Source: Candidatus Thorarchaeota archaeon (GTDB lineage: Archaea > Asgardarchaeota > Thorarchaeia > Thorarchaeales > Thorarchaeaceae). Taken from it: a stretch of DNA of 21,340 nucleotides. Positions 1 to 21,340 of the stretch are shown here, piece after piece (the first letter of the stretch is position 1; every line of letters starts with the position of its first letter). Under the pieces are notes generated by a model. It was not told the origin of the DNA and searched no databases. It worked only from the letters and a program-made list of their open reading frames with translations. Both the position numbers and the translations under genes were made by a program. The DNA is taken from the NCBI GenBank assembly GCA_019057475.1, contig DXJO01000037.1, positions 1 through 21,340 of the forward strand. The letters run 5' to 3'.

Positions 1-2
1 TC

Positions 3-686
3 ATTTGCAAAGAGATAGGTTGTCCTGAGTTGATTGAACCTATTCCAAGACCCAAAGAAGTTTCAGCTATTAGACGACGTGACCTCTTGACTCCTAATGA
101 AATTGCTGCATTGTTGAGAGCCTGCAAAGACTTGTATGAACGTGCAATGATAGAATTACTAGTTGAGTCAGGCTGTAGGATTGGAGAGGTGCTTAGTCTT
201 AATGTCGAAGACATAACCACAGATGATAACTTCCTCTACGTGGATGTCATTGGTAAGACAGGCACTCGTCAAATTCCATTACTCAAAGATAATCTACCAA
301 GTTTTCAGTATCACTTGGTAATCCGTCTAAGTGGTCCAGTGTTCAACAGTAGTCGATATCCTGATAGACCAATCTCATATCGTGTTGTGCTTGATAAAAT
401 CGTGGACATCTTTCAGAGGGCTGGAGTCAAGAAACGTGCTAGAACAATCCACATCTTCAGGCATACCAAGGCAACGTATCTCATTGAACTAGGAGTTCCT
501 GAGAGTATCATCAAGAAGTTCATGGGATGGTCTGAAACTTCAGATACAATAACGAAGTACACCCATCTCACCAACAAGTCAGTCAAGGACTTCTTCAGCA
601 GGCTGTATGGTATTGATGAAGAACCTATTGAACCACTCTTCCCAGATGAAGAACGTAAGAGGATCAAGGAGATGTTCAAAGACTAG
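3..686 (+). CDS. Tyrosine recombinase/integrase (Xer/phage-integrase family), 5'-truncated by the window edge
   Basis: Catalytic motifs in order: GCRIGE (R), IGKTG (K), HIFRH (HxxR), MGW (H/W), KYTH (Y). The frame is open from position 3 (ICKEIGCPEL...), so the true start lies upstream. Confidence 0.95.
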   Translation: MCKEIGCPELIEPIPRPKEVSAIRRRDLLTPNEIAALLRACKDLYERAMIELLVESGCRIGEVLSLNVEDITTDDNFLYVDVIGKTGTRQIPLLKDNLPSFQYHLVIRLSGPVFNSSRYPDRPISYRVVLDKIVDIFQRAGVKKRARTIHIFRHTKATYLIELGVPESIIKKFMGWSETSDTITKYTHLTNKSVKDFFSRLYGIDEEPIEPLFPDEERKRIKEMFKD

Positions 687-919
687 TTTTCTATTACCTG
701 TGGTCCAGTACTGCGAGCAATTCTCTTAATAGAGCATTCTCCAAAGGATGCTAGAGGAGTGTGGAGTCTTATCGACTCCTGTTCATCTCTTTCAGTTACA
801 ATCCACCACCCACATTCTGGTCCCATACATGATTCCTTTACTAGTGGACATCTGGGTATTTTGCCTCTGTATACTTGGTGCCAGTTTGTTACGATGTTAT
901 ATTTGTCATCTTTACTCAT
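683..919 (-). CDS. Small Cys-rich hypothetical protein
   Basis: ORF from ATG 919 (MSKDDK) with CPLVKESCMGPECGWW...GECSI (4 Cys). Its stop overlaps the integrase stop (convergent). Confidence 0.6.
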   Translation of the reverse strand: MSKDDKYNIVTNWHQVYRGKIPRCPLVKESCMGPECGWWIVTERDEQESIRLHTPLASFGECSIKRIARSTGPQVIEN

Positions 920-1040
920 CACAATCAATCCTTATCTAAGTCGTTAGACGGTATTATCGCATATTACACAGTTGATCTGAAATAATCACTATTTATGCAC
1001 AATGTCTCAAGAAATCGTTGACATTTACAAATCCCAGAAT

Positions 1041-2117
1041 TCACGTGGGAGTTATCTTGACGAATCCAAAGCCAACGAACTCTGTTATCAAATCCATTGC
1101 CTTAGCGTCAAGTTTGTCTTTTTCAAAGGGGATGTAACCTATGTCACTGAAATCACTTGCAAGAGTCACCCTATCTTCTTTTAGTATCACAATCTTGTCA
1201 TACAGAATGGAGGCTGCACCAAGTTCATAAACCGCATTGTCACTTGGCCTCCAAATCTCCTTACCTTTTGCATCCAAGCACATCTCATCTGCTGTAAAGA
1301 TGATTATCGCTGATGTACACTCATGCATAAGGTCTGCAACTTTCTTCGAGATCGGACGACCCCCAAGTGGTTCGTCTATGGCAACCTTGTAAGGGACCCT
1401 GAACTTGTCAAGTATAGTCTTTAGTTGCTTCACAGGAATACGATTCTTACCATGAGCAACGAAAATCTGATTCTTCTTGGACGGTTCTGCTGTAGCCTTA
1501 GGAATCTGTTCTGTAACAGCCTCCTCAATCGATTCAGGTGGGACCTGAGTTTTTACTTTTGAAGAAACAGTTGGCCCTTCAAATGTAACATGCAAGGCAC
1601 CCTGACTCTCGAACAAAATACCAGCAAACTTGCCATTTGCTATTAGTTGATTGATGCAATCATCGAGAAACTTCTTTGGAATTTTGAAGTCGGTTTCCAA
1701 TGTATTCCTGAAGTAGGTGTCCTCTGCAGAAGGAAGACGCCCATCCCTATAGTACTCATATATCTTTTCGAACGCTTTGACGCTGAGCACAGCCTTCTGT
1801 CTGTCAAGTACTTCCTTCTCAGGCTTCACAGGTTTTGTAAGTGATTGACCTAACGGTGCCAAGGCTATTGTTGTTGCATTCCACGTTCCTTTGGTAATAG
1901 CGTACTTGTATGCCGAACTGGTAATATCTCTAAACTTTTGACTTCCTGCCTTCAACTTCATGTAGTCTGCAATGAATACAGGCTTCCATGGCTTCCCATT
2001 GTTGCCTTTCTGTATGGCTTGTGCTACCTTGAGTGCATCCTCAAGAGTATGATGTGGTATAGGTCTTTGGGGACTTCGCTTTTCCACTTTGGCAGTTCCT
2101 TTTGCTGAACCAGACAT
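1041..2117 (-). CDS. TIR-domain protein (Cap12/Pycsar-type TIR) with an uncharacterised, possibly wHTH-like, N-terminal domain
   Basis: C-terminal IFVAHG, AIIIFTADE, RPSDNAVYELG (putative catalytic Glu) and SDFSDIGYIPF match this TIR family. ATG 2117 (MSGSAK) is the likelier start than 2231. Confidence 0.85.
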   Translation of the reverse strand: MSGSAKGTAKVEKRSPQRPIPHHTLEDALKVAQAIQKGNNGKPWKPVFIADYMKLKAGSQKFRDITSSAYKYAITKGTWNATTIALAPLGQSLTKPVKPEKEVLDRQKAVLSVKAFEKIYEYYRDGRLPSAEDTYFRNTLETDFKIPKKFLDDCINQLIANGKFAGILFESQGALHVTFEGPTVSSKVKTQVPPESIEEAVTEQIPKATAEPSKKNQIFVAHGKNRIPVKQLKTILDKFRVPYKVAIDEPLGGRPISKKVADLMHECTSAIIIFTADEMCLDAKGKEIWRPSDNAVYELGAASILYDKIVILKEDRVTLASDFSDIGYIPFEKDKLDAKAMDLITEFVGFGFVKITPT

Positions 2118-2248
2118 TGTACATACCCAAAAGCAACTCCTAATGATTCGCAAATTAATGTTTCGACCAAACTCGCAGAGATTCATACCATCTAGAGTAT
2201 TGAAATCAAAGAGATGTTTGGGTAGGATCAATCCCTACCTTCTATATT

Positions 2249-2437
2249 TTATTCAAATGATTCAAGTTCAAGATAAACTGAACCTCTATTATTTCTGTAG
2301 AGTTTAAAGCGACCTGTAATCCTTTCACGTGTGTCTGCATTCTCTGCCGCTCTAATTAGGTCTGCAAACGCTTTGCTTGTTGCTTCTGTTACATTATCTG
2401 CATCCCGCGGTTCTCTTGTGCGTAGTCTTATCTTCAA
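2249..2437 (-). CDS. Small hypothetical protein
   Basis: 62-aa ORF co-oriented upstream of the TIR gene, with natural-looking composition and a GGAG upstream of the TTG start. Confidence 0.5.
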   Translation of the reverse strand: MKIRLRTREPRDADNVTEATSKAFADLIRAAENADTRERITGRFKLYRNNRGSVYLELESFE

Positions 2438-2571
2438 ATTTACTCAACTCCGTATTTTCATTCACGGCTTAAGGATAAGAAGATAGCATTTGTCCTTATC
2501 TATTTCTCAAATTCAATGCGGCAAAGAATGCCATTTTTGTACTAACATGACTGTCTATTCTGTGAGATACT

Positions 2572-2712
2572 ATGAAAGTCAAATGCCTAGACTGTGGACA
2601 TGTTGGAGAATCAGTAATTCCACCACCAAAAGGAAGCAAGTATGGGGAAGAATCTCAATCCATTCCAGCATGTGCTAAGTGCAAAAGTGGAAACATAACA
2701 AGATTGGAGTAG
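2572..2712 (+). CDS. 46-aa zinc-ribbon microprotein (not in ORF track)
   Basis: Manual translation MKVKCLDCGHVGESVIPPPKGSKYGEESQSIPACAKCKSGNITRLE*: two CxxC pairs, with a GTGAG RBS-like site upstream. Confidence 0.8.
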   Translation: MKVKCLDCGHVGESVIPPPKGSKYGEESQSIPACAKCKSGNITRLE

Positions 2713-2728
2713 ATTCATCGTTCAATCT

Positions 2729-3046
2729 CTAATCTCTAAGATTGCCGTATTCTGTTCCATCTGGCATAAACATTGTCTTACAAACATGACAATGAAGCCT
2801 CGTTGAACCAACAAGACTTCCAAGATAACCACATTTAGGACAATTTCCCATGCTACGTAATCTCTTCTGCTTTTTCATATACAACTCCCCAAATATCGTG
2901 AACTTGTTGAAACATTTAGGACATTTGAATCTGTAATTGCGACCTCGATTATCAGCAACTACTTTGGTCATCGGTTTACCCTGCAAAGGACACGTGGGAC
3001 ACCAATCACCTTCTTTCATGTGTGTTTTCCCATTGACAGTTATCAT
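2729..3046 (-). CDS. Double zinc-ribbon protein
   Basis: Four CxxC motifs (CPTC, CPKC, CPKC, CHVC) in 105 aa. Confidence 0.8.
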   Translation of the reverse strand: MITVNGKTHMKEGDWCPTCPLQGKPMTKVVADNRGRNYRFKCPKCFNKFTIFGELYMKKQKRLRSMGNCPKCGYLGSLVGSTRLHCHVCKTMFMPDGTEYGNLRD

Positions 3047-3156
3047 AATGATGAACCCTTTATTTGACGGTATCCTCTATGCTTATAAAAAACTCACTCC
3101 ACATAACTGAGCAATTCTCATAAGCAGCGTCTATTGGGTTAGGTAGAGGTTGTTCT

Positions 3157-3969
3157 TTGTATGATGTGATGATGGAATCCAAAGACTTCAAGGTATTCTT
3201 GGACTTCATGGACAGCAAAGATGCTACCTACTACATGAATTTCTGGGGTCACATGGACATTTCCATCCAGTGTGTTGCTAATGATGGACGTTATGTTGGA
3301 GAATTAATCACAAGTTATAGATTCAAATACACTTGCATTGAACCTCTCAGAATTTGCTTTGATTCAAAGACTAGAGAGGCACTCAGGAGGTCAAGTATTG
3401 GAGTCGAAAAGGTCACCATTGAAGGTTCAAATATCGTCCTTGGTGAAGACCAATACACCGTGATAAGTCGGTATATGAATGAACGATTGCCACCTATTAT
3501 TGAGGATACGACAGAGAGAATTCAAGAGATGACTCTTTTACTTAGTGAGTTTCGAAGAGCGGTCAACATTCTTCATAAAGAAAAGATACAACTTGCTAGA
3601 CTTCGTTTTCTTGTGAAGAGTCGATTATTGGAAGTTTCTACAACCACTGAACTATCGACTTCGTGGAGTTTCAGACTTCCTACATCTGATGTCTATTTTT
3701 CAGGTGAAGAACCTCAGGTGTATTTCGGACAGGAGGAGTATCCAGATCCTCCTCAGGTCATAGACTCGTACTATGACGTAAATGACCTTCTATGTGTGAT
3801 AGATGCAATGGAATATCACTATGGAAGAGAAATCGTGCTCTCACTGTCACTACTCCAAGATGACAGATTGCTCTTTGAATCAGATAATAAGAAAGGTACT
3901 CTCCATCATAGGTATAAGGAAGCTACTCTCACGCATAGGTGTATACTCAACAAAGCAGTCATAGAATAG
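3157..3969 (+). CDS. Divergent PCNA-like sliding clamp
   Basis: 270 aa. The pattern follows PCNA: FKVFLDFM, ISIQCVAND (cf. ISLQAMD), FKYTCIEPLRICFD (cf. FDEYECDEPxxIGV), LSEFRRAV, DSYYDVNDLL (cf. SSYSLEYL). By-eye match only. Confidence 0.6.
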   Translation: MYDVMMESKDFKVFLDFMDSKDATYYMNFWGHMDISIQCVANDGRYVGELITSYRFKYTCIEPLRICFDSKTREALRRSSIGVEKVTIEGSNIVLGEDQYTVISRYMNERLPPIIEDTTERIQEMTLLLSEFRRAVNILHKEKIQLARLRFLVKSRLLEVSTTTELSTSWSFRLPTSDVYFSGEEPQVYFGQEEYPDPPQVIDSYYDVNDLLCVIDAMEYHYGREIVLSLSLLQDDRLLFESDNKKGTLHHRYKEATLTHRCILNKAVIE

Positions 3970-4018
3970 AAATGTTACAAAGAATGCAACATTTGCTCTG
4001 CAAGGACTCACTGATGTA

Positions 4019-4207
4019 GAACACGCAATGCGTCCATCTGGGTGATGAGGTCCACTAGAGGAGCACGTCACAGGCAGAGGTGCACTAGGAGGTTGACGTC
4101 ACAGGCTCGATATCGGGAGTCTCTATAGGTGAAATATGGGCCACCCAATCAATACCTATTCACAAGATTTTACGTAGTAAAATCGTCCTCTGTGACTCCA
4201 CCGAATT
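4019..4207. repeat. Copy 1 of a ~190-bp non-coding module
   Basis: Shares GAACACGCAATGCGTCCAT (19/19), four GT(S)CAC(T)AG(G)-type units, ATCGGGAGT..CTATAG, CCTATTCAC and an 8-bp hairpin with 5171-5357. Confidence 0.85.
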
Positions 4208-4363
4208 CTATTCCTCGTCATTGAGTGGAATATCAACCACAAACGAATCAACATCAATTTCCCCATTCGTGATGTAAAGTTTTCCAGCAACGTCTTCATG
4301 ATTTGACACGAAGTGAGTATTTTCTGGACCCACCTTTACATTAGTAAACTTGACCTTAACCAT
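4208..4363 (-). CDS. 51-aa hypothetical microprotein
   Basis: ATG at 4363 (MVKVKFTNV...) is preceded by a perfect GGAGGTGA RBS. Confidence 0.7.
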   Translation of the reverse strand: MVKVKFTNVKVGPENTHFVSNHEDVAGKLYITNGEIDVDSFVVDIPLNDEE

Positions 4364-4394
4364 CTCTTCACCTCCTGTTACGTGTATCATAACA

Positions 4395-5100
4395 CAAGAT
4401 TTCTTCGGAATTACGTGTGGTGATATCTAAATCCGAGGAGTTCCTGTTTACTAACAGTCAGTCAAATGTGCTGATTCCACAAAATCTCCGATGACTGTTT
4501 TAGCAGAAGGAGTTGCTCCTCTCAATGGGCTAAGTTGTACTCCTTCTGCACCTTTTTCCCATCACCTTATAGAACTCCATACTTCGCCGTATTTCCGAAG
4601 AACACCTCGGTAACAGAGAGGAGCAACAAAGTTTAGCCCCTGTCCATGAATTGCGTTGATAATTCAGGAACCATAGGTTAACTGGATAACATATTTGGCA
4701 CAATTCCTAAGTTTCTCGTAACCTCAGGACGTCAGAAGTACACCTAATACTACTGACAAACTGATCCATATGAGATAAAGTACATCGTCTGATGTACTTG
4801 TTCAGTCACCTGAGTAATTCTTTACAAAGACACTGCTGTACTACTCATATGATATAACAAAGACACTGCACTACTAGGAGAAATCGGATGAATTCTTTAG
4901 AGGGAATATTTCCCTTGAAAATAATTCCCAGAAATTTATTAAACCTGAGGTCTCGCCATACTTAACTTTTGTGTATGACACTCCGCGAGACACCTAGACA
5001 AATTGGGTTGTTTCGAGGTCATACTTAAAGAGTGGGCTTTAACTTCGAAAAGACCTCCCACAAGAACACTTCCGAAATCCGAGTTGTCTTTGGTCGACGC
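4395..5100 (+). ncRNA. Candidate structured ncRNA domain(s) with pseudoknots
   Basis: Helices 4401-4415/4588-4602 (14/15), 4437-4443/4572-4578, 4453-4460/4492-4499, 4503-4513/4539-4549, 4778-4786/4791-4799, 4950-4956/4985-4991 and 4996-5009/5076-5089. G-U pairs favour +. No credible ORF. Confidence 0.55.
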
Positions 5101-5154
5101 AATGCGATACCCACGAGTTAATTGCCAACACTTCTTCAAATCCGCCTTTCCTCA

Positions 5155-5570
5155 ATACAAAGATGCTACTGAACACGCAATGCGTCCATATGTCGTCACT
5201 AGGAGGCTGAGGTGCACAGGAGCACGTCACAGGCACGTCCACTAGGAGAGATCAGTTCAAATCGGGAGTTCTATAGAGGTAAACTGCGCCATCCCAAATC
5301 ACTCCTATTCACTAAGTAATTTCCCTTGAAATTACGCCTCCTAGTAACCATCGATTTGTCGAAGACAAATCATCTGGTTACCTGGTGGACATCTTTGTGT
5401 CCTGTGTGTTAAGTGAATAGGGCTGCCGCAGTATGTATTACGAATTATTGGCACTAGCATCTTTGTGTCCACTCCTCTAAAGTCGAAGTATTAGCCCAAT
5501 AGATTCATCGGATTTACTGGGAGAACTTGTCTGTCACAACTGTAGAGAAACCCCCGATTTATTCCAGTGA
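5155..5570 (+). ncRNA. Candidate structured ncRNA (contains module copy 2)
   Basis: Nested helices 5259-5276/5540-5560, 5283-5288/5427-5432, 5304-5313/5412-5421, 5316-5323/5328-5335, 5344-5350/5375-5381, 5353-5360/5364-5371 and 5387-5392/5397-5402. G-U pairs favour +. Confidence 0.55.
5171..5357. repeat. Copy 2 of the ~190-bp non-coding module
   Basis: Collinear conserved blocks with 4019-4207. Confidence 0.85.
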
Positions 5571-5638
5571 TGTCCATGCTTTAGTACAGTCCTTCAATAA
5601 TTGTAGAGCCTTGTACTCCCAGCCAATTTAACTCAAGA

Positions 5639-5697
5639 TATGTCTCAAATAGTTGTAGAGTCATTCAACTATGTCTCAACTCGTGTGAGTCATTCAA
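5639..5697. repeat. Imperfect ~31-bp tandem duplication
   Basis: TATGTCTCAA...GAGTCATTCAA occurs twice (starts 5639 and 5670). Confidence 0.7.
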
Positions 5698-5715
5698 TCA
5701 CTCTTCAATTATCGT

Positions 5716-6219
5716 TCAAACTAGTAGCGGCTCACTCTCAAACTGGATATTATCTACTGAAATATGTAGGCAGTCTCCTCTCCTAATCCAAGGTTTCTCT
5801 TCATATGCAAGTTCAAATGCTTTGAATAGAAGTAGGGTCTTTAAATGACTATCAAGTGACGGTTCATGTACTTCATTGTGGCAGCTATTACAAAGAAGTG
5901 ATAATGTCCACGGTTGACCGTCACCATGTGAATATTGATTCTCTATGTGGTGAAGGCTTAGTTTCTGATAATTGAAGACTTCACTCTTGCCACAAAGAAC
6001 ACAATTCCTTCCATAGAGATTTCTGATGTGTAGTCTTTGAAATGTTGAAACATCACCTGCTCTATTTCCATGTTTATAATCTAATATTGAAAGAGGACGT
6101 TCTGACCACATCTTTGCCATTCTACGTGAATGTGATACTCTTTGTTCATATGTGAGTTTCATTTGCATCACTCTCTCAGTATCAATCTTTTCATTGCTCT
6201 TTTGAACCGTTTCAAACAC
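5716..6219 (-). CDS. HNH endonuclease-like protein (paralog 1)
   Basis: CVLCG...LHHI...LLCNSCHNEVH: Zn-binding HNH signature. The start may be a downstream ATG. Confidence 0.85.
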   Translation of the reverse strand: MFETVQKSNEKIDTERVMQMKLTYEQRVSHSRRMAKMWSERPLSILDYKHGNRAGDVSTFQRLHIRNLYGRNCVLCGKSEVFNYQKLSLHHIENQYSHGDGQPWTLSLLCNSCHNEVHEPSLDSHLKTLLLFKAFELAYEEKPWIRRGDCLHISVDNIQFESEPLLV

Positions 6220-6334
6220 TCCTTACTACAAAAGTAGAAGGTCTTGTCACCTACTTCATAATCTATGCTGCTTCGAATATTCACAGTCTTGCAACAGAAA
6301 TAGCAATCAACGATTACTACGTGTTGTCTTTGCA

Positions 6335-6802
6335 TTATATCACCTTCTTATCGACACTTGCTGTACTTGGTGCTATAGGCTGGACCTCTGAACTAATTGA
6401 TCGATTTGAAGGCATTGATTCTTCTGTAACCCCCATCAATCCCGTTAGATTCCCCTTAGAATAGGCTGTTACCTTGAACATCACGTCCTTTATAATCTCG
6501 TCAATGAATTCACTACAATCTTCATTTAGTCTGTATATTACCATAACAGCAATGAGGAAATCTCTTAGTCCTTTCTTTGTTAGGTCTTTGTAAGGAGTAC
6601 AAATCTTCCATCGCATCTGATATCTGTTGAATACAGGAGAACAAAATTTTGCTGATGGAGTGTAATAGCAATACACTCTAGGTCTCGGACCATGTCTGTA
6701 AAACAACATTGAACAGAACAGAAATTGTGCATCAAAGAAATCCTCTTCTATGAAGAATATTGATGATATGTATTTGATCCTATCTAATAACAAAGAATAC
6801 AC
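6335..6802 (-). CDS. Hypothetical protein
   Basis: 155-aa ORF co-oriented upstream of HNH 1. No motif recognised and the start is uncertain. Confidence 0.55.
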   Translation of the reverse strand: MYSLLLDRIKYISSIFFIEEDFFDAQFLFCSMLFYRHGPRPRVYCYYTPSAKFCSPVFNRYQMRWKICTPYKDLTKKGLRDFLIAVMVIYRLNEDCSEFIDEIIKDVMFKVTAYSKGNLTGLMGVTEESMPSNRSISSEVQPIAPSTASVDKKVI

Positions 6803-6809
6803 TTCCTAG

Positions 6810-7439
6810 CATTTGTCTTTGTGCTTACATTCAGTTTGACCTGCTCTTAGGCAGGTATGTTGAACTATGTGGGATTTACTGCCCTTCTAACCCGTTACAT
6901 TCTAGATTTGAAGGCCTTCACATCCCTGAAGACGTCCGCATTTTGTGAAGTGTAACAAAGTATATTGCAACTATCAGGACCCGATTCCCACTCCTTCTTC
7001 CGTAACTCGGAGAGTTTCTTACTATGTTTCTGAAGTTCCTCTTCAGACAAACTATCCCAATAACTAGTGCTTATCGGGTCGTTGGGTTGCAAATGCAACA
7101 ACTTTCTGTAAGAAAGTATGGCTGGCACAGAATTGTTTCCGTGAATACCATCATTCCAAGGTATCAAGGTCAAACTCAACGTAGCTGCCTACATCATTGC
7201 TAATCTCTCTTGTCCCAGTACGTTGTGAGAAGTCTATAGATTCTGGGAGGACTCGTATCCCAATTCTTCTTATAGAGGATCATCGCCAGCCAATGTATCC
7301 CCCAGTTGGCATTCATTTTTGCGACATCTGCTAACGCGTTACCATTCCGTTAGGACATACGGTATCACCCAGTTCGGTACTCAATTGCTAACGCATTAGC
7401 ACAAGTCACTCTACATCTGCTAAAGTATCGCTGTTAGCA
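6810..7439 (+). ncRNA. Candidate ~630-nt structured ncRNA
   Basis: Helices 6819-6825/7398-7404, 6824-6830/6867-6873, 6839-6844/6851-6856, 6894-6901/6949-6956, 6965-6972/7085-7092, 6978-6985/7073-7080, 7029-7035/7041-7047, 7101-7107/7111-7117 and 7119-7126/7285-7292. G-U pairs favour +. Confidence 0.55.
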
Positions 7440-9055
7440 GGCCCTGTGGAATAAGTCGAATGACGGAAAAGAACCAGAATTCCATCTCTTCGATGTTGCA
7501 TTTCATACATCTCACAAGAAAACCGATGCTGATATCGATCACATCGAGTGTAAACTAACGGGCTTTTTCCACAGAGCCGATCTCTTCGGACAAGTTATTA
7601 GCAAAGACGTACAAATCACGGTTGAGGGGAAGGCAAACCATTGATTGCGGTTCCGTATCTAGTGAAGCAAGCAAGGAGGTCGAAAGTCCGAATTTATTCG
7701 GTCATTCTTCTATGCTCTATTATCGGGACAGTTCACCTGACCATATCTCTGGAAACCTACGTCAGAGAACCAGTGGCAATCTGGGAGGAACTGAATAATC
7801 CATGGGCCTATGCTCTCTACGACATTGCCTTTTATGATTCATCTCGCGGGTGGGCAATTGGAATGGCAGATGCTGGGCCAGGGGAACGTGACTGTGGAGT
7901 TGTGCTGCAGACCAAAGATGGAGGAGATACGTGGACCCTGTCCTATTCGAACCCGGATGTTCAACCTAATTTCATCGAGATTGTTGATTCCAAGACGGTA
8001 TGGATTGCTACAAGAAGAGGACTCCTGAACACTCTTAACGGTGGTTTAACATGGAATATCGACCTGCCAAAATACAAAGCAGCTTATGAATACAATCCCA
8101 CTGTGGCATTCAAAAACTCCACGCATGGTTGGACAAGTATAAACTGGGAACTCCTCTATACTGTAGATGGAGGGCACATCTGGAATCCTGTCGAATCATG
8201 GCCCTTTGATACAGGGGTTTTCCAGATCCGTTTTGTTGGAGAACAACTGATGTGGGCAGGGAGTCTTGATGGAATATTCCACAGCCAAGATGGAGGACAG
8301 ACTTGGACTCAGCAATTCAACAGATCAACCCGTGGTCTTGCAATAGTGAGCGAAACTGAGGGATGGGCTTGTTACCTTGACAGCCATCTTTCACACATGA
8401 TAGATGGACAAAACTGGATTCAAAAGCATACACCCAGCAGAGCGTCCTATTTCCAATGGGCAGCTTCGCGCTATATGGATTTGGAATTCATCAACCCCAA
8501 ACAGGGTTGGATAGTGGGGTCTACCGTGGGTGTCGCTTACACTCCAGATGGGGGATTGAACTGGTATGTACAAAAGCTACCCCCACGCTGGAGTAGTCTG
8601 CGGGCTGTAGACTTCATCAATGAAACACATGGCTGGGCTGTTGGATGGAATGGGAACATATACCGTACAAGAACAGGCAATCAATACGGCAGAAGGTTGG
8701 TAGGAGACGGGTACGTGATTCGAGGGTTTGGGGGTGACTGGGTTATTCCAAGTAGCACTGTGGTATGTGTCATTCTGGTTGCTTTTGGTGGTATTGTATC
8801 ACTTCAATTGATTGATAGATATCGGGAGAGGAGAAAATCTGAACCAATTCAAGCATCCCTGAGAATTCAATGGTAGGATTGTGTGACAAAAGGTTGGCAT
8901 ACTGAATATCAGTAGCCCCTAATAGGCGAAAGATAAGATCAAAGAGTGCGATGTGGAAGTTACCAACATCGGTTTTCTTGTGAGATGTATGAAATGCAAC
9001 ATCGAAGAGATGGATCCTGGTTCTTTCTCTGTCATTTGACTTATTCCACAGGGCC
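7440..9055. mobile_element. Non-autonomous IS5-family (IS903-like) insertion cassette carrying one passenger gene
   Basis: Perfect 18-bp terminal IR GGCCCTGTGGAATAAGTC (7440-7457 / 9038-9055), extending imperfectly to ~110 bp with a perfect 48-bp block (7481-7528 / 8967-9014). Direct flanks CTGTTAGCA (9 bp) at 7431-7439 and 9056-9064. No transposase. Confidence 0.92.
7641..8876 (+). CDS. YCF48-related / BNR(Asp-box)-repeat beta-propeller membrane protein
   Basis: Six TxDGGxxW-type repeats (TKDGGDTW, TLNGGLTW, TVDGGHIW, SQDGGQTW, MIDGQNW, TPDGGLNW), F.N...GW motifs, and N- and C-terminal hydrophobic segments. Confidence 0.9.
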   Translation: MIAVPYLVKQARRSKVRIYSVILLCSIIGTVHLTISLETYVREPVAIWEELNNPWAYALYDIAFYDSSRGWAIGMADAGPGERDCGVVLQTKDGGDTWTLSYSNPDVQPNFIEIVDSKTVWIATRRGLLNTLNGGLTWNIDLPKYKAAYEYNPTVAFKNSTHGWTSINWELLYTVDGGHIWNPVESWPFDTGVFQIRFVGEQLMWAGSLDGIFHSQDGGQTWTQQFNRSTRGLAIVSETEGWACYLDSHLSHMIDGQNWIQKHTPSRASYFQWAASRYMDLEFINPKQGWIVGSTVGVAYTPDGGLNWYVQKLPPRWSSLRAVDFINETHGWAVGWNGNIYRTRTGNQYGRRLVGDGYVIRGFGGDWVIPSSTVVCVILVAFGGIVSLQLIDRYRERRKSEPIQASLRIQW

Positions 9056-9074
9056 CTGTTAGCAGACAAAGATA

Positions 9075-9308
9075 TCATTCCAAAATTGGATAATAGTCAA
9101 TATCCTCTGTATCTTTGTAGATTGAGCATTTCTTAGAACCTAGGATGACATCATATGGCACCCAAGTTACTTTCAGAGGCTCAATTCCCTCCAAAATCAC
9201 TTTACCATAGGTAAAACCCATGAACCGTACCCTAACACTTACACTTCTACTAAGCAACTTACGAATCTTGCGCTTCTGCTCAGTGGTAAGGTCAAGTTCA
9301 ATCTTCAT
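9075..9308 (-). CDS. Small hypothetical protein coupled to HNH 2
   Basis: ATG 9308 with GGTGGTGA upstream, 11 nt after the HNH 2 stop. Confidence 0.65.
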   Translation of the reverse strand: MKIELDLTTEQKRKIRKLLSRSVSVRVRFMGFTYGKVILEGIEPLKVTWVPYDVILGSKKCSIYKDTEDIDYYPILE

Positions 9309-9319
9309 CGTCACCACCC

Positions 9320-9781
9320 TTAGAAATACATCTCAAAGATAATGTCCTGTTCAAGAGCCTTCACCAGCGTAATGTCTGGTGTTCCTCTCTTAACCACGCT
9401 TCCTTCCTCATAACCATACTCGAATGCTTTGAGAAGACACATCATATCGAGGAATCCATATTGCTCCTCTCGATGGATCATTGAGTGACATTGTGGACAG
9501 ACTAATGTTACCCACCAAGGATTTGCATCGCCGTGTAAATTATCTCTTACAATATGATGAAAGTGCATATTGTGTTCGCCTATGAATAATTCACTTATAC
9601 CACAAAGAACACAATTCCTTTCGAACAAATTGCGTATATGTCTTCCATTTGTTCCTAAAAGACGACATCCGTATTCTCCAGTTATCTCATAAAAATGACC
9701 AACAATTAATCCTTCAGCTGCTTTCTTGATCAATGCTCGTGATACTGCTAGATTATGGTCATATTGTTTGAATGTGCTCAT
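9320..9781 (-). CDS. HNH endonuclease-like protein (paralog 2)
   Basis: CVLCG...FHHI...LVCPQCHSMIH, with GGAGA upstream. Clearly homologous to 5716-6219. Confidence 0.85.
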   Translation of the reverse strand: MSTFKQYDHNLAVSRALIKKAAEGLIVGHFYEITGEYGCRLLGTNGRHIRNLFERNCVLCGISELFIGEHNMHFHHIVRDNLHGDANPWWVTLVCPQCHSMIHREEQYGFLDMMCLLKAFEYGYEEGSVVKRGTPDITLVKALEQDIIFEMYF

Positions 9782-9840
9782 GTTTCTTTATCTCCTAAAC
9801 TCGTTCTGAGGTCACCAGAGCCTGCCTCTGTACAGTGTAC

Positions 9841-9951
9841 TCGATACTTGGAATTGTACCTGGAATATGCTACTATCTTATCAAATCGAAATCATGCCCG
9901 ATGTGTAATAGCCAAAACTGGGGGGTAAAACCAAAGCGTAATAGTTTTTGA
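9841..9951 (+). pseudogene. 3' fragment of a small membrane/Zn-ribbon protein gene
   Basis: Translates ...ILGIVPGICYYLIKSKSCPMCNSQNWGVKPKRNSF*. The first CxxC half and a convincing start are missing. Confidence 0.5.
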
Positions 9952-10029
9952 TATCCACAAGATCTTGTATGGTATTCGGTGCGTCTACCCTAGCAGGCGG
10001 AGTCGAAGTCATACAAAGATTCGCAGATC

Positions 10030-10428
10030 TCATCGTTCAACATTCTTCTCCCAATAATATTCGACTGACTTGCTATCGTCCGCCCCTAGATATTCTAGCA
10101 TCGATCTAAAAAGCGGTTCAAGGTGGCTAGGGTCATCGAGTGCAAAAACGAAGACCGGTCCCTTCGACTTCTTCAGGATCGTGCTGGTCCTGTACTTGGC
10201 TATCGCACTCATGTGCCATGGCCACGCAGCATCAAGAAAGTGTTCTCTTATTTCGATTCTCTTTGCCCTTTGTCGTCCGCGAATTTTATATCGGAGAAAA
10301 CAGTAACGCTTGGTGTAGGGCCTCATATCATTGAAGGGGGTTTTGTGGCTCTTACCTTTGTCGATTACTTTTCTTAACCTTTCAAATTCTTCACGAGAAA
10401 GCACGATAGGCATGAAATCACAGTCCAA
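10030..10428 (-). CDS. Hypothetical protein
   Basis: 132-aa ORF, the longest in the interval. The start may be MPIVLS. Confidence 0.6.
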   Translation of the reverse strand: MDCDFMPIVLSREEFERLRKVIDKGKSHKTPFNDMRPYTKRYCFLRYKIRGRQRAKRIEIREHFLDAAWPWHMSAIAKYRTSTILKKSKGPVFVFALDDPSHLEPLFRSMLEYLGADDSKSVEYYWEKNVER

Positions 10429-10713
10429 GGAGTAGCAATCGAATTGTCCGAATCAGATTCAACATTGAAGCAATTCTAAGCAATTCTCCATCGAATGGAA
10501 GTTGAAGTACAGGGAGCAATTGTTTTTTCATTTCATCACCTGAAGGTGGGCGAGACAGTATTCCATTAGTCAACACGACTTCATTACTGAAGTGCGCCTT
10601 GAGCGACATTGATACTGCCCCGCCCTTATTTAGAATCCAATCGCGCTCAAATTGAAGGAACACGTAGCCCCTGCCGCTGCCCCGATAGTGAACCCAATCG
10701 CATTGGATTAGAG

Positions 10714-11343
10714 ATGAAAATCACAATCGACCTTGATTTGCTGTTTGAAAACTTCGTGAGGAACTACGGATCATTCGGTTTCAACCAGAGTTGCACATGG
10801 ACTCGCCACACTACTGAGTACATGAGCTGGTTTGCGAAAGAGGGGATGGGAAGGGGCTTTCATGTGGACCAGGAAGTAGAATACCCAGAGCCGCCCGAGA
10901 TAGGTGCACAGAAGAAAAGGAGGGCTGACTTGGTTTGGATAACCGATCCGGATAGGCCACTGAAGGACGAGGTGTTTGCACTTCATGTTGAAAGCGAAAC
11001 TGGGGAGAAGTGGGGTGAACTCACAGTTAGTCTCTTGGCATACTCTCCTTTCAAGCCGCTTCCTGCCGTAGTGGGAGTGCTTCATAAAACGACGCAGAGG
11101 AAATCCAAACGCGCATTTGCACGCTCGATTGTCAAGTACGCGTCTAAAAGGCTGAAAAACAGGAACCGGGAGATGTTGTTAATCCTCGACCTGTTCTGGG
11201 AGGAAGGAGATCCTATCTACGGATGCATCATAGACAGAAGAGGTTCGGTAAGAATACATCTAGCTGAAGGACTCTACCACAAATGGCGAAAGGAAAAATA
11301 CTATGACTTGAAGCTTGTAGGCCAAGTCAAGAAGTTTGAGTGA
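10714..11343 (+). CDS. Putative PD-(D/E)xK-fold nuclease-like protein
   Basis: EVEY...RADLVW...LHVESE acidic motif spacing is typical of restriction-endonuclease-like folds. Likely ATG 10714 (MKITIDL). Confidence 0.55.
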   Translation: MKITIDLDLLFENFVRNYGSFGFNQSCTWTRHTTEYMSWFAKEGMGRGFHVDQEVEYPEPPEIGAQKKRRADLVWITDPDRPLKDEVFALHVESETGEKWGELTVSLLAYSPFKPLPAVVGVLHKTTQRKSKRAFARSIVKYASKRLKNRNREMLLILDLFWEEGDPIYGCIIDRRGSVRIHLAEGLYHKWRKEKYYDLKLVGQVKKFE

Positions 11344-11548
11344 GGATCATGGCATGTCATTTCAAACTGAAAAACCCTGAATGTTCGACTGGCCCGTCCT
11401 CGGCCCAGAAGAATCAAACTCCAAGGTCGAAGACTGCAGAGTGTACCTGTGTCGGTCCAAGAACTCTTGACGCATAGATGTGTTTTATGAAGGGAGAATC
11501 GAGGATAACTATGGAGATATTGCTATGCTAGAGATGGATTGGGTCTTT

Positions 11549-11752
11549 ATGCGCGATTCCTCCAAGGATGTCATCAAGCTGCTAGTTGTCATCTTATTTC
11601 TGGTGGCCATAGTACTGCTTGCGAGCGGAAGTTTCGATATCACTCAACCTGTAATGCTGTTTCTTGCGGCTGGCATCGCTTGCTTCGCCATTCTCGCAAT
11701 CTGTAGTGGGATTGTAATCCGCAGACGGTCAATCTCCCACGATTGGCAGTAG
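11549..11752 (+). CDS. Small two-TM membrane protein
   Basis: Two hydrophobic stretches and a basic tail (RRR). Start uncertain (11480-11549). Confidence 0.6.
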   Translation: MRDSSKDVIKLLVVILFLVAIVLLASGSFDITQPVMLFLAAGIACFAILAICSGIVIRRRSISHDWQ

Positions 11753-11877
11753 AGGTCTGCACAGGCGCCCTAGAGGGGTCTGTTGTCGAAACAAGTACCA
11801 TTCATGCATACTACGTGAGCTATCGCTGGTATAGGGGACCATTAGGGCTGAACTGTTCAGTGGAGGAGTTCATTTAG

Positions 11878-12012
11878 CAAGAACTCATTGATAGATTCTT
11901 GAAGACTAAGGAAAAAGCACGATATCTGAGTATTGCCGATTGGGTGAGAGATTGCCTTCGCCACTGCCTAGACGCGATTGAGATGAAAGAGAGAGAAGAG
12001 AGAAAGAAGTGA
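11878..12012 (+). pseudogene. Ribbon-helix-helix (CopG-like) gene remnant
   Basis: QELIDRFLKTKEKARYLSIADWVRDCLRHCLDAIEMKEREERKK* fits the RHH helices (Y.S..(D/E).VR..LR). It is preceded by an in-frame TAG and the N-terminal strand is missing. Confidence 0.55.
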
Positions 12013-12083
12013 GTGACCGAACACCCTTCACGACACCTCGTGTTCTGCCTGTGCAAGATAGGGTGTTAAGTTCGTGTTAGATG

Positions 12084-13177
12084 ACTCACTCATGTTATCC
12101 TCTTCTGATGCTGTTAGATTGAGATGTTAGGTGGTTCTGAATTCTCTTCTTCACAAAAAGACCTAACAAGTTATCACAAGTTCACAGAAAAGGTCTGATA
12201 TATCAGGCGGCTTTAGGCATTCTTTGATAGAAGCGTAGCTGTCTCGCTAATTAATACGTTCGTATTATTTAGACAATGTTCTTCACAAAATTCCATATGC
12301 CGTACAATCTTCCGAGCGGTGTCATAATCCTTTCTGCACCACGCTTCGACTGCTGGAATATTGCATTTTAGTCCCTCTATCTTATCATAGAATTATATAC
12401 ACTCTTGACAAAAACATATACACTCTTGACAGTGTCAACATCTGAATCCTAACAACCTAACAGAAACATATACACTCTTGACAGTGTCAACATCTGAATC
12501 TTCACAAGTTGACAGAAAAACTTCACAAGTTTTCACAGACTCACAGAAAATCCTCACAAGTTCACAGAAAAGGTCTGATATATCAGGCGGCTTTAGGCAT
12601 TCTTTGATAGAAGCATATACACTCTTGACAAAAACATATACACTCTTGATGGAAAAGGTCTGATATCTCAAAGGCATAATAAAGATGGGCCATTTGGTCG
12701 TCTATCCACTATATAGGGTGTCCTGCAAGTACGTTTGCAAGTGTGTTTGCAAGTTGGCCTATATAGCGCTCCTGCAACCCTCTTTGTAAGGGTGTTTGTA
12801 AGGGTGTTTGTAAGGTGGGTCTTTCGTACCCTTCAATCACCTGAGCATCGCATGAGAATCGAGGTCTAACGGGATGTGAGGGGGTGAGGATGGGGGTACG
12901 AAAGCCATACTAGACCTCATCTACCCTCATTCTATGAGGGGGTAGCCATAGCCCAGTGTGTTAGTATCTTACATGACTAATAACCTAACACATAAGCATC
13001 AATGCATCCTAAGAAAGACAGACGTGTGTAAGATGCCAGCTTGCAAGCATTTTCATAGTTGTCTGCAATGTAATTACCACTCATCACGCAAGAACGAAAG
13101 GTGTAAACAACCTAACATTTTACAGATGTTAGTCCTCCTGTTCTAGTGTAGATAGGACTTCCCACACTGCCTTCTCA
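12084..13177. repeat. Copy A of a repeat-rich non-coding element
   Basis: Collinear with 14913-15595: CACTCATGTTA, CTGTTAGATTGAG, GTTAGGTGGTTCTGA, two CTATATAG boxes with 12-bp repeats, hairpin 12821-12831/12894-12904, and a 47-bp terminus at 13131-13177. Confidence 0.9.
12174..12650. repeat. Iteron-like cluster
   Basis: Perfect 61-bp direct repeat (12174-12234, 12554-12614), five ATATACACTCTTGA (12395, 12416, 12468, 12615, 12636) and two TTGACAGTGTCAA inverted repeats. Confidence 0.9.
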
Positions 13178-13494
13178 TATACAGTCAGGGCAAACGTGTT
13201 AGTTTTACACGTTAGTTCTGGCTGAATGATAGTGTTACTATCAGCCATGAACTAACCCGTTCCGCAGTTTCTTGCTGCTCTGGCGATAACGCTGCATCAG
13301 AGCATCTATAATGGTTTCCATTTGAACATGAATGCCCCCCACCATGCACTAAAGGGATTCTGAACATTGTAGGTGCAATTGAACAGGTATCCCATAGGAC
13401 CCCAACCGACAGAACCACGAAGGCGAGCAACTAGCCTCTTGAACGTGCAGAACAATCTGAACCAGAGTTTCATTTGATCTGATTCCCGTCTGAA

Positions 13495-13562
13495 GCCCCG
13501 CCTTTGGTAGAAGCGCAGCGCATTAATATTGTCATTCGTGGTTATCACCCACAGTCTGACAA
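13495..13562 (-). pseudogene. GNAT acetyltransferase fragment
   Basis: VRLWVITTNDNINALRFYQRRGF is a typical GNAT C-terminal motif. The flanking in-frame sequence is not GNAT-like. Confidence 0.7.
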
Positions 13563-13737
13563 ATAGGCATTGACTAGGCACGAAACCTTGAGTGTGCCTG
13601 TATCGCTGAATAACGCAGATACATCGAGTTGATTGGTGTATTCCGAGAGTTACTAATGAGTGAATTATCACTGGTTACCTCAATGAGGTCTATTGTTCCG
13701 AACTTGTGGGCATTCCTCTTCTGACCATCTATTTTTC

Positions 13738-14604
13738 TTATTTTCGCTCTTCACCATAAAAACATCCTCTCCAATAAAGAACAAACCAAACAAAAAGAAT
13801 AGGTCCAATTGCAATTAACGAACTCTGTAATAGTGTAGGTTCTTGATGAATTGCCAAATCGAAAAGTCCTAGATGAATCAAGTTATTAAAGGAGTGCATA
13901 AGGACGCATGGCCAAACACTATTGGATTCAAGATATAACCAACCAAAGATAAAACCCGTTAATACAAAGATAAACAGAGCCATTAATGCACCAATAGGCT
14001 CTAATTGAGTGCCATAATATAGATTTGGAAAAATTAGTAATGGGAGATGCCAGACTGACATGATTATTCCAGTTAATAATAGTGCATGCCACTTTTCAAG
14101 TGGTCTTAATTTTTGAAGTAAGTAACTCCTCCAGCCAAATTCCTCACCAATAAATATAATAATTCCCCCAAAAAGATTGATTGGAACACGATATAGACCC
14201 ATGATTATTAAATTCCAATCTATTTCAATAAAATCCAAAGACACAAGTATAACATCCTGTATCCCATTCCAAAAAAAAGGTAATAAAATAGCACACAACC
14301 AATATTGCTTAGGAATATTCTTAATTCCAAGGTGAGCATCTTTGAAGCCCTCCCTAGCAACAATGGTTCGAGTGATTAATGCTGCTAAAAGTGGACTATA
14401 AGGTCCCATTATCCCAAGAATATTAATCCATAAAGCCTCCTCCTTAAAAAATACTGACCCAAGAAAGGGAATCCACAATAAAGCAAAAGACAGTATAACA
14501 AAAAAAATAATTTGATTTACTGGAATAAAAACAGATTTATCATCAATCCCATGATTTTCTTCAGTAGAAATGTCATTTATTGCCATTTTTTTCTCATACC
14601 TCAT
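13738..14604 (-). CDS. CPBP family (CAAX/Abi) intramembrane metalloprotease
   Basis: GEEFGWRSYL, WHLP and HSFNN motifs, multiple TMs, markedly AT-rich. Confidence 0.93.
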   Translation of the reverse strand: MRYEKKMAINDISTEENHGIDDKSVFIPVNQIIFFVILSFALLWIPFLGSVFFKEEALWINILGIMGPYSPLLAALITRTIVAREGFKDAHLGIKNIPKQYWLCAILLPFFWNGIQDVILVSLDFIEIDWNLIIMGLYRVPINLFGGIIIFIGEEFGWRSYLLQKLRPLEKWHALLLTGIIMSVWHLPLLIFPNLYYGTQLEPIGALMALFIFVLTGFIFGWLYLESNSVWPCVLMHSFNNLIHLGLFDLAIHQEPTLLQSSLIAIGPILFVWFVLYWRGCFYGEERK

Positions 14605-14705
14605 TTAATATCTTGATCTGGTTGTTTTTCTACTTAAATCGACCGCACTGCGTGTTATTCTTAAGAAAACTCATTTTTAATGCAAAGTTTTTCTAATAAA
14701 AAACA

Positions 14706-14762
14706 TTCAAACACTAGTGTTTAGAGGTGTTCAAACACTTGTGACGAAATCCAAGTGTTGAA
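14706..14762. promoter_or_regulatory. Operator-like palindromes upstream of CPBP
   Basis: Perfect AAACACTAGTGTTT (14709-14722), TTCAAACACT twice, and an AACACTTG/CAAGTGTT inverted pair. Confidence 0.4.
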
Positions 14763-14912
14763 GGTCAATTAAAGCGCATGAACATCACGTAAGGGAGGGT
14801 AAGATGGCAGGGTGCGTCACCTCTAGGGATACTTGAACTGATATAACCGATGTGCGCTACTAACAATACTAACAGACAGTCTTCCAGTTTCATAACAACA
14901 CTCATAGAAACC

Positions 14913-15595
14913 CACTCATGTTAGGTTTTCCTGAGTCAAACAGTTCACTCATGTTAGACTCTTCACTCATGTTAGGTTTTCCTGAGTCAAATAATTCACT
15001 CGTGTTAGACTCTCCTGACACTGTTAGATTGAGTTTTATTGAGAAGTTAGGTGGTTCTGACTCTATTTCTTTACAGAAGAGATCTGAAATCTTCTAGATG
15101 TAGTAAGATAAGATATTATGTCGTCTGGTCCCTATATAGCGCTGTGGAAAGTACTAAAGAAAGTACTAAAGAAAGTACTTTTGAAAGCTGGCCTATATAG
15201 CGCTACGGCAAGTACTTTTGCAAGTTGACCTTTCGTACCCTTCGATCACCTGAGCATCGCATGAGAATCGAGCTCTAACGGGATGTGAGGGGGGATGGTG
15301 GGGGTACGAAAGCTATACTAGACCTCATCTGCCCTCATTCTATAAGAACACACCCATAGCAGCGTATCAATACTTTACATTATTTACAACTTTACACAAT
15401 AGGCACCAATGAGTCTTAAAAGAAACAGACGTGTGTGAAACGCCAGCTTGCAAATGGCTTGCAAGCACTTTCGTAGTCTATCTGCAGCGCATTCGCCACT
15501 CGTCACGCGAGCGCGAAAAGGTGTAAGCAATCCGATGTTTTACATGTCAGTCCTCCTGTTCTAGTGTGGATAGGACTTCCCACACTGCCTTCTCA
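14913..15595. repeat. Copy B of the repeat-rich non-coding element
   Basis: 51-bp tandem duplication (14913-15014), CTATATAG at 15132 and 15193, hairpin 15230-15240/15302-15312, and terminus 15549-15595 (46/47 identical to copy A). Confidence 0.9.
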
Positions 15596-15755
15596 AGGGC
15601 ACGATCATTGAAATGCTGTTTCCAAATCCTAAGTATCTATGGTTCCCCATGAAGTTGGCTGCGCCAAACAATAGCGATATACGGGTTCAATCACTCCCTT
15701 ATGCAGCGCTTCACAACATGTTCCTAATGAAGTACTTCATGGCGGGTCATTCTCT

Positions 15756-17393
15756 ATGAAGAAACAAGATTTGTCCAGAAAACGCCTTCTCACGATGGGG
15801 CTCATTGCTTCTGTAAGTGCCATTTGGATTCTGCTAAGGACTGGCAGCAGACCTTCTAGGATTGCTTACCCGTGTCAACAGGCTGCAGTCTTGAACATCG
15901 ACTCATTTCGCTTGGCTCTAACAGCTTCAATACTAAGCAGCCGGAAAACCATCATGACAATACCCGGCAGACTCAGCCATCCTGCTGCAATTGGTCTATT
16001 GCTGGTGAGTTGCTTGTTCCTTACTTCTGACTACGCCGCAGCTCCCATCGAATACTTCACCATGTCGGTTGACAACAACATCTCAGTGCCATTACTCCTT
16101 GAATCACAGAGTGCTGTTAGTCAGGCTGATTCATCAGACCTGTTCTTTGTGCAGAATGCCTCGGGCATCGAAGGGAACATGGATTCCGGGGTTTCCGCGT
16201 TGTTCGAGCTGATGGAATCCAAGGGGCTGTACTTCTTCAAGACGACCGGTCACCCCTCGGGACTGATAGGCAGCGATGACGTAGTGCTGATCAAAATAAA
16301 CTGTCAGTGGCCCTACAGAGGAGGCACAAACACAGACCTAGTCAAGAGCTTGATCAACAAGACTGTCAACCATCCTGACGGATTCACAGGGGAGATAGTA
16401 ATTGCAGACAACGGACAGGGATACGGCAATTTGGACTGGTGGGACGCCAACTCCTTCGGCCATGACCAAACCATGGAAGATGTTGCATGCATGTTCCCCT
16501 CATTCAATATTTCAACAGTACTATGGGACACGCTGCGGGATAGCGCGGTTCTCGACTACGAGTGGGGGGACTTCACAGACGGCTACGTCATCAACTCGAC
16601 TAGGAATCTGATCACGGATGTAATGGTGTCCTATCCAAAGTTCAAAACCGAGTATGGTACATACATCAGCTTCAAGAACGGGATATGGAGCAACACAACA
16701 GGATTCAATGCCGATAGACTGAAGATCATCAATCTGCCAGTCTTGAAGTCTCATGGTACCTACGGAGTAACGGGTTGCATCAAGCACTACATGGGTGTCG
16801 TGAAGGGAGAGGTTGTTAAGGGTATCACTCCCCACGAGCACTTCGCAATAGCATTGGGTGGAATGGGAACTGTGATGGCAGAAACTAGGTTTCCGACGCT
16901 CAACATTCTTGACGCTATCTGGATCAACGCCAATCCGGTGGAGAGCGGGCGATACTGTGGGCCAGAGTCCCTCCATTCAACTGCCAGCTTCACAGACATC
17001 ATTGGGGCGAGTGAAGACCCCGTTGCCCTAGACTACTGGGCGTCCAAGAACATTCTCATGCCCGCTGCGGAATACCAGAACCACACTGAATATTCATCAT
17101 TGGACCCGGATTATGAGCCGATAAGTCCCACCGGGCCCGGGGGCAGACGGTTCATGGTCGAGTCATTTCACAACTACCTGGAAAGGTCAATGAACGCGTT
17201 GGAGAGTGCTGGGCTCCAAGTCACCATGGACTTGGATGAGATGAACATCAATGTCACTAGCCTCTCTGGGACCACGTTTCCAACAGGCGTTACAGACCAG
17301 CTGTACATCCAAATGGTTGTCGGTTCGCTGGTTTCAGTAGCTCTAATAATCATTGCAGTTGTCCTCGTAAAACGAAGGGCCGCGAGCAGGTAA
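15756..17393 (+). CDS. DUF362 domain protein, membrane-anchored
   Basis: VLIKIN, INLPVLKSHGTYGVTGCIKHYMG, LNILDAIW and ASEDPVALD motifs, with a C-terminal TM plus basic tail. Confidence 0.88.
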   Translation: MKKQDLSRKRLLTMGLIASVSAIWILLRTGSRPSRIAYPCQQAAVLNIDSFRLALTASILSSRKTIMTIPGRLSHPAAIGLLLVSCLFLTSDYAAAPIEYFTMSVDNNISVPLLLESQSAVSQADSSDLFFVQNASGIEGNMDSGVSALFELMESKGLYFFKTTGHPSGLIGSDDVVLIKINCQWPYRGGTNTDLVKSLINKTVNHPDGFTGEIVIADNGQGYGNLDWWDANSFGHDQTMEDVACMFPSFNISTVLWDTLRDSAVLDYEWGDFTDGYVINSTRNLITDVMVSYPKFKTEYGTYISFKNGIWSNTTGFNADRLKIINLPVLKSHGTYGVTGCIKHYMGVVKGEVVKGITPHEHFAIALGGMGTVMAETRFPTLNILDAIWINANPVESGRYCGPESLHSTASFTDIIGASEDPVALDYWASKNILMPAAEYQNHTEYSSLDPDYEPISPTGPGGRRFMVESFHNYLERSMNALESAGLQVTMDLDEMNINVTSLSGTTFPTGVTDQLYIQMVVGSLVSVALIIIAVVLVKRRAASR

Positions 17394-17472
17394 GAACACT
17401 CACGTTTCAAGCACGTGATGTTGCGCATGAATGGACACATATGCAAGTCAGTATGCAAAATGGAAGAAGCAA

Positions 17473-17680
17473 CATGGTTGAGCTTGTCTTCGGTAACATG
17501 ACCACCATGGACCTTGTCATGGCGGGGCTCACCGGTATCTTGTCATTGGCAATTCTCGCAATGGTCTTCAAGATGTCATTGAAAGGCACACCCAAGTGGC
17601 AAGCAAGAAAGATAGTCCATGTTTCCCTAGGCACGTTCATCGCACTCACAGTACCGGCCTACTCGAAAGAGATAGTTTGA
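17473..17680 (+). pseudogene. N-terminal fragment of a phytol/dolichol-kinase-like (cytidylyltransferase-family) membrane protein
   Basis: TM helix then ARKIVHVSLG (RKxxH motif). It stops after ~70 aa, far short of family length. Confidence 0.65.
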
Positions 17681-17725
17681 GTGTTCATCAACTCAATACT
17701 TTCTTGACCACGGCAAAGGTCAATA

Positions 17726-17990
17726 TGATTAGATATAGATTTGCTGTGCAATGTGTAAGCAGGAGTTGGGAGAAACAAACTCCTAAGGAAAGAGAGGCTG
17801 TTGGTTATTGGGCTAGGTGTTTTCTAAACACCTATGATGGTGTATCATTAGCGGATTTGCTTTGGGACTTCAAGAATATGACAGAACTTGAAAGAGAGCA
17901 AATGGAGAGGGGGTTTCGGAGGACGTGGTAGAAGAGGCGAATGACGAACTTGCTCAAATGATTGATGAGTGTCTTGGAGGTGTTGTCTGA
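17726..17990 (+). pseudogene. Frameshifted small gene coupled to the helicase gene
   Basis: One extra G in the G5 run (17909-17913) extends ...QMERG into VSEDVVEEANDELAQMIDECLGGVV*, whose TGA overlaps ATG 17990. The 5' limit is uncertain. Confidence 0.5.
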
Positions 17991-19825
17991 TGGCAACGGG
18001 CAATATTTCCTCAAGATGGAAAGTTGCTGATTCTTGGGAGTTTCAGAACGAAATCAATTAGCTAGCAGGCGAACTTAAGCGCGCTCCAAGTCGGGAGGAC
18101 ATTTTGGAACACTACATAGACGAAATCGTTGGAGAGTATTCCGACGCGCACGAGGCTGACCTGACAAAAGCAATAACCAATATTCCGGCCTCGCAACCAC
18201 CAACAATGACCTCTGAGGACACGGATATTCCACGAGAGGTCTTGAAGGCGATTAATCACCAAATCAACTATTTGAAAGAAGAATACACGTTCTGGTCCAG
18301 AGGAAGAAACTCAGCACTTTGGATTTATGACGAGGAAACCTGAGTCTATGTCGAAAACGGAGAAGCCGTTGTGGATAAGTATCTGGCCAAGAGGCTGGCG
18401 GATGATGCAAACTACCGCTCGGTGATCGGCAACGAGGTGATAAATTATCTGAAACGTGCATCCTTCGACGGCGAAGAACTTGGTGGTCCGCCTCATATCT
18501 TGGTTGTCAGGAACGGAAGAATCAATCTTGAGGATGGTTCTTTCGTTGAAGGATTCGACCCTGAGGAATTGCAAATTGTCAGGGTGGATGTGGAGTTTGA
18601 TGAAGAAGTAACCTGTTCGAAGATAGAGAAATTCCTATCTGAGGTCCTAGAATCCGAGGACAAAATCAAAGCCATGGTTGAATTGATAGGCTACTGTCTG
18701 TTCAAAGGATGGCCTTATGATATTATTGTCATCATGGTCGGAGGCGGAGCAAATGGAAAGACCGTCTGGATTGAGGCCATAACCGAGTTTCTCGGAAAAG
18801 AGAATATTGAAGCCATGACCATGCAGACACTTGCCAAAGACAAGTTCGCGCTGGCAAACCTCCACGGAAAACTAGCGAATCTGGCAGGTGAGATTCCCCA
18901 CCAACCGATAGCCTACACCTCACGGCTAAAAGACTTGACAGGCGGTGGACGGGTCTTTGCTCAGAAGAAATACCAGACAGGCTTCCATTTTGAGAATTGG
19001 GCGAAACTGTTTTTCTCGTCAAACAACACGCCTGCAATCTATGACGATTCCCGCGGGATGTGGAGAAGGATGTTTGTTCTCAATTTTCCCAACACCTTCG
19101 GAATAGATGACCGGCCTGCGATCCCTCGTGACAGACTGGTTCAGTCATTGACCACCGAGGACGAATTTAGCGGGCTTCTCAATCTGGCGATTGCAGGATG
19201 GCTCAGACTCAGAGAATCCGGCAAACTCACGGGCACAAAGACTCCCGAGGAAGAGAGGGTCGCCTACCTCAGAGTTTCCAATCCGTTGCAGTACTTAGCA
19301 GAATTTTTCCTCGAATTTGACAGAGGAGTTCCGCCGTTGAATAAGCCGGCTCTCTATGAGGTGTACCTGAGATGGTGCGCCCATGAGGGACAACCACCGA
19401 AAGGCGAGCGGAGATTCTTCAGAGCAATTAGGGCGGTGGCGACTTACATAACCGAGAAACACCCAACTGTGGGGGGTCAGAAGGTTCCTAGAATCTTCGA
19501 GAGCGTCCGAATCAAGACCGAGGATAACCAGCTGATTGTGCTAAAGAAATGGAACTCTATAACCCCTAGGAATCCGGAGCAAAAGAACGGTTCCGAGGGA
19601 GGAGGCTTCTTGTACTGTTGTGGAAGAATTCACCTCCTTCCAAAGCTGGTTGTACGGTGTGAAGCTCCAGGGGCGCCCCCCTGTCGACTACCACCTATTG
19701 AGGTTAGGGGACTCCTTGGACTGTATGATGCGAACCCCGTAAGTTCCAGAGTAGTGGCAGGGAACCACGATTCATGTGTAGCGGGCCGTGGCCTAGAATC
19801 CCATTGCCAAGGGTATGAGAATTAG
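17990..19825 (+). pseudogene. D5/P4-type SF3 helicase (phage/plasmid primase C-terminal domain) with two in-frame stops
   Basis: Walker A GGGANGKT, LHGKLANLAGE, LKDLTGG, KLFFSSNNTP, GMWRRM and a wHTH tail. ATG 17990 (RBS GGAGGTG), ORF 18104 and ORF 18371 share one frame broken by TAG 18059-18061 and TGA 18341-18343. The last ~80 aa look like run-on. Confidence 0.85.
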
Positions 19826-20581
19826 TGCCGCGAAAGCCGAGTTCACAAATGCGTGAGCGACCCAGCATGCGATTAGGTTGTTGTTGCGCTTCATGAAGAC
19901 AATCCCAAAGACTGCGGCTGCCATGAATGTTGACAGGCCGTACATCATGACCCAGCCAACTGGCAGGAATGGCAGCGTTATCAAGACATGAGGGGCTGCA
20001 AAAGCGAGGGACTGGATCACGAGTGTCTTCAATGCAGAGGTCCTCTCTGACAACTTGTTCTGGAGGTATCCCCTGAACAGTATCTCTTCAGCAGGAGCAA
20101 GAAACGCGAATATGTAGCACATTTCCAGAATCAGGTTCAGTGGAAACGAAAATCCGGCTGCAAATACAAAAACCCTAGACAGGTCTTCTGCAGACTGACT
20201 GCTCCCCCCACCAACCGGCGCAATTCCTGAGGCCAACGCGACAACAGACATTGCGAAGCCTATCCCTATTCCGATTGCGGCCTCCCTCACTATGCCTTGT
20301 CGCTTGATTCCTAGATCCTCTAGTGACCTCCCGCGGTAGGCCAACTCGTACAACAGGATGATCCAAACCACGGGAAGGGCAATCGGTATGGCCACGTTGT
20401 CAATCATGTTCATCAGTGCGAGGAAGAACGCGAAGAGGATAACATGTCCCAGAGCTAAGAGGTACGGAGCAGTTTTCGGCTGCTCGACTCGCGCAGCCGC
20501 ATCATTCAACAAACCGTCGGTGGATTGTGAGAATCCAGCTCTCCAACCAACTCTGCGATCAGAATCCACGGATCTACCCAT
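19793..20581 (-). CDS. CPBP family (CAAX/Abi) intramembrane metalloprotease
   Basis: AEEILFRGYL, FAAPH and HAFVN motifs with multiple TMs. Confidence 0.93.
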   Translation of the reverse strand: MGRSVDSDRRVGWRAGFSQSTDGLLNDAAARVEQPKTAPYLLALGHVILFAFFLALMNMIDNVAIPIALPVVWIILLYELAYRGRSLEDLGIKRQGIVREAAIGIGIGFAMSVVALASGIAPVGGGSSQSAEDLSRVFVFAAGFSFPLNLILEMCYIFAFLAPAEEILFRGYLQNKLSERTSALKTLVIQSLAFAAPHVLITLPFLPVGWVMMYGLSTFMAAAVFGIVFMKRNNNLIACWVAHAFVNSAFAALILIPLAMGF

Positions 20582-21113
20582 AGAGTCTCTTCTCCAGATG
20601 CTTTAGGAGCTCCGGCGCGTTCTTCACCGTATAGACCATCCACGCGAAGATAGCTATCCCGATGGCCAAGAAGGCAAACATGAATAACACACCTTCAATG
20701 GGGCCGCCCTCCAGAAGAATCTCATAGAGTTTCATTCCGCCAAAGAGGATTGGAATTGTAAGTGAAAACATCAGAATGTATGCCATCCACCTCAGCGCAG
20801 GCATCAGGGAAGCAGGCTTCCTTACCTTCAAGTACTTACGAAAGTCATTGGTGGGCTTCTCCTTAAGCGATAGCATCAGCTCCATTGATACGATGCCTAA
20901 GGGTGTGAGTGTATATCGCAGGCGTTCGTTCTTCTCAATGAATCCATCAAGTTGTTTGATGTGATAGTTGAGTTTCCCGGTTGACAGGCCAAGTTCGCTG
21001 AGGATCTCAGTATACGATGCTCCATCATCTCCATAGGCTACTAGTTTCAGGATGTCGCGTCTTGCTGGGTGAGCAAGCACATCAAAGATAATCGACTCAG
21101 CCTCCTTGTCCAA
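20574..21113 (-). CDS. ArsR-like winged-HTH regulator with two C-terminal TM helices
   Basis: FDVLAHPARRDIL...YTEI...STGKLNYHIKQL...YTLTPLG, an AGGTGA RBS, and an 8-bp overlap with the CPBP gene. Confidence 0.9.
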   Translation of the reverse strand: MDKEAESIIFDVLAHPARRDILKLVAYGDDGASYTEILSELGLSTGKLNYHIKQLDGFIEKNERLRYTLTPLGIVSMELMLSLKEKPTNDFRKYLKVRKPASLMPALRWMAYILMFSLTIPILFGGMKLYEILLEGGPIEGVLFMFAFLAIGIAIFAWMVYTVKNAPELLKHLEKRLYG

Positions 21114-21340
21114 TACAATTCACCTACTCCAATACGGGCGAATTTGCTAAAATAGTTTCTTGACAAAATCTCTTTGACAACTGTGCTTGTCAATAACAAT
21201 AGAGGGACGATAAGATATAGCATTACATTTCGAGCGAGTGTAGGTCCATTGAAATGGTTAAATGCCTTCACAGACCAACATGCTTACCTCTGCGGGGGTC
21301 TTTGAGCACTCGCTTGTACGGAAGGTGAAATCGCGGGACA

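Follow-up and report, generated by a model that had tools for sequence, protein, structure and literature searches.

Genes of the element and their distribution

The window, i.e. the whole 21,340-nucleotide stretch of Thorarchaeota DNA analysed here, is best explained as the central, variable portion of an integrative element that is rare and belongs to Thorarchaeota-like archaea. The element's backbone consists of a tyrosine integrase gene and one for a PCNA-fold protein. The integrase (30..686, + strand) has its 5' part on contig C45 and is about 291 aa long in relatives; its best match is XerA-like, and an integron integrase identity was rejected (TIGR02249, 45 bits against a cut-off of 265). 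The element-encoded sliding clamp-like protein (3157..3969, +) converges on region 1 (see below), and its predicted model (pLDDT 55) resembles PCNA (Foldseek E 1e-7, TM about 0.6); seven homologues (58-75%) were found. One complete relative, L019, spans ~9.5 kb between 146-bp direct repeats that include the integrase 5' end, and these repeats, together with the integrase, bear out the proposed location on an archaeal mobile element. For the window's genome the left junction alone was found. Synteny of the element's parts is seen in independent loci. No Rep, capsid or reverse transcriptase was recognised in the complete 9.5-kb relative, no HUH, Rep_trans or Rep-Arvir protein on the element, and no Rep family match among the scanned element ORFs, several of which belong to no family.

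When 85-400 related genomes were screened at the DNA and protein level and with profiles and covariance models, G000 alone yielded the element, and it was not found in the 399 other searched genomes of the phylum; the single weak covariance-model match in related genomes lay inside a coding gene. A pattern search derived from the HNH alignment gave no match in three collections, the one derived from the PCNA alignment recovered only the previously found L018, and 29 pattern-scan matches in genome and viral collections were all chance as judged by nhmmer and tblastn. With loci that number only about 8 lineages and are related to one another, the p-values given below overstate significance. In the libraries and literature searched, we found no published description of the element family, of its HNH clade devoid of NUMOD3 or of the cloverleaf module described below.

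Two paralogous predicted zinc-binding HNH nucleases are encoded on the - strand, with the motifs listed in the original prediction. HNH1 (5716..6168, in an ORF open from 6219) probably uses the ATG at 6168 as its start codon, which overlaps the stop codon of the gene upstream and gives about 150 aa, while HNH2 (9320..9781) is 45% identical to it over 86 aa. Pfam HNH scores both just under its cut-off (E 6e-4 and 8e-4). Family members measure 144-167 aa, and their alignment shows a zinc-binding HNH core with catalytic histidines: the HH and CH motifs and a set of four cysteines are invariant, except that P0019 has Asp for the last His. The structure model of HNH1 is poor (pLDDT 49), with no fold match under E 0.001. 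Coupled to HNH1 is a small TRASH/FCS-type zinc-finger gene (6168..6335, -; weak matches, homologues in L005 and L028). A 155-aa gene with no function assigned (6335..6802, -) comes next and is found upstream of HNH also in L018 and L019 (32-35%). HNH2 is coupled to an 80-aa gene (9075..9317, -), present also in L017 and L022.

Between the two operons lies a non-autonomous, IS-derived insertion (7440..9055). Its recognition as an insertion was correct: it ends in inverted repeats of 107 nt (84%), is flanked by a target duplication of 9 bp (7431-7439/9056-9064), carries a YCF48/BNR cargo gene (7641-8876, +), is absent from L017, and its ends match those of a DDE-transposase IS on contig C42. One contig assembled from four DNA runs, at low stringency and with only fragments obtained, joins 7294 to 9056, which is compatible with an insertion-free allele.

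Hairpin-rich modules persist while HNH genes come and go

Region 1 (3970-5715, 1746 nt) lies downstream of HNH1. It had been described as ~1.7 kb of nearly ORF-free, helix-rich DNA; the folding holds, but the region also contains a small ORF and an internal duplication (4019-4163 against 5171-5312, 71%). Module B (4014..4199) repeats part of module A's 3' half and includes an 8-bp hairpin (4166-4184) whose triloop reads GTA on the + strand. Next come an ORF of 60 aa (4208..4390, -), which has a ribosome-binding site, belongs to no family and is 82% identical in L028, and a middle hairpin-rich module with no ORF (4400..5150), 78% identical in L028 over aligned columns. Module A (5150..5715) comprises leader repeats, an 11-bp palindrome (5175), a cloverleaf and a conserved tail with short direct repeats.

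The cloverleaf (5283..5432) consists of three hairpins inside a long closing stem, one of them (5353-5371) with a GAA triloop on the + strand, and matches no Rfam family. Its architecture is common to L028, L002, L018 and L019, the topology being kept in five lineages, with HNH identity of 48-68% in the relatives and with base changes that compensate each other in the middle stem and the last hairpin. RNAalifold on MAFFT alignments missed it because the hairpins misalign, and covariation was therefore counted by hand, on few sequences. For L019 the pairwise alignment is not significant and the nhmmer score is circular, so homology there rests on architecture and short motifs. The cloverleaf occurs within 1.4 kb downstream in all four HNH1-type loci with enough flank, the distance from the HNH stop codon varying from 280 to 1331 nt, with one or two other ORFs between in two loci.

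In module A, a leader-to-tail helix of 14-15 bp can form on the gene strand if 2-3 G-U pairs are allowed, with z of -3.3 and -3.5 on that strand against -1.5 and +0.4, in only two close copies. Pairings of tail to interior hold in the window and L028 only, and not in L002, L018 or L019. The tail is 79-81% identical against 55-72% at four-fold sites of neighbouring genes, a figure inflated by local alignment. L028 lacks the stretch that holds the sole good TATA-like site of archaeal type (about 4929-4945), as judged by eye; a sigma-70 promoter scan, whose model is not relevant to archaea, showed no excess.

Region 2, downstream of the HNH2 operon (6803..7430; 648 nt when rejoined without the insertion), is helix-rich once the insertion is removed, as proposed, but holds a 94-codon ORF (6895-7179), possibly the remnant of a coding sequence. 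Its conserved part (7150-7430) is about 80% identical in L017, L025 and L026, with two tandem copies in the latter two. Regions 1 and 2 are not homologous to each other, hence there is no duplicated module.

Comparison of relatives shows that hairpin-rich modules are duplicated, swapped and kept, while HNH genes come and go. L028 and L029 retain module A, the middle module and module B (78-90%) with HNH1 reduced to its last 14 codons, and L026 keeps its two copies of the HNH2-flank module beside a 485-aa gene in place of HNH2; each kind of flank persists in a relative whose adjacent HNH is deleted or replaced. The suggested co-occurrence of nuclease and flank is seen for the cloverleaf in the HNH1-type loci, but the flanks also occur with no intact HNH. 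These HNH-less relatives may be decayed loci, and L028, at about 82%, is close enough for neutral persistence of the modules, and four-fold sites are unsaturated in closer pairs (72-80%). L025, L031 and L032 have largely different sequence at the same position.

Folding, strand and loop signatures

Both regions fold better than dinucleotide shuffles, with z from -2.3 to -4.2 for large segments and down to -7.1 locally (5300-5449), and perfect hairpins of at least 8 bp number 4 against 0.2 expected in the window regions and 19 against 1.1 over all homologous regions, a 17-fold excess. The notion that folding is mainly on the strand opposite the HNH genes has one pointer in its favour, the loop sequences: folding energy is similar on the two strands and G-U against A-C counts (13:11) show no strand bias. 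Outer flanking pairs favour gene-strand G-U (13:7) whereas inner ones favour the other strand (11:3).

The loop signatures are of DNA type, not of RNA type. GNRA, UNCG and CUUG tetraloops amount to 2 of 26 on the gene strand and 0 of 23 on the opposite one, against 23 of 40 in rRNA and RNase P of the host (Fisher p 3e-5 for the gene strand and 1e-6 for the opposite one), rRNA being a strict control, since young or mobile RNAs may do without special tetraloops. The G-U share of hairpins is 9.4%/8.5%, compared with 15.2% in true RNA and 9.2% in its antisense. GNA triloops, in turn, make up 7 of 19 on the opposite strand and 0 of 19 on the gene strand, against a background of 24/356 (p 3e-4, or 0.0015 after removing one duplicate), in a test picked after the loops were seen. 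GNA mini-hairpins have DNA-specific stability and are found at the G4, ssiA and N4 initiation sites (PMC13037366).

We give about an even chance to the modules being cis-acting folded-DNA elements, probably replication or priming signals, with the HNH genes as passengers. On this view they would work at the DNA level, the + strand, on which integrase and clamp are encoded, folding once it becomes single-stranded or is extruded. Their most probable task would be to signal replication or priming (as origins of the double-strand or single-strand type) on an excised circle that is copied by host polymerase with the element's own clamp. The HNH proteins would be free-standing, protein-guided nucleases or nickases of homing type that lost their NUMOD3 repeats and gained a C-terminal extension; their movement as passengers between co-resident elements would account for the mosaic flanks, and one of them may provide the initiating nick. 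The element yielded neither an initiator protein nor a nick site, and 'origin' therefore rests on analogy.

An RNA role, all readings taken together, is doubtful. Structured non-coding RNAs of the element that steer its replication, copy number or excision independently of the HNH proteins, most likely read from the gene strand, either within a long 3' region or as a transcript of their own, seem unlikely: the cloverleaf architecture that holds with compensatory changes while sequence diverges, the outer flanking pairs, the conserved tail and the leader-to-tail helix would suit them, but RNA-type tetraloops are nearly absent, the G-U share resembles antisense controls, the inner pairs favour the other strand, the tail-to-interior pairings fail in three relatives and the good TATA-like site falls in a stretch missing from L028. 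To the original prediction, in which a large RNA encoded downstream of each HNH gene is bound by the HNH protein and makes it a new kind of RNA-associated nuclease, we assign a slim chance. The recurrent cloverleaf downstream on the same element, the IscB matches detailed below and the family's lack of NUMOD3 repeats to account for targeting speak for it; the unrelated flanks with their variable spacing and intervening ORFs, their survival of HNH loss, the grouping of the HNH proteins with NUMOD3 endonucleases and the DNA-type loops tell against a duplicated nuclease-plus-RNA module, and the HNH-plus-RNA reading is weakly supported. Similarly improbable is its sharper form, with cloverleaf plus tail as a new archaeal structured RNA class binding a minimal RuvC-less HNH, in which the RNA would replace the NUMOD3 repeats as targeting or regulatory part; if true, RNA-associated nucleases beyond the OMEGA systems would include one of only some 150 aa. 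That the regions are by-products of tandem duplication, template switching and gene decay, with little selected function, is also quite unlikely. The internal and tandem duplications, two later insertions, the relic ORF, patchwork sharing among loci, the different sequence in three relatives and the unsaturated four-fold sites fit such an origin, as opposed to the one topology kept in five lineages with HNH identity down to 48%, the long-hairpin excess and the strand-specific loop bias.

If the modules are DNA origins, they would illustrate a mode of replication for a small Asgard element that has its clamp and lacks a known initiator, with an HNH nick as a possible route, and would offer a candidate replicon for archaea that have no genetic tools; if RNA, they would form a new structured class in Asgard archaea. 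At present they are a rare motif, and a nuclease-RNA system is not established.

Relation to known nucleases, RNAs and origins

Among 1.84 billion proteins, the best matches outside the family are NUMOD3-HNH homing-type endonucleases (P0007-P0016; loci L007 and L015 of G050), which share the zinc-binding HNH core and the pattern of residues around it, with 13 invariant columns. NUMOD3 exceeds its cut-off in 7 of 10 HNH neighbours and has no match in HNH1 or HNH2, which carry one short N-terminal helix only. Judged from these comparisons, the two proteins are related to that architecture and stand outside it: they have an extra C-terminal extension and form a separate clade (100/100), in agreement with the predicted distinct compact family. 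Sporadic presence and loss is common to both groups. The 645-nt downstream flank of the L015 relative has no perfect hairpins.

The best curated profile match is IscB (E 3e-8; 33 bits against a cut-off of 175; positions 162-246 of 314), and the best PDB sequence match is likewise the HNH part of IscB (E 1.7e-4). The PLMP domain, split RuvC and bridge or arginine-rich helix are absent from the family, whose 144-167 aa leave no room for them, and there is no IscB elsewhere in the genome. The N-terminal PLMP domain also defines IshB. Searching the genome for HEARO (RF02033) at E<=10 gave no match, and related loci gave none either; group I and II introns have none in Rfam at E<=1 or E<=10, with no core motifs by eye and no interrupted gene seen. 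The Rfam group I model misses divergent introns. Profile and Rfam searches agree with the stated lack of RuvC motifs and intron cores, and the conserved structured non-coding sequence matches no known family. Likeness to IscB/HEARO (OMEGA) lies in the HNH segment score and a structured non-coding neighbour; here that structure is 3' of the HNH gene with no IS200/IS605 context, whereas HEARO RNA sits 5' of its ORF (PMC9755519).

In the window and seven loci, Rfam at relaxed thresholds gave nothing but chance matches. An integron attC array was rejected (XerA-like integrase; R boxes absent at stem ends by eye), interpretation as tRNA-like, ORB or CsrB-like elements was likewise discarded, and no search backed the likeness to TnpB seen by eye in a 170-aa L019 ORF.

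With known hairpin origins and initiation signals the modules share short repeats and a palindrome near hairpins that are conserved and able to form in single-stranded DNA; perfect stems and GNA triloops are shared with the G4 origin, RSF1010 ssiA and N4 promoters (PMC13037366). In the archaeal virus SNJ2 the likely origin is a conserved DNA hairpin downstream of the nuclease gene, Rep-Arvir (PMC13107129), and hairpins beside a nuclease gene, on an element that bears an integrase, are common to both. There is no sequence similarity to any of these, and several larger multi-branch modules occur here.

The Asgard elements or viruses Yucahu and Opia (PMC11529989) also encode a tyrosine integrase and a PCNA-like gene, and small Cys-rich and HNH genes occupy their variable region, as here; by contrast, no capsid or terminase was seen here, and hairpin modules of this kind are not known from them. 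The element likewise has no terminase or packaging genes, unlike the loci of phage HNH nickases by cos sites (PMC3592412), but there too direct repeats and a palindrome lie beside a small zinc-binding HNH, whose neighbour gene often encodes a zinc ribbon.

The integrative element and its cargo

The HNH genes of the window are mobile and reside in an integrase-bounded element together with a clamp-like gene and conserved multi-hairpin modules; this HNH element with hairpin modules is real, and apparently previously undescribed. Contigs carrying relatives of the HNH proteins and of the gene at 3157-3969 (+), whose product is predicted to adopt a PCNA fold (moderate-quality model; Foldseek E 1e-7), form one element family, with a gene set comprising an integrase, small variable genes, the 3157 gene, the non-coding modules, HNH and the gene at 6335-6802 (-). 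The copy in contig L019 is complete, spanning 9.5 kb bounded by 146-bp direct repeats that take in the integrase 5' end, and with the integrase it bears out the mobile element of the original prediction. The element ORFs that were scanned gave no recognisable Rep, capsid, terminase or reverse transcriptase family, and a search of 399 further genomes from the phylum, many of which are incomplete, did not turn up the element.

The window makes up the entire contig C17. A second integrase copy, 94% identical to window 1-676, lies on contig C1 (9430-10105) with different cargo. The end of contig C45 (63161-63518) overlaps both copies, beside a gene judged by eye to be ribosomal protein L13e-like, and contigs L025 and L028 begin at this junction too. 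The window encodes a stand-alone CAP12/Pycsar-type TIR protein at 1041-2231 (-) (top PADLOC match PDC-S35, E 3e-15), in a cargo slot holding DpnII-MboI/DUF2321 or DUF2299 genes in relatives. In L018, positions 2-1678, directly 5' of the element genes, encode a protein of 558+ aa that is rich in glycosylation sequons and has a membrane helix at its C-terminus. It matched no family; if it is a viral surface protein, as it could be, the L018 copy would be a provirus. At the site equivalent to window 7152-7167, an insertion of 780 nt carries a gene for 140 aa (L025, 5454-6236; L017, 896-1499). The D5-like primase-helicase gene at 18371-19825 (+) (DUF5906, D5_N), with paralogues on contigs C51 and C24, probably comes from another element. 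A further non-coding block, rich in repeats and containing tandem units, occurs in two diverged copies of ~80% identity (12076-13177 and 14913-15595).

The predicted insertion at 7440-9055 was confirmed by its 107-nt inverted ends, a flanking 9-bp target duplication and its absence from relative L017. It carries a YCF48/BNR gene, and its ends also bound a 304-aa DDE transposase on contig C42, as well as several miniatures of 140 nt in other parts of the genome. This family of IS ends (window 7440-7578; contigs C19, C21, C29, C32, C40 and C42) makes composite elements as well as miniatures, and on C32 two copies bracket a restriction-modification-like gene of 1304 aa.

Structure and conservation of the flanking modules

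Both regions downstream of the HNH genes are helix-rich as proposed, folding better than dinucleotide shuffles with z between -2.3 and -4.2 (-2.3/-2.4 for the two strands of module A, 5150-5715; -3.4/-4.2 for the middle part, 4400-5150; -2.8/-3.8 for the HNH2 flank rejoined without the insertion), with about equal values on both strands and no energy preference shown for the one opposite the genes. Perfect hairpins of at least 6 bp number 60 in 9.9 kb of homologous regions (shuffles 15.6 +/- 3.0) and those of at least 8 bp number 19 (1.1 +/- 1.0). Region 1 (3970-5715), described as nearly ORF-free, does include a conserved 60-aa ORF, along with an internal duplication; region 2, the HNH2 flank, includes a 94-codon ORF weakly like a small gene 5' of HNH in L018 (E 0.003, pairwise). 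The two regions align no better than shuffles, which speaks against a duplicated HNH and large RNA module. The 7-nt motif CAAAGA plus pyrimidine, a possible protein-binding site, is enriched in both orientations (window 4825, 4858, 5086, 5158, 5391, 5459, 6815 and 9067), with 6 occurrences in region 1 vs 0.8 expected.

In L002, the DNA 3' of a 68%-identical HNH aligns to window 5715-4900 (score 247 vs shuffles 135 +/- 12). A cloverleaf (window 5283-5432), in which a long closing stem surrounds 3-4 near-perfect hairpins, is shared by the window, L028, L002, L018 and L019, the last assigned by architecture only. The tail that follows it is also conserved and contains a palindrome and short direct repeats. 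Its last hairpin shows several both-side changes among the five copies, and one middle-stem pair reads C-G in the window but G-C in L028. The HNH2 flank has a separate conserved module (~80% identity in L017, L025 and L026), with 4 of 39 predicted pairs altered on both sides. Given the hairpin excess, the recurring cloverleaf and the both-side changes, we take the structure as real and probably under selection; aligned module blocks are 79-83% identical vs 55-80% at four-fold sites of neighbouring genes, only a modest excess. It should be noted that L004 is without a 28-nt cloverleaf hairpin present in L002 (near 1110-1140), which may reflect natural variation or the assembly, and that in the complete element a 170-aa ORF (L020, 4378-4890) sits just 5' of the cloverleaf; its by-eye likeness to a TnpB N-terminal half was backed by no search.

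DNA signals, RNA or HNH partners

Host rRNAs and RNase P RNA, run through the same loop and pair procedure, served as RNA control. GNRA/UNCG/CUUG tetraloops make up 23/40 in these RNAs and 2/20 in their antisense, vs 2/26 on the gene strand of the modules and 0/23 on the other (p 3e-5 and 1e-6), while G-U pairs amount to 15.2% (antisense 9.2%) vs 9.4% and 8.5%, and interior mismatches of module hairpins are 13 G-U and 11 A-C. Triloops are in excess (19/60 hairpins, p 0.009), and 7 of the 19 are GNA on the strand opposite the HNH genes, with none on the gene strand, vs 24/356 in the genome; GNA mini-hairpins are much more stable as DNA and are found at single-strand start signals for replication and transcription (PMC13037366). 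The modules thus carry DNA-type loops on the + strand, a lean toward DNA that falls short of proof, since the loci compared are a small, related set and triloops were tested post hoc. Counting against DNA, a leader-to-tail helix (5548-5561 with 5258-5271) includes 2-3 G-U pairs on the gene strand in both the window and L028, the only two copies in which the tail-to-interior pairings hold.

From this analysis we consider it an even call that the modules act in cis as DNA, most likely as replication or priming signals of an excised circle, with the HNHs as passengers guided by protein and possibly nickases (compare PMC3592412). That helix would fit an element RNA independent of HNH, which the loop and pair counts make rather unlikely. 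Hairpins arising as a by-product are unlikely. An HNH-RNA complex would draw on position, the cloverleaf being present in 4/4 HNH1-type loci with enough flank, but it lies 283, 280, 493 and 1331 nt past the HNH stop, with one intervening ORF in L018 and two such ORFs in L019, and modules outlast HNH elsewhere: L028/L029 keep module A, the middle and module B (4014-4199) with HNH1 reduced to its last 14 codons, and L026 has the HNH2-flank module in two tandem copies with an unrelated 485-aa gene replacing HNH2. In L025, L031 and L032, largely different hairpin-rich sequence adjoins the PCNA gene. The tie is therefore partly one of position and not obligate; HNH-less loci could reflect decay, so that a partnership is only weakened, and we regard such a complex as improbable. 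The HNH-ncRNA system originally predicted is not demonstrated, given modules kept without intact HNH, DNA-type loops and HNHs that stand near NUMOD3-HNH proteins.

HNH proteins and known systems

HNH1 (5716-6219, -) and HNH2 (9320-9781, -) share 45% identity across 86 residues, and their alignment contains all the motifs first listed for them. Kept histidines and cysteines predict nuclease activity. The family is scarce, with 5 relatives and 1 fragment in 5.8 billion clusters; top matches outside it, among 1.84 billion proteins, are mostly HNH proteins of 150-300 aa, with NUMOD3 repeats in 7 of the 10 tested. A midpoint-rooted tree, drawn without IscB rows, separates the family and these outside relatives into two clades (support 100/100).

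IscB/HEARO systems are defined by RuvC, PLMP and HEARO RNA (PMC9755519). HNH1 and HNH2 resemble their HNH segment, to which the profile match is confined at a score far under cut-off, but RuvC, as foreseen, and PLMP were not found in the proteins, nor was HEARO RNA found. With the outside relatives they have in common 13 invariant alignment columns, and the simplest reading of the sequences is a homing-type nuclease lineage that would have lost its NUMOD3 repeats. The hairpin modules, for their part, are comparable to the hairpin origin of SNJ2, which lies 3' of its Rep gene (PMC13107129).

What the first reader, a model, noticed from the sequence alone, without database searches (positions are those of the whole stretch)
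4395..4645. Closed multibranch domain with a 3' tail that pairs back at three interior sites
Seen: helix 4401-4415/4588-4602 closes a domain with three internal stems. The tail just outside carries three consecutive perfect complements to interior segments: CCTCGG 4605-4610 to 4433-4438, GAGAGGAGCAAC 4616-4627 to 4512-4523 (12 bp) and TTAGCCC 4633-4639 to 4527-4533. The last two target the same 25-nt hairpin loop. Inference: a multi-pseudoknot, intermolecular kissing (as in cage-forming large RNAs such as ROOL/GOLLD), or a guide loop encoded next to its own target.
Basis: partly seen in the sequence, partly recalled or inferred. Interest (0 to 1): 0.8.

Follow-up and report, generated by a model that had tools for sequence, protein, structure and literature searches.

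The report
Switchable RNA fold in Asgard element
A 250-base stretch in a mobile element of a Thorarchaeota archaeon folds far better than chance and matches no known RNA family, but its four natural relatives keep only part of the long-range pairing, so it looks more like a variable two-state RNA module than a fixed multi-pseudoknot.

Summary
All four complements are present at the stated coordinates and exceed chance (three perfect helices of 10 bp or more: 0/5000 shuffles). The host is a Thorarchaeota genome. The window is an integrative element (XerA-like recombinase, HNH genes, variable cargo). No Rfam family matches.

Only four homologues were found, all metagenomic and mosaics of reshuffled blocks. 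They keep hairpins G and F (compensatory changes in both), a weaker 5' hairpin H0 and an invariant 9-nt motif. A helix E enclosing G and F is partly kept with different partners (3 of 4). The 12-bp loop-tail helix survives, shorter, in 2 of 4. The closing helix P1 and the 6-bp and 7-bp tail pairings are specific to the window.

Each long-range segment also has a local partner, and a fully nested fold using the 12-bp helix costs only about 4 kcal/mol more. Pairing both loop segments at once would thread the tail twice through a closed loop.

Best reading: a new plus-strand structured RNA module with alternative folds (0.45). Rivals: ssDNA structure or template-switch by-product, a translational switch for the adjacent 51-aa gene, or a guide RNA. 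No expression data. The scan has no look-alike on other DNA.

The parts
4398..4443 (+). H0: local hairpin 4398-4412/4429-4443 (13/15 pairs), the first structure to form; competes with P1 and with the 6-bp pairing
   Evidence: 81% of cells paired in 5 sequences, no two-sided change; p = 1.0 until the chain passes about 4585
4401..4602 (+). P1: long-range closing helix 4401-4415/4588-4602 (14/15), window-specific in this form
   Evidence: not significant in homologues, P 0.24-0.80
4433..4610 (+). C: 6-bp tail pairing 4433-4438/4605-4610, window-specific
4437..4578 (+). E: helix 4437-4443/4572-4578 enclosing hairpins G and F; the homologous 5' strand finds a different 3' partner in L017, L021 and L022
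   Evidence: (P = 0.025, 0.02, 0.09)
4453..4499 (+). G: hairpin 4453-4460/4492-4499 with apical stem 4468-4470/4478-4480 and the invariant motif GCTGATTCC at 4470-4478
   Evidence: two pairs with two-sided changes; motif invariant in 5/5
4503..4549 (+). F: 11-bp hairpin 4503-4513/4539-4549 with a hypervariable 20-27-nt loop region
   Evidence: stem kept in 5/5 with compensatory substitutions and indels; block identity 37-67%
4512..4627 (+). B: 12-bp loop-tail pairing 4512-4523/4616-4627; shorter bulged versions at the same site in L021 and L038
4527..4639 (+). A: 7-bp (10 with G-U) loop-tail pairing 4527-4536/4630-4639; not kept within any single homologue, although the L021 loop fits the L022 tail
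4616..4644 (+). Tail hairpin: weak in the window, 9 bp in L038; its two arms are the B and A partners
4208..4363 (-). 51-aa orphan ORF with a Shine-Dalgarno-like site at 4368-4375, always next to the module
   Evidence: third-position bias of substitutions 8/13, 7/12, 9/17; no Pfam, Atlas or fold match
4019..4216 (-). Truncated second copy of the 3' part of the neighbouring structured domain DII
5157..5570 (-). DII: a second structured domain, downstream of HNH1, with its own tail-to-interior complements; not detectably homologous to the finding
   Evidence: homologue behind the HNH gene of L039
5716..6219 (-). Compact zinc-binding HNH gene related to NUMOD3-HNH phage nucleases; missing next to the module in L017
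3157..3969 (+). Conserved element gene, PCNA-like by eye (untested; no Pfam or NCBIfam hit); possible source of + strand read-through
3..686 (+). Tyrosine recombinase (XerA-like; no integron-integrase score), cut by the contig start
   Evidence: homologue in L049

Best explanation
The stretch is a non-coding, structured RNA module of a Thorarchaeota integrative element, most likely read on the + strand. It probably has two folds rather than one rigid triple pseudoknot. Shown: local hairpins H0, G and F and a tail hairpin are kept in five mosaic variants, G and F with compensatory changes. Computed: while the chain grows it first forms H0, G and F. Once 4588-4602 exists it can refold into the closed P1/E domain. 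Once the tail exists, the 12-bp helix B can form either as a loop-tail pseudoknot on F or, by opening F, as part of a nested H0+G+B fold about 4 kcal/mol higher. Inferred: the 3' half works as an internal strand-displacement partner that switches or locks the fold, in cis or between two copies. The invariant motif in G would be the protein- or RNA-contact site, serving a control or maintenance function of the element. Recombination between element lineages reshuffles the blocks, so the long-range pairings are complete only where loop and tail come from the same lineage, as in this window.
For: Helix excess over chance. Compensatory pairs in G and F. The E strand finds a 3' partner in L017, L021 and L022 although their 3' arms are only 29-61% identical to the window. 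The loop 5' side pairs with the same tail site in the window, L038 and L021. Where the strands differ, + is favoured: L021 z -3.8 on + against -0.4 on -; L021 E pairing P 0.02 against 0.78, and L038 B pairing 0.02 against 0.48. Near-isoenergetic alternative folds. Mosaic blocks: L017 is 93-95% identical to the window in H0 and G but 37% in F. The window loop and L021 loop pair best with window-type tails.
Against: Only four homologues, related and recombinant, so the covariation counts have little power. No transcript evidence, and no promoter or terminator above chance (the scan is bacterial). In the window, L017 and L022 the - strand folds as well or better. The bistability is computed for the window only; in the homologues the B fold costs 10-14 kcal/mol. 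The tract is rich in repeated words in both orientations, which raises chance complementarity. No function is shown.
Confidence: 0.45

Rival explanations
1. The conserved hairpins act as single-stranded DNA (origin, transfer or recombination signal of the element), or are only tolerated. The perfect 10-12-bp long-range complements are lineage-specific by-products of replication template switching and micro-duplication in a hairpin-rich, recombining tract.
For: P1, C and A are window-specific. Repeated short words in both orientations are strongly enriched in 4000-5720. Variants carry short duplications and insertions. Five GNA-triloop hairpins lie on one strand in these tracts, two of them C-GNA-G among 6 hairpins in 4000-5720, against 7 of 1392 in host contigs. 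Template switching can create perfect stems in one step (bioRxiv 10.1101/2021.04.15.439925). ssDNA and RNA motifs are hard to tell apart computationally (PMC5737381).
Against: G-U-rich partners work on one strand only in L021 and L038. The L021 loop has diverged from the window loop yet still fits window-type tails at both sites, which suggests an old pairing. The GNA-triloop hairpins lie outside the finding itself.
Confidence: 0.27
2. The - strand is the functional one: a long 5' leader of the 51-aa gene. Segment 4621-4610 is an anti-Shine-Dalgarno strand, and the 12-bp helix removes it, giving a translational switch. Any + strand RNA would be its antisense regulator.
For: The ORF looks coding and is always adjacent. 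The anti-SD/SD duplex is -16.2 kcal/mol in the window, and the SD core is paired in the computed ensemble. The - strand folds as well as + in the window.
Against: The anti-SD duplex is only -7 to -10 kcal/mol in the homologues. The strand-specific signals favour +. No start site is known.
Confidence: 0.12
3. A rigid ornate RNA with several pseudoknots or intermolecular kissing contacts (ARRPOF/ROOL/GOLLD-like assembly), of which the window is the intact form and the homologues are broken recombinants.
For: Size matches ARRPOF (255 nt, four pseudoknots, domain-swapped dimers; PMC12990946). All long-range pairings are near-perfect in the window. The long-range structure has 13 two-sided changes against 7.1 in shuffles. 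The cofolded dimer is 7 kcal/mol below two monomers.
Against: No Rfam match down to E = 10. In ROOL and GOLLD the contacts are conserved and covary (bioRxiv 10.1101/2024.12.08.627333); here C, A and P1 are not kept. B plus A would wind the tail about two turns through a closed 25-nt loop (inference). The count is biased because the structure was derived from the window.
Confidence: 0.09
4. A guide or splint RNA for an element enzyme (HNH or tyrosine recombinase), or a remnant of a group I/II intron, in which the tail or loop addresses a target.
For: The loop and tail are the most variable parts and co-occur as matching types. The parallel order of the complements recalls group II EBS/IBS pairing (own knowledge). 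An HNH gene precedes the sister domain DII in two lineages.
Against: The HNH matches the IscB model only over the HNH part, 33 bits against a cut-off of 175, and its nearest genome hits are NUMOD3-type HNH proteins. L017 keeps the module without the HNH gene. No IS110, TnpB or reverse transcriptase gene is in the window. No group I/II or HEARO model match.
Confidence: 0.07

Closest known systems
Plasmid-associated structured motifs ARRPOF, GEBRO, PAGEV (Weinberg 2017, PMC5737381; ARRPOF structure reviewed in PMC12990946)
   Same: About 250 nt, non-coding, carried by a mobile element, multibranch with possible pseudoknots; RNA versus ssDNA role also open; ARRPOF has alternative domain-swapped folds.
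   Different: No sequence or covariance-model match; archaeal integrative element, not a bacterial plasmid; long-range pairings vary between variants; no link to replication shown.
ROOL, GOLLD, OLE, raiA ornate RNAs (bioRxiv 10.1101/2024.12.08.627333)
   Same: Long-range loop-to-distal pairing; ROOL and GOLLD often lie in prophages.
   Different: ROOL, GOLLD and OLE full-length RNAs are 550-830 nt with conserved, covarying contacts. This module is about 250 nt, has no Rfam match, and its contacts are mostly lineage-specific and longer than kissing loops.
HEARO/omega RNA of IscB; IS110 bridge RNA
   Same: Structured RNA near an HNH or recombinase gene, with a variable segment.
   Different: No IscB, TnpB or IS110 protein. 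The HNH is a NUMOD3-HNH relative and can be absent. Both loop segments are inverted copies of the tail, whereas a bridge RNA loop has one direct and one inverted segment (own knowledge).
Group II intron EBS/IBS and group I IGS pairing
   Same: Complementary segments in parallel order; tail able to bridge two separated segments.
   Different: No domain V/VI or group I core match; spacing and length of the segments do not fit IBS1/IBS2.
Integron attC sites
   Same: Hairpin-rich non-coding DNA near a tyrosine recombinase and variable cargo.
   Different: Multibranch 250-nt module, not repeated between cassettes; the recombinase scores 40 bits against a cut-off of 265 on the integron-integrase model.

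Membership tests
Any Rfam 15 family (ROOL, GOLLD, OLE, raiA, ARRPOF, HEARO, ribozymes) | Covariance-model score at or above the family threshold | tested here: not met
   No hit at gathering score in the window; only two snoRNA chance hits at E about 6 in 3950-7500; nothing relevant in six homologous loci
ROOL/GOLLD-type cage RNA | Conserved, covarying long-range or intermolecular contacts | tested here: inconclusive
   C, A and P1 not kept in 4 homologues; B kept weakly in 2 of 4 and E in 3 of 4; only five sequences, mosaic
ROOL/GOLLD-type cage RNA | Forms defined homo-oligomers | not testable with these tools
   Only a cofold energy, which is not evidence of assembly
IscB-omega RNA (HEARO) | Adjacent IscB with PLMP, RuvC and HNH domains | tested here: not met
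   167-aa HNH matches only model positions 162-246 of 314, 33 bits against 175; absent beside the module in L017
IS110/IS1111 bridge RNA | IS110 DEDD recombinase in the element | tested here: not met
   No such Pfam domain among the 20 ORFs scanned
Group II intron | Domain V/VI and a GUGYG 5' end behind IBS1/IBS2 | tested here: not met
   No Rfam intron hit to E = 10; no such hairpin seen
Group I intron | P3-P7 core with conserved P, Q, R, S elements | tested here: not met
   No Rfam hit; only an isolated Q-like word on the - strand by eye
Integron attC site | Repeated simple hairpins between cassettes plus an IntI recombinase | tested here: not met
   Single copy in the genome; recombinase XerA-like
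Structured ncRNA in general | Is transcribed as a discrete RNA | not testable with these tools
   No read-mapping tool; sample types of the homologues unknown (one search found no paper)

The most novel reading that the evidence does not exclude
These Thorarchaeota elements carry a set of unrelated large structured RNAs (this module, DII and the 6810-7440 region) built from exchangeable blocks. In this one the 3' tail is complementary to the F loop in circularly permuted order, so it could act as an internal splint or guide that directs cutting or joining in the loop, or addresses a partner molecule. That would be an undescribed RNA-directed system in Asgard mobile elements.
Probability: 0.1. 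Interest if true: 0.85.

Novelty: new variant of a known kind. Interest (0 to 1): 0.5.

Why it matters
My literature searches found no structured RNA described from Asgard archaeal integrative elements. This module has no family match. It comes with natural variants in which loop and tail types are reassorted, which gives ready-made compensatory controls. If it is a switchable RNA, it is a new regulatory motif of Asgard mobile elements and a test case for how long-range RNA pairings arise and are lost by recombination. If the long complements are only template-switch products, the locus is a useful warning that perfect 10-12-bp pseudoknot-like matches in a single genome need not be conserved structure.

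Tried and rejected
Homologue searches that gave nothing or only chance hits: phage BLAST; 60 relatives and 400 phylum genomes by DNA and by the small protein; exact patterns in metagenome, viral and genome collections (the 13 viral hits to a DII pattern were not inspected); covariance model R1 over 87 genomes of the class and over related loci; profile search of 1.84 billion proteins with the small-ORF alignment. A disrupted long reading frame across the module was considered and rejected: no frame is open. Homology of the module to DII in inverted orientation was suggested by a shared 11-12-mer helix but is not detected by profile search. tRNA and tmRNA: none. The small protein gave a low-confidence model (pLDDT 62) and no fold match. 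The G-U tally was not used as evidence, because those helices were picked with a + strand search. The 4-mer-preserving shuffle barely permutes a 43-nt tail and was not used. Searches failed on input or tool errors. DNA for two homologous contigs (P0008, P0014) could not be retrieved.

Full report
1. Observation. The three tail complements are perfect at the stated coordinates, and the closing helix has 14 of 15 pairs. The + strand MFE has this helix (P1) closing a multibranch domain, z = -3.76; the - strand gives -3.36. Three Watson-Crick helices of 10 bp or more in 251 nt occurred in 0 of 5000 dinucleotide shuffles. A tail with 12-, 7- and 6-bp complements has P = 1.5e-4 (dinucleotide) and 1.3e-3 (trinucleotide), and appears in 7 of 77,359 host-genome windows, this one included. 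The feature is real.

2. Context. The window is a whole 21-kb contig of lower GC (43.7%) than nearly all other contigs of the genome. The genome's RNA polymerase subunits cluster with Thorarchaeota proteins. The contig holds a tyrosine recombinase, a Cap12-type TIR gene, two HNH genes, CAAX proteases and a D5/P4-type primase-helicase part. Related loci show the same recombinase and the 270-aa gene with different cargo, so this is a family of integrative elements. The module lies in a 1.7-kb almost gene-free tract. On its left is a 51-aa ORF on the - strand with a Shine-Dalgarno-like site and third-position-biased substitutions. On its right is a second structured domain, DII, on the - strand behind HNH1; a homologue of DII follows the HNH gene of L039. 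The two domains are not detectably homologous. No Rfam family matches the window or the homologous loci.

3. Homologues. Through the small ORF I found four distinct variants, L017, L021, L022 and L038, all from metagenomes. All other searches found nothing. The variants are mosaics. L017 is 93-95% identical to the window in H0 and G but 37% in the F block. L021 and L022 are 96% identical in H0 but 45-49% further on.

4. What is conserved. Hairpin G has two pairs with two-sided changes and an invariant 9-nt motif. Hairpin F is present in all five with compensatory substitutions and indels. H0 is 81% paired, without two-sided changes, and the tail forms its own hairpin, 9 bp in L038. I tested the long-range pairings per variant against shuffles of that variant's 3' half. 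The E strand finds a partner in L017 (P = 0.025), L021 (0.02) and L022 (0.09), each with a different sequence, and not in L038; E is in the MFE of the window and L022. The loop 5' side (B) pairs with the same tail site in L038 (0.02) and L021 (0.11), and not in L017 or L022. P1, C and A are not significant in any homologue. Combining the four by hand (Fisher) gives about 0.008 for E and 0.04 for B. These values overstate the case, because the segments were chosen after the fact and the sequences are related. In cross-pairing, the window and L021 loops fit the window-type tails, including the L022 tail, much better than the L022 loop fits its own tail. So one loop type and one tail type belong together and are separated by recombination. 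The pair count for the full long-range structure (13 two-sided changes against 7.1 shuffled) leans the same way but is biased towards the window.

5. Mechanism. Every long-range segment has a local partner: the P1 and C strands pair in H0, and the B and A partners pair in the tail hairpin. Stepwise folding gives H0, G and F first, then P1/E once 4588-4602 is made. A nested fold with H0, an extended G and the 12-bp B helix lies about 4 kcal/mol above the MFE and dominates when the chain is extended to 4700. B therefore does not need to be a pseudoknot. By inference, B and A cannot easily form together: the tail matches the loop in circularly permuted order, and 12 plus 10 bp would wind it about twice through a loop closed by F. 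That needs F to open, the loop to be cut, or the two pairings to alternate. I therefore read the module as a + strand structured RNA with a conserved G/F core, an enclosing helix and a variable tail that displaces local hairpins to switch or lock the fold (0.45). Shown: sequence, helix statistics, covariation in G and F, mosaicism. Computed: the alternative folds, for the window only (10-14 kcal/mol cost in homologues). Inferred: transcription, strand, switching and any function. Strand evidence is modest: + is clearly favoured in L021 and L038, and neither strand in the others.

6. Rivals. (a) ssDNA structure or by-product (0.27): the tract is enriched in repeated words in both orientations and in GNA-triloop hairpins; template switching can create perfect stems (10.1101/2021.04.15.439925); ssDNA and RNA motifs are hard to separate (PMC5737381). 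(b) A - strand translational switch for the 51-aa gene (0.12): anti-SD duplex -16.2 kcal/mol in the window, weaker elsewhere. (c) A rigid ornate or oligomeric RNA (0.09): size like ARRPOF (PMC12990946), but contacts not conserved as they are in ROOL and GOLLD. (d) A guide, splint or intron remnant (0.07): the HNH is a NUMOD3-HNH relative, not IscB, and is missing beside the module in L017.

7. Comparison and novelty. It works most like the mobile-element structured motifs of about 250 nt (ARRPOF, GEBRO, PAGEV) but is a member of no described family. It is a new, rare motif from an Asgard integrative element. The scan's index has no look-alike in other genomes; notes on this same window pointed me to DII and the HNH link, which I checked in part.

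8. Verdict. Observation confirmed; interpretation partly supported. The multi-pseudoknot is mostly specific to one lineage, while a core structure and one loop-tail pairing have some support from homologues. Interest 0.5.

Noticed in passing
window 5157-5570 (- strand); L017 1340-1800; L039 930-1420: Second structured domain behind the HNH gene. Its central helix is kept with a compensatory extra pair in L039, and its tail-to-interior complements differ in each variant. It has a divergent homologue and a linked protein, so it may be a better lead than the finding itself.
   Followed up: partly
window 7072-7305; L049 5353-5454 and 6236-6389: The third structured region has a homologue in L049 that is split by an insertion of about 780 bp carrying a 140-aa ORF, as if a hairpin loop accepts cargo genes.
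   Followed up: partly
window 4166-4184, 5353-5371, 7101-7117; L049 about 5270-5350: Several perfect hairpins with GNA triloops on the same strand, a loop type known to be very stable in ssDNA.
   Followed up: partly
window 3157-3969: Element gene that looks like a very divergent PCNA by eye; seven homologues at 58-75% identity, no Pfam or NCBIfam hit, no other match at E 1e-15 in 87 class genomes. Not folded.
   Followed up: partly
window 4824-4880; L022, L017, L038 equivalents: A hairpin of 11-12 bp is intact in L017 and L022 but has lost its 3' arm in the window, so the window is not uniformly the intact version of the tract.
   Followed up: no
window 2191-2756; L017 4514-6139; L049 889-3061: Short segments next to the recombinase recur two or three times between variable small ORFs in related elements, a cassette-like arrangement with a non-IntI recombinase.
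   Followed up: no
window 6145-6300 (- strand); L017 1005-1169: Small TRASH/YHS-like (L24e-weak) ORF overlapping the HNH start; kept in L017, where the HNH gene is reduced to its last 46 bases.
   Followed up: no
window 1041-2231: Stand-alone Cap12/Pycsar-type TIR gene as cargo, replaced by other genes in related elements.
   Followed up: no
window 12076-13177 and 14913-15595: A further pair of long diverged non-coding repeats with internal tandem units.
   Followed up: no

Follow-up and report, generated by a model that had tools for sequence, protein, structure and literature searches.

The window, which is an entire 21-kb contig within a 3.3-Mb genome, carries an RNA of about 420 bases that, judging from comparison with its relatives, is truly folded and belongs to a small archaeal mobile element. 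Its role is most likely that of a regulatory RNA, which would switch translation off by placing a cover over ribosome-binding sites. The structured module, designated copy B, occupies positions 5150–5580 (about 420–430 nt, with approximate ends) on what is probably the minus strand; it shows an excess of helices and has colinear relatives at loci L094, L005, L100, L156, and L166. This uncatalogued RNA falls outside every family tested and is a candidate for a new motif family in an archaeal mobile element.

All five pairings that the sequence-only reading had reported for region 5155–5570 were found at the coordinates given: 5157–5168/5455–5466 (perfect, 12 bp), 5198–5207/5336–5345 (perfect, 10 bp), 5213–5221/5400–5408 (seven Watson-Crick and two G.U pairs on the plus strand), 5237–5245/5382–5390 (eight Watson-Crick and one G.U pair on the plus strand), and the interrupted helix 5259–5276/5540–5560, the outer part of which comprises 8 perfect bp. 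The competition with local hairpins that it had noted is also borne out, with hairpin 5387–5402 overlapped by two of the target segments and segment 5338–5345 contested by two repeats. The region contains eight perfect helices of at least 8 bp, compared with a mean of 1.07 and a maximum of 5 in 200 dinucleotide shuffles, and three of at least 10 bp, compared with 0.07 in dinucleotide shuffles. The minimum free energy z-scores are -2.4 for the plus and -2.75 for the minus strand; both strands beat the shuffles, and the pairings by themselves leave the strand unfixed.

Copy B is located in a nearly gene-free interval (3970–5715), helix-rich over its whole 1.7 kb, between a compact HNH nuclease gene (5716–6168, minus strand, with Pfam and PHROG HNH matches) and a converging gene for a 265-aa protein of PCNA fold (3172–3969, plus strand). 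The HNH gene lies upstream of the RNA on the same strand, as it also does in L005 and L166. The PCNA-fold gene, which converges on a second RNA copy (copy A), is divergent and serves as a marker of the element family; Foldseek related its product to PCNA with an E-value of 6e-7, using a low-confidence model with a mean pLDDT of 54.6. This protein has no sequence match in Pfam, PHROG or PDB. Its seven relatives are 58–75% identical and adjoin an integrase wherever the contig is long enough to show it. In the window, a tyrosine integrase and a TIR-domain gene are present further to the left. The relatives with an integrase, a clamp-like gene, variable cargo and an optional HNH gene constitute a small family of integrative elements. 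By its 16S end and gene content the host is an archaeon, and it probably belongs to an Asgard (Thorarchaeia-like) lineage.

Short direct repeats, TTGAAG/TTGAATGACTC/TTGAG, occupy 5591–5708 (minus strand) between the HNH stop codon and the RNA, and TTGAAGGACT repeats are likewise located upstream in L094, L156, and L166. They possibly represent an operator or promoter region; no promoter of the RNA module was identified, and there is no clean TATA box. At the other end of the interval, a small inverted repeat (3970–3994) directly follows the stop codon of the clamp-like gene and is kept in L094, L148, L156, and L166. It is a possible terminator between the converging units.

A third helix-rich non-coding stretch is found at 6810–7440; it ends with a CAAAGA...UCUUUG hairpin, and parts of it match L150/L151 and L094. 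A BNR-repeat gene (7431–9064) lies between inverted repeats of about 110 bp (84–88% identical), with no transposase called between them. The second HNH paralogue (9320–9781, minus strand) is 32% identical to the first, and the RNA tail does not recur after it. A long non-coding element that contains internal tandem repeats and resembles an origin or an att site is present in two diverged versions (12080–13180 and 14910–15600). Behind cargo genes, sequence from the 3′ end of the integrase gene and the adjoining flank is found again, both in the window (TIR; 621–676 and 2204–2257) and in L150, where it follows DpnII-MboI and DUF2321 cargo (846–944 and 2507–2562), hinting at tandem cargo capture. 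The same element in L166 (12962–16924, minus strand) encodes a 1320-aa protein with hydrophobic stretches at both termini and no Pfam match.

Relatives of the RNA, reached via the neighboring element genes, were found at eight metagenome loci, which represent about four independent lineages. In L005 the RNA follows an HNH homologue, and colinearity extends over about 440 nt. L094 contains both RNA copies, while its HNH gene is deleted save for the last ~45 nt. L100 is a mosaic of A and B types, and in L156 and L166–168 the RNA is located between the HNH and clamp-like genes. No further copies were found by BLAST in 100 related genomes, by the R1/R2 models or a pattern applied to genomes of the family (86), class (87) and phylum (150), or by phage and plasmid BLAST and protein-led scans. 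Scanning viral, metagenome and GTDB contigs for a pattern yielded chance loci only, and a wider HNH search returned only generic HNH matches. Three weak model matches (E-values of about 0.005–0.009) were rejected on inspection, having only short words in common with the module. These negative searches indicate rarity in the material searched, not absence.

A different structured region is present at the clamp-adjacent position in L150 (4520–5060, minus strand), L153, and L155. An 8-bp helix in it differs between L150 and L153 by three compensatory changes, and the region is possibly a second RNA family. The three loci were excluded from the present family because they have short motifs in common with it but give no model match.

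The core of copy B, read on the minus strand, is closed by helix P1, formed by strands 5540–5560 (5′) and 5259–5276 (3′). P1 is strong in copy B and L094, where its 12-bp outer part is identical. In L156/L166 it differs and is shorter, and L005 has a weak version. Within the core, helix P3 joins 5421–5431 (5′) to 5284–5294 (3′), the latter carrying the conserved motif GG(A/G)UGGC(G/C)CA; 9 of its 11 positions pair in copy B and all 11 in L094 and L166, and L156 has one G.U pair. P4 (5304–5421; strands 5412–5421/5304–5313) closes a multiloop of hairpins of variable sequence, P5b/P5 (5344–5381) and P6 (5316–5335). It is paired at 9 of 9 positions in three copies, while P4 of L005 has a different sequence. 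In P5, P5b, and P6 the sequence is almost wholly changed among L094, L005, L166, and copy A, but 7–9 bp are kept; the P6 register of L156 is a by-eye reading of the alignment. A further hairpin (5387–5402) exposes CAAAGA in its loop, and its counterpart in L166 has another stem and a CAAAG loop. The fact that the nested core helices still pair across diverged copies indicates that the fold is real. RNAalifold, applied to three sequences and thus without power, gave a covariation term of about zero.

The sequence-only reading had regarded the repeats at the low-coordinate end as a 5′ leader pairing into the interior and had proposed a conformational switch or a heavily pseudoknotted RNA. The relatives uphold the structured RNA, including one or more pseudoknot-like long-range contacts. 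They do not uphold a conserved four-contact switch: one of the leader complementarities is conserved, and the other three are not. The conserved contact is that between the UCUUUG end segment (5157–5168) and the second CAAAGA (5460–5465). This ACAAAGA/UCUUUG closure is kept at 7–12 bp in five of the five full B-type sequences, and its changes comprise one compensatory replacement of U-A by C-G and a change from A-U to G.U. The 10-bp contact is lineage-specific. In L005 six of eight pairs remain, and no counterpart was detected in L166; in L094 the same linker forms a 9-bp pairing, including two G.U pairs, with a different repeat, and L156 has an unrelated 10-bp match that is absent from its close relative L166. 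Duplexes of at least 7 bp are as frequent between a tail and a foreign body as between a tail and its own body.

The nearest reading to the earlier proposal of heavy pseudoknotting is that of an ornate RNA resembling GOLLD or ROOL, in which the repeats and the CAAAGA/UCUUUG motifs make intra- or intermolecular contacts and 3970–5715 may form a single self-assembling multi-domain RNA. The helix richness of the entire 1.7-kb stretch, the conserved long-range contact, and the seven occurrences of ACAAAGA in non-coding regions, in both orientations, compared with 0.5 expected, are consistent with such an RNA. We nevertheless consider it rather unlikely: covariation is lacking in three of the four leader contacts, the relatives have modules reordered, lost or split by ORFs, unlike a fixed tertiary fold, and Rfam 15 covariance models, those of ROOL, GOLLD, OLE, raiA, HEARO, introns and ribozymes included, gave only chance matches far below gathering thresholds in the window and the relatives. 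Group I and II introns and HDV-like ribozymes were rejected as candidates, given the lack of an Rfam match and of catalytic core motifs visible by eye in the aligned copies.

The middle structured stretch of the interval (4600–5150) contains more UCUUUG/CAAAGA motifs. Pieces of it recur in L094, in L100 (twice and reordered) and, weakly, in L005, pointing to module shuffling.

Transcription probably proceeds from the minus strand, so that the supposed 5′ leader would be a 3′ tail. This strand is preferred because of the gene context: the upstream HNH gene, a zinc-finger gene and the embedded ORFs of the relatives are all on it. In particular, two unrelated 51-codon ORFs with Shine-Dalgarno (SD) sequences are located inside the scaffolds, both on the minus strand; copy B itself has no conserved ORF on either strand. 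The wobble evidence is mixed. Strand-neutral folds contain 9 G.U against 3 A.C pairs, in favor of minus, a noisier substitution tally gives 18 against 28, and in the hand-checked helices wobble pairs are divided roughly evenly between the strands. A functional plus-strand RNA or a sense/antisense pair, with the repeats forming a 5′ end whose SD-like motifs act as decoys for ribosomes or proteins, or the RNA acting as an antisense regulator, would agree with the roughly half of curated wobble cases that favor plus (C.A on minus in the inner part of P1 and in two P6 variants) and with the several copies that fold with an equal or better z-score on plus. The minus-strand location of the upstream flanking genes and embedded ORFs, the G.U pairs on minus in P1, P2, P3, P5, and the CAAAGA contact, and the absence of a conserved plus-strand ORF after the SD-like motifs make it unlikely.

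The tail (5188–5257, minus strand) comprises four pyrimidine-rich CCU(A)GUG units (5240–5246, 5228–5233, 5215–5220, and 5197–5203) with anti-SD-like sites and is followed by a short terminal hairpin motif (5171–5187), identical in copy A at 4019–4035. Mean identity among the four diverged copies is 73% in the tail repeats and 81% in the end hairpin, compared with 57% in the adjacent core strands. The tail alone has no fold of its own (z from +0.2 to +0.9), and the repeats are not in stable hairpin loops. That the best-conserved part is unstructured suggests that it pairs with, or is bound by, another partner.

The CCU(A)GUG units and their flanks match pieces of the 3′ end of the host 16S rRNA, which ends in the expected motif, and their variants span both halves of the anti-SD. 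The four diverged tails contain 14 anti-SD 5-mer sites, compared with 2.67 when the anti-SD is permuted (p = 0.0015), in a test devised post hoc, after the resemblance had been noticed, and on homologous, hence not independent, repeats. SD words are enriched about 4-fold before host start codons. Genome-wide, the tails show no stronger binding to start regions than to gene interiors, and the shift relative to shuffled tails is marginal, at about 0.5 kcal/mol. Comparison with the ends of the host 16S and 23S rRNAs revealed no extended identity, only chance matches of 9–13 nt to the 16S region. A displaced copy of the rRNA tail was ruled out on this ground, and matches in the genome are limited to the two copies.

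The 3′ module of copy A (3999–4199, minus strand) consists of a P6-like hairpin, the core 3′ strands, the repeat tail and the terminal hairpin, and matches copy B with an nhmmer E-value of 4e-11. Among the helices of copy A lies a 51-codon ORF with its SD (4208–4376, minus strand; ORF at 4208–4363, SD at 4370–4376). This SD can form 7 bp with the tail repeat at 4087–4093. Homologues of the ORF are 82–88% identical, and the third codon position takes 8 of 13 changes, a minus-strand bias. L156 and L166 contain another ORF of 51 codons, coiled-coil-like, inserted between the 5′ part and the body of the RNA; homology of the 5′ part of L166 is modest when taken alone (p = 0.01–0.04). The differences between the L156 and L166 versions of this ORF comprise six non-synonymous and one synonymous codons. 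The SD of the L166 ORF can also pair over 7 bp with a tail repeat and binds its own tail at -15.8 kcal/mol, ORF-less tails at about -11 and the copy A tail at -14.7, while for the copy A SD the binding energy is similar with every tail (-17.8 to -20.2). The embedded peptides have GRAVY values of -0.25 to -0.43 and a maximal 19-residue hydropathy of 0.24–0.78, with no transmembrane-like stretch. A search for the 51-aa protein in Atlas found nothing. A separate multibranch domain (4390–4645, minus strand) precedes the 51-codon ORF of copy A; its long stems have altered sequences yet remain paired in L094, L099, and L100, and in L099 this domain and the ORF are present without the tail module.

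Tentatively, we interpret the module as a minus-strand regulatory RNA of an archaeal integrative element that masks SD sequences with its tail. In ORF-bearing copies the tail would fold back in cis and block translation of the message as long as the 3′ end is neither trimmed nor displaced, as in type I toxin mRNAs. Where the ORF is lacking, as in copy B, it would park on SD-like stretches of its own body and, once released, could act in trans on the SDs of element or host mRNAs, in the manner of cuckoo RNAs, RNAIII or Methanosarcina sRNA41. The tail-to-body matches would then be a by-product of C/U-rich repeats meeting AGG-rich linkers rather than four fixed contacts.

The RNA could instead be a partner of the adjacent HNH nuclease, as a ribonucleoprotein component, an inhibitor or a guide scaffold, with the repeats serving as protein sites and the likeness to the anti-SD being incidental. 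The presence of an HNH gene immediately ahead of the RNA and on its strand in the window, L005, and L166, the HNH remnant in L094, and the sequence-conserved but unstructured tail, as expected of protein sites, agree with such a partnership, although synteny alone could account for the link. L094 retains both RNA copies despite the HNH deletion, L148 has an HNH gene and yet no match to the RNA models, and no variable guide-like segment is seen beside a fixed scaffold end, so that we regard a nuclease partner as improbable. Rather unlikely as well is a wider reading, in which the module would represent a new class of archaeal mobile-element RNA. Its modular scaffold would accommodate unrelated small ORFs within its fold and control them, perhaps along with host mRNAs, through an array of mimics of the 16S tail, one version being also complexed with the adjacent HNH. 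A DNA-level feature, namely single-strand or cruciform hairpins and protein-binding repeats forming an origin or a platform for module-exchange recombination, would suit the strand-symmetric folding, the iteron-like upstream repeats, the mosaic module order in the relatives and the integrase and clamp encoded by the element, but is very unlikely, since no rolling-circle Rep is found among the element genes tested, the anti-SD match is left unexplained, and nested helices spanning 300 nt with internal ORFs are unusual for origins or att sites.

If the tail does mask SDs, the module would be a compact translation switch in a lineage for which almost no RNA biology has been described, and its scaffold would enclose interchangeable small genes. 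It also provides a new motif for RNA family curation, a case limited by its rarity. The HEARO and omega RNAs of IscB and TnpB are structured RNAs located next to an HNH-domain gene, as is the present RNA. Unlike in those systems, the neighbor is a stand-alone HNH protein of about 150 aa without RuvC, no guide segment is seen, and the RNA begins about 130 nt downstream of the HNH stop codon and persists where the gene has been lost.

No structured non-coding RNA from mobile elements of these archaea was found in the literature, and a report on Asgard elements (PMC11529989) mentions none. The module resembles ROOL and GOLLD in being large, structured and carried by a mobile element, and in its possible pseudoknots. 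ROOL RNAs are bacterial, have a mean length of 581 nt, six multistem junctions and three conserved pseudoknots, and often occur near tRNAs (PMC5737381; bioRxiv 10.1101/2024.12.08.627333), whereas here one long-range contact is conserved, among few sequences and thus with low power, and the window contains no tRNA. Archaeal RNAs that repress translation by masking ribosome-binding sites are exemplified by sRNA41 and sRNA154 of Methanosarcina mazei (PMC5867862). Unlike the present RNA, these are chromosomal and stress-regulated; their sequences were compared via the Rfam scan, in which nothing matched.

Repeated anti-SD-like C/U motifs within one RNA are shared with the cuckoo/RSs0680 sRNAs and RNAIII of Staphylococcus aureus, for which pairing with ribosome-binding sites has been proposed or shown (PMC4615179). 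The cuckoo RNAs of alphaproteobacteria consist of two to four adjacent stable hairpins with CCUCCUCCC loops (PMC4615179); in contrast, the motif described here is based on CCU(A)GUG, the tail has no stable fold, and a nested core of 300 nt precedes it. The type I toxin-antitoxin mRNAs of hok/Sok and aapA/IsoA (PMC6733600, PMC8594479) are similar in their mobile-element setting and in length (200–400 nt reported there), and the aapA and hok mRNAs are silent until their 3′ end is trimmed or displaced (PMC6733600). The host of the present RNA is, however, archaeal, the embedded peptides are not hydrophobic as type I toxins are, copy B has no conserved ORF, no antitoxin RNA was identified, and four anti-SD-like repeats stand in a row after a large helical core. 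Through copy A and L166 the module may further share with these systems a small ORF with an SD to which a distant downstream anti-SD could pair; long-range closure of the RNA is common to both.

Follow-up and report, generated by a model that had tools for sequence, protein, structure and literature searches.

The window analysed here is the complete contig C17 (21,340 bp), which is part of the 3.34-Mb genome assembly of a Candidatus Thorarchaeota archaeon. It encodes a tyrosine recombinase, a TIR-domain protein, two small HNH proteins and a primase-helicase, and therefore represents a mobile element. Near the stretch under study the G+C content is about 0.40, compared to about 0.50 for random tiles of the genome. 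The stretch lies in a row of genes on the minus strand, in the order HNH2, ORF80, (inserted cassette), stretch, ORF155 and HNH1:

9320-9781, minus strand: HNH2, with a ribosome-binding-type motif
9075-9308, minus strand: ORF80, with a ribosome-binding-type motif
9065-9074, minus strand: 10 nt from the ORF80 stop to the target site of the cassette; they pair with 6814-6822 and lengthen hairpin H1 in the empty site
9056-9064: right copy, CTGTTAGCA, of a 9-bp target duplication
7440-9055, plus strand: inserted cassette, in which a BNR/YCF48-like gene lies between two MITE-type arms
7641-8876: the BNR/YCF48-like gene, encoding a membrane protein, sole gene of the cassette
7431-7439: left copy, CTGTTAGCA, of the 9-bp target duplication
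6810-7439, minus strand: hairpin-rich stretch without a convincing gene, from ORF80 to ORF155, continuing at 9065-9074 in the empty site
6802-6809, minus strand: ribosome-binding-type motif AGGAAGTG; the TTG start (6793) of ORF155 follows after 6 nt
6335-6793, minus strand: ORF155, an orphan, coding-like by codon signal
5716-6219, minus strand: HNH1

The ORF finder placed the start of ORF155 at a GTG at 6802, which belongs to the motif AGGAAGTG. The database form of the protein (152 aa) uses the TTG at 6793, and this codon, following the motif, is most likely the true start. Profile searches gave no family match for ORF80, ORF155 or ORF132, and in a six-frame search of 400 genomes of the phylum ORF155 and ORF80 matched their own genome alone. 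An AlphaFold model of ORF80, calculated without an alignment, was of low confidence (pLDDT 47.5). The two neighbouring HNH proteins comprise 153 and 167 aa and match PF01844 weakly; neither a RuvC nor a transposase domain was found in the element ORFs scanned. When the HNH paralogues were used as anchors in metagenome and genome contigs, a collection that may lack near-identical records, pattern matches were obtained and no relative was found.

Some observations concern the element as a whole. No terminal overlap of the contig ends was found. If the end of the contig is joined to its start (1-30, 21260-21340), the recombinase frame is lengthened by 27 codons at its upstream end and then starts with an ATG. 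In other data, HNH2 has a counterpart of at least 90% identity on a contig of 21,363 bp, and a 260,381-bp JGI contig and a 4826-bp Logan contig carry these genes as well. C17 may represent a complete unit of an element that occurs both in a free (circular) and in an integrated form. Positions 1041-2231 encode a protein of 396 aa, the C-terminal TIR domain of which is of the CAP12/Pycsar type; the protein matches the PADLOC candidate system PDC-S35, and the element may carry a defence gene here. A winged-helix-like protein is encoded at 20574-21113. Among 150-nt windows starting at 1-12376, the top local folding signal was located at 10501-10650 (z -4.4 on the minus and -3.0 on the plus strand), in the divergent gap between ORF132 and ORF244.

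A first-pass annotation had described the stretch as a structured plus-strand region of about 630 nt, the 3' end of which was hit by an insertion. The insertion is real: the cassette at 7440-9055 has 107-nt terminal inverted repeats, is flanked by the 9-bp duplication and cuts a helix of the reconstructed empty site. No transposase is present in it. Both of its arms can be assigned to a family of 143-bp MITEs, of which the genome contains four further copies that are all flanked by a 9-bp duplication (C29:28898-29040, C40:145354-145496, C42:4843-4985, C21:21946-22088). In its long inverted ends, the 9-bp duplication, the missing transposase and the four 143-bp relatives the cassette resembles MITEs or MICs, a likeness that concerns the insertion and not the stretch. 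A preference of the family for TTAGCA targets was rejected, as it was not seen at the four other copies; since the targets share no motif, landing in a TTAGCA site looks accidental. Most homologues of the BNR/YCF48-like passenger gene are labelled Candidatus Thorarchaeota, and relatives at 91-92% identity occur on contigs of 2.0-3.5 kb, as is seen for repeats that break assemblies. No long ORF spans the reconstructed empty site. In the likely sense of transcription, however, the cassette marks the 5' end of the stretch, 10 nt past the ORF80 stop, and not its 3' end. Due to the target duplication and the first base of the cassette, hairpin H1 persists after the insertion with a stem of 7+2 bp, and the adjacent three-way junction is unaffected.

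Folding of the 635 nt from 6805 to 7439 was more stable than that of all 100 dinucleotide shuffles (z -3.4 on the plus and -3.7 on the minus strand). For the reconstructed empty-site join, also compared to 100 shuffles, z was -4.3 (plus) and -3.6 (minus). As a control, 19 random native 635-nt tiles of the genome gave a mean z of -0.16 with a standard deviation of 0.99 and a minimum of -1.45. Folding no different from that of shuffles had been named beforehand as the result that speaks against a structured region; the stretch stays well outside both the shuffles and the genome tiles. We counted seven perfect hairpins with a stem of at least 6 bp versus 1.6 +/- 1.3 in shuffles, and at least seven such hairpins were present in just 0.4% of 3000 genome tiles. 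The description of the region as helix-rich and non-coding in appearance thus holds, also in view of ORF94, which is unconvincing as a gene (see below). The stretch is a statistically unusual orphan non-coding region.

The distribution of this signal is uneven, as seen from the blocks and features of the stretch:

7315-7439, folded with 9065-9078: palindrome block D on the minus strand, hairpin H1 plus a three-way junction; MFE -35.0 (plus) and -50.9 (minus) kcal/mol, z -3.3 (plus) and -5.2 (minus)
7200-7320: z -0.1 (plus), -0.6 (minus)
7198-7439: six TGCTAA/TTAGCA half-sites, at 7198, 7329, 7386 and 7418 (plus) and at 7396 and 7434 (complement)
6955-7200: z -3.9 (plus), -2.5 (minus)
7072-7164, minus strand: the sole block with a relative elsewhere, as protein IPWNDGIHGNNS.PAILSYRK ... 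QPNDPI, common to P0002
7025-7170, minus strand: core of five short hairpins in a row, with perfect stems at 7029-7047, 7086-7099 and 7101-7117; z -1.8 (plus), -3.6 (minus)
6895-7179, minus strand: ORF94, with TTG or GTG as the only possible starts, probably not a gene
6823-6843 and 7165-7185: arms of a long-range inverted repeat of 17-19 bp, which brackets ORF94
6805-6975: z -1.4 (plus), -1.3 (minus)

Helices do not fill the intergenic space, as had been stated: the signal comes from 6955-7200 and 7315-7439, whereas 6805-6975 and 7200-7320 are shuffle-like. That two of the four sub-blocks have no folding excess also argues against one single RNA of 630 nt. The proposed bias of G-U pairs towards the plus strand is absent, with 15 of 189 pairs in the minimum-energy fold of the plus strand versus 17 of 190 in that of the minus strand, and over the whole length the minus strand is the more stable one (-192 versus -179 kcal/mol). 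Assignment to the plus strand could not be upheld on these numbers, and the strongest block favours the minus strand, on which all neighbouring genes and the ORF155 motif also lie. The preference nevertheless differs by block: 7315-7439 favours the minus and 6955-7200 the plus strand. In most blocks G-U pairs were fewer than in shuffled controls (this does not apply to 7200-7320 on either strand or to 6805-6975 on the plus strand). A low G-U content is expected of true inverted repeats, and the pairing is thus largely strand-symmetric.

The most stable block consists of palindromes. Hairpin H1 is formed by 7416-7439 plus 9065-9066, and the closing helix of the three-way junction comprises 21 bp (7409-7386/7344-7321). 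Exact palindromes are located at 7386-7401 and 7418-7439 (two versus 0.02 expected), and an imperfect one at 7329-7344. The hexamer TGCTAA or its complement occurs six times within 242 nt, compared to about 0.09 expected from the genome density of 0.355 per kb, and the array at 7198-7439 is the sole place in 3.34 Mb with at least four half-sites per 250 nt. The 11-mer ACATCTGCTAA is present at 7324 and 7413, which accounts for two of its four occurrences in the genome. A short motif is thus enriched in inverted and direct arrangement in an intergenic position, as is characteristic of operators or iterons. Judged by its sequence, the TGCTAA array is most likely an operator, to which a dimeric DNA-binding protein encoded by the element would bind.

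The SSV1 repressor F55 binds to repeated sites that are an example of an operator array, comparable to OR/OL of phage lambda. The array described here is similar to such viral and plasmid arrays, as one half-site is repeated as inverted pairs over about 250 bp between genes of a mobile element, and as the cluster is unique in the genome. Unlike in lambda OR/OL and the F55 sites, the spacing of the half-sites varies (4, 4 and 10 nt). A replication origin was set aside, as other repeat-rich regions of the contig presumably fit this function better.

Both long-distance pairings proposed for the empty site were recovered. TCTGCTAA (7416-7423) and TTAGCAGA (9059-9066) form 8 perfect bp, and TGTCTTTGT (6814-6822) and ACAAAGATA (9066-9074) form 9 bp including one G-U pair. 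The latter helix closes the joined fold of the plus strand with a mean pair probability of 0.94. By our own rough estimate, a 9-bp end-to-end pairing arises by chance with a probability of about 0.04 if the ends can be chosen freely, so that the end-to-end pairing exceeds chance with weak significance only. In the minus-strand fold, the arms 6823-6843 and 7165-7185 form a 19-bp helix with one G-U pair and a pair probability of 0.89. This repeat is a candidate for the closure of an RNA domain, for an invertible segment or for an old insertion. The bracketed segment 6823-7185 (362 nt) was rejected as a MITE, because it has no other copy and no target duplication.

Rfam 15 gave no match for the whole window at the gathering threshold, nor for 3900-7600 at E up to 5; this search covered group I and II introns, GOLLD, ROOL, HEARO, OLE and riboswitches. 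The stretch matched only itself in its own genome, and we confirmed that it resembles neither the 4-5.5 kb region nor any other part of the genome. No alignable relative was found in 40 related genomes or in phage and plasmid collections, and a degenerate pattern of the conserved block retrieved no relative from viral, genome and metagenome collections. Searches of viral contigs with two exact 22-23-mers were also negative. Pfam searches with nine open-frame pieces, which covered both strands and four of the six frames, yielded nothing credible.

The only open frame of note in the stretch is ORF94. An open frame of this size arises in 16% of shuffles, and ORF94 has neither an ATG start nor a ribosome-binding-type motif, which HNH2, ORF80 and ORF155 do have. 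Its codon signal is the weakest among the element ORFs, being nil in the N-terminal third and weak in the C-terminal half, as judged by a codon-frame model that separates short ORFs poorly and calls a frame across the cassette end coding. No Pfam, PHROG or PADLOC family matched ORF94. The six-frame search of 400 phylum genomes gave no homologue (two chance-level matches, E 0.004-0.006), the best score in a protein atlas (0.82) was at chance level, and a single-sequence AlphaFold model reached a pLDDT of 47.6. The gene callers of two sources report a 77-aa form. Among 5.8 billion proteins, other assemblies contain copies of ORF94 itself, and the one further relative is P0002, a predicted protein of 159 aa from an environmental contig of 1342 bp. 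P0002 is identical to ORF94 in 20 of 21 residues, followed by QPNDPI, with little similarity beyond. Residues 1-30 of P0002 match C22:14810-14900, where the frame contains three stops, which indicates that P0002 was called as a gene in DNA that is mosaic and non-coding. On the basis of this comparison, 7072-7164 is best read as a conserved nucleic-acid module that overlaps the row of five hairpins. Non-coding modules appear to be shuffled among related elements, as a C22-like non-coding segment is joined to the 7072-7164 block on the contig of P0002. A DNA alignment of the stretch to C22 was within the range of shuffles.

An exhaustive protein search with ORF94 added only TPR-repeat proteins and P0006, and the Pfam matches of P0006 are peptidoglycan-binding repeats, not TPR. 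The TPR proteins repeatedly match one 16-residue motif of ORF94 that resembles helix B. Since many repeats of one short motif are summed, the E-values are inflated, and we regard the likeness as due to chance. TPR models of Pfam did not match ORF94, even at E up to 5, and the assignment to the TPR proteins was rejected, as there is one motif and no tandem 34-residue repeat. The question raised by the annotation, whether the frame 6895-7179 is a conserved protein, is thus answered in the negative: it has one partial, mosaic relative and a chance-level likeness to TPR.

Considering these data together, we favour the view that the stretch is a spacer or leader on the minus strand that combines a row of hairpins with a palindrome array resembling an operator, and assign a probability of roughly 0.45 to it. 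A cluster of three palindromes with six TGCTAA half-sites directly after ORF80 would constitute the putative operator array and would be bound by protein. In a minus-strand transcript the same palindromes would fold into a very stable hairpin plus the three-way junction. The row of five hairpins would be a second module, part of which recurs in one other environmental element. Later, the stem of the first hairpin was hit by a MITE-derived cassette, 10 nt past the ORF80 stop; this would have uncoupled ORF155 and HNH1 from the upstream genes, with nearly all local pairing kept.

Protein binding, the direction of transcription and any regulatory effect of the stretch are inferred. As the ribosome-binding-type motif of ORF155 marks the end of the stretch, at least the distal part of the stretch would be transcribed on the minus strand as the leader of this gene. 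In archaea, such motifs usually belong to internal genes or to genes with leaders, and a run of T is the usual signal for transcription stop. No T run is seen on the minus strand, which makes read-through from ORF80 before the insertion plausible. In the minus-strand operon context the stretch resembles structured leaders. Leaders that mask the ribosome-binding site and the fold-back mRNAs of type I toxins are similar in that the start of the spacer is paired, by a helix, with the bases 5-13 nt upstream of the ORF155 motif. Unlike in such leaders, the helix misses the motif itself and the spacer is very long (640 nt), and unlike in type I toxin systems ORF155 is not toxin-like. An overall z of about -3.5, which exceeds that of most untranslated leaders, speaks against the leader reading.

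The most serious alternative, although we consider it unlikely, is that the minus strand encodes a large, structured non-coding RNA of about 640 nt that is free-standing and works with the adjacent compact HNH proteins. The long-range helices (6823-6843/7165-7185 and 9066-9074/6814-6822) and three G-U pairs of the minus strand in the helix 7304-7291/7285-7273 are easier to reconcile with an RNA fold than with a DNA site. The minus strand has a closing helix (9072-9066/6822-6816) and would adopt a closed multi-domain fold with helices of 19 and 21 bp and pair probabilities of 0.89-0.97; its z of -3.6 to -3.7 for the whole stretch lies outside the 19 genome tiles, that of block D (-5.2) is the lowest of the blocks, and one block recurs in another contig, in a frame that is non-coding elsewhere. 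Long, ORF-poor and helix-rich stretches of mobile elements beside HNH genes are also known as GOLLD, ROOL and HEARO/omega RNA. Unlike for GOLLD, ROOL and HEARO, there is no match to an Rfam model at E up to 5 and the pairing is strand-symmetric. Most helices are perfect palindromes that fold equally from either strand, two of the four sub-blocks are shuffle-like, relatives are lacking in 40 kin genomes (as DNA) and 400 genomes (six-frame), and the stretch is unlike the region downstream of the other HNH gene in sequence, all of which argues against such an RNA. The HEARO/omega RNA of IscB was rejected, as the neighbouring proteins are HNH-only, 153-167 aa in size and without RuvC or transposase. 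The more specific proposal that the minus strand represents a new class of large (about 640 nt) RNAs of Asgard mobile elements, partnering the flanking HNH nucleases, appears quite unlikely.

Somewhat less likely than a free-standing minus-strand RNA is that ORF94 is a genuine gene for a small protein with one TPR-like pair of helices, the remainder being a promoter and operator (7180-7439) and a short gap before ORF155. The 77-aa calls from two sources, the weak codon signal in the C-terminal half and the palindromes upstream of the frame are in agreement with this, and AILSYRKLLHLQPNDP fits the helix-B pattern of TPR and draws TPR proteins in the all-against-one search. The inflated E-values and missing Pfam TPR matches described above weaken this last point, however, and in P0002, the sole true relative, which is itself mosaic, two residues are inserted inside the motif. 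The lack of an ATG and of a ribosome-binding-type motif, a length reached in 16% of shuffles, the pLDDT of 47.6 and the five hairpins inside the frame also speak against a protein.

We regard it as improbable that the stretch is functionless, decaying filler made of old insertions and genes, in which the palindromes are leftover ends of mobile elements. MITEs are active in the genome, the sequence is an orphan whose single relative is mosaic, and the repeat 6823-6843/7165-7185 brackets a 360-bp segment like a small element. This segment has no flanking target duplication, however, no part of the stretch has a second copy in the genome, and the reuse of one hexamer six-fold as inverted pairs is not a product of decay. 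Least probable of all is the original proposal of a structured plus-strand RNA of about 630 nt, antisense to its neighbours and deprived of its 3' end by the cassette: the joined plus-strand fold has the best z over the whole length (-4.3) with its closing helix at 0.94, and 6955-7200 prefers the plus strand (-3.9 versus -2.5), but the G-U bias is missing, the absolute energy is lower on the minus strand, block D strongly prefers the minus strand, and the RNA would run antisense to the motif and leader of ORF155.

The main value of this well-delimited orphan sequence lies in its use as a target for further study. If the minus strand gave rise to a new class of RNA, this could act as a guide, a scaffold or a processing signal, and the TGCTAA palindromes would be RNA stems and not DNA sites. 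Any folded RNA from this locus would join the very few large non-coding RNAs from archaeal mobile elements and would back the idea of RNA partners for the two small HNH genes of the element. If, as we favour, the palindrome array is an operator, it would act as a control switch in an Asgard mobile element that is as yet uncharacterised and would provide a handle on a regulator among its orphan genes.

What the first reader, a model, noticed from the sequence alone, without database searches (positions are those of the whole stretch)
12084..17680. Repeated non-coding element with a sharp 47-bp terminus followed by unrelated, truncated cargo: possible gene-capture platform
Seen: copies A and B are diverged internally but 46/47 identical at the right end (AGTCCTCCTGTTCTAGTGTRGATAGGACTTCCCACACTGCCTTCTCA, containing an AGTGT/ACACT hairpin), and homology then stops abruptly. 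Copy A is followed by a GNAT scrap and an AT-rich CPBP gene. Copy B is followed by DUF362 and a truncated kinase-like gene of higher GC. Inference: the terminus is a recombination (att-like) or nicking site, and the array arose by tandem integration or one-ended capture of host DNA.
Basis: partly seen in the sequence, partly recalled or inferred. Interest (0 to 1): 0.72.

Follow-up and report, generated by a model that had tools for sequence, protein, structure and literature searches.

The report
Conserved control module, not capture site
Two old, diverged copies of a gene-free control region of an archaeal mobile element both end in a strongly conserved block of about 63 bases, but nothing links that block to a DNA-cutting or gene-capturing enzyme, so it is best read as the edge of a replication or expression control module in a patchwork element.

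Summary
The 47-mer occurs exactly twice in the 3.34-Mb genome (13131-13177 and 15549-15595, 46/47 identical), and similarity then collapses.

The true edge lies 16 nt further on, at 13193. A metagenome contig (L007) carries two more copies. Three lineages (A/M2, M1, B) keep 47-mer + TATRCAGTCAGGGCAA and diverge after AGGGCA(A); B has a 9-nt deletion inside the extension.

The repeated unit is modular: short-repeat (iteron-like) arrays, a CTATATAG promoter-like box, an 84-nt stem-loop (94% identical between A and B), a poorly conserved middle (67%), and the 63-nt block (94-98%).

The block has no fold beyond shuffles, no ORF, no other copy or target in the genome, and no match in 399 other genomes of the phylum. 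It has no adjacent recombinase or HUH gene.

Sharp ends of similarity also occur elsewhere in the family: copy C on contig C20 stops at 13012, and A versus M2 stops at 13220.

Chromosome-derived gene scraps do lie downstream of both copies.

My reading is a conserved control or origin module of mosaic Asgard integrative elements that encode D5-type helicases. A site-specific capture platform is not supported, though it is not excluded.

Other notes of this scan covered parts of this same stretch; none reported it on other DNA.

The parts
12057..12160 (+). Left arm shared by copies A and B, rich in TGTTAG words
   Evidence: 12076-12158 matches 14986-15078 at 71-79%. TGTTAG clusters here.
12161..12700 (+). 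A-specific iteron cluster: ATATACACTCTTGACA repeats, TTCACAAGTTCACAGAAAA words and a 64-nt duplication
   Evidence: Families D1, D4, D10 and D13. Related arrays occur on C4:7100-7531 and C20.
12709..12766 (+). Two CTATATAG boxes of copy A (12709-12716 and 12759-12766), followed by 12-nt-period TTTGNAAG repeats. Promoter-like.
   Evidence: The same upstream module (GGTCTGAAATCT...GTCGTCT.GTCACTATATA) precedes unrelated sequence on C24:3397-3538. A similar box lies 29 nt before the start of the TBP gene in L007.
12821..12904 (+). Conserved 84-nt stem-loop of copy A
   Evidence: 79/84 identical to B. Alignment fold z is -4.4 on the + strand and -3.2 on the - strand. Relatives with covarying stems lie on C27.
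12905..13130 (+). Poorly conserved middle of copy A
   Evidence: 140/209 identical to B over 12936-13130. No conserved fold (z -0.5) and no conserved ORF. Copy C (C20) stops matching at 13012.
13131..13193 (+).
13194..13220 (+). A-type tail with two GTTAG words, shared only with M2 of L007
   Evidence: A 13127-13220 matches L007 2533-2440 at 96.8% (sequences shown).
13219..13635 (-). Scrap of a chromosomal segment containing a GNAT C-terminal remnant
   Evidence: 94% identical to C51:73426-73011, which lies between SDR-type and thioredoxin-reductase-type genes. GNAT hit E 0.067.
13678..13731 (-). 54-nt fragment of the 3' end of a multi-copy acidic-protein gene
   Evidence: 89-91% identical to C20:79-132, C22:1223-1276 and C42:362368-362421.
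13738..14604 (-). Intact AT-rich CPBP/Rce1-like membrane protease gene, convergent with copy A
   Evidence: Pfam PF02517, 7.9e-18. GC 0.333.
14780..15229 (+). Upstream part of copy B: degenerate second hairpin motif, CACTCATGTTAG iterons, and CTATATAG boxes at 15132-15139 and 15193-15200
15230..15312 (+). Conserved stem-loop of copy B
15313..15548 (+). Middle of copy B
   Evidence: B versus M1 is 182/207 identical.
15549..15601 (+). Distal block of copy B: 47-mer, a 9-nt deletion, then AGGGCA
15756..17393 (+). DUF362-domain protein, co-directional with copy B
   Evidence: Pfam PF04015, 4.6e-18. Homologues at 52-56% identity in 3 of 24 genomes of the family.
17392..17667 (+). Scrap holding the 5' part of a membrane-protein gene
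   Evidence: 91.7% identical to C3:115682-115407. Translation shown.
18371..19825 (+). D5_N + SF3-helicase protein, short at the N-terminus (484 aa)
   Evidence: Pfam D5_N and DUF5906. PHROG primase families match only their C-terminal halves. The relatives on C51 and C24 are 684 and 510 aa.

Best explanation
The repeated element is the non-coding control region of a small family of integrative, plasmid-like elements of an Asgard-type archaeon that replicate with D5/SF3-type helicases.

Each unit is modular. In order it has arrays of short repeats (iterons) that differ between copies, a CTATATAG promoter-like box, an 84-nt stem-loop, a loosely constrained spacer, and a 63-nt block conserved in primary sequence.

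I infer three steps:
1. The iterons and the stem-loop act as initiator-binding and origin signals. This parallels the roughly 100-nt stem-loop origin of plasmid pRN1 and the iteron origin of P4.
2. The box drives a + strand transcript through the stem-loop.
3. The distal block is a sequence-specific signal at the far edge of the module. I favour a protein-binding DNA site; a transcript end is the alternative.

The contig carries an A-type and a B-type allele because it is a mosaic or cointegrate of related elements.

The sharp terminus is the point where purifying selection stops. Beyond it the DNA has been replaced repeatedly by homologous and illegitimate recombination among co-resident elements and the chromosome, which leaves accessory genes and gene scraps.

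What is shown: the anatomy, the conservation profile, the mosaicism and the origin of the scraps. What is inferred: the origin, promoter and binding functions.
For: Conservation is bimodal across four copies from two samples: stem-loop 94%, middle 67%, block 94-98%. This argues for selection rather than local gene conversion.

Only the stem-loop has a fold beyond column shuffles, and it is stronger on the + strand. Relatives on C27 keep the stem through different sequences and share a GAGAWTC loop motif.

The promoter-like module recurs upstream of unrelated sequence on C24 and resembles the box 29 nt before the TBP gene in L007. Its TATA core resembles boxes upstream of this genome's tRNA genes.

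There is some linkage to D5/SF3 helicase genes. Copy B lies 2.8 kb upstream of one, co-directional. The C24 module lies 2.6 kb upstream of another.

In pRN1, a repressor, a primase-SF3 helicase and a displaceable stem-loop of about 100 nt form the replicon (PMC4234260).

Mosaicism is pervasive. Ends of similarity fall at 13012, 13193 and 13220, and the left parts of the units are also shuffled.

Scraps downstream are 92-94% identical to chromosomal loci. The D5 gene is truncated.
Against: No experiment or transcript data support any function.

Only five copies exist, so covariation within this element cannot be tested.

The iterons differ between A and B, so one initiator may not serve both.

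Copy C (C20) and L007 show no helicase gene on the short contigs available.

The box lacks the purine-rich stretch seen upstream of the tRNA TATA boxes.

Three lineages diverge at exactly the same nucleotide, which a recombination site would also explain.

Confidence: 0.5

Rival explanations
1. The unit from the CTATATAG box to the block is a gene for a non-coding RNA of about 400-450 nt, or a long leader. The block is its conserved 3' end or processing signal. Downstream genes vary because the RNA gene is an independent module.
For: There is a promoter-like box 30-60 nt upstream of the stem-loop. The stem-loop is more stable on the + strand, with G-U pairs. Genes downstream are co-directional for B, M1 and C. 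The A-type tail has a T4 run.
Against: The middle and the block have no conserved structure (z -0.5 and -0.3). There is no Rfam match. There is no consistent oligo-T terminator after the block in B or M1. Copy C keeps the promoter and stem-loop but lacks the block.
Confidence: 0.2
2. The block is a site-specific recombination (att-like) site. Cassettes are inserted or exchanged downstream of a promoter-plus-stem-loop platform, much as in an integron.
For: Three lineages diverge at the same nucleotide after AGGGCA(A). The block is 94-98% conserved. Downstream content differs in every lineage. The two sites are direct on C17 and inverted on L007. Tyrosine integrases are present in these elements.
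Against: There are only two sites in the genome and no chromosomal target. None was found in 399 other genomes of the phylum. The integrase is 12.4 kb away, and none was found on C20 or L007. The block has no inverted core sites with a 6-8 bp spacer and no significant hairpin. Cargo orientation is mixed, and there is no attC-like repeat after the cargo. Copy C breaks 165 nt before the block. The host scraps do not abut the block.
Confidence: 0.12
3. The block is the origin end of a rolling-circle or one-ended transposon (IS91/ISCR or Helitron style) that picks up flanking DNA.
For: One end is sharp, the DNA beyond it varies, and host gene scraps lie downstream.
Against: No HUH, Rep or Y2 transposase was found in the window with Pfam, PHROGs or NCBIfam. 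The terminal hairpin is not significant. There are only two copies in the genome.
Confidence: 0.03
4. The pattern is an assembly or binning artefact, or comes from recent gene conversion between the two copies.
For: The genome is a 56-contig metagenome assembly with branching contig ends.
Against: The copies are only 80% identical, so they are not a collapsed repeat. The same block occurs twice on an independent metagenome contig with 44-45/47 identity.
Confidence: 0.03

Closest known systems
pRN1-family plasmid replicon of Sulfolobus (repressor Orf56, primase-SF3 helicase ORF904, stem-loop origin of about 100 nt; PMC4234260)
   Same: Both are small archaeal elements with an SF3/D5-type replication protein. 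Both have a conserved non-coding stem-loop of 84-100 nt, flanked by conserved non-coding sequence and separable from the rep gene.
   Different: There is no sequence similarity. Iteron arrays are present here, whereas pRN1 is stated to lack them. The stem-loop here lies upstream of the helicase gene rather than downstream. The elements here are integrated and decayed. No function has been tested.
Iteron origins served by primase-helicases: satellite phage P4 (ori plus a second cis region, crr; recalled from memory, with alpha-protein binding to origin repeats cited in PMC4234260) and RSF1010 (iterons plus ssi stem-loops)
   Same: Arrays of short repeats lie beside a D5_N/SF3-type helicase gene. 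Two separated cis regions sit on one element. RSF1010 also has stem-loops next to its iterons.
   Different: The iteron words differ between copies A and B, so a shared initiator is doubtful. No binding data exist. The host is archaeal.
Integron platform (intI, attI, Pc promoter, attC cassettes)
   Same: A promoter-bearing non-coding platform with a sharp edge is followed by variable genes.
   Different: There is no adjacent integrase, no attC-like site after the cargo, and no folded recombination site. Cargo orientation is mixed, and there are only two sites.
ISCR/IS91-type one-ended rolling-circle capture
   Same: One defined end is followed by variable captured DNA.
   Different: There is no HUH transposase and no terminal hairpin beyond chance.
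Mosaic mobile elements with conserved backbone modules and variable accessory-gene hotspots
   Same: Conserved blocks border regions that hold different accessory or defence-like genes (STAND-TIR on C20, CPBP, DUF362, TBP plus EndoVII-like).
   Different: No conserved right-hand flank has been defined, and there are too few copies to call this a hotspot.

Membership tests
Integron-like capture platform | A tyrosine recombinase gene adjacent to the primary site | tested here: not met
   The only integrase in the window is at 3-686, which is 12.4 kb from copy A. None was found among the tested ORFs of C20 or on L007.
Integron-like capture platform | Each cassette ends in a repeated, foldable attC-type site, and cassettes are co-oriented | tested here: not met
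   No further copy or diverged copy of the block was found. The block does not fold beyond shuffles. The CPBP gene and the scrap after copy A are convergent with it.
Integrase att site of an integrated element | The same core at both element ends and, in empty sites, in the host target | tested here: not met
   Both copies lie inside the contig, 2.4 kb apart. No third copy or short target beyond shuffled controls exists in the genome. None was found in 399 genomes of the phylum.
Integrase att site of an integrated element | A fixed crossover point shared by all copies | tested here: inconclusive
   Three lineages diverge after AGGGCA(A). However, copy C breaks at 13012 and A versus M2 breaks at 13220. 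Only four junctions are known.
IS91/ISCR/Helitron-type rolling-circle element | An HUH/Rep transposase and a terminal hairpin at the origin end | tested here: not met
   No such family was found by Pfam, PHROGs or NCBIfam. The hairpin is not significant.
Stem-loop or iteron replication origin of SF3-helicase replicons (pRN1/P4 type) | A conserved stem-loop whose pairing is maintained | tested here: met
   Alignment fold z is -4.4. Relatives on C27 keep 11-13 bp stems with different sequences.
Stem-loop or iteron replication origin of SF3-helicase replicons (pRN1/P4 type) | Linkage to the replication protein gene | tested here: inconclusive
   Copy B and the C24 module lie 2.6-2.8 kb upstream of D5-like genes. 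No helicase was seen on C20 or L007, which are short contigs.
Stem-loop or iteron replication origin of SF3-helicase replicons (pRN1/P4 type) | Required in cis for replication and bound by the initiator | not testable with these tools
   This needs replication and binding assays.
Any curated RNA family (Rfam 15) | A covariance-model match | tested here: not met
   There were no gathering-score hits in the window, and only chance-level hits at E up to 5 over 11900-15750.

The most novel reading that the evidence does not exclude
The 63-nt block is a true exchange site. A promoter-plus-stem-loop platform of Asgard mobile elements would swap downstream accessory genes at one fixed nucleotide, catalysed by the elements' tyrosine integrases or an unknown enzyme. 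That would be an archaeal analogue of an integron-like expression platform. The direct (C17) and inverted (L007) pairs of sites would then be products of such exchange.
Probability: 0.08. Interest if true: 0.8.

Novelty: new member of a known kind. Interest (0 to 1): 0.33.

Why it matters
Mobile elements of Asgard archaea are barely characterised, and none of their cis-acting signals is known. This module gives concrete candidates for an origin, a promoter and a binding site that could be tested with the elements' own D5-type helicase, integrase or TBP paralogue. Such signals could also help in building vectors for these organisms. The report also shows that a sharp end of similarity in a mosaic element is not in itself evidence for a recombination site.

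Tried and rejected
More copies:
- BLAST of the element found nothing in 60 relatives.
- A covariance model of the stem-loop found nothing in 86 genomes of the family.
- A 31-nt core with up to 3 mismatches found nothing in 399 other genomes of the phylum.
- Exact patterns found nothing in viral contigs.
- The species-level genome collection gave one hit, a 21-22 nt chance match in an Acidobacteriota assembly.
- The plasmid and phage collections gave nothing.
- Only one metagenome contig, L007, was found.
- A D5-protein search of viral contigs found no relatives.

Readings tested and rejected:
- A small ORF ending inside the 47-mer is not conserved; the frames are broken in B and M1.
- Pseudoknot or hairpin readings of the block are not better than shuffles, and M1 and M2 changes do not compensate.
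- A 7-nt complementarity between the stem-loop apex (AUGAGAA) and the block (UUCUCAU) is about what chance gives.
- An antisense target or attB elsewhere in the genome was not found beyond shuffled controls.
- tRNA-derived att: there are no tRNA genes in the window.
- DUF362 and the C3-like membrane gene are not neighbours in relatives, so they were not captured as one chromosomal block.


Full report
SETTING

The window is a complete 21,340-bp contig (C17) of a 3.34-Mb, 56-contig assembly. Earlier notes of this scan call the organism a Thorarchaeota (Asgard) archaeon. I did not verify the name. TBP, L13e, TackOD1 and DUF7347 hits fit an archaeon.

The contig is a mobile-element region. It carries:
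- a tyrosine integrase at 3-686, which continues from contig C45
- a TIR protein
- two HNH genes
- two CPBP genes
- an HTH regulator
- a D5_N/SF3-helicase gene at 18371-19825

Its left end shares a 127-nt assembly overlap with C45. A second contig, C1, with a 94% identical integrase, shares part of that same C45 end, so the assembly branches here between two alternative elements.

THE OBSERVATION

The 47-mer occurs at 13131-13177 and 15549-15595, 46/47 identical, with none expected by chance. It occurs nowhere else in the genome. Copies A and B align at 79.5% over 12821-13177 and 15230-15595.

Conservation is strongly bimodal:
- 84-nt stem-loop: 79/84
- middle: 140/209
- 47-mer: 46/47
- next 16 nt: 4/16

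Given 67% background identity, 46/47 has P = 1.6e-7.

MORE COPIES

A third, partial copy (C) lies on C20:8944-8471 on the minus strand. It is 94% identical to A up to A-coordinate 13012 and then unrelated, so it lacks the 47-mer.

One metagenome contig, L007 (2,533 bp), holds two more copies:
- M1, at 62-569, is 89.5% identical to B.
- M2 is at the right contig end, inverted. It matches A 13127-13220 at 96.8%.

Nothing else was found in 60 relatives by BLAST, in 86 genomes of the family with a covariance model, in 399 other genomes of the phylum with a 31-nt core and 3 mismatches, or in the viral, plasmid and phage collections. The species-level genome collection gave only a 21-22 nt chance match.

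WHERE THE EDGE REALLY IS

A, M1 and M2 continue after the 47-mer with TATRCAGTCAGGGCAA. B has a 9-nt deletion and then AGGGCA. The three lineages (A/M2, M1, B) become unrelated right after AGGGCA(A), which is window position 13193 or 15601. A and M2 share 27 more bases and part at 13220.

So the conserved block is 63 nt and its edge is shared. But sharp ends of similarity also exist at 13012 and 13220, and at several places on the left side of the units.

ANATOMY OF THE UNIT

From left to right:

1. Arrays of short repeats. These differ between copies: ATATACACTCTTGACA and TTCACAAGTTCACAGAAAA in A, CACTCATGTTAG in B, GTTACAG in L007. There is a shared enrichment of TGTTAG.

2. A conserved module ending in CTATATAG, followed by 12-nt-period repeats. 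The same module precedes unrelated sequence on C24. A similar box lies 29 nt before the start of the TBP gene in L007. Its core resembles the TATA boxes upstream of this genome's tRNA genes, although the purine-rich upstream part is missing.

3. The 84-nt stem-loop. It is the only part with a fold beyond column shuffles: z -4.4 on the + strand and -3.2 on the - strand. Three further hairpins on C27 keep 11-13 bp stems with different sequences and share a GAGAWTC loop motif. They sit beside an integrase.

4. The middle. It has no conserved fold (z -0.5) and no conserved ORF.

5. The 63-nt block. It has no fold beyond shuffles (z -1.0 to +0.05), no ORF, no diverged copy (nhmmer) and no complementary or identical target in the genome beyond shuffled controls.

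There is no Rfam match.

WHAT FOLLOWS THE BLOCK

Copy A:
- a 27-nt tail
- a 417-nt scrap, 94% identical to C51:73011-73426, holding a GNAT C-terminal remnant that lies between chromosomal-type genes there
- a 54-nt fragment of the 3' end of a multi-copy acidic-protein gene
- an intact AT-rich CPBP gene on the opposite strand

Copy B:
- a co-directional DUF362 gene with GC near the genome mean of 48% and homologues at 52-56% identity in 3 of 24 genomes of the family
- a scrap 92% identical to the 5' part of a membrane-protein gene on C3
- a D5-type helicase that is short at its N-terminus: 484 aa against 684 and 510 aa for its relatives

M1 is followed by a TBP paralogue and an EndoVII-like gene, both co-directional. 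M2 faces them from the other side.

Copy C is followed by an 89-aa ORF and a STAND-TIR protein.

INTERPRETATION

The block is under selection; conservation holds across two samples. It has none of the features of a recombination or nicking site that I could test:
- no adjacent recombinase or HUH protein
- no second site or target
- no site-like symmetry
- no co-oriented cassettes

The host scraps show that foreign DNA does get incorporated, but they do not abut the block.

The family as a whole is a patchwork in which every module has its own boundaries.

The closest documented parallel is the pRN1 replicon. There, a repressor, a primase-SF3 helicase and a displaceable stem-loop of about 100 nt are what replication needs, and conserved non-coding sequence flanks the stem-loop (PMC4234260). 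Iteron origins served by primase-helicases (P4, RSF1010) are the second parallel.

I therefore read the unit as an origin and expression control module. The block is its constrained distal signal. The two copies are alleles brought together in a mosaic or cointegrate element. Confidence is 0.5.

Rivals:
- an RNA-gene or leader reading (0.2)
- rolling-circle capture (0.03)
- an artefact (0.03)

LIMITS

Only five copies exist. No transcript or read data could be used.

Noticed in passing
G000 contig C27:356-425, 648-737 and 761-853 (locus L029); window 12821-12904 and 15230-15312: A family of hairpins with 11-13 bp stems that differ in sequence but stay complementary. Loops are 50-70 nt and share GAGAWTC. 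Three of them lie in tandem beside an integrase gene (C27:1665-2975).
   Followed up: partly
window 13678-13731; C20:3-152, C22:1148-1291, C42:362292-362441, C25 and C28 ends: The last 150 nt or so of an acidic-protein gene (231 aa on C42) is repeated at several contig ends next to mobile-element DNA. A 54-nt fragment of it lies between copies A and B. It is a candidate integration target of co-resident elements.
   Followed up: partly
L007:880-2133: The metagenome relative carries its own TBP paralogue (Pfam TBP, 3.4e-60) and an EndoVII-like gene between two inward-facing copies of the element. A box, GGTACGTCTATATTCAC, lies 29 nt before the TBP start and resembles the CTATATAG module.
   Followed up: partly
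window 1-686; C45:63199-63518; C1:9430-10105: The integrase gene starts on C45, next to a ribosomal protein L13e gene, and continues into either C17 or C1 (94% identical). Two alternative elements therefore occupy the same chromosomal junction in the sampled population.
   Followed up: partly
window 10239-10252 and C45:63112-63125: A 14-nt direct repeat, AGTGTTCTCTTATT, occurs only at these two places. One copy lies between the L13e gene and the integrase start; the other lies near a GC shift at about 10.4 kb. It may be an att core, but about 0.6 such matches are expected by chance.
   Followed up: partly
window 14790-14832; C20:8902-8944; C51:8660-8750; C27:356-440: A second conserved motif lies upstream of the iterons: a hairpin whose 3' arm runs into TCTAAGGATAC. 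It is intact on C51 and C27 and degenerate in copy B.
   Followed up: no
window 18371-19825: The D5_N/SF3-helicase protein is 484 aa and matches only the C-terminal halves of primase families. Its relatives on C51 and C24 are 684 and 510 aa. The 1-kb stretch upstream of it is full of stop codons in all frames.
   Followed up: partly
It has an intact 102-aa relative on C4, but neither gives a Pfam hit.
   Followed up: partly
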